Assembly (NCBI GenBank): GCA_038243585.1
Contig: JBBSQY010000041.1
Location: forward strand, 1-29,299
Direction: 5' to 3'
Length of the DNA stretch: 29,299 nucleotides
Source of the DNA: Candidatus Sumerlaeales bacterium
GTDB taxonomy: Bacteria > Sumerlaeota > Sumerlaeia > Sumerlaeales > Sumerlaeaceae
This document shows positions 1 to 29,299 of the stretch, piece by piece. The notes under the pieces are model-generated. The model saw nothing but the letters and a program-made list of their open reading frames with translations. It made no database searches and was not told the origin of the DNA. The first letter of the stretch is position 1. Each line of letters starts with the position of its first letter. The translations under genes were made by a program, and so were the position numbers.

Positions 1-1400
1 AGCATTGTCATGGCGTTTTCCAGCTCTTCCTGGGCGTCCAGCTTCAGTTCGCAAAACTTTCGGACTTCCCGGTTCCCCAGGTGGGCGTTGCAGTGGATGC
101 CGGGCAGGTCGTGGTAACGTTCGTTCTGGCGCTGCCTTGCGGCGATGACCCTCGCGCGGACGGTGGCGCTGGTTTCCGCCGGGGCGCCCTGCCGCGACAG
201 CTCCCGCACCGGCACCGCCGGCACGTCCACATGCAGATCGATGCGGTCGAGCAGCGGCCCGCTCAGGCGGTTGCGATACTTCTGCACCGCCTGCGGCGGA
301 CACTGGCAGGCGCGGGCCGGATCGGTCAGGTAACCGCAGGGGCACGGGTTGCTGCTTCCGCACAGGATAAACCTGGCCGGAAAAGTCAGACTCATCGCCG
401 CCCGGCTGATATTAACCGACCCGTCTTCCAGCGGCTGGCGCAGCACTTCCAGCACCGGGCGACCAAACTCCGGCATCTCATCCAGGAACAGCACGCCGTT
501 GTGGGCCAGGCTGACTTCGCCAGGCCTCGGAATGCTGCCCCCGCCCACCAGCGCGATATTAGAAATCGTATGATGAGGCGACCGAAACGGCCGCGTGGAG
601 ACCAGCGACTCCTTCGCGGATATGAGGCCGGCGATAGAATGGATCTTCGTCGCCTCGATGCTCTCCTCCAGCGTCATGTCCGGCAGGATAGTAGGCAGTC
701 GCTTCGCCAGCATGGTTTTGCCGCTGCCAGGCGGTCCGATCAGCAGCAAATTATGCCCACCAGCCGCCGCGATTTCCATAGCCCGCTTAGCCCCCGCCTG
801 GCCGCGCACCTCGGAAAAATCCACCGCATAAGAGTTTCCCCGCTGGAACGCCGTCTCCAGATCAACCTTGTGGGGCGTGATCATGTCTTCCCCGTTAAGG
901 TAGCCCACCGCCTGGCGCAGGCTGGCGACCGGGATGATGTTGATGCCTTCAACCACCGCGGCCTCGGCGGCGTTTTCCATGGGAACAAGGAACTCTTCAT
1001 AGCCGTCGTCCCGGGCGGCCAGCGCCATGCTCAGGGTTCCGGCGACAGGCCGCACCTTGCCATCCAGGCCCAGTTCCCCCGTGATGGCGCGCTTGCGCAG
1101 TTGCGACGCGTCGATCTTCGTCAGAGCCCCCAGCAGCCCGATGGCCATGGGCAGGTCCAGCCCGCTGCCCTCCTTGCGAAGATCAGCCGGGGCCAGGTTC
1201 ACAGTCACGTGGCCCTGGGGGCGAAAATACCCGCTAACGGTCAGCGCAGCGCGGATACGTTCCTTGCTGTCCTTCACGGCGGCGTCCGGCAGGCCCACAG
1301 TGTTAAAAGACGACATCTGCCCCTGGACAAAATGGACCTCTACATCAACGCAATAAGCATCGACGCCCAGCACCACATATGTAAAAACCTTTGCGATCAT
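1..1400 (-). CDS. comM: YifB/ComM family Mg-chelatase-like AAA+ ATPase (3' end runs off the window)
   Basis: Hand translation from ATG at 1400: MIAKVFTYVVLGVDAYCVDVEV..TVGLPDAAVKDSKERIRAAL..VTVNLAPADLRKEGSGLDLPMA..GELGLDG..AAAGGHNLLLIGPPGSGKTMLAKRL..RPFRSPHHT..PGEVSLAHNGVLFLDEMPEF..NPCPCG..SGPLLDRIDL. All are hallmark ComM/YifB motifs. No stop before position 1, which is presumably why the ORF track lacks it. Confidence 0.95.
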   Translation of the reverse strand, partial: MIAKVFTYVVLGVDAYCVDVEVHFVQGQMSSFNTVGLPDAAVKDSKERIRAALTVSGYFRPQGHVTVNLAPADLRKEGSGLDLPMAIGLLGALTKIDASQLRKRAITGELGLDGKVRPVAGTLSMALAARDDGYEEFLVPMENAAEAAVVEGINIIPVASLRQAVGYLNGEDMITPHKVDLETAFQRGNSYAVDFSEVRGQAGAKRAMEIAAAGGHNLLLIGPPGSGKTMLAKRLPTILPDMTLEESIEATKIHSIAGLISAKESLVSTRPFRSPHHTISNIALVGGGSIPRPGEVSLAHNGVLFLDEMPEFGRPVLEVLRQPLEDGSVNISRAAMSLTFPARFILCGSSNPCPCGYLTDPARACQCPPQAVQKYRNRLSGPLLDRIDLHVDVPAVPVRELSRQGAPAETSATVRARVIAARQRQNERYHDLPGIHCNAHLGNREVRKFCELKLDAQEELENAMTM

Positions 1401-1505
1401 TGCGGCAACCTTCCCGACGCGACGGAAGAATTTGCAATGACATTTTTAAGGCACGGGGAAATTAGGAGTCGGGAGGGGCGTGACTGCTCAGAAACACGCA
1501 ATCGA

Positions 1506-1925
1506 TTAGAGCTTAAAGTAATCCGGCAGCAGTTCTGCAGCCGTCGTAATGCGACAGGTTTCCGCCGCCCCCTGCTCCGCGGCGATAATCACGCGCATCT
1601 CCGGGTTGAACTCCACCAGCACTTGGCGGCAAGCCCCACATGGCGAGCCACCGTCGGCGGTTACGACAGCAATCGCAGTAGGCCGCCCACACCCCGCCGC
1701 GATGGCCGCACCCAGGGCCACCCGCTCCGCACACATACAAAGGCCATAGCTGGCGTTCTCCATATTGCAGCCGCCATAAACGACACCATCCTCGCCCAAC
1801 ACGGCCGCGCCGACCAGGTATTTGCTATAAGGCGCATAAGCCCGAAGGCGAACAGCCCCGGCGGCTTCAATGAGACGCAGGTCCTCAATATCAAACTTTT
1901 CGTTCCGATTAACATGGTTACTCAT
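1506..1925 (-). CDS. cdd: Cytidine deaminase (homotetrameric type)
   Basis: 139 aa with AYAPYS, NMENASYGLCMCAERVA and PCGACRQ zinc-binding motifs. Confidence 0.95.
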   Translation of the reverse strand: MSNHVNRNEKFDIEDLRLIEAAGAVRLRAYAPYSKYLVGAAVLGEDGVVYGGCNMENASYGLCMCAERVALGAAIAAGCGRPTAIAVVTADGGSPCGACRQVLVEFNPEMRVIIAAEQGAAETCRITTAAELLPDYFKL

Positions 1926-1983
1926 AGTGGAAAACTTTCAGGTTTATATCGAACAGTTAAAATGTTATTATCCTGACAAAAAT

Positions 1984-1998
1984 TGGCACAGCATTTGC
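1984..1998 (+). promoter_or_regulatory. Putative sigma-54 (-24/-12) promoter for the 2055..2618 gene
   Basis: TGGCAC-AGCAT-TTGC has GG-N10-GC spacing and matches the TGGCAC-N5-TTGC consensus. It lies about 57 nt upstream of the ATG in an AT-rich intergenic region. Confidence 0.6.
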
Positions 1999-2054
1999 CA
2001 ATGATTATCAAGCAAAGGCAACATTGCCGAACACCATTTTGAAGGGAAACTATT

Positions 2055-2618
2055 ATGTTAGACGATAAAGACATCCGCGACAGAGATTTAAACAACAACC
2101 GTGATCTGAATGAAAACCGTGAAGAAGTTGATCTGAACAAAGATCCACTGAGCGGCGCTCATGGATCCCATCCCGTTGGTACGGGCGTGGGCGGAGTCGG
2201 CGGAGCAGCAGCCGGCGCAGCCATTGGTGCCGTGGCTGGTCCTCTGGGCTCATTGGTTGGCGGCGCTATCGGCGCTGTTGCCGGTGGTCTGGTCGGCAAA
2301 GGCGTAGCCGAGGGCATCGACCCGACAGTTGAAGAGGGCTACTGGCGTGACAATTACTCCACGCGTCCTTATGTTGGATCATCCAATGATTACAGCTACG
2401 AAGACGACTACCTGCCTGCTTACAAATATGGCTGGGAAAACCGCTCGAAATACCAGGATCGCAGCTTTGACGACGCCGACTCAGAACTGGGAACCGGCTG
2501 GGACCGCAACAAAGGCAACAGCCGTCTCGGCTGGGACGAAGCCAAGCATGCGACCAAAGATGCATGGCATCGTGTAGAGAGAGCAATTCCAGGCGACGCC
2601 GACAACGACGGACGCTAA
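2055..2618 (+). CDS. Small glycine-zipper-containing hypothetical protein
   Basis: 187 aa: acidic Asn/Asp-rich N-terminus, GxxxG zipper (GTGVGGVGGAAAGAAIGAVAGPLGSLVGGAIGAVAGG), then an aromatic/acidic C-terminus (YWRDNYSTRPY, YLPAYKYGWE, LGWDEAKHATKDAWHR). Purine-rich RBS GAAGGGA upstream and clean codon usage. Confidence 0.85.
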   Translation: MLDDKDIRDRDLNNNRDLNENREEVDLNKDPLSGAHGSHPVGTGVGGVGGAAAGAAIGAVAGPLGSLVGGAIGAVAGGLVGKGVAEGIDPTVEEGYWRDNYSTRPYVGSSNDYSYEDDYLPAYKYGWENRSKYQDRSFDDADSELGTGWDRNKGNSRLGWDEAKHATKDAWHRVERAIPGDADNDGR

Positions 2619-2671
2619 CTTCTCAGATCGGCGCGCTGGCCCAGGCGCTGAGTGAGTGGTGTTACTATAAA

Positions 2672-2699
2672 GGCTCCGGTGACCAAAGTCACCGGAGCC
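2672..2699 (+). terminator. GC-rich hairpin, probable terminator after the glycine-zipper gene
   Basis: Perfect 12-bp inverted repeat GGCTCCGGTGAC-CAAA-GTCACCGGAGCC; only a weak T-tract follows (CTCTATT). Confidence 0.55.
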
Positions 2700-2707
2700 C
2701 TCTATTG

Positions 2708-2776
2708 ATGAAGTAGCATAGGCGTCCCGCCTGTGTAAATCAGGTAGTAACATAGGCGTCCCGCCTATACGACTTC
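2708..2776 (+). repeat. REP family A, two adjacent copies
   Basis: ATGAAGTAGCATAGGCGTCCCGCCTGTGTA (2708-2737) is identical over 30 bp to 17841-17870. A degenerate second copy GTAACATAGGCGTCCCGCCTATACGACTTC lies at 2747-2776. Confidence 0.85.
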
Positions 2777-2845
2777 TACTGTTGACACGTGTAGCCGCCA
2801 CAGCCTCTCCTTAACGCACCCTCGGGTAAGGAGATTCGGCTGCTT

Positions 2846-5059
2846 ATGCGTTGCTTAAAAATCGTGGTGCTAAAGGTTTTAACGGTCGTGGTGCTTCCGG
2901 CAATCGGGGGCGCCGCCGCTGAGAATGCCGCTTCAACCGACCCCCCTGCTCGTCCAAATATTGTCATCATCATGTCCGACGACATGGGCTTTTCAGATAT
3001 TGGCACCTACGGCGGCGAAATCCAGACGCCAGCCCTCGATAGCTTGGCCGCCGGCGGCAAAAAGTTTACCCAATTTTACAATACCGCCCGCTGCTGCCCG
3101 TCCCGCGCCAGTCTGCTGACGGGCCTTTATCCGCACCAGGCCGGCATCGGCCACCTGATCTACCAAACGCCTCATCTCGGATACGGCGACCACCTGACCA
3201 GCGACAGCGTTACCCTGGCCGAGGTGTTGCGCGGCGCGGGATATTCCACCTATATGGCGGGCAAATGGCACATGGCCCCGCGGACCTACGATCCCAAAAA
3301 GGACGCAGAACACTGGCCCATCCGCCGGGGCTTCGATAAGTTCTACGGCACCATCGCCGGCAGCGGAAACTTCTATGATCCGATGACCCTCTGCCGCGGC
3401 GAAACTCTCATCACCCCGGAAAACGATCCGGAGTATAAGCCGAAGAACTACTATTACACAGACGCTCTGTCAGACAACGCCATCACCTTCTTGAACGACC
3501 ACCATGCACAATCCAAAGAGAAACCCTTCTTCCTTTATCTAGCCTACACGGCGGCTCACTGGCCGATACAGGCGCCAGACGACGCCATCGCTCCCTATCG
3601 GGGGAAATACGACAGCGGATATGCCGCGCCCCACGCCGCGCGCCTCGCCCGGCTGAAAGAAATGGGCCTAATCCCCGAGGTGGGAGAAACGGCAGCCCCA
3701 GTGGGCGAGTGGGACAAGGTGAAAAACAAGCAGGTGGAATCCGCGCTCATGGAAACTTATGCGGCGATGGTGACGCGAATGGACAAGGGCATAGGCAAAC
3801 TCGTAGAGCAGCTTCGCGCGTCGGGTCAATTGGACAACACGCTGATCTTTTATCTGCAGGATAATGGCGGCTGCGCTGAAGACGGATTCAGCGACATTAC
3901 GAAGTATGCAAAATCTCTTAAGCCCATGAACCCCGATGAACTTCAAACCCGGGCCCAGCCGCCCATGCAGACGCGGGATGGCCGACCTGTTCTCACAGGC
4001 GCCAACGTGATGCCCGGCCCGGCGGATACTTATCGCGCGTACAAGGAAAACTGGGCGAACGTGTCCAATAGTCCGTTTCGCAGCTACAAGCATTTCGTCC
4101 ACGAAGGAGGCATCAGCACTCCGCTGATAGCCCACTGGCCGGAGCGGATTCATCCCACGTCGGCCACCCAGGTTGTGCGCACACCGGCACATCTGATCGA
4201 TATTATGGCAACCTGTCTGGACGTAACCGGCGCAGCTTATCCGACCGAACGTAACGGCATAAAAGTGCAGCCTATGGAAGGCGTGTCTCTCGCGCCAACC
4301 CTTACAGATGTCGGGCCAATTGAGCGCGACAAACCCATCTTTTTTGAACACGAGGGCAATCGCGCCGTTCGCGATGGGCAGTGGAAGATTGTGGCCGTAT
4401 CAGAAAAAGGCGCGTGGGAACTTTATGATATGAGCATTGACCGGGGCGAGATGACTGATCTTGCAAAGCAGCAGCCGGACCGGGTGAAGTCGATGGCCGC
4501 TCAGTGGGATGCATGGGCTGCGCGTTCGCGCGTGCTGCCCCTTGGTGGCTGGCGAGACCGCCGGGATGAAAAGAAAGAAGCACCGGAAGGAACTGCAAAG
4601 CGTGTGGTGCTGAAGCAGGGGGATGCGCTGCCTAGGGAAAAGAGCCTGGCACTGCAAGGTAAGGGAGTGAGCATTACTGCGGAAATTTTAAGCGGGCCTG
4701 TAGAAGGTGTTATAGTGGCGCAGGGGGCAAGCCAGGATGGCTTTTCATTGTACGTAAAAGACGGGATCCTTTATCTGGTAACAACCGCAGGCTTTAGTAA
4801 AGTCGTGGATAGAATGCCTCAAGCGACCTTGCCGGAAATGTCATTCACCATCAATTATACACTAACAGCTAAAGGTGATGCCCAGCTTAAAATGGGGAAT
4901 CAACGGACGGATTTCTCAAGCGCCTTTCGCGGATTTAGACAAACCCCGGCACAGGGCATCAGCGCCGGTTTCGATTCGGAAACCCCTGTTGGCAAATATC
5001 CTCGCGAGTTCCCCTTCCGGGGCAAACTTGGAACAGTCACAGTAGAGACGATTGATTAA
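2846..5059 (+). CDS. Arylsulfatase (Cys/formylglycine-dependent, family S1), secreted, with C-terminal concanavalin/LamG-like beta domain
   Basis: Signal-peptide-like N-terminus; PNIVIIMSDDMG; CCPSRASLLTG (CxPxR); GYSTYMAGKWH; AAHWP; QDNGG; EGGISTP; WELYD. The C-terminal ~150 aa (GVIVAQGA..GFSLYVKDG..FPFRGKL) resemble a beta-sandwich. Confidence 0.93.
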   Translation: MRCLKIVVLKVLTVVVLPAIGGAAAENAASTDPPARPNIVIIMSDDMGFSDIGTYGGEIQTPALDSLAAGGKKFTQFYNTARCCPSRASLLTGLYPHQAGIGHLIYQTPHLGYGDHLTSDSVTLAEVLRGAGYSTYMAGKWHMAPRTYDPKKDAEHWPIRRGFDKFYGTIAGSGNFYDPMTLCRGETLITPENDPEYKPKNYYYTDALSDNAITFLNDHHAQSKEKPFFLYLAYTAAHWPIQAPDDAIAPYRGKYDSGYAAPHAARLARLKEMGLIPEVGETAAPVGEWDKVKNKQVESALMETYAAMVTRMDKGIGKLVEQLRASGQLDNTLIFYLQDNGGCAEDGFSDITKYAKSLKPMNPDELQTRAQPPMQTRDGRPVLTGANVMPGPADTYRAYKENWANVSNSPFRSYKHFVHEGGISTPLIAHWPERIHPTSATQVVRTPAHLIDIMATCLDVTGAAYPTERNGIKVQPMEGVSLAPTLTDVGPIERDKPIFFEHEGNRAVRDGQWKIVAVSEKGAWELYDMSIDRGEMTDLAKQQPDRVKSMAAQWDAWAARSRVLPLGGWRDRRDEKKEAPEGTAKRVVLKQGDALPREKSLALQGKGVSITAEILSGPVEGVIVAQGASQDGFSLYVKDGILYLVTTAGFSKVVDRMPQATLPEMSFTINYTLTAKGDAQLKMGNQRTDFSSAFRGFRQTPAQGISAGFDSETPVGKYPREFPFRGKLGTVTVETID

Positions 5060-5071
5060 TGAATCGCTACC

Positions 5072-5096
5072 GTAAGATAGACATTCCTGCCTGTAC
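5072..5096 (+). repeat. Degenerate REP-like palindrome
   Basis: GTAAGATAGACATTCCTGCCTGTAC has a GTAG-like head plus an imperfect stem, just after the sulfatase-1 stop. Only one copy seen. Confidence 0.3.
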
Positions 5097-5202
5097 CAGA
5101 AACCGATTTTGAAAACGAAGATATCTATAATAATCTAAAGACTTTACCAGAAAGGCCGGTGGGATCGACAAAAATACTATCCCCCTGATCAGGATCCATG
5201 AC

Positions 5203-7368
5203 ATGAAAAAAACCATTTTACTTAACATTGCGCTGGCAGCGCTATTTCCATCTGCTGCTGTGGCAGAACCAGTCCGCCCCAACATTCTTGTCATCCTTGC
5301 GGATGACCTTGGCTGGTCCGATATCGGTGCGTTTGGCGGAGAGATTCGCACTCCACATTTGGATTCCCTGGCCGCCGGCGGCACAAAATTTACCCAGTTC
5401 TACAACACGGCCCGCTGCTGCCCTTCCCGCGCCAGTTTGTTAACGGGCCTATACCCGCACCAGGCGGGAATCGGTCATATGTTATGGCCCACTGGCTACC
5501 CCGGGTATTCCACTCGGTTGACAAGCGATTCCGTTACCATTGCGGAGGTGCTGCACGACTCCGGCTACGGCACGTATATGACCGGCAAGTGGCACATGGC
5601 GGAGCGAGAACCTGATCCAGCCGATCCAACTGGCTGGCCGCTTCAGCGCGGCTTCGATAAGTTCTACGGCACCCTGGCCGGTTATGGCAGTTTCTATGAT
5701 CCTGCGACCCTTTGCCGGGGCAACACCTATATTACGCCGGAAAATGATCCGGAATACAAGACGGATAATTTCTACTATACGGATGCCATAAGCGACAACG
5801 CCGTCGGCTTCATTAAAGAACACAAGGAAGGCGACGCGGATAAGCCATTTTTTATGTACGTGGCATATACGGCGGCCCACTGGCCTCTCCATGTTCCGGA
5901 AGACTCGCTGGCAGAATATCGCGGCAAGTATGACGTGGGATACGATGCCATCCGCGACAAACGAATAGAGCGCCTGCGAGAACTCGGCCTTATTTCCAAC
6001 GTGGGTGCTGTCGCCCCCACCACTGGCGACTGGAACGCCGTGGAAGATAAAGCCTGGGAAGCTCGACGCATGGAAGCCTACGCAGCAATGATCACTCGCA
6101 TGGACGCTGGGATTGGCAAGATTATCGACCACCTGAAAGAAACCGGACAGCTCGAGAACACTCTGGTGCTTTATATCCAGGATAACGGTGGATGTGATGA
6201 GGAGTTTTTTCACAACAATCATAAAAAACCTGACAACGTTCACGTCATGGGGCCGAACGAACTCCAGACCCGGACCCTGCCTCCGATGCAGACCCGCGAC
6301 GGTCGCGTAGTTAAAACCGGTGCAGGCGTAATGGCCGGGCCCGACGACAGCTTTTTGGGGTATGGTCCTGCATGGGCAAACGTGTCAAATACACCGTTGC
6401 GCCTGGTGAAAAAGAACGCCCACGAGGGCGGCATCAGCACGCCGCTCATTGTCCACCTGCCCGCCAGTATGAAAAGCGCCGGAAGTAAAGTCGTGTCAAC
6501 CGCAGGGCACTTGATCGACATTATGCCGACCATTCTTGAAGTGAGCAAGGCTCAGTATCCCACAGAGCGCGACGGAATAAAAATCCTTCCGATGGAAGGG
6601 AAATCCCTTGTTCCGCTTCTGACCGGAGCTGGCCTCTTCACCCGCAACGAGCCCCTCTTCTGGGAGCATGAAGAAAACAGAGCAGTCCGTTGGGGGAAGT
6701 GGAAGCTCGTGGCGGAAGCAAACAAACCCTGGGAGTTGTACGACATGGAAGCGGATCGGGCCGAAATGAACAATGTCGCGATCAGCAATTATGGCGGCGT
6801 ATCAAAAATGATATCTGAGTGGCAAAACTACGCGGAGCGCGCGAAAGTCCAGCCGCTGGGGGCTCATCGATTGCGCACGCGCACCCCCGATCCTGAAAAC
6901 GCGCCGCGCCGGCTTGAATTGGAAACGGGCGATGTGTATGCGAGGGAATACGCGCCGGCCCTTTCCGACGCCGGAGTCAGCATCACCGCTCATATTTCAA
7001 AGCTCGCGCCCCAAGGTGTGATCGTGGCCCAGGGCGCAGAAGCCCATGGATACGCACTCTACCTAAAGGACGGATATGCGCATTTTGTGGTTCGTCGTGA
7101 GCGTGAGCTCCTGGATGTGACGTCAGGGCATATCGCCGCAGAAGGACCGGTAACGATTTCAGCACGACTGGAGCGCAACGGAACAGCGACGATTAAAGTC
7201 AATGACTCAGCTGAGAAAACCAAACAGTTTTATGGACCACTGCTTGAAACCCCGACTGAAGCCCTTACTGTAGGATGGGATCAGGGCGGACCTGTCGGAG
7301 ATTATCCACAGAGCTTTTCGTTTCAGGGTATGATAAGCAAAGTGGAGTTGGAAACGTTACACAAGTAA
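5203..7368 (+). CDS. Arylsulfatase paralogue (family S1), secreted, with C-terminal concanavalin/LamG-like domain
   Basis: Signal peptide MKKTILLNIALAALFPSAAVA; PNILVILADDLG; FTQFYNTARCCPSRASLLTGLYPHQAGIGH is identical to the upstream paralogue; same domain layout. Confidence 0.93.
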   Translation: MKKTILLNIALAALFPSAAVAEPVRPNILVILADDLGWSDIGAFGGEIRTPHLDSLAAGGTKFTQFYNTARCCPSRASLLTGLYPHQAGIGHMLWPTGYPGYSTRLTSDSVTIAEVLHDSGYGTYMTGKWHMAEREPDPADPTGWPLQRGFDKFYGTLAGYGSFYDPATLCRGNTYITPENDPEYKTDNFYYTDAISDNAVGFIKEHKEGDADKPFFMYVAYTAAHWPLHVPEDSLAEYRGKYDVGYDAIRDKRIERLRELGLISNVGAVAPTTGDWNAVEDKAWEARRMEAYAAMITRMDAGIGKIIDHLKETGQLENTLVLYIQDNGGCDEEFFHNNHKKPDNVHVMGPNELQTRTLPPMQTRDGRVVKTGAGVMAGPDDSFLGYGPAWANVSNTPLRLVKKNAHEGGISTPLIVHLPASMKSAGSKVVSTAGHLIDIMPTILEVSKAQYPTERDGIKILPMEGKSLVPLLTGAGLFTRNEPLFWEHEENRAVRWGKWKLVAEANKPWELYDMEADRAEMNNVAISNYGGVSKMISEWQNYAERAKVQPLGAHRLRTRTPDPENAPRRLELETGDVYAREYAPALSDAGVSITAHISKLAPQGVIVAQGAEAHGYALYLKDGYAHFVVRRERELLDVTSGHIAAEGPVTISARLERNGTATIKVNDSAEKTKQFYGPLLETPTEALTVGWDQGGPVGDYPQSFSFQGMISKVELETLHK

Positions 7369-7536
7369 TCCGTACCAAAGACAGGAATCACAGCCTGGTT
7401 CGCCCGTTATATGAAAGTTAACCCTGTGGATTGGGAACTTTTGACGCACCCCGGTTTCATAGTCCATGTGTTATCCTATGGTATTCAAGTTGAGTTTTGT
7501 GGTAACCTCAAGTAAATCAATAAAGGTAGTTAAGTA

Positions 7537-9537
7537 TTGAAGATTAATCGCGTGCGCGGGCTCGCGTCCCTGACCGCCATAATGGCTGGGAGTCTCTCTT
7601 TTTGTGTTTCTACGATGGCCTTTGCTTCTGGGCCGGGGTGGTATGATAACTTTGAGCAGGCCGTACAAGCCGCTCGGCAACAGGGTCGACCCATTTTCGT
7701 CGATTTCAGCACATCCTGGTGTTCCGTCTGCAAGCAAATGGACCGCACCACCCTTAGCGATCCGGCAGTAATCGGCCGCTTGGATAATTTTGTTAAAATT
7801 AAAGTAGACGGCGATGCCCGTCCCGATCTCGTCAGCGCTTATGGCGTCGAGGCTTACCCCACGTTTGTGCATCTGGATAGCAGCGCCCGCATCATGGAAA
7901 AGCGAGAAGGCTTCATGCGCTCGCAAGAGCTCGTAGGCACGCTCGACCGCATCTGGCAGGGCGCAGCAGACAGCATTCGAATTGCGCAGGCAAACCAGAA
8001 GCCCGCGAACGGACAGACACAGGCTGCAAAAAGCCAACCACAGCAAACCGCGTCGGTCCAGCCGCAACAACAGGCCACCGGCGGTGCACAACGGCAGGCT
8101 CAACCGGAAATGCTGCTGTCTGGAGCAGCAGGTGAATCTAAACAGGTCGCATTAAACACCAGCGCAAAGAACAACAACTCCAAAGACGGTAAAAGCGCGC
8201 CAACAGGAAGTCTTTACAATACGGGCGACGCCCAGTTGCAGGGCAGCAGTGTGTACGCTATGGGTTCCGGACCCACCTCTGATCGCAGGAGTCGTTTCGG
8301 CGGTTCCACTCAGGGCGGATCTGGACTGAAGCAATTAGCTGAAGCCACAGCCAATCCAACTTCCAATGACCAAGGTAGCGAGACAGAGCCATCAGCTTCC
8401 ACTAAGAAACCTTTGGATGCGGACAGCGAAGTTCCAAAAGAAGCTGAAATGGCCGACGCTACACCGCCCGCGAAAGCCGAGACAAGAAGACCCGCCGAAA
8501 CAACAAAGCTTGCAGCGGCAGAAACGTTCAAGATTGAGAATGATCGGAAGCAAATTGCAAAGCCACAAATCGTGCTGGCAAGCGCCAACGCTCCGCCGAT
8601 AATTCAATCTCGTCTTGCAGGACTTTCTACCGATCAGCTGCCTAAACCACTTCTTAGCAGAACAGGATCCACCGCTCCGCAAGCTGCAGCCCCGGCAGCC
8701 GCCCCAGCCGCCGCACCGAAAACAGCCGAAGGTGATCCACTGGCCACTATCCGCCGAATGCAGGGCAATGATGTAGGGGCAAAGCCAACCCCCGTATCTA
8801 CCAAACCTGTAAACATCGCCGCCACTAAATCGGTCGAAGACAAAGCACCTCAGGCGGCAGGCGTAGCCACATCAGAAACGCCAGCACCAAGCGACAAGGC
8901 TGAGGGGAAGTCTGAATCAGTAGACAGCAAAACTAAAACATCGAACACCTACAGCGATCAGAAAGAAACGGCTTCTTCGGACAAAAAGGAATCAAAGTCG
9001 GAGTCAACCAAAGCTGCGAAATCAGATTATAACGAAACGGCTAAGACTTCTGCCGGCGCAACCAAAAGCGACATTGAACGCTGGATGAAGGATGCCGACA
9101 GCAAACTCGTTTCAGATCGCAAAAAAGAAGCTAGGGCCATGTATTCCAAGGTGGTCGAAAAGGATCCGAAAAACCAGTTTGGCAAGAGCGATACTGCATA
9201 TGTGAAAATGGTCTCGCTGATCGTGGATCGCGACAGCGATCTTTTGCGCCGCCAGGCTTACAACAAGATCAAAGAATTCGAAGCCAGATTTCCCGACTCC
9301 GAGCACAAGGATTATTATACCCTGATTCGCGCCATCCTCGCGGCGGATCTTGGCGAAACCAATGAAGCCCATAAGTTACTCGGAACCTATGCGGATCGCT
9401 TCCCTGATTCGAAATATTTGAAAGTTGCCCACACCACCTGGAAAGATCTTCCTGCTGTAAAAAAAGAATCCTCTTCTAAAAAATCAAAGAGCTCGGCAGA
9501 CAGTGGCAACAAAAAGTCAAAGAACAGCGACAGCTAG
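7537..9537 (+). CDS. Secreted thioredoxin-domain protein with long low-complexity linker and C-terminal helical (TPR-like) domain
   Basis: TTG start; hydrophobic signal-like segment ending AFA-S; thioredoxin fold (WYDNFEQAVQAARQQGRPIFVDFSTSWCSVCKQM..YGVEAYPT); ~350 aa Q/S/T/A/K/P-rich linker; helical C-terminus with TPR-like RFPDS repeats. Confidence 0.85.
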   Translation: MKINRVRGLASLTAIMAGSLSFCVSTMAFASGPGWYDNFEQAVQAARQQGRPIFVDFSTSWCSVCKQMDRTTLSDPAVIGRLDNFVKIKVDGDARPDLVSAYGVEAYPTFVHLDSSARIMEKREGFMRSQELVGTLDRIWQGAADSIRIAQANQKPANGQTQAAKSQPQQTASVQPQQQATGGAQRQAQPEMLLSGAAGESKQVALNTSAKNNNSKDGKSAPTGSLYNTGDAQLQGSSVYAMGSGPTSDRRSRFGGSTQGGSGLKQLAEATANPTSNDQGSETEPSASTKKPLDADSEVPKEAEMADATPPAKAETRRPAETTKLAAAETFKIENDRKQIAKPQIVLASANAPPIIQSRLAGLSTDQLPKPLLSRTGSTAPQAAAPAAAPAAAPKTAEGDPLATIRRMQGNDVGAKPTPVSTKPVNIAATKSVEDKAPQAAGVATSETPAPSDKAEGKSESVDSKTKTSNTYSDQKETASSDKKESKSESTKAAKSDYNETAKTSAGATKSDIERWMKDADSKLVSDRKKEARAMYSKVVEKDPKNQFGKSDTAYVKMVSLIVDRDSDLLRRQAYNKIKEFEARFPDSEHKDYYTLIRAILAADLGETNEAHKLLGTYADRFPDSKYLKVAHTTWKDLPAVKKESSSKKSKSSADSGNKKSKNSDS

Positions 9538-9577
9538 CTAATTAAAGCATAGCTGAAGCCACAAAGATAAACGACAG

Positions 9578-9613
9578 CAAAAAAGCGCCTGAGAAAAGCC
9601 AGGCGCTTTTTTG
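9578..9613. terminator. Bidirectional rho-independent terminator between convergent genes
   Basis: CAAAAAAGCGCCTG-AGAAAAGC-CAGGCGCTTTTTTG: 14-bp inverted repeat with A- and T-tracts on either side. Confidence 0.9.
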
Positions 9614-9646
9614 ATTAGATTTGTTTTGTTTGCTGCACTTTGTATT

Positions 9647-11005
9647 TTAATCTTTGTGATCTATTTCATCGCCGCTCGGTACTGGTTGTTCAAGTGCCGC
9701 TTCAGGGATCTCAAGGGTGAGATATTCAATTACCTGGGGTCGTAATTTTTGTGGTATAGTTGCCTCGATCCATGTCGTGGCATCCTCCAAATGAATGATA
9801 CGCTCGATATGGGCCTCGCGGTGAAGCATCGAGACGAGATCATGACGATCGGCAGGCAATGACAGCCGCACCCAGAGCATATTATGAGCGGCCAGTTCCG
9901 TCAGAATAGTCACAAGCTGCTCCAGTCCCTCTCCGGTTACTGTGCTTGTCGCCACCGCATAATCATAGCCGTCCGCAAGCTGCGCGAGCATCGACCGATC
10001 CTCGACCTGATCAATTTTATTAAGCACCAGAACCGTCGGCTTATCCAGCGCTTTCAACTCCCCGAGCACGGTCTCCGTAGCAACTCGCTGATGGTCCGCA
10101 TTCGGGTGGCTGGCATCCAGCACATGAACCAGGAACGTCGCCGTCTGCGATTCCTCCAAAGTGGATTTAAAAGCTTCAACCAGCGTGTGGGGCAGCTTGC
10201 GTATAAATCCGACAGTATCCGTGAGCAAAAGCGTCTGGTTGTTCGGCAGTATCAGCTTTCGGGTTGTGGGATCCAGGGTTGCAAATAACTTGTCTTCTTC
10301 CAGAACACCTGCACCGGTGAGAGCGTTTAACAGGGATGATTTTCCGGCGTTGGTATAGCCGACAATCGCAGCCTGAGGGATGGGAAGGTTTGACCGCTGC
10401 CGGCGCTGGTTGGCCCGCACCAGACGGACGTGTTTCAGGTCATGTTTCAGTCGGTCAATTTGTCTCCGCACTAGCCGGCGATCCACTTCCAGTTGCGCCT
10501 CTCCGGCGCCACCGCGTAATCCTCCTCCGCCGCGCTGGCGTTCGAGGTGCGTCCAGGCCCGGGTCAGCCGCGGCAGACTGTATTCCGCCCTGGCGAGTTC
10601 CACCTGCAGTCGCGCCTCGCTGGTGCTGGCGCGGTCAGCGAAAATTCCCAGGATCACTTCGCGGCGATCAATGACGGCAAGTTTCGTCAAACGTTCCCAG
10701 TTGCGCTGCTGGCTGGGAGTCAGATCGTCATCAAAAATAATCACTTCCGCTTCAAGAGCCTGGCATGTCTTCAAAATCTCTTCCGCCTTGCCTCCACCAA
10801 TCAGGTAAGTCGGGTTCATGTCGCGCAGCGTCACGACCTCGCGGCCAGCAACTGGCACGCCATACGTTTGCGTCAGGCTTTCCAGTTCGTCCAGATGCTC
10901 GCGGGCATCCAGAGGGGTCTCACCCTGCCGGCGAACTCCCACAAGGTATCCGGAAAGCGGCTTCTTCGCGTTATGTGCGGTATCGTGTAAAGCTATTTTA
11001 ATCAC
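9647..11005 (-). CDS. hflX: GTPase HflX (ribosome-splitting factor)
   Basis: DDDLTPSQQRN, IDRREVILGIF, ARLQVELA, G1 GYTNAGKSS, LFATLDPT, DTVGFI, G4 NKID. GTG start; exact start uncertain. Confidence 0.97.
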   Translation of the reverse strand: MIKIALHDTAHNAKKPLSGYLVGVRRQGETPLDAREHLDELESLTQTYGVPVAGREVVTLRDMNPTYLIGGGKAEEILKTCQALEAEVIIFDDDLTPSQQRNWERLTKLAVIDRREVILGIFADRASTSEARLQVELARAEYSLPRLTRAWTHLERQRGGGGLRGGAGEAQLEVDRRLVRRQIDRLKHDLKHVRLVRANQRRQRSNLPIPQAAIVGYTNAGKSSLLNALTGAGVLEEDKLFATLDPTTRKLILPNNQTLLLTDTVGFIRKLPHTLVEAFKSTLEESQTATFLVHVLDASHPNADHQRVATETVLGELKALDKPTVLVLNKIDQVEDRSMLAQLADGYDYAVATSTVTGEGLEQLVTILTELAAHNMLWVRLSLPADRHDLVSMLHREAHIERIIHLEDATTWIEATIPQKLRPQVIEYLTLEIPEAALEQPVPSGDEIDHKD

Positions 11006-11216
11006 CCCTGTGGTCTGAGTCTATTAGTCTGCTAAACTCTACAGGCACCGTTAAAAAATGTGCGAATTCAAGTAGTCGCATAATCGTCTTGCCGGCTGCT
11101 CTTCATGTGATGCGGATGCGTGCCAATTCCCATCACTTTTCAAACGGCGAGATACCTATTTACTTTCTTACCACTTTGCCCTTGAAACCCCGTAAGTTTG
11201 TAATCCAGTTGGGTCC

Positions 11217-12494
11217 ATGAACTCCACTGGAATGATCACAGAACGGTCGTCTCGCAAAGAAGTTGTCTCCTGGGCCTTTTATGACTGGGGCAATTCCGCC
11301 TTCGCAACCACAGTCATTGCGGGCTTCTTTCCCATCTTTTATAATGATTACTGGCGTCAGGGCGTTGAGCCGGCACAGAGCACCTACGAGCTGGGCGTGT
11401 TAAACAGCATCGCGGGCCTCGCTATAGCGCTCAGTGCGCCGTTGCTCGGGGCAATAGCGGATCGTGGCGCACGCAGAAAAATCATGCTCATGGGATTTGC
11501 CTGGATGGGCGCCATCGCCACCGCTGCCCTGGCCACCGTTCCCCAAGATCAGTGGCAAATGGCCGGCTTTTTCTTCATCCTTGGTATCATTGGTTTTCTC
11601 GGCGCCAACATTTTTTACGATTCCATGGTGGTTGATCTGTCGCGGGGCCGCAGCAGCGACAAAGTGTCGGCCCTGGGCTACGGAATGGGCTACCTTGGCG
11701 GCGGACTCCTTTTCAGCATAAACGTCGCCATGACTATAAAGCCGCAGTGGTTCGGCCTGAGCGGGCCGGCAGAGGCGGTGAAAATGTCATTTGTAACGGT
11801 CGGTGTCTGGTGGGCAGCGTTCAGCTTGCCGCTGGCTTTTTTCGTGAAAGATCGCAAGTGCGAGGAGTGTCCAATCGGCGAGTCGATTCGTCTCGGGATG
11901 AAGCAGCTGGCGCAGACGTTTCGCGAGATACGCAAGTATCGGCCGGTGGTTATTTTCCTGATCGCCTACTGGCTATATATCGACGCTGTTGATACGATCA
12001 TTTCCATGGCGACCAAGGTCGGCAAAGACATTAACTTCGAAACCAATGACCTCATCAAGGCATTGCTGCTGGTACAGTTCATCGCGTTTCCGGCCGCCAT
12101 CGCTTTCGGATTCCTGGGTCAGAAAATTGGCACAAAGCGGGCCATTTATATAGCCTTGGCGGTTTATGTCGGGGTCTGCGTGTGGGCGTGGCGTATGGAC
12201 AGCATCGGTGAATTTTACGGCCTCGCGGTGGCCATCGGCCTGGTCCAGGGCGGCGTCCAAAGCCTTAGCCGATCCTACTACTCACGGCTAATTCCGCCAG
12301 AGAAAGCCGTTGAGTTCTTCGGATTCTACAATATGTTAGGAAAGTTCGCGGCTCTGCTCGGACCGTTGCTGGTCGGCCAGGTGGGCCTGATAACCGGTCG
12401 GACCCAGGATGGGGTGCTGGCTCTCACGCTGATGCTCGTGGCTGGCGCCATATTACTTTCCCGAGTCCGCGAAGATCGGGTGGCGGTCGTATAA
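11217..12494 (+). CDS. MFS transporter, UMF1/Atg22-like family
   Basis: About 12 hydrophobic segments; SWAFYDWGNSAF, APLLGAIADRG, QSLSRSYYSRLIP, EFFGFYN. Confidence 0.9.
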   Translation: MNSTGMITERSSRKEVVSWAFYDWGNSAFATTVIAGFFPIFYNDYWRQGVEPAQSTYELGVLNSIAGLAIALSAPLLGAIADRGARRKIMLMGFAWMGAIATAALATVPQDQWQMAGFFFILGIIGFLGANIFYDSMVVDLSRGRSSDKVSALGYGMGYLGGGLLFSINVAMTIKPQWFGLSGPAEAVKMSFVTVGVWWAAFSLPLAFFVKDRKCEECPIGESIRLGMKQLAQTFREIRKYRPVVIFLIAYWLYIDAVDTIISMATKVGKDINFETNDLIKALLLVQFIAFPAAIAFGFLGQKIGTKRAIYIALAVYVGVCVWAWRMDSIGEFYGLAVAIGLVQGGVQSLSRSYYSRLIPPEKAVEFFGFYNMLGKFAALLGPLLVGQVGLITGRTQDGVLALTLMLVAGAILLSRVREDRVAVV

Positions 12495-12560
12495 CAAAAA
12501 TTAGCCGGATTAAAAAGCGGGCATGAACCATTTCTCGCCGCGGCGGGTAACAGAGCTTTT

Positions 12561-14477
12561 ATGAACATACTTTCCGCTCAAAGCGTTACCAAGTCCCACG
12601 GCATCAAGCTACTTTTCACAAATCTCTCATTCGGCATCGAAGATAACGACCGCGTCGGCGTGATCGGCGCAAACGGCAGCGGCAAGAGCACCCTGCTCAA
12701 ACTCCTGGCAGGGGAGGAGCCTGCCGACAGCGGCCAGGTGACAGTGCGACAGGGAACCCGCATTGAATATGCGCCGCAGAACCCGGCCTTCAATCCAGCG
12801 CACTCGGTTTTGGACCACATTTTCTCCGCCCATACGGAACTCTCAGACGTACTAAGGGAATATGAAGAGCTCTGCTGCCGCCTCGAAGCCGGACACACCC
12901 AGGTAGACGAAGATCGCCTCGCAGAAGTAATGATGCGCCTCGACGCCATGCAGGGCTGGGAGTATGAGACCAAGGCGCGAACGGTCCTGGCCAAACTTGG
13001 CGTGACAGACCTGACTGCGTCCATGAGCAGCCTGTCTGGCGGCTACCGCAAGCGTGTGACCCTCGCGCGCGCGCTGCTGGCAGAGGCCGATCTGCTGATT
13101 CTCGATGAGCCGACCAACCATCTTGACGCGGACACGGTTTCCTGGCTGGAAGATTATCTTAATCGCATGAGCGGAGCGCTTCTGCTCGTAACCCATGACC
13201 GGTATTTTCTGGACCGTGTAACGAAGCGGATCATCGAACTGGATAACGGCGAGTTGCGGGCCTATGAAGGCAACTTTACCTATTACCTGGAAAAGAAAGC
13301 AGAGCAGGAGGCGGCAGACGTCCGGACGGATGAGCGCCGCAGAAGCATACTCCGTAAGGAACTCGAGTGGCTCAGCCGTGGCGCACGGGCGCGCCGGACA
13401 AAGGAAAAACATCGCGTCGTCAACGTGAGAGAAATGCAGGCAGCCGGGCCTATGCGCAAGGCGGACGCGCTGAAATTTGAATCCGGTGGGCGCCGCCTGG
13501 GCAGCAAGATTGTCGAGATGGAAGACGTGTCGAAATCCCTTGGCGGGCGTACCCTCATCAAGGATTTCACCTACACCATCGCCCCCGGCGAACGCATGGG
13601 CATTTTAGGACCGAACGGCGCGGGCAAAACCACGCTGGTTAATCTTATCAGCGGAAAAATTCTGCCGGACTCCGGGACAATCGAGCTTGGCAGCACAGTC
13701 CAATTTGGATTTTTTGATCAGGAAAGCGCCGGTCTGGATATGGAAGAGCGGGCCATCGATTACGTGAAACGGGACGGCGGTGAAAACCTGAAAGGACCCG
13801 ACGGGTCCGTGCTGTCGGCAGAGCGGATGATGGAACGCTTTCTTTTCACTCCCCAGATGCTGTTCCAGGTGATCGGCAAGCTGTCCGGCGGCGAGCGGCG
13901 GCGGCTGTATTTGGTGCGGACGCTGATGAAAGATCCCAACTTCCTGATTCTGGATGAGCCCACAAACGACCTCGACATCCCGACGCTGCAGGCGCTGGAG
14001 GATTTTCTGGACGGGTTCGGCGGGTGCCTGCTGGTGGTGTCTCATGATCGGTATTTCCTCGATCGCACCGTGAATCACCTGTTGGCCGTCGAGGGAGACG
14101 GCGTGTTGCGTGACTACTCCGGCGATTACAGCCATTACGAGCAGACACGGGTTGCGCGTGCTGCGGAGGACATGGGCGTTGGCAAGCCGGCGTCCAAGCC
14201 CACCGCCTCCGAACAGAAACCAGCCGCAGCCGTGGAGGAAACGCCCGGCACTTCCCGAAAGAAGCTAAGCTTCAAAGAGCAGCGCGAACTGACGGAACTG
14301 GAAGAAAACTTCGTGAAATGGGAAAAGCGGATAAAGGCGATCGAACAGGAACTGTCCGTGCCATCGAGCGATTATAGCATACTTCAGGATCTTACCCGTG
14401 AACAGACAGACCTACAGGCAAAGCTCGATACCGGAATGGAACGGTGGGCGTCGCTGTCAGAGCGGGCCGGGGTTTGA
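12561..14477 (+). CDS. uup: ABC-F family ATPase (Uup-like)
   Basis: Two ABC domains with no TM segments: GANGSGKST / LSGGYRKR / LDEPTNHLD and GPNGAGKTT / LSGGERRR / LDEPTNDLD. Linker ELEWLSRGARARRTK; C-terminal KLSFKEQREL coiled coil ending MERWASL. Confidence 0.92.
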   Translation: MNILSAQSVTKSHGIKLLFTNLSFGIEDNDRVGVIGANGSGKSTLLKLLAGEEPADSGQVTVRQGTRIEYAPQNPAFNPAHSVLDHIFSAHTELSDVLREYEELCCRLEAGHTQVDEDRLAEVMMRLDAMQGWEYETKARTVLAKLGVTDLTASMSSLSGGYRKRVTLARALLAEADLLILDEPTNHLDADTVSWLEDYLNRMSGALLLVTHDRYFLDRVTKRIIELDNGELRAYEGNFTYYLEKKAEQEAADVRTDERRRSILRKELEWLSRGARARRTKEKHRVVNVREMQAAGPMRKADALKFESGGRRLGSKIVEMEDVSKSLGGRTLIKDFTYTIAPGERMGILGPNGAGKTTLVNLISGKILPDSGTIELGSTVQFGFFDQESAGLDMEERAIDYVKRDGGENLKGPDGSVLSAERMMERFLFTPQMLFQVIGKLSGGERRRLYLVRTLMKDPNFLILDEPTNDLDIPTLQALEDFLDGFGGCLLVVSHDRYFLDRTVNHLLAVEGDGVLRDYSGDYSHYEQTRVARAAEDMGVGKPASKPTASEQKPAAAVEETPGTSRKKLSFKEQRELTELEENFVKWEKRIKAIEQELSVPSSDYSILQDLTREQTDLQAKLDTGMERWASLSERAGV

Positions 14478-14481
14478 TTCC

Positions 14482-14653
14482 TGGCGCATAACCGGGACGG
14501 CAGCGTTCCCTCAGACAATAGAGATCCCCGGACGGTTGCTCAGGCCGCCCGGGGCTGTTAAGGAGGTAGTTCTCGCCACCGGTCGGGGTTCAGCTAACCG
14601 GTGGCCTCTTCGTGTTCTCTCACACGAGGGGGTATAAGGCAAGGACGGTGCCA
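14482..14653 (-). ncRNA. Candidate structured non-coding RNA with four hairpins and an exposed anti-Shine-Dalgarno sequence
   Basis: Terminal pairing TGGCGC(14482-87)/GTGCCA(14648-53). Internal stems at 14494-14510, 14526-14554, 14575-14605 (perfect 9 bp GCCACCGGT/ACCGGTGGC) and 14606-14631. ACCTCCTTA on the minus strand at 14559-14567. Strand assigned from recalled similarity to the E. coli ykfJ-prfH upstream region (unverified). Confidence 0.55.
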
Positions 14654-14807
14654 TCAAATTTTCATGCTTTGATAGCAGAGGAAATCAAAAATATCTCCAG
14701 TGCTTTTTAGAGATAATTAATATCGATTTTACCGTACAGCACTACATCTATAGTGGTTAGGAAAAACGAAAAATGCGATCTCCAGGCGGCATGCTCCGTC
14801 TCAAACT

Positions 14808-17789
14808 CTAAAGGATTTCCGCCAGAAATCGCCCGGTGTGACTTTCTGTCACCTGTGCTATCGCGGTCGGGGGACCGCATGCGACCAATTGACCACCCCC
14901 CGAGCCCGCTTCCGGCCCGAGGTCGATTACCCAGTCAGCCTGACGGATGATTTCCAGGTTATGCTCGATGATCAGCAGAGAATACCCGCGCTCCGTCAAC
15001 TGGCGAAACACCCGCGACAGCACGGCGAGGTCAGCAAGGTGGAGACCAGTCGTAGGCTCATCGAAAATCATCATCGTGCGAAGGCCCGTCGTCGCGCCCG
15101 TGTTAGACAGGTAGCTGGCCAGCTTGAGCCGCTGCGCCTCACCCCCGGACAGGGTCGCTGTACTTTGACCAAGGGTCAAATACCCCAGCCCAACGTCCCG
15201 CAGAGGCAGCAGGCGCTTAATAACCGCAGGTTGATCGGCGAAAAACTCGTTGGCGTCATCCACCGTCATACCCAGGATATCATCCACGTTCTTGTCATTC
15301 CAGGTAATCTCTAATACCCGGTTGCCGAACCGTTTCCCATCGCAATCCTCACACGGCAGCGTGACCTCCGCCAGGAAGTGCATGTCATAGGTTACTAGCC
15401 CCGCGCCCTCGCAGGTCTCGCATCGCCCGCCTGGCACGTTGAAAGAGAAATACGTCTCTGTGATGCCCTTGCTTTTGGCTTCTCGCGTGTTCGCAAGCAG
15501 CTTGCGAATGGGGTCGTATGCCTTGACGTAAGTGGCGGGATTGCTGCGGCTGGATCGCCCGATGGCGGATTGGTCCACCAGAATAATGGAACTCAGCTGA
15601 GTCAGCCCTTCCATATTGTCAAACCGCCCGACATCTTCAGAGGACAGTCCCATGGCCTGGTTAAAGCCCTGGAACAGGATGTTGTGTACAAGAGTGGATT
15701 TTCCGCTGCCGGAGACCCCGGAGATGCAGACCCAACAGTTGAGCGGTATGTCCACATTCAGCTTGTTGAGATTGTTTTCCCTGGCGCCCGTGATACGGAT
15801 AAACGGCTCAGGGCAAGGGAGACAGGATTCCGCTTTACCGGCAGACCCAATGGCGGTTTTTGATTTCTTCGGAGAAGTCGCCTTCGATTTCGCCGGTTTG
15901 GCTTTTGCTTTTCCTTTGGCTGCTGCGGCTTCAGGCTGGGATTCAGATAGAGCCAGGCCGGGCACCCTCTGCTCTTTAAGATAGCGCGCTGTCAGGCTTC
16001 CGTTCTTGTCTTTAAGCAAGTCCTCCGGAGTGCCATGAAACATTATCTGACCGCCGTGGCTACCGGCGGCGGGGCCAATGTCCAGCAGGAAGTCAGCCCC
16101 CAGGATCAGTTCCGGGTCATGCTCCACAACCACAACCGTGTTCCCTTTGTCCCGAAGATCCCGCAGGATGCCTAGCAACTTGCGGCTGTCGCGCGGATGC
16201 AGACCGACGGTCGGCTCGTCCAGCACATACAGGGTTTGCGTAAGGGCTGTCCCCAGGGCGGTAGCCAGGTTAATGCGCTGCGCCTCTCCGCCGGAAAGGG
16301 TGCGCGTCTGCCGGTCGAGGGTCAGATATCCCAGGCCGACCCGGTGCAAATACTGCAGACGCACAAGGATCTCCCGATGGACACGCCCAATGGCCTGCTG
16401 CTCATGGGGGAGCAGTTCGATGGTTTCCCATTCCGCCAGAAACTCGCTGATACTCAATCGGGAAACATCTCCGACGGCGCGCCGCTGCCATGCCGATCCC
16501 GCCGTCTCCGGCGCCCAAAACACGTTGTGGGCCGGGCGGGCCAGGCGGGTTCCCCGACACTGAGGGCACTCCGTATATCCGCGATAGCGCGCCACCATTA
16601 TACGCGACTGCACCTTATATCGTTCCGTCTCTAAATCCTTAAAAAACGAAACAATACCCTTATGACCTTTCATCCCATATTTCAGGATGTCGATCTGGTC
16701 CTGCGGCAAATCTTCCAGCGGAACATCAAAAGGGATTTTAGCAAACTGCGCGGTTTTAGTCAGCCATCGATAATTGATTTTGTAGCTGGGCGAGTTAAAC
16801 GGCGCGACCGGTCCATCATTAAGGTTCAATGAGATATTAGGCAACACCTTGTCCCAGTCCACGCCCGTCACGCGGCCAAAGCCTCCGCATTCCTGACAGG
16901 CGCCAAGGGGGCTGTTAAAGGAAAACATATTCGGTTCCGGACGGGGGAAATCCTGACCGCAGTTGTTACACCGATAACCCAGGCGAAAGATCCTCGGCTT
17001 TGCTTTTTCTTCCGCAGACCCGTCCGCAAGGTACACTTCCGCCGCGCCATGGCCAGCCTGAAAGGCTGTGGCAATGGATGACGACATTCGGTCGCGATCG
17101 TCTGCCGACACAGCCAGCCGATCAATAAGCACATGGAGCGTCTTAGAGTCCAGCGCATGATCGGGGACAACAGGGTTGCCCTCGTCCAGTTCAATAAAGG
17201 GGCGGTCGCCTACTCCGGTGTAGATGCGGGTGAAGCCAGCCCGCACAAGCTCGCGAATCAGCGCGTCGCCGGTCACAGCTACACTGTGGGCAATCGGCGC
17301 GACCACATAGACCCGCGCGCCGTCGTGATTTTTAAGATAATATTCCGTCACCGACTGCGGGGAATCCTCCCGGACTTCAATGTCGCAGTTGGGGCAGATC
17401 GTCTTGCCGGCTTTGGCGTAAAGCAGGCGCAGGTAATCAGAAATCTCCGTCGCCGTGCCGATGGTGCTGCGGGCGTTCTTAACCGTATTCTTCTGCTCAA
17501 TGGCGATGGCCGGTTGAATGTTGCGGACGTGATCCACGTCCGGGCGCTCCATCTTTTCGATGAACTGCCGGGCGTACGTGCTCATGCTTTCGACAAAGCG
17601 GCGCTGTCCCTCGGCGTAGAGGGTGTCGAAGGCGAGAGACGATTTACCGCTCCCTGACGGGCCGGTTACGACGGTCAGTTTTCCGAGAGGAATTTCCACA
17701 GAAATGTTTTTAAGGTTATGGGTTCTGGCGCCGAGGATTTCAATAAAACGGCGATTATGGCGGACGGGCGGTTTTGGAGGCATAGTCAC
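14808..17789 (-). CDS. uvrA: Excinuclease ABC subunit UvrA
   Basis: GARTHNLKN, Walker [28 protein letters not shown], two LSGGEAQR signatures, second Walker [10 protein letters not shown], zinc finger CETCEG..CEDCDG, DLGPEAG. Start is GTG 17789 or ATG 17783. Confidence 0.97.
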
Positions 17790-17795
17790 AAATCC

Positions 17796-17808
17796 AGTAC
17801 ATTTGTTT
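17796..17808. promoter_or_regulatory. Possible LexA (GAAC/GTAC-N4-GTTC type) SOS box upstream of uvrA
   Basis: AGTAC-ATTT-GTTT lies just upstream of the uvrA start and is one mismatch from the GTAC-N4-GTTC variant of the Gram-positive/cyanobacterial-type LexA box. Confidence 0.3.
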
Positions 17809-17827
17809 TACAGGAATGATTTGTAAA

Positions 17828-17961
17828 GAAGTAGCACAACATGAAGTAGCATAGGCGTCCCGCCTGTGTACCTCTAACCGTCAGCATTTCCAAAAACAAT
17901 CACCACCCCACACCACACCAATCCTATCGTTATCACTTCACACACGTCCCGCCAATGCTAC
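17828..17961. repeat. REP family A inverted pair (REPIN-like)
   Basis: Partial head GAAGTAGCAC (17828-37), full copy 17841-17870 on +, a 70-nt A/C-rich spacer, and a degenerate inverted copy GTAGCATTGGCGGGACGTGTGTG on - (17961-17939). Confidence 0.75.
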
Positions 17962-19022
17962 CTCCTTCGCACCAGCAAAAACAAAAACACCGGCCCGCCG
18001 ATCAGCGCGGTAATGACGCCCGCAGGTATTTCTCCTGCGCTGCGCATTTCAACCCCCGCCAGCGTCAGCCATTCCAGCCCGCGCCAGCCCACCAGATCAC
18101 ACAAAACCAGGAACCCCGCGCCGCCGATGGCGCAAAGCGGCACAAGCAGGCGGTGATCCGGCCCCGCCGCCAGTCTCAGGATATGAGGAACCAGCAGCCC
18201 GGCAAATCCGATGGGTCCGCACAGCGCCACAGAGGTCGCCGCCAGCAACGTACCCGCGCCCAGCAGCCAGAAAACCTCCCGTCCGACATTGACGCCCAAA
18301 TGGCTGGCCGTCAGGGTATCTACGCTGAGCAGGTTCATAGAGCGGGCACGCCACGCCAGCACGGCCACACCGCAGCCCACCAGCGGAAGCGCAAACAAAG
18401 GGGCGCGGTAGCCCGCAACATCGAGCCCCCCCAGCCACCAATAGGTGATTTGGCGAGCGTTATCGGGATTGGCAAACACCTGGACGAGCATCATGGCGGC
18501 GCTAAGAATAAGGTTAATGATCAGCCCCGCCAGCAGAAGAGTAACAGGAGAAAAATGACGGTGGTTGCCCGCCAGGCGGACCAGGAAAATCACCGGCAAT
18601 AACGCCCCAAGAAAGCACAGGAGAGGCGTGGCTATGGGCAGGGTGGCGAGAGCCGCCGGCAGGGCCAGAACAGCGACAGCTTTTCCAATCGCCGCACCGG
18701 ATGAAACACCAAGGATATAAGGGTCCGCAAGGGGGTTTCGCAACACAGCCTGGTATGCGAGACCCGCGCAAGCGAGAGCGGCCCCGGCGATAAGACCTGT
18801 CAGAACCCTCGGCACCCGCGTCTGCCAGAAAATCAGGCCATCGGCGGTCTGATAATCAGACGCCAGAGAAAAATCCGCAATGGCCGTAGCCAGATTAATA
18901 GATTCCCCCGCAAGCGGAGCAACAACGGCAATTCCCGCCGTAATTGCCCCCGCCACGACGCACCACCGGCCCATGCGCGCCAAGGTAAGCAGAGAGTTGC
19001 GGGGCCGGAGGTTAGTAGACAT
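17958..19022 (-). CDS. FecCD/BtuC-family iron-siderophore or cobalamin ABC transporter permease
   Basis: WQTRVPRV, QAVLRNPLADPYILGVSSGA, A..LGVNV, GPIGFAGLLVPHI, IPAGVITALIGGPVFL. Confidence 0.93.
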   Translation of the reverse strand: MSTNLRPRNSLLTLARMGRWCVVAGAITAGIAVVAPLAGESINLATAIADFSLASDYQTADGLIFWQTRVPRVLTGLIAGAALACAGLAYQAVLRNPLADPYILGVSSGAAIGKAVAVLALPAALATLPIATPLLCFLGALLPVIFLVRLAGNHRHFSPVTLLLAGLIINLILSAAMMLVQVFANPDNARQITYWWLGGLDVAGYRAPLFALPLVGCGVAVLAWRARSMNLLSVDTLTASHLGVNVGREVFWLLGAGTLLAATSVALCGPIGFAGLLVPHILRLAAGPDHRLLVPLCAIGGAGFLVLCDLVGWRGLEWLTLAGVEMRSAGEIPAGVITALIGGPVFLFLLVRRR

Positions 19023-19108
19023 GAAGCGATCTTACAAGGTTCTTGAGAAACCTGTCCAGATGGAAAAACAGTAAGCAGGTGCGACGAGCACCCTTGAAAG
19101 GCTCTGGA

Positions 19109-20365
19109 CTACAAGACCGAAGGTTCTAGCAGTTCGCTTTGATAGCGATGGATTTTTTGTACCGCTTCGATAATCTGCTCCATATCAGCCTGCTCTTCCA
19201 GCAGCAGCCGGTGAGGTAGCCAGACCATTTCATCGGTGCAGTATCGTTCGGCGGCCGGGCAGGAAACCGTATTGTAATGGATGCCGCGCTGGTTGCAGAG
19301 ATCGGAAAGAAATTTGTCTTCCGGGCGTGGAGAATCATTCAGGGTTTGGAAACAGGGATTTTTATAGACCGGGTGCAGATACCCGCCTGAGCAAGGCACG
19401 CCTTCGGCTTCCAACGCTTCAAGAAATTTCTCCCTCGGCAGCCCGCCAAAGGCCTCTGCGTCGTAGCGAAAAAGGTACATATGCCATGATCGACGGGTAA
19501 CGGCGGCGGGGCGTGGTGGGATAAGCATACCGGGAATTTTTGAAAAGCCGGCGTCCAGAATCGCGCTGTTCACTTCCCGCTTATCTGTCTGTTCCGGCAA
19601 GCGCTCCATTTGCGCCAGTAACATCGCGGCCTGAACTTCTGTCATCCTGTTATTTCCAGACAATAGGTAATGATTATACCACTCGCCTTCTTCAAAACGG
19701 CCGACATGGGTATATGACCGGGCAATTTTTGCCAGTTCGTCGTCATCGGTTAAAATGATCCCCCCTTCGCCGGCTGTGATGTTTTTGCTGTTTTGGAAGC
19801 TGAAACTGCCGATATCGCCAATAGCACCGGTACCCTTGCCATTCCATTGACTTCCCCACGAGTGGCAGGCATCTTCAATCAGGCGGATGTTATGTTTTTT
19901 TGCGAAGGCGAGGGCTTTGTCCATGTCCACCGGAAGTCCCGCAAAATGCACTACCATGACAGCTTTTGTATTTTCGGTTATCAGGTGCTCTGCAGATTCA
20001 AAGTCGATGTTCGCCGTTTCCGGGACCACATCCGCAAAAACCGGAATGGCGTTTAATGAGGTGACGGCGGTGGCGCTGGCGACGAAAGTGTAGGCGGGAA
20101 CAATGACTTCGTCTCCCACAGTAATCCCGAGGGCTTTCATTGCTATTATGAGACCGACCGTGCCGTTGTTACAGGTTATGCCATGACGGGCACCGTGGTA
20201 GGCGGCAAATTCGGTTTCGAACTGCTTGACGTTTTTACCCCACCACCAGTCTCCGCTGCGAACAACCTCCGCTACGCGTTCTTCCTCTTCAGGACCGTGC
20301 ATCGGCCAGGCAATCATTGATTTCGTTCGCGTTGCTGTGCCACCGGTAAGTGCTAAATCACCCAC
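19109..20365 (-). CDS. DegT/DnrJ/EryC1/StrS family PLP aminotransferase (AHBA-synthase/BtrR-like branch)
   Basis: GDEVIVPAYTFVASA, IEDACHSWG, SFSFQNSKNITAGEGG (PLP lysine), NNRMTEVQAAML. GTG start with AGGAG RBS at 20372-20376. Confidence 0.93.
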   Translation of the reverse strand: MGDLALTGGTATRTKSMIAWPMHGPEEEERVAEVVRSGDWWWGKNVKQFETEFAAYHGARHGITCNNGTVGLIIAMKALGITVGDEVIVPAYTFVASATAVTSLNAIPVFADVVPETANIDFESAEHLITENTKAVMVVHFAGLPVDMDKALAFAKKHNIRLIEDACHSWGSQWNGKGTGAIGDIGSFSFQNSKNITAGEGGIILTDDDELAKIARSYTHVGRFEEGEWYNHYLLSGNNRMTEVQAAMLLAQMERLPEQTDKREVNSAILDAGFSKIPGMLIPPRPAAVTRRSWHMYLFRYDAEAFGGLPREKFLEALEAEGVPCSGGYLHPVYKNPCFQTLNDSPRPEDKFLSDLCNQRGIHYNTVSCPAAERYCTDEMVWLPHRLLLEEQADMEQIIEAVQKIHRYQSELLEPSVL

Positions 20366-20400
20366 AGGAAACTCCTAAATCGTTTTATAGTGCTTGTATA

Positions 20401-20429
20401 ATAATAGCATACACAACGCCGCAAGTTAA
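20401..20429 (-). promoter_or_regulatory. Putative sigma-70 extended -10 promoter for the aminotransferase gene
   Basis: Minus strand TTAACT-17 nt-TATTAT, with TG-N immediately before the -10 box. Confidence 0.35.
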
Positions 20430-20454
20430 ATCTATGATTCTATCCATTAAAGTT

Positions 20455-20477
20455 AGGGATGGCTCGCCGAGCCGTCC
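20455..20477 (+). repeat. REP-like family B, copy 1
   Basis: AGGGATGGCTCGCCGAGCCGTCC; hairpin GGATGGCTC-GCC-GAGCCGTCC; 21/23 identical to 20802-20824. Confidence 0.7.
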
Positions 20478-20520
20478 GAAAAGCCGACCTGCATATCCTT
20501 ATAAAAACTCGTTTAAGAAC

Positions 20521-20781
20521 CCGTGCGGGAATTCCCTTGTCCGTTCCGCCACCTATTGTTTCCTTTAAATGCAACAATTCCAGCAACGGAGAACAAAATC
20601 AATGGCCACATCCCCGGACCACTACATTATGAACTTTAAACCCGCAAAAATAAAAACGCAAAAAAAACGTGCAAAAACCTTCGCGCGGCCAGCACCCACG
20701 GGCATGAGCGGCACAAAAACCTCTGAAACAGCAAATCGCCGCTTAGGCATATCCCATATAGGAATCCGCACAAAAACCTAA
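20521..20781 (+). pseudogene. Possible highly decayed REP-associated tyrosine transposase (RAYT/IS200-like) remnant
   Basis: Ordered motif-like fragments in different frames: ATYCF (from 20548), NQWPHP (from 20597), PDH (20614-22), KTFAR (20674-88), YRNP (20757-68). They lie between two REP-like repeats. Each match is weak. Confidence 0.25.
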
Positions 20782-20801
20782 AACGTCTTTTAACTCAGGT
20801 A

Positions 20802-20824
20802 AGGGATGGCACACCGAGCCGTCC
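20802..20824 (+). repeat. REP-like family B, copy 2
   Basis: AGGGATGGCACACCGAGCCGTCC preceded by GTA; direct repeat of 20455-20477, 347 bp downstream. Confidence 0.7.
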
Positions 20825-20875
20825 ACTGCGGTCCGGACAGGAGCGGCTTGCGAAAAGCGCTTTCATTATCCTGAG

Positions 20876-20903
20876 TTGCCCCATTGAACTCGCTTTTTAC
20901 ACT
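20876..20903 (+). promoter_or_regulatory. Putative sigma-70 promoter for the livM-like gene
   Basis: TTGCCC-16 nt-TACACT, 30-45 nt upstream of the candidate starts. Confidence 0.35.
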
Positions 20904-20948
20904 CTTTTTGTTTGCGCTGACCGTTAGTTATGGTTGTTCTCTCCCGTC

Positions 20949-22115
20949 ATGCCTAATCGCCTTAAACCAAGAACTCGTCGCCTCCTGCTGATTGTGGCTT
21001 ATATCGCAGTGGTGCTTGCTGTGCCTGCGCTAATGGAGTCCGTTCTCAGCAATTCGGCCTATTCCGTGGGCCTTAACATGATCGTAAAAGCCGGCTATTT
21101 CGCCATTGCTGCACTCGGTCTTAATATTATCGTGGGTTACTGCGGTCTACTAAACCTGGGCTTTGCGGGTTTCATGTTGATAGGCAGCTATACGGCCGGA
21201 ATCCTGATGAAAGAATTTGATTTCTCGTTCTGGACCGCGGCGCTGGCCGCCGTATTGCACGGCGCATTCTGGGGCGTGATACTGGGACTGCCGACACTTC
21301 GGTTGACCGGCGACTATTTCGCCATCGTCACATTCGGATTCGGCGAGCTGGTGAACATGCTTGCACGTAACTGGGTCAGCATGACGCGCGGCCCACGCGG
21401 CTATCCGGGGGTGCCCCGTCCGACGCTGGATTTCTCATGGCTGCACAGCCTCGGCATCGCCCGGGACACAAACCTGAAATTCGTCTTTAATATCTTTGGC
21501 GACACGCGGAACCTCTACTGGTATCTGGTAGCGGCGCTGCTGGGTATCACCATGTTTTTCACAGAAAGGCTTTGGCGCTCCCGCCTGGGCCGGGCGTGGG
21601 CTGCTCTTCGCGAAGATGAGGTGGCGGCGGAAGCCTGCGGCATCAACGCCATGTGGTACAAGACCATCGCCTTCGCTATCAGTGCGGGCATCGGTGCGCT
21701 GGCCGGCGCTTTTGAGGTCAGCTTTTCCACCATGGCCGATTTCCGCAATTACGATTTCATGGTGTCCGTCTCAGTACTGGCCTACCTGGTTCTGGGGGGA
21801 ATGGGAACAGTACGCGGCAGCGTCTTAGGTGCTTTCGTGCTGGTCGCCCTGGGCGAGCTGCTGAGGAAGAGTCCTGCCATCTATCTATCATACGGCTTGG
21901 AAGGCTGGTGGCCGTCAGGGGCATCATGGTTGCGCGATCTGCCGTGGGTGCCGGATATGCGTATGATCCTATATGGCGTCATCCTGGTGCTGATGATCCG
22001 GTTTCGACCAGAGGGATTATTACCCAGTCGCAGTCGATCGCGGGAGCTGCACGGCGGCGAGAGCAACGATGACCCGGTCACGAAAGACCCACTGTTTACG
22101 CTACGCACAGAATAG
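20949..22115 (+). CDS. livM: Branched-chain amino acid ABC transporter permease (LivM-type)
   Basis: LGLNIIVGYCGLLNLGFAGF, LRLTGDYFAIVTFGFGE, SRLGRAWAALREDEVAAEACGIN, VLGGMGT, RFRPEGL. ATG 20949 preferred over TTG 20934. Confidence 0.92.
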   Translation: MPNRLKPRTRRLLLIVAYIAVVLAVPALMESVLSNSAYSVGLNMIVKAGYFAIAALGLNIIVGYCGLLNLGFAGFMLIGSYTAGILMKEFDFSFWTAALAAVLHGAFWGVILGLPTLRLTGDYFAIVTFGFGELVNMLARNWVSMTRGPRGYPGVPRPTLDFSWLHSLGIARDTNLKFVFNIFGDTRNLYWYLVAALLGITMFFTERLWRSRLGRAWAALREDEVAAEACGINAMWYKTIAFAISAGIGALAGAFEVSFSTMADFRNYDFMVSVSVLAYLVLGGMGTVRGSVLGAFVLVALGELLRKSPAIYLSYGLEGWWPSGASWLRDLPWVPDMRMILYGVILVLMIRFRPEGLLPSRSRSRELHGGESNDDPVTKDPLFTLRTE

Positions 22116-22163
22116 TACCAAACTTTTAAAGATCGGGCGTCAGGCCCAAATCGGAGTTTCAGA

Positions 22164-23720
22164 ATGAATTTGACTCACTTAAGCTTAGCTACAATGATGG
22201 CCGTGCTGGTTGCCCCTGCGACCGCGCAAATCATTATTACTGACGCTACGACCACAGGCACTGCTAGAGCGCCGCTGGAACAGCGCCTTGACGCCATTTT
22301 TGACGATCCGAAGTGGGACAGCACCTGGTGGGGCGTTGTTGTTCAGGACCTTGAGACAAGCAAGATCATTTATAATCGTAACGCCGAGAAGAGCTTTGCC
22401 CCCGCTTCAAACATGAAGTTATATACCACGGCAGCTGCGCTTTCCACCCTCGGAGCTGACTACAAATTTGAAACGAAAATTTACGCCACCGGCACTACAG
22501 ATTCTCAAGGGATGCTGCATGGAGACATCATTGTCGTTGGCAGCGGCGACCCATCGATTTCGGGCCGGTACCTGGACGATAAACCGACGACCGCGATCCT
22601 TGCCGAGTGGGCCGACGCTATAACTAGCGCGGGCATCAAGGGGATCACCGGCCGTATCATTGGCGACGACGATATCTTTGACGACAGTCCAATCTCCAGC
22701 ACCTGGGTAGCCGATTATCTGCAGGAGTGGTATGCGGCGGAAAACAGCGGTCTTGCCATAAACGAAAACTGCTGGGACGTTCTTCTTACGCCGACTCATC
22801 CGAAAGTAACAGACTTACTAATTACAGAATATTACACTGTAGATGCGGGCGATATCAAAGTCGTGCCAAATGATGATCGCGAAACGAGCGCCCCGGCGGA
22901 AGAAGAGGCGCGCCTTTCCATAGATGCTGTTCTTGAGCGAAGGGACCGGAATCGAATCAGCCTTTCGGGTACCATTGAAGCTGACAGTGCGCCAGTAAAG
23001 GAGTGGGGTTCAATCCACAATGGAACATTATTTACGGTTACTTTACTGAAGGAAGAGTTGGAACGCAAGTGGTCCTTGAGAAGTGGGAACCGGTTACTTT
23101 TTGAAAATAAAGGCCTGCAAGCTGTGGATATTGACGACTTGGATAAGCAGATCGCCGAGTATCTGAAGTCTAACCGCGGCAGCCTGCTGCATACTCATGT
23201 TTCTCCACCGCTTTCAAAAATTCTGGCAATCATCAACAAGCCAAGTCAGAACTTTTATGCGGATATGCTACTTAAAGGTCTTGGGGCCGAAGCCCATGAG
23301 CTTGGCTCTTTCAGCAACGGCGAAAAGGTGGTAAAGGATATGCTGACCACTGCCGGTGTGGACTCGCGCTCGCTGAATATGTCTGACGGCAGCGGTCTGA
23401 GCCGGTATAATCGGGTCGAGCCGCGCCAGACACTGGCTCTGCTCAACTATATGTATCACCGTCCGGATTTTGCCGTCTTTGAGGCAAGCCTGCCGATCAT
23501 GGGGCTGGACGGTACCCTGCGCGGCCGCATGAAAGGCACCATGGCTGAAGGCAACGTCAAAGCCAAGACAGGAACCATCGGAGGAGTGCGAGCCCTGAGC
23601 GGATACATGACAGCCAACGGTCGCCGCCTGGCATTCTCAATGATGGCGAACAACTACTACACCCCAACCAGTGCTGCGACGGAAGCGCAGGACCAAGCCG
23701 TACTGGAGATAATGAAGTAG
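22164..23720 (+). CDS. dacB: D-alanyl-D-alanine carboxypeptidase/endopeptidase (PBP4, peptidase S13)
   Basis: Signal peptide; SxxK (PASNMK), GSGDPS, SxN (PSQNFYA), DGSGLSRYN, KTG (KAKTGT), LSGY. Confidence 0.95.
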   Translation: MNLTHLSLATMMAVLVAPATAQIIITDATTTGTARAPLEQRLDAIFDDPKWDSTWWGVVVQDLETSKIIYNRNAEKSFAPASNMKLYTTAAALSTLGADYKFETKIYATGTTDSQGMLHGDIIVVGSGDPSISGRYLDDKPTTAILAEWADAITSAGIKGITGRIIGDDDIFDDSPISSTWVADYLQEWYAAENSGLAINENCWDVLLTPTHPKVTDLLITEYYTVDAGDIKVVPNDDRETSAPAEEEARLSIDAVLERRDRNRISLSGTIEADSAPVKEWGSIHNGTLFTVTLLKEELERKWSLRSGNRLLFENKGLQAVDIDDLDKQIAEYLKSNRGSLLHTHVSPPLSKILAIINKPSQNFYADMLLKGLGAEAHELGSFSNGEKVVKDMLTTAGVDSRSLNMSDGSGLSRYNRVEPRQTLALLNYMYHRPDFAVFEASLPIMGLDGTLRGRMKGTMAEGNVKAKTGTIGGVRALSGYMTANGRRLAFSMMANNYYTPTSAATEAQDQAVLEIMK

Positions 23721-23756
23721 CACCGGAATGAAGTAGCATAGGCGCCCCGCCTGTGT
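23711..23756 (+). repeat. REP family A copy preceded by a duplicated head
   Basis: AATGAAGTAGCAC (23711-23, contains the dacB stop), then ATGAAGTAGCATAGGCGCCCCGCCTGTGT (23728-23756), one mismatch in 29 to the copies at 2708 and 17841. Confidence 0.85.
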
Positions 23757-23781
23757 GGACCCGGAGGGTTCAAATTGCGAA

Positions 23782-25098
23782 ATGGCTAAAATCGTCCATC
23801 GTCATAGTAAACAATACGCAAACGGACAATGGCGACCGGCCTGTGCTGCTTTCTTACTGCTGTCCATTTGCATATTGTTAACTGGATGTCGCGGTAGAGA
23901 CTCCGCCGGCGATGCCATTACAATCATTCTGGATCCAGGTGCGAACAGCTTCGCCGTTGATCAGCAACTGGCGCGGGAGTTCGAACGAGAAACCGGGCAC
24001 GCGGTTCGGTTGCTGAAGGCGCCGGCAAGTTCTACGGAGCGGCTGTCGCAGTATCTGCAATATCTGGGGGCGGAGTCACCGGATGTTGACGTGTATCAGG
24101 TGGATGTGATCTGGCCCGCGACTTTGGAGAACCACCTTGCTGATCTGTCGGAATCCTTTACCACAGAAACGGCGGCATTTCTGCCAGCGCTTATCGCCAA
24201 CAATACCATCAACGGAAAGCTGCTGGCGATTCCCTGGTACGTGGATGTGCCGCTGCTTTATTACCGGGATGATTTGTTAAGAAAATATGGTTTCCAGGAA
24301 CCACCTGCCACCTGGGACGAACTGACGACGATGGCGGCTGCTGTCCAGCGGGGTGAACGCATGGCCGGGCAGGCAGCGCTCTGGGGATTTGTATGGCAGG
24401 GCATGGCCTACGAGGGGCTGACGTGTAACGCGCTGGAGTGGCAGGTAAGCGAAGGCGGCGGGCGCATTGTGGCCGAAGAAGGCGCTATTGAAGTCAACAC
24501 GCCGGGCGCGCGGCGGGCGTTTACGCGAGCGGCGGGTTGGGTGGGATCGATTTCACCGCCGGGAGTCACTACCTATGCCGAGGAGGAATGTCGACAGATG
24601 TTTCAGTCCGGCAACGCAGTATTTATGCGAAACTGGCCCTACGCCTACAGTCTGGTAAACGGCAATGAATCTCCCGTGGCTGGTAAGGTCAGGACGGCGT
24701 CTTTGCCGGCGGGAAGCGCGGGTCGGGCGGCAGTTTTGGGCGGGTGGCAACTTGCGGTTTCTCGCTACAGCAAAAATCCCGCGGCGGCGACGGAACTTGT
24801 TCGATATATGACGAGCCGACACGGCCAGAAACAGGAGGCCCTGGGGGCATCGCGACTGCCCACCCGGTTGGCGTTGTATGACGACCCGGATATTGCCAGC
24901 GAGTTTCCGTTCATACCCACAATGCGCCACACGCTCGACAATGCCGTAGCGCGGCCATCCAAAGTAGTCGGTGTGGATTACAACGAGGTGAGTACCTACT
25001 ACTATCAGGCGGTTCATGAAATCCTGACGGGACAAAATTCGGCGGACGAAGCATTGTCCAACCTCGACGCGCTATTGCGCAAAGTGCTCGATCAATGA
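23782..25098 (+). CDS. Sugar ABC transporter substrate-binding lipoprotein (trehalose/maltose ThuE-like)
   Basis: Lipobox LLTGC; DVYQVDVIWP, LYYRDDLL, WQGMAYEGLTCNALEW, FMRNWPYAY, LGGWQLAVS. ATG 23782 with GGAGG upstream is preferred, because GTG 23755 lies in the REP. Confidence 0.92.
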   Translation: MAKIVHRHSKQYANGQWRPACAAFLLLSICILLTGCRGRDSAGDAITIILDPGANSFAVDQQLAREFERETGHAVRLLKAPASSTERLSQYLQYLGAESPDVDVYQVDVIWPATLENHLADLSESFTTETAAFLPALIANNTINGKLLAIPWYVDVPLLYYRDDLLRKYGFQEPPATWDELTTMAAAVQRGERMAGQAALWGFVWQGMAYEGLTCNALEWQVSEGGGRIVAEEGAIEVNTPGARRAFTRAAGWVGSISPPGVTTYAEEECRQMFQSGNAVFMRNWPYAYSLVNGNESPVAGKVRTASLPAGSAGRAAVLGGWQLAVSRYSKNPAAATELVRYMTSRHGQKQEALGASRLPTRLALYDDPDIASEFPFIPTMRHTLDNAVARPSKVVGVDYNEVSTYYYQAVHEILTGQNSADEALSNLDALLRKVLDQ

Positions 25099-26000
25099 AG
25101 CGCAAAGTCGGCCTGCAATATAAGCTGGAACGCGCCGGCTGGCTGTTTCTCGCTCCGGCACTTGTGATTCTTGGGCTGGTCGGACTTTATCCGCTGGCCC
25201 AGACTTTTATCGTCAGCCTGACTGATGCCCGAATGGCAAGCGGTGAACCGGGACGGTTTGTAGGACTACGAAACTACGGAGATTTGTTTCAACTCAAACC
25301 GTTCTGGCTGGCGGTGCGTACCACGGTTCTGTTTACCGCCGTAAGCGTAACGATCGAACTGATTTTAGGTATCGCCATAGCTCTGATCTTGCAAAGCGGA
25401 CTGCGGGCGCGGGGCTTTTTGCGGGCGGCGATTTTGGTACCTTGGGCTCTGCCGACAGTGGTCTCAGCGCGGATGTGGAATTACATGCTGGTGGACACCT
25501 ACGGCGTAGTGAACGATATTCTAGTGACCCGCCTCCATCTGCTGCCGGAAAAGGTGGCGTGGCTGGCAGAGCCGGGTCTGGCCTTGATGGCCGTAGTGGC
25601 GGTGGACGTGTGGAAGACGACACCATTTGTGGTGCTGCTGATACTGGCAGGGCTGCAGCTTATCCCGCGGCAAACTTATGAGGCAGCGGAAGTGGACGGC
25701 GCATCGTGGTGGCAGCAATTTCGGAGCATTACGCTGCCCATGCTGACCCCTACGATCCTGGTTGTCGTCATTTTCCGAACCCTAGACGCCTTGCGCGTGT
25801 TTGATGCAGTGTGGGTGCTGACGCGGGGGCAACTTGGCACAGAGACGATGGCGACTTACACTTATCGTCAGATGGTCGACTTCCGGAAAATTGGCTTTGG
25901 CAGTGCCGCGAGTGTAACGATTTTCGCGCTTATCGCTGCGTTTGTCGTGGTCTACCTTCTAGCTGCACGGTCAGCCACCGGCGGAGATGACCAGCAATGA
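25095..26000 (+). CDS. Sugar ABC transporter permease (MalF/ThuF-type)
   Basis: FVGLRNY, LVPWALPTVVS, DVWKTTPF, EAA loop YEAAEVDGASWWQQFRSITLP; ATGA overlap with the binding-protein gene. Confidence 0.94.
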   Translation: MKRKVGLQYKLERAGWLFLAPALVILGLVGLYPLAQTFIVSLTDARMASGEPGRFVGLRNYGDLFQLKPFWLAVRTTVLFTAVSVTIELILGIAIALILQSGLRARGFLRAAILVPWALPTVVSARMWNYMLVDTYGVVNDILVTRLHLLPEKVAWLAEPGLALMAVVAVDVWKTTPFVVLLILAGLQLIPRQTYEAAEVDGASWWQQFRSITLPMLTPTILVVVIFRTLDALRVFDAVWVLTRGQLGTETMATYTYRQMVDFRKIGFGSAASVTIFALIAAFVVVYLLAARSATGGDDQQ

Positions 26001-26824
26001 TCCTGCGTCGCATCCTCTATCTCCTGGCGCTCCTCCTGATGGTCGTTTATGCGCTGTTTCCGTTTTACTGGGCTCTTAGCGGATCATTGCAACCGTCGGA
26101 GAAGCTGTTCGCTATTCCCGCCGATTACTTTCCCTGGCCCGCTACGCTGGAAAGTTACAGGCAAATCTTTGCCGATGAAGTTTTTCTTAAGGGGCTGCGC
26201 AATTCCGTTATTGTCGCGGGAAGCGTGACGCTGCTGGCTTTGGCAACCGGGAGCCTGGCAGCCTGCGCGCTGGCACGTTTTCGAATGCGCGGTGCCCGAA
26301 TAGTTCTTGGGTTGATTCTGGCCATGACAATGTTTCCGCAGATCGCGGTCCTTGGTGCCGTTCACGCCATTATCTCTTTTCTTGGTCTCTATAATTCTCT
26401 GGCTGGCCTGATCCTCAGCTATATGCTATTTACTCTGCCGCTCACGGTGTGGGTGCTAACGGGATTTTTTCAGTCGCTTCCCCGGGAACTTGAAGAGAGC
26501 GCTTACGTGGACGGCGCGGGACCGTTCCAGACCTTCTGGCGGATACTATTACCGCTGGCCTCACCGGGCCTGGCGGCGACCGGACTGCTGACGTTTATCG
26601 CCGCGTGGAACGAATACCTGTTTGCCTTGAGCCTGACCATCACGCCGGAAGCGCGGACGGTACCAGTGGTGATCGCAAACTTCAGCGGAGCAACGGTACA
26701 CGAAACGCCCTGGGGGGCAATTATGGCTGCCTGTATCGTAGTAACAGTTCCGCTGGTAATACTTGTAATGGTGTTTCAAAAGCGGATTGTCGAAGGGCTG
26801 ACGGCTGGCGCGGTAAAAGGATAA
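25997..26824 (+). CDS. Sugar ABC transporter permease (MalG/ThuG-type)
   Basis: FPFYW, EAA loop ELEESAYVDGA, FIAAWNEY, FQKRIVEGLTAGAVKG; ATGA overlap. Confidence 0.94.
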   Translation: MILRRILYLLALLLMVVYALFPFYWALSGSLQPSEKLFAIPADYFPWPATLESYRQIFADEVFLKGLRNSVIVAGSVTLLALATGSLAACALARFRMRGARIVLGLILAMTMFPQIAVLGAVHAIISFLGLYNSLAGLILSYMLFTLPLTVWVLTGFFQSLPRELEESAYVDGAGPFQTFWRILLPLASPGLAATGLLTFIAAWNEYLFALSLTITPEARTVPVVIANFSGATVHETPWGAIMAACIVVTVPLVILVMVFQKRIVEGLTAGAVKG

Positions 26825-26856
26825 AAGTAGCACAGACGAGACGTCTGTGCTACTTT
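26824..26856. repeat. REP family A variant as a perfect 15-bp palindrome, probably also a bidirectional terminator
   Basis: AAAGTAGCACAGACG-AGA-CGTCTGTGCTACTTT spans the whole gap between two convergent genes and overlaps both stop codons. Confidence 0.85.
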
Positions 26857-28430
26857 ATTACTTCGTTAAAGCGGTCGGCATTATAGATGAGGGCCGGATT
26901 CCAGCCGGTTACATTCGGCTGCACCGCGTAGTAAACTTTCCGGTGAAACAGCGGAATCCACGGAGACTGCATTCTCACCAGATTTTCCGCTTTTTGATAA
27001 AGGACAATACGTTTATCGTTGTTGCCCTCGACGCGGGCGCTGGCCAGAACGTCGTCGACCTCCGTATTTCGAAAATGCGTTTGGTTGCCTTGGCGGGGGA
27101 TGTTAACGCTGTGAAAGGGTGGATACAATGCGTTTTCTATGTCGGGATAATCGAGAGTCCAACTGGCGAGGAACAAATCGGCGACACCCTCGTGAATTGC
27201 CTGACGCAGGGCTGCCTGATCACGGGGGACCAGCGTCACGCGCGCGCCAACGGCTTCGAGCATGGCTTTTACGGCCTGAGCGATTTCTCCATTCAGGGGC
27301 TCCTCACGGTAATAGAGGTCCAGTTCAATGCTAGCCTGCCCCGCTTGCTTAAGGATCTCGCGAGCTTTTTTCGGATCATACGGAAACGCGGGCGGTGGCG
27401 CGGCGTATCCCGCTATACCCGGAGGAACCGGCCCACCGGCCACCACGCCGCGCCCCTTTTGTATGTCCCTGAAAATTAGTTCATTGTCAATGGCATGGCT
27501 AAGCGCCCGGCGAACCCGCACGTCGTCCAACGGCTTTTTGCTCGACATAATCCCGATGTAATCCGTCCGAAGTTCCTGGATGGAGGTTGTCAATCGAGCC
27601 TTTGCCGGATCATTTTGCCAAGCCTTGTGAGCTTGGAATCCAACCTGGATAATGTCAAAATTGCCCGCCTCAAATTGCCGGTATCGCACAGAATCCTCCG
27701 TTTGTATGTGATAGACAAGGTGCTCAAGGCTCGGCCCTTCTCCCCAGAAGTTGGGGTTGCGTTTAAATATTAGGCGCTGGTCGTGGAGCCATGTGTGCAG
27801 GAGCCAGGGCCCGGTTCCGATAGGCCGTCGGTCAAAGGCGGAATCTGGTGCGTCTGTTCCCGCGGCTCCCTCAGGAATAATGACAGCGTTGGGCATAGCC
27901 AGCATGAGGAGAAACGGGGGATACGGCGATTCCAGAGTGATTCGAACTGTGTGGGCGTCGGGGCTTACAAGACCAGTAAGGGTAGTCGTGGTTCCATCCA
28001 TCACCTGCTGTGCCCCCACTATGCGATCCAGCACCCACTTGCGCTGGCTGTTGGTTTCCGGGCGGAGAATGCGAGTAAAAGAGTAGCGCACGTCCTTAGA
28101 AGTAACGGGCTTCCCGTTGGAGAATTTCGTGTGGGGTCTCAGGTGAAAAGTGTAGGTTCGCCCGTCAGGAGTTATCTCCCATGTTTCTGCTAGTCCCGGG
28201 TGAACGTCGCTTCCTGACCCAAAACCAACCAGCCCATCGTACAAAAATCCGCTGACAATTCCTTCGTAAAGGTCTTTAACAAATGCGGGATCGAGACGTT
28301 TCGGTTCGTCCATCTGCGCGTAGTTCAGGGTTGAAATCTGCTTGATGTCTCCCTCGCCGGTACAGGCGATCAGTGTGAGTGCTATCACCACACATAGTAT
28401 TTTGAGGCCTATCCTACTGCAGGTATTCAC
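26850..28430 (-). CDS. ABC transporter substrate-binding lipoprotein, family 5 (OppA/DppA/NikA-like)
   Basis: Lipobox LIAC; LDPA, LYDGLV, PGLAETWEITPDGRTYTFHLR, PIGTGPW, VRRALSHAID. Confidence 0.93.
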   Translation of the reverse strand: MNTCSRIGLKILCVVIALTLIACTGEGDIKQISTLNYAQMDEPKRLDPAFVKDLYEGIVSGFLYDGLVGFGSGSDVHPGLAETWEITPDGRTYTFHLRPHTKFSNGKPVTSKDVRYSFTRILRPETNSQRKWVLDRIVGAQQVMDGTTTTLTGLVSPDAHTVRITLESPYPPFLLMLAMPNAVIIPEGAAGTDAPDSAFDRRPIGTGPWLLHTWLHDQRLIFKRNPNFWGEGPSLEHLVYHIQTEDSVRYRQFEAGNFDIIQVGFQAHKAWQNDPAKARLTTSIQELRTDYIGIMSSKKPLDDVRVRRALSHAIDNELIFRDIQKGRGVVAGGPVPPGIAGYAAPPPAFPYDPKKAREILKQAGQASIELDLYYREEPLNGEIAQAVKAMLEAVGARVTLVPRDQAALRQAIHEGVADLFLASWTLDYPDIENALYPPFHSVNIPRQGNQTHFRNTEVDDVLASARVEGNNDKRIVLYQKAENLVRMQSPWIPLFHRKVYYAVQPNVTGWNPALIYNADRFNEVIK

Positions 28431-29299
28431 GCGGTTTCAAGCATGGATATAGCTTGCGCGAGGCTACGAATGTTTTCTTCAGAGTGGCCGGCGGTTATGG
28501 TGATCCGCAACCGACTCGTGCCGTGGGGAACTGTCGGCGGGCGTATCGCAGCCACGAAAAAACCCTGTTCCCGCAGGTTTGCCGCAGCCTCTAACGCCTT
28601 CTCTTCTCCAGCCATTAGTACGGGAATAATGGGGGAGGGGTTTACTTTATCGCAGGCTATGCGATTGAGCAATTGTCGAAAAAGATTTATATTTGAGCGC
28701 AGCCTCTCACGACGTTCAGGCTCCCGTTTAAGAATTTCGACGGCCGCCAGTGCCGCTCCAACAGCGGCGGGATTTAGAGCTGTGTCAAAGATGAAGGTGC
28801 GAGCGGTGTTTACCAATAACCTGCGCAGCACTTCAGGTCCAGCAACAAAACCGCCTTGCGATCCCAGGGCCTTGCTTAGAGTGCCAATCTGGACGACGTG
28901 GGCTTTGTCTGCTATGCCCGCAGCCGACGCCGTGCCGGCGCCACCGTCGCCCACCACACCGGTGCCATGGGCGTCGTCTACCAGCAGCAGCGCGTCGTGT
29001 TTTTCACATAGTTGGCTCATTTCAAGCAGCGGCGCAAGGTCGCCGTCCATGCTGAACACACCTTCCGTAATTACTAGCGCCGATGGCCAGCCGGCCGGGT
29101 GATTACGCTTTAGTAAAATTTCAAGAGAGGAAATATCGTTATGAGGAAACGACCGCCAATTCCGCCGGTCCTGCGTAGCACCGTCTATTAAGCTAGCGTG
29201 TGCGAGACGATCGAAAAATATCGGCACACGAGAATCATCGGCTCGTAAGGACAGAGCTTGGATTGCCCCCTGACATGCTAGATAACCGGAAGAAAACAC
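28427..29299 (-). CDS. bioF: 8-amino-7-oxononanoate synthase (5' end outside the window)
   Basis: FSSGY, DRLAHASLIDG, ITEGVFSMDGD, VDDAHG, GTLSKALGSQGG, AIRPPTVP..SRLRIT. Confidence 0.9.
   Translation of the reverse strand: MFSSGYLACQGAIQALSLRADDSRVPIFFDRLAHASLIDGATQDRRNWRSFPHNDISSLEILLKRNHPAGWPSALVITEGVFSMDGDLAPLLEMSQLCEKHDALLLVDDAHGTGVVGDGGAGTASAAGIADKAHVVQIGTLSKALGSQGGFVAGPEVLRRLLVNTARTFIFDTALNPAAVGAALAAVEILKREPERRERLRSNINLFRQLLNRIACDKVNPSPIIPVLMAGEEKALEAAANLREQGFFVAAIRPPTVPHGTSRLRITITAGHSEENIRSLAQAISMLETA

Follow-up and report, generated by a model that had tools for sequence, protein, structure and literature searches.

The locus

The element described here lies in a window of 29,299 nt (the whole stretch of DNA that was analysed) from the genome of a Candidatus Sumerlaeales bacterium, hereafter the source genome (G000). 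Two genes converge on it from either side, an ABC-F family ATPase gene on the plus strand and uvrA on the minus strand, and their stops enclose a gap of 330 nt (Table 1). The convergence was correctly described in the original prediction, which named the plus-strand gene uup. Its product has the length of Uup, but among the NCBIfam models it satisfies only the general ABC-F one (ribo_prot_ABC_F, 419 bits against a cut-off of 380) and stays below the curated cut-offs for Uup (486 against 900 bits) and EttA (496 against 599 bits).

The base composition changes within the gap, as had been noticed: the GC fraction is 0.55–0.67 over 14450–14659 and 0.30–0.35 over 14660–14779. The AT-rich stretch had been described as promoter-like. 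It is indeed AT-rich, but a scan for sigma-70-like promoters returned no sites in 14300–14900. It sits upstream of the sigma-54 promoter described below, and the spacer between the uvrA stop and that promoter is a possible site for activator binding or DNA bending.

The GC-rich part of the gap contains more than a terminator. It has no minus-strand protein gene downstream and, as originally proposed, probably represents a free-standing non-coding RNA. A small-ORF check of the core, in all frames, found no start codon with a Shine–Dalgarno site common to the two species in which the element is known, the source genome and a second species of the same genus (G002).

Table 1. Features in and around the gap between the ABC-F and uvrA genes, in plus-strand order. 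Minus-strand RNA features are predictions.
Feature	Position	Strand	Description
ABC-F family ATPase gene	12561–14477	+	638 aa, Uup-like length; convergent neighbour; in G002 not linked to the element
Non-conserved spacer, ABC-F stop to RNA end	14478–14512		Contains the earlier-noted hairpin 14494–14510 and one ‘complementary end’
U-rich tail	14513–14525	-	AUCUCUAUUGUCU, weak U-tract (7 U in 13), directly 3′ of hairpin 3
Hairpin 3	14526–14554	-	10-bp GC stem CCCCGGGCGG/CCGUCCGGGG, 9-nt loop; folds in both species
Linker	14555–14574	-	GAGAACUACCUCCUUAACAG, single-stranded; anti-Shine–Dalgarno-like ACCUCCUU at 14567–14560
Hairpin 2	14575–14605	-	10-bp stem GCCACCGGUU/GACCGGUGGC (10 pairs), C-rich 11-nt loop AGCUGAACCCC
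Hairpin 1	14610–14627	-	CGUGU-GAGAGA-ACACG; five pairs (14611–14626) and loop identical in G002
Predicted transcription start	14627 ± 2 nt	-	Usual sigma-54 geometry; 12 nt downstream of the -12 GC
Sigma-54 (RpoN) promoter, -24/-12	14639–14653	-	TGGCAC-N5-TTGC, TGGCACCGTCCTTGC; exact consensus
AT-rich spacer, uvrA stop to promoter	14654–14807	-	Candidate activator-binding or DNA-bending region
uvrA	14808–17789	-	TIGR00630, 962 bits (cut-off 729.8)

Structure of the predicted RNA

When 14478–14660 was folded, the plus strand reached -82.9 kcal/mol (z = -3.53) and the minus strand -73.8 kcal/mol (z = -3.56), and on either strand just one of 200 shuffles folded as well, which bears out the strong structure claimed for the island. 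Over this whole region of the source genome, the plus-strand fold is thus slightly the better one. Folding of the element RNAs predicts three hairpins common to the two species, with z scores of -4.36 (none of 200 shuffles equally good) and -3.67 (1 of 200). The structure itself is real, and it is probably functional.

Four consecutive hairpins had been listed originally. Three of them (14526–14554, 14575–14605 and approximately 14606–14631) recur in G002 and are retained here as hairpins 3, 2 and 1, respectively; the fourth, at 14494–14510, is partly in non-conserved sequence and was dropped. The complementary ends that had been ascribed to the island were given up as well: they are partly non-conserved in G002, and one end is the sigma-54 promoter motif.

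Hairpin 1 has a sixth pair, U-A (14627 with 14610), predicted in the source genome only, G002 having five pairs. Since the hairpin is invariant in alignment A2 of the two species, it yields no covariation evidence either way. The stem of hairpin 2, by comparison, carries five substitutions between the two species, all of which preserve pairing (19/19 cells paired). Two pairs are altered on both sides (C-G to U-A and A-U to G-C), and one C-G pair becomes U-G. The covariation values of hairpin 2 were matched in 136 of 500 column shuffles of the two sequences, and because the element is known in just two distinct sequences, covariation is statistically weak; the compensatory changes are suggestive, but not significant.

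Between hairpins 2 and 3 is the linker with its ACCUCCUU motif, which has the same letters in both species. In the folding models CCUCCUU is mostly unpaired, with a mean probability of 0.57 in the source genome and 0.71 in G002, and the motif is the putative seed. Its complement on the plus strand is AAGGAGGT, and no start codon comes after it.

In hairpin 3, one stem G-U pair of the source genome is G-C in G002, and the loop and the 5′ arm are the same in both. As modelled, it is the probable stem of an intrinsic terminator. A simple terminator scan, which has a loop limit of 8 nt, left it unflagged; its loop has 9 nt. Hairpins 1 and 3 hardly vary and therefore say little on structure. At the place in G002 that matches the U-rich tail is UUUUGGUUUUCU, a canonical U-tract. 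The absence of a U-tract, which had been counted as a property of the island, is accordingly true of its plus strand and untrue of its minus strand. The RNA probably ends near 14516.

The predicted sigma-54 promoter and its machinery

The exact sequence TGGCAC-N5-TTGC occurs twice in the window, against 0.10 occurrences expected, and none of 100 shuffles contained it two or more times. G002 has TGGCACCGAGATTGC at the same place: the hexamer and the tetramer are unchanged, and the five spacer bases differ. The source genome as a whole contains 15 matches, whereas three permuted versions of the motif give 2, 6 and 6. At nine of the 15, a Shine–Dalgarno site and an ORF of at least 60 aa begin 38–104 nt downstream, an arrangement found 0–1 times for the permuted controls. 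By these counts, TGGCAC-N5-TTGC behaves as a real promoter in the source genome.

Transcription from a sigma-54 promoter usually starts about 12 nt past the GC of the -12 element. The start predicted by this rule, around 14627, coincides with the first base of hairpin 1.

The source genome also encodes the machinery that such a promoter uses. Its rpoN product reaches 448.2 bits (cut-off 277.35), and six sigma-54 activator domains (PF00158) score between 170 and 254 bits. Sigma-54 promoters need an ATP-dependent activator, so the RNA would be made only on a signal. A comparison of the G000 and G002 spacers found no shared upstream activator site, neither a common inverted repeat nor a common k-mer of 8 or more. 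Certain sigma-54 activators function without binding to DNA.

Conservation and distribution

When G000 and G002 are aligned from the uvrA stop, 55 of 160 positions upstream of the promoter are identical (34%). From hairpin 1 to the terminator, identity rises to 74 of 100 columns in alignment A1 (MAFFT) and 83% in A2, and beyond the terminator it falls to 23 of 64 columns (36%). The lower value in A1 reflects a one-column slip in hairpin 2 that realignment to the model did not remedy, and hairpin 2 was therefore aligned separately. In this comparison, conservation is restricted to the promoter and the predicted RNA gene. The element is found some 155–160 nt past the uvrA stop in both species, and its neighbour on the far side is the ABC-F gene in the source genome and a gene for a DsbD_N-domain protein in G002.

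The distribution is narrow. A search of the element's own genome matched only the element itself, and blastn against the genomes of 61 relatives matched the same-genus G002, with 84% identity over the core. One further blastn match, of 22 nt in genome G047 (E = 0.006), was taken as chance. A covariance model (R1) was built from the G000 and G002 copies and run over 73 genomes of the class. It recovered these two at E values of about 1e-41 and nothing else better than 0.005, so the element was found in 2 of the 73. There were 12 weak matches, with E values of 0.005–0.9. The ten full-length ones were inspected; they have no sigma-54-like motif upstream and resemble coding DNA or ordinary terminators, and they were rejected. 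The other two (L052 and L057) are partial and cover the terminator only.

Other searches gave a similar picture. Downstream of the uvrA orthologue in 12 genomes of the family, the promoter motif and the element are found in G000 and G002 only; in G001, a third species from this genus, a uvrA paralogue alone is seen, which makes this assembly uninformative on the element. A pattern that combined promoter and seed matched G000 and G002 in the class, plus a site in G030 that leads into an ORF; the reversed control had six matches. A scan of a species-genome collection produced one match, in another Candidatus Sumerlaeales MAG (L033), which is identical to the G002 element over the aligned columns, so that no third sequence was gained. 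In metagenome contigs, a pattern suiting both species had no matches, and searches of plasmids, phages and viral contigs for the element had none. DNA contigs from a mat metagenome do contain a relative, about 88% identical and with the same ABC-F and uvrA flanks. The contigs listed span 14348–14498 and 14586–14995, and hairpins 2 and 3 fall between them. A low-depth variant occurs in another run. Of the listed public sequencing runs containing this DNA, none is recorded as RNA.

The Rfam 15 covariance models gave no matches at gathering score in the whole window. At E values up to 10, two sub-threshold matches appeared, one to Flavo-1 (17.4 bits, threshold 42) and one to sX11 (13.2 bits, threshold 70). 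The element, single-copy in its genome, is thus neither a described Rfam family nor a genome-wide repeat. It is probably a stand-alone gene, restricted to one genus, for a predicted RNA of about 112 nt that would run from around 14627 to around 14516.

Direction of transcription and competing readings of the locus

The promoter, the G-U pairs and the UUUUGGUUUUCU tract of G002 are three indirect signs that suggest transcription from the minus strand. In the source genome, the core folds about equally well on the two strands (-51.0 vs. -51.9 kcal/mol). In G002, the minus-strand fold of hairpin 2 reaches -19.5 kcal/mol and the plus-strand fold -10.8 kcal/mol; the minus strand is favoured because its G-U pairs become A-C mismatches on the other. 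Judged from sequence, it is moderately likely that the element is a small RNA transcribed from the minus strand under the control of sigma-54.

The same promoter could instead drive a cis-antisense RNA. The hairpins would then be no more than its 5′ leader, and transcription would continue past the weak terminator, antisense to the 3′ end of ABC-F, and so modulate that gene. Read-through would fit the weak U-tract AUCUCUAUUGUCU of the source genome, where the simple scan flags no terminator, and the ABC-F stop is merely 49 nt beyond hairpin 3. Against this, G002 has a canonical U-tract after hairpin 3, and conservation ends at the terminator. Because G002 combines that U-tract with an unrelated convergent neighbour, antisense action on ABC-F cannot be the conserved function, and this reading is unlikely.

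It is likewise improbable that the hairpins act from the plus strand, or irrespective of strand, as a stack serving to terminate or stabilise the ABC-F and uvrA mRNAs that converge there, with the sigma-54 motif present by chance. The location between two convergent stops is what such a stack would require, and in the source genome the plus strand folds at least equally well. However, no plus-strand hairpin has a U-tract after it, hairpin 2 of G002 is far weaker on that strand, and the element is kept in G002 although the upstream gene on the plus strand is a different one. To reach the hairpins, a uvrA transcript would need to extend through about 155 nt of spacer that is not conserved, and chance is an unlikely origin for a 10-base promoter consensus that is kept amid flanks of 34% identity.

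Possible mode of action

Under the favoured reading, a small RNA made from a sigma-54 promoter, sigma-54 RNA polymerase would bind to TGGCAC-N5-TTGC at 14653–14639 and produce a transcript with two 5′ hairpins, an unpaired ACCUCCUU linker, a GC-rich terminator hairpin and a U-rich tail. The linker copies the anti-Shine–Dalgarno sequence and would most likely pair with the ribosome-binding site of at least one mRNA, the translation of which would thereby be blocked; the C-rich loop of hairpin 2 may assist in the pairing. Action through ribosome-binding sites is put forward tentatively, as a possibility suggested by the linker motif.

Candidate targets were sought among 4,202 candidate start regions, for which the duplex energies had a mean of -9.0 kcal/mol and a standard deviation of 2.65, with a tail of duplexes, down to -19.4 kcal/mol, on ribosome-binding sites that look plausible. 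Seven candidate targets were annotated and are unrelated: a protein of no family, an ABC ATPase, a pseudopilin-type protein, a nucleotidyl transferase with a probable internal start, ActD, shikimate dehydrogenase and a transaldolase/PGI fusion. No coherent target set emerged from the scan of these 4,202 regions. For the G002 orthologue of the best candidate, the cognate duplex has an energy of -14.3 kcal/mol and the crossed pairs -14.7 and -13.1 kcal/mol; the cognate pairing is no better than the crossed ones, and this one G000/G002 orthologue pair lends no support to co-variation of RNA and target. The query used for the second candidate target did not find an orthologue in G002. No Hfq gene was found in the source genome, which is 89.7% complete.

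A small RNA of this design might also work through a protein or the ribosome rather than by pairing with mRNA, either as a sponge for an RNA-binding protein or as a decoy that imitates the 3′ end of 16S rRNA, where ...CACCUCCUU comes after a hairpin. The succession of hairpin 2, 6–8 nt and CCUCCUU resembles the order of helix 45, spacer and anti-Shine–Dalgarno sequence in 16S rRNA, and there is precedent in sigma-54-dependent RNAs such as GlmY and CrcZ, which sequester proteins. The loop of hairpin 2, however, has 11 nt whereas helix 45 has a tetraloop, no CsrA gene was found in the source genome, and the RNA has no repeated GGA or CA-rich motifs. This mode of action is quite unlikely.

A more far-reaching variant, rated as very unlikely, is mimicry, under signal control, of the mRNA-docking end of 16S rRNA, the arrangement of a hairpin and then (C/U)ACCUCCUU being like helix 45 with its anti-Shine–Dalgarno tail. 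Such an RNA, in a lineage in which neither Hfq nor CsrA was found, would compete with the 30S subunit for strong Shine–Dalgarno sites in many mRNAs and act as a global brake on translation rather than on a few targets, or it would be a decoy for factors acting on the 16S 3′ end. The 16S 3′ end itself was not found in the source assembly with one conserved motif.

The supposed link to rtcB2-prfH

The original prediction rested in part on a supposed close match between blocks of the minus strand and the E. coli region upstream of ykfJ(rtcB2)-prfH, and it read the element as an orphan resembling the rtcB2-prfH leader, conserved across distant bacteria or mobile, or else as the relic of a deleted rtcB2-prfH operon. 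This match could not be recovered. A blastn search of 20,395 E. coli records (word size 11, E up to 0.01) found no match to the element. Against the 7-kb ykfJ-prfH locus of K-12, four of the blocks have 5, 2, 6 and 4 mismatches, values no better than those of 20 shuffles, and the only blastn-short matches were 9–13 nt long, at an E value of 4. According to PMC1586002, the K-12 deletion has taken away the C-terminal part of the gene upstream together with the N-terminal part of prfH; the region upstream of ykfJ is therefore native. The searched portions of PMC9223846 and PMC1586002 mention no leader RNA for rtcB2-prfH.

Nor does the source genome, at 89.7% completeness, offer partners for such a leader: RtcB (PF01139) had no matches, and the three PrfH (TIGR03072) matches, of 119.8, 88.6 and 49.6 bits, are all below the cut-off of 166.65. 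A relic is further at odds with an element that is intact in a second species with compensatory changes, and wide conservation or mobility with a single copy, present in two of the 73 class genomes and missing from the plasmid, phage, viral and metagenome sets searched.

One of the blocks, ATGGCACCGTCCTTGCCT, is the textbook sigma-54 promoter TGGCAC-N5-TTGC. The rtcBA operon of E. coli has a sigma-54 promoter, which might explain the mistaken association with rtcB2-prfH. Between the element and E. coli rtcB2(ykfJ)-prfH or rtcBA, there is at most a sigma-54-type motif in common, and the element has no similarity to any E. coli genome searched. An orphan copy or relic of an rtcB2-prfH leader, in favour of which there is the supposed match and the sigma-54-type promoter sequence that both loci may have, is hardly credible and, as far as sequence searches reach, is refuted.

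Significance

If the small-RNA reading is true, the element would give the uncultured Sumerlaeales a first candidate regulatory sRNA, one whose promoter is predicted to be of the sigma-54 type; a sample of titles and opening lines of abstracts from the literature under the phylum name showed no RNA regulators. The candidate promoter and the RNA would provide a handle on the signals behind the sigma-54 activators of these bacteria, and the RNA would be a further example of regulation of the anti-Shine–Dalgarno type in a genome where Hfq was not found. There is also a correction to be made, in that the link with ribosome repair by RtcB2-PrfH is without support. The finding is a narrow one, comprising two sequences from a single genus, and the kind of RNA is already familiar.

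Relation to known systems

Stand-alone sRNA genes with sigma-54 promoters of the TGGCA-N-TTGC type, dependent on an enhancer-binding activator, include Qrr1-5 of Vibrio as well as GlmY, CrcZ, NrsZ and Pxr. The Sumerlaeales element differs from these in that it has no Rfam match, no adjacent activator gene and no recognised upstream activator site.

Among rhizobial RNAs, Alpha-r14/NfeR1 and AbcR carry unpaired anti-Shine–Dalgarno motifs (CCUCCUCCC) that occlude the ribosome-binding sites of several mRNAs, and NfeR1 is under the control of LsrB and NtrC; the motif occurs three times in these RNAs, in hairpin loops (PMC10746234). The Sumerlaeales element would present a single ACCUCCUU in the linker together with a C-rich loop, and there is no homology between them.

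A nearer parallel is CJnc230 (FlmR) of Campylobacter jejuni, an RpoN-dependent RNA of about 100 nt encoded downstream of flgE, in which two stem-loops are arranged around a single-stranded anti-Shine–Dalgarno stretch (PMC11187230). CJnc230 belongs to the flagellar cascade, whereas the Sumerlaeales element follows uvrA, has three predicted hairpins and is a prediction from sequence; no sequence likeness between the two was found, and none would be expected. What they would share, going by PMC11187230 and by the predictions made here, is sigma-54 control, a length of about 100 nt, a position just past a protein gene on the same strand, restriction to one genus, and stem-loops that flank a conserved single-stranded anti-Shine–Dalgarno motif. 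By analogy, the closest described design to that of the predicted Sumerlaeales RNA is C. jejuni CJnc230.

Other sigma-54 promoter matches

Besides the promoter of the element, the predicted small RNA gene between the ABC-F gene and uvrA, the window contains a second exact match to the sigma-54 consensus, with a 187-aa open reading frame (ORF) that begins 56 nt downstream of it. Neither this ORF nor the 657-aa ORF that precedes the motif was assigned to a family, Pfam having been searched for the former. Elsewhere in the same genome, a match on contig C2 falls within a 536-codon open frame. The surroundings of the exact matches on contigs C16 and C52 lack long open frames, and no Shine-Dalgarno sequence with an ORF of at least 60 aa was found within 160 nt of either. 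These two sites could belong to additional sigma-54-driven small RNAs, or else to genes whose starts are weak.

Coordinates of the sigma-54 motif matches and other features
Feature	Location	Strand
Exact sigma-54 match, TGGCACAGCATTTGC	window 1984-1998	+
187-aa ORF	window 2055-2618	+
657-aa ORF	window 3-1976	
Exact sigma-54 match	G000:C16:14823	-
Exact sigma-54 match	G000:C52:4727	+
Sigma-54 match	G000:C2:99322	
Inverted pair AGTGCT...AGCACT	window 14700-14745	
Inverted pair AGCGC...ACGCT	G002, locus L002, ~1655-1700	
ABC-F gene	window 12561-14477	+

Surroundings of the element

Inspection by eye of the sequences downstream of uvrA revealed a short inverted pair both in the window and in the same-genus relative G002, with arms ~30-35 nt apart, ~80 nt from the sigma-54 promoter on its upstream side. 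The pair fell under the thresholds of the repeat finder. It could represent an activator site, a hairpin at the uvrA 3' end or chance.

Two uvrA-type genes are present in each of 12 of the 13 family genomes searched (loci L020-L032), and the C-terminal 200 aa of the paired genes share ~50% identity. G001, the third species of the genus, gave a single uvrA-type match (51% identity).

A variant of the RNA region was found in X1, a DNA sequencing run with contigs matching the window and possibly the one from which the window itself came. Record 5, a 179-nt contig of low depth (2.2), spans the putative seed and terminator and differs from window 14527-14581 at 8 of 55 nt; it possibly derives from another strain or species that has the RNA as well.

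The gene labelled "uup" encodes an ABC-F ATPase that scores below both curated cut-offs, with 486 bits against the 900 set for Uup and 496 against the 599 set for EttA.

Follow-up and report, generated by a model that had tools for sequence, protein, structure and literature searches.

The window analysed here, a 29,299-nt stretch of genomic DNA from a Candidatus Sumerlaeales bacterium, contained a 330-bp gap between two convergent genes. The gap was bordered by a Pfam-supported uup-type ABC-F gene on the plus strand (12561-14477) and by a gene for a UvrA paralogue of 993 aa on the minus strand (14808-17789). The element described below lay within this gap and was present in single copy in the genome (G000; 3.43 Mb, 89.7% complete), which ruled out a repeat or mobile element. 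No tRNA or tmRNA was found in the region and no Rfam 15 family matched the window at the gathering threshold, the best weak matches being Flavo-1 (17.4 of 42 bits) and sX11 (13.2 of 70 bits). Downstream of the element on the minus strand there was no gene, with the strand continuing into the antisense of uup. Elsewhere in the window, the plus strand (2846-7368) carries a tandem pair of sulfatase genes (737 and 721 aa, both with Sulfatase and SGSH_C domains), with the gene of a 666-aa thioredoxin-domain protein after them. A second UvrA paralogue, ~48-50% identical, was present in the 12 of 13 family genomes (G000-G012) that carry the UvrA type of the window, and the third species of the genus (G001, 81% complete) displayed only the 50%-type UvrA.

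The nine letters TAAGGAGGT were found at 14559-14567 on the plus strand, reading ACCTCCTTA on the minus strand and placed between a stem at 14526-14554 and a second at 14575-14605, with no ATG, GTG or TTG located 2-12 nt 3' of them on the plus strand. The position, the minus-strand letters, the location between stems and the absence of a usable plus-strand start given in the original prediction were all reproduced. TAAGGAGGT was under-represented across the genome, with seven copies on both strands against ~25 expected from a GC content of 52.5% (arithmetic from composition), a scarcity that would fit selection against strong SD-like words within genes. AAGGAGGT was found 53 times on both strands and only 12 of these 53 sites had a start codon with an ORF of at least 50 aa behind them; these 12 resemble ribosome-binding sites. 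The 9-mer alone is no excess over chance, and its meaning comes from its context.

An exact-consensus sigma-54 (RpoN) promoter, TGGCAC-CGTCC-TTGC, with the GG of the -24 and the GC of the -12 element, was located on the minus strand at 14639-14653. Exact TGGCAC-N5-TTGC sites numbered 15 in the genome compared to ~7 expected from composition, and at least 10 of the 15 have an SD plus start codon 40-110 nt downstream, so most exact sites of this genome are real promoters. The exact site that lacks an ORF behind it is the one at 14653. The genome encodes the machinery required to use such promoters, with one Sigma54_DBD match for rpoN (207 bits) and six Sigma54_activat matches (170-254 bits). In the usual sigma-54 geometry transcription starts ~12 nt downstream of the C in the -12 GC, which gives a predicted +1 at 14627 (±2 nt, minus strand); the same rule applied to the related genome G002, discussed below, placed the +1 three nt before the first hairpin.

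Two further exact promoter sites gave separate observations. One, TGGCACAGCATTTGC, was located on the plus strand of the window at 1984-1999, ~55 nt upstream of an ORF (2055-2618) for a protein of 187 aa with no Pfam match, which is probably a sigma-54-dependent gene judging by this arrangement. The other, on contig G000:C2 (minus 99322), combined an exact promoter with a CCUCCC tract and a T-run and was considered as a second sRNA candidate; it was rejected on account of a frame of more than 340 codons that runs through it, and it more likely represents the leader and first part of a protein-coding gene.

The AT-rich spacer between the stop codon of the UvrA paralogue and the promoter (14654-14807, minus strand) is the expected place for an activator-binding site. 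Within it, a weak lead is GTAGTGCTGTAC (14745-14734, minus strand): G002 has a similar 12-nt stretch, GCAGCGCAGTAC, about as far from its promoter (78 vs 81 nt). The spacer was replaced in more distant relatives. No 9-mer that could serve as an activator site was meaningfully common to the other 14 sigma-54 promoters of the genome, and no activator gene adjoined the unit among the neighbourhood genes, both of which count against a regulated sRNA gene. An inverted repeat, TGCT-TTGAT-AGCA, was also observed in the spacer (14667-14679, plus strand), preceding the -24 element by 14-26 bp as read on the minus strand, and was not kept in G002.

Folding of the predicted 114-nt RNA of the window gave an MFE of -52.4 kcal/mol (z -4.4; equalled by none of 200 shuffles), and the predicted RNA of G002 (MFE -53.8 kcal/mol, z -4.0) formed the same three hairpins with the tract between stems. 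The 5' hairpin, UCGUGU-GAGAGA-ACACGA (14610-14627, minus strand), was found in the folds of both species and its 18 nt, CGTGTGAGAGAACACGAA, are the same in G002. The second hairpin (14575-14605, minus strand) has a 9-bp stem and a 13-nt loop containing ACCCCG. It is followed by a single-stranded linker of 20 nt, GAGAACU-ACCUCCUU-AACAG (14555-14574, minus strand), which lay between stems in both folds. The mean unpaired probability of ACCUCCUU was 0.62 in the window and 0.71 in G002, and a weak 3-bp GAG/CUC helix was predicted over three bases of this tract in the window, which counts against its use as a seed by an sRNA. The last hairpin (14526-14554, minus strand), with a GC-rich stem of 10 bp and a 9-nt loop, CCUGAGCAA, reads as an intrinsic terminator; it was absent from the output of the terminator scan, a tool with a loop limit of 8 compared to the loop of 9 found here. 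The 3' tail read from the sequence, AUCUCUAUUGUCU (14513-14525, minus strand), has seven U in 13 nt and is weaker than those of the relatives, and this U-poor tail in the window's own copy also counts against the sRNA reading. After the terminator hairpin of G002 the minus strand reads TTTTGGTTTTCT.

The only frame inside the unit of the window is a GUG frame of 22 codons. A small protein was rejected as the product, as that GUG is missing in G002 and indels in the linker and loop shift the frames locally between the species. The stretch thus has the make-up of a stand-alone unit, with a promoter, an intrinsic terminator (a hairpin plus a U-run in G002 and in the relatives' contigs) and no coding frame.

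A BLAST search with 223 nt against 61 related genomes resulted in one real match, to G002, a genome of the same genus (84% identity over 101 nt, E 4e-20), and all other matches were short with E above 0.006. The flanks of the element could not be aligned between the window and G002, and the protein of the UvrA paralogue shares 77% identity between them. The G002 element is again located downstream of the gene for the UvrA paralogue, and it faces a different plus-strand gene, coding for a DsbD_N protein and with its own terminator before the element; the minus strand beyond the unit is the antisense of this gene and has an overlapping minus-strand ORF with no Pfam match. Both the -24 and the -12 element of the promoter are the same in G002, with a different N5 spacer (CGTCC vs CGAGA) and different flanks. 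The terminator hairpin and its loop are almost identical, and the three loops (GAGAGA, ACCCCG and CCUGAGCAA) are identical or nearly so in the two species. In the second hairpin, all 18 of the 18 cells pair across the two species on the minus strand and two pairs are changed on both sides; in a shuffling control on these two sequences, 147 of 500 shuffles reached the observed values, a control that two sequences are too few to make significant. ACCUCCUU is the same in G002, with linker flanks that differ in length (seven vs five nt before it, five vs six nt after it).

More distant variants were obtained by comparing the contigs of relatives from public runs to positions 14300-14900 at 80% likeness or above. 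Several contigs (runs X3 and X5) matched the end of uup, then skipped to 14526-14653, and after a second skip of ~154 replaced letters matched the end of the UvrA paralogue. The block kept in these contigs is bounded by the base of the terminator (14526) and the first letter of the -24 element (14653), with both flanks replaced, and the best contig pair displayed six other letters and three gaps over it. The plus-strand letters just before 14526 are A-rich in four contig ends (X3, X5), so that on the minus strand the hairpin is followed by U-runs. These variants are known from a table of differences, with 46 further differences beyond those listed, and the full sequence is available for two copies only. 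Insertions in the linker of X3 and X5 contigs were located behind 14554, 14555, 14558, 14559, 14564, 14566 and 14571, and one loose contig end reads TAGGGAGGT. GGAGG (CCUCC on the minus strand) was kept in each contig variant listed, and the ninth letter and other flanking letters vary. The check set in the original prediction, invariance of the 9-mer among homologues, had a split outcome: the CCUCC core is present in every variant seen, and the full 9-mer varies among the relatives.

The distribution of the element was narrow. A covariance model (R1) of the promoter and RNA, built from a MAFFT alignment in which the second hairpin of G002 is one base off register, matched in two of the 13 genomes of the family and two of the 73 genomes of the class, a spread that weighs against the sRNA reading. 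An orthologue of the UvrA paralogue was present in 12 of the 13 family genomes, and in the 10 family genomes that represent other genera the orthologous gene was followed by other genes and by no such unit. The element was not found in G001 (81% complete), an absence that says little because this assembly also has no orthologue of the neighbouring gene. Metagenome pattern scans with the 5' hairpin plus terminator loop and with the 5' hairpin plus promoter resulted in no matches, and a scan of genome contigs with a terminator 20-mer found five loci, with the full model matching only at L040 (the G002 copy) and the other four matching over 15-19 nt. Across the class, a sigma-54 promoter followed within 20-110 nt by CCTCCTT was found six times compared to 14 times in a reversed control, and the four extra matches of this pattern look coding or ambiguous; the design is not enriched across the class. 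The element is most likely a genus-restricted sRNA gene that was previously unannotated.

The original prediction had noted an identity of the 9-mer to the last nine nucleotides of bacterial 16S rRNA, which we take to be the E. coli-type tail. This identity would apply to that tail, whereas the tail of the lineage itself matches over eight nt in the window. No 16S gene was present in the window's own assembly. The 16S genes of G002 and of a further family member (G007) end in GGATCACCTCCTTT with a following C, the lineage end being ACCUCCUUU, and the match to this tail comprised eight nt (ACCUCCUU) in the window and nine nt (CACCUCCUU) in G002. The likeness covers the complete anti-SD and nothing further, within a tract that is internal and has the terminator after it, and the hairpin preceding the tract is unlike helix 45. 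As a separate observation, two full-length 16S genes of G002 (G002:C318 and G002:C382; L055, L057) differ in the helix-45 region (GTAGGGGAACCTGC vs GTATCGGAAGGTGC), and the assembly also holds two partial 16S genes, which may indicate a mixed bin or divergent operons.

With a little better than even confidence, we interpret the unit as the gene of a sigma-54-dependent trans-acting sRNA of ~110 nt that would mask Shine-Dalgarno sites, with the 9-mer as its seed. Transcription of the minus strand would be directed by the promoter at 14653-14639 and run from ~14627 to the putative terminator, and the ~110-nt transcript would fold into the 5' hairpin, the second hairpin and the terminator hairpin. 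The linker of 20 nt that precedes the terminator would expose ACCUCCUU, which has the same letters as the anti-Shine-Dalgarno end of the lineage. When a sigma-54 activator fires, the sRNA would be expected to pair with the SDs of target mRNAs, best with those of the AAGGAGGU type, and this pairing would block binding of the 30S subunit and repress translation. The exposed ACCUCCUU can pair with ribosome-binding sites because the genes of this genome use GGAGG-type SDs, as observed in the contexts of the sigma-54 sites and in crude statistics. The role of the tract as a seed is also supported by its conservation, ACCUCCUU being the same in G002 and CCUCC being present in all variants seen, with full sequences for two of these copies only. 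Several roles had been offered in the original prediction, and a trans-acting SD-sequestering RNA from the minus strand is the one favoured here; the promoter and terminator had been missed.

The search for targets did not add to this reading. An exact-complement scan with the linker yielded one 13-mer, one 12-mer, eight 11-mers and 48 10-mers, and complementary sites of at least 10 nt were not enriched in the genome (58 vs ~98 expected, by arithmetic), which counts against an sRNA, as does the absence of an Hfq match in the genome (89.7% complete). No outstanding target emerged from a duplex-energy ranking over crude ORF calls, a noisy ranking.

The strict conservation of the three loops leaves room, on these alignments, for a protein-binding or loop-pairing function. 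The sigma-54 sRNA would then be real and the CCUCC tract would not be its working part, the loops instead binding a protein or pairing loop to loop and the pyrimidine tract acting as a spacer or a landing site for a protein. The loops are the same or nearly so between the species, including that of the terminator, which usually drifts, no loop differences were among those listed for the X3 and X5 contigs (46 further differences lying outside the listing), and enriched SD-type targets were not found, all of which speaks for such an RNA. However, no other part of the linker has survived the indels on either side of the tract, which equals the lineage anti-SD, and neither CsrA nor Hfq, which such an RNA might titrate, was found in the 89.7%-complete genome. 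We regard this explanation as unlikely.

An anti-SD of eight nt would bind many mRNAs, and the specificity of the proposed sRNA is consequently hard to account for. Decidedly improbable, in our estimate, is the possibility that the RNA is a general competitor, a sigma-54-switched copy of the anti-SD tail of the ribosome acting on strong SD sites and not on one or two targets. If true, this competitor would move translation off AAGGAGGU-type mRNAs on a sigma-54 signal, in a genome with no detectable Hfq or CsrA and in a phylum not known to have a described sRNA.

We give little credence to the explanation that there is no functional RNA at the locus, and that a chance sigma-54-like site lies beside GC-rich hairpins terminating the convergent genes. 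The narrow distribution of the element and the weak U-tail of the window would both be consistent with this. It conflicts with a block that is better conserved than its flanks and than the 77% identity of the neighbouring protein would suggest, with block borders that in several relatives coincide sharply with the promoter and the base of the terminator, with the compensatory changes in the stems, and with the finding that most exact sigma-54 consensus sites of this genome are real promoters.

The promoter and the U-runs were present on the minus strand only, and the wobble pairs point to the same strand. One C-G pair of the second hairpin is U.G in G002 on the minus strand and would be C.A on the plus strand, and the terminator stem of the window has one G.U that becomes A.C when read as plus strand. 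Variant 14575 G>A (X3, X5) would also form a wobble only on the minus strand if its partner is unchanged. Two other variants, 14583 T>C and 14596 A>G, were discarded as strand evidence, both being readable as a stem shift on either strand. From sequence comparison, the unit is thereby assigned to the minus strand. The original prediction had leaned towards the plus strand, proposing a 30S-binding sponge made by read-through of uup, and more broadly the plus strand could represent a uup 3' UTR or read-through product in which the SD serves to bind 30S subunits or a protein, or a cluster of terminators or stabilisers. The plus strand does fold about equally well (MFE -89.7 kcal/mol, z -3.8), no terminator is evident for uup itself, and the lower stem of the hairpin at 14606-14631 contains two G.U pairs on this strand. 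The argument from G-U pairs was correct for this lower part only, which was not kept in G002 and is located upstream of the predicted minus-strand start, whereas the wobbles of both conserved stems speak for the minus strand and are mismatches on the plus strand. The closing stem of the plus strand pairs 14499-14511 with 14640-14654 and has its left half in sequence that every relative has replaced. Furthermore, the conserved block stops at the minus-strand promoter and no plus-strand promoter was found. Read-through of uup was excluded as a common denominator because the facing gene in G002 differs and is terminated before the element, which contradicts the lean towards the plus strand. No CsrA match that could bind the GGA site was found in the genome (89.7% complete), and the single plus-strand GGA tract lies outside any loop, which does not resemble a Csr/Rsm-type sponge. 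A functional plus-strand RNA is, on balance, very unlikely.

A 16S 3'-tail mimic or decoy that diverts a nuclease, ligase, methylase or 30S-binding factor, as had been suggested for ribotoxins and RNA ligases, would account for the 8-9 nt identity to the lineage tail and for the G002 tract standing six nt after a hairpin, as the 16S tail does after helix 45 (read from the sequence letters), but it gained nothing from the analysis and is highly improbable, as the identity ends at the anti-SD core and the relatives' variants depart from the 16S tail, the terminator hairpin after the internal tract leaves no free 3' end, the preceding hairpin has no resemblance to helix 45, no RtcB was found in the 89.7%-complete genome, and no ribotoxin or repair enzyme is encoded among the neighbourhood genes.

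The favoured reading, an SD-masking sRNA under sigma-54 control, has partial counterparts in other bacteria. Pxr of Myxococcus xanthus and other myxobacteria is described as an RNA of ~108 nt with three stem-loops and a sigma-54 promoter (PMC5568312). By this description it is the closest in layout, with the size, promoter class and three hairpins of the candidate sRNA, but it belongs to a different phylum and has no sequence or Rfam relationship to it. The pxr gene is also reported directly downstream of the sigma-54 response regulator gene nla19, whereas the candidate sRNA has no nearby activator gene. The targets of Pxr are likewise reported as not known (PMC11928866). CJnc230 (FlmE) of Campylobacter jejuni is described as having two stem-loops that flank a single-stranded putative anti-Shine-Dalgarno motif, RpoN-dependent expression and a repressive effect on its target mRNAs (PMC11187230). 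The seed is placed between two stem-loops in both RNAs; according to the same account, however, CJnc230 is processed from the flgE mRNA with an anti-SD of only CCUU, whereas the candidate sRNA has a dedicated promoter and the full 8-nt anti-SD, and there is no homology between the two. Stand-alone sigma-54 sRNA genes are reported for Qrr1-5 of Vibrio and GlmY/GlmZ of enterobacteria (PMC10162802, PMC3045617). These have only the promoter class in common with the candidate sRNA, which is single copy, has no Rfam match and lies in a genome in which Hfq was not found.

Two further comparisons concern the tract itself. CT-rich insulator motifs in sigma-54 promoters are reported to silence the downstream gene (bioRxiv 10.1101/086108). 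As described, these are short CT-rich tracts tied to sigma-54 promoters, as at the candidate unit, but they act in cis on a downstream gene, whereas the candidate unit is closed by a putative terminator with no gene after it. The 3' end of 16S rRNA shares ACCUCCUU with the linker tract of the candidate RNA; the anti-SD of 16S rRNA is at its 3' end, in contrast to the internal tract found here, and the variants of the relatives differ from it outside CCUCC.

The phylum Sumerlaeota, previously called BRC1, is uncultured, and no paper on a small RNA in it came up in a full-text literature search. The unit would represent a known type of regulator in a lineage new for it and would leave the current view of sRNA mechanisms unchanged. 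For holders of an enrichment culture or metatranscriptome of the genus, it provides a testable unit of promoter, RNA and seed. The element would be the first candidate riboregulator for Sumerlaeota, and it would add an independent case of the combination of a sigma-54 promoter with an anti-SD seed, a design known from myxobacteria.
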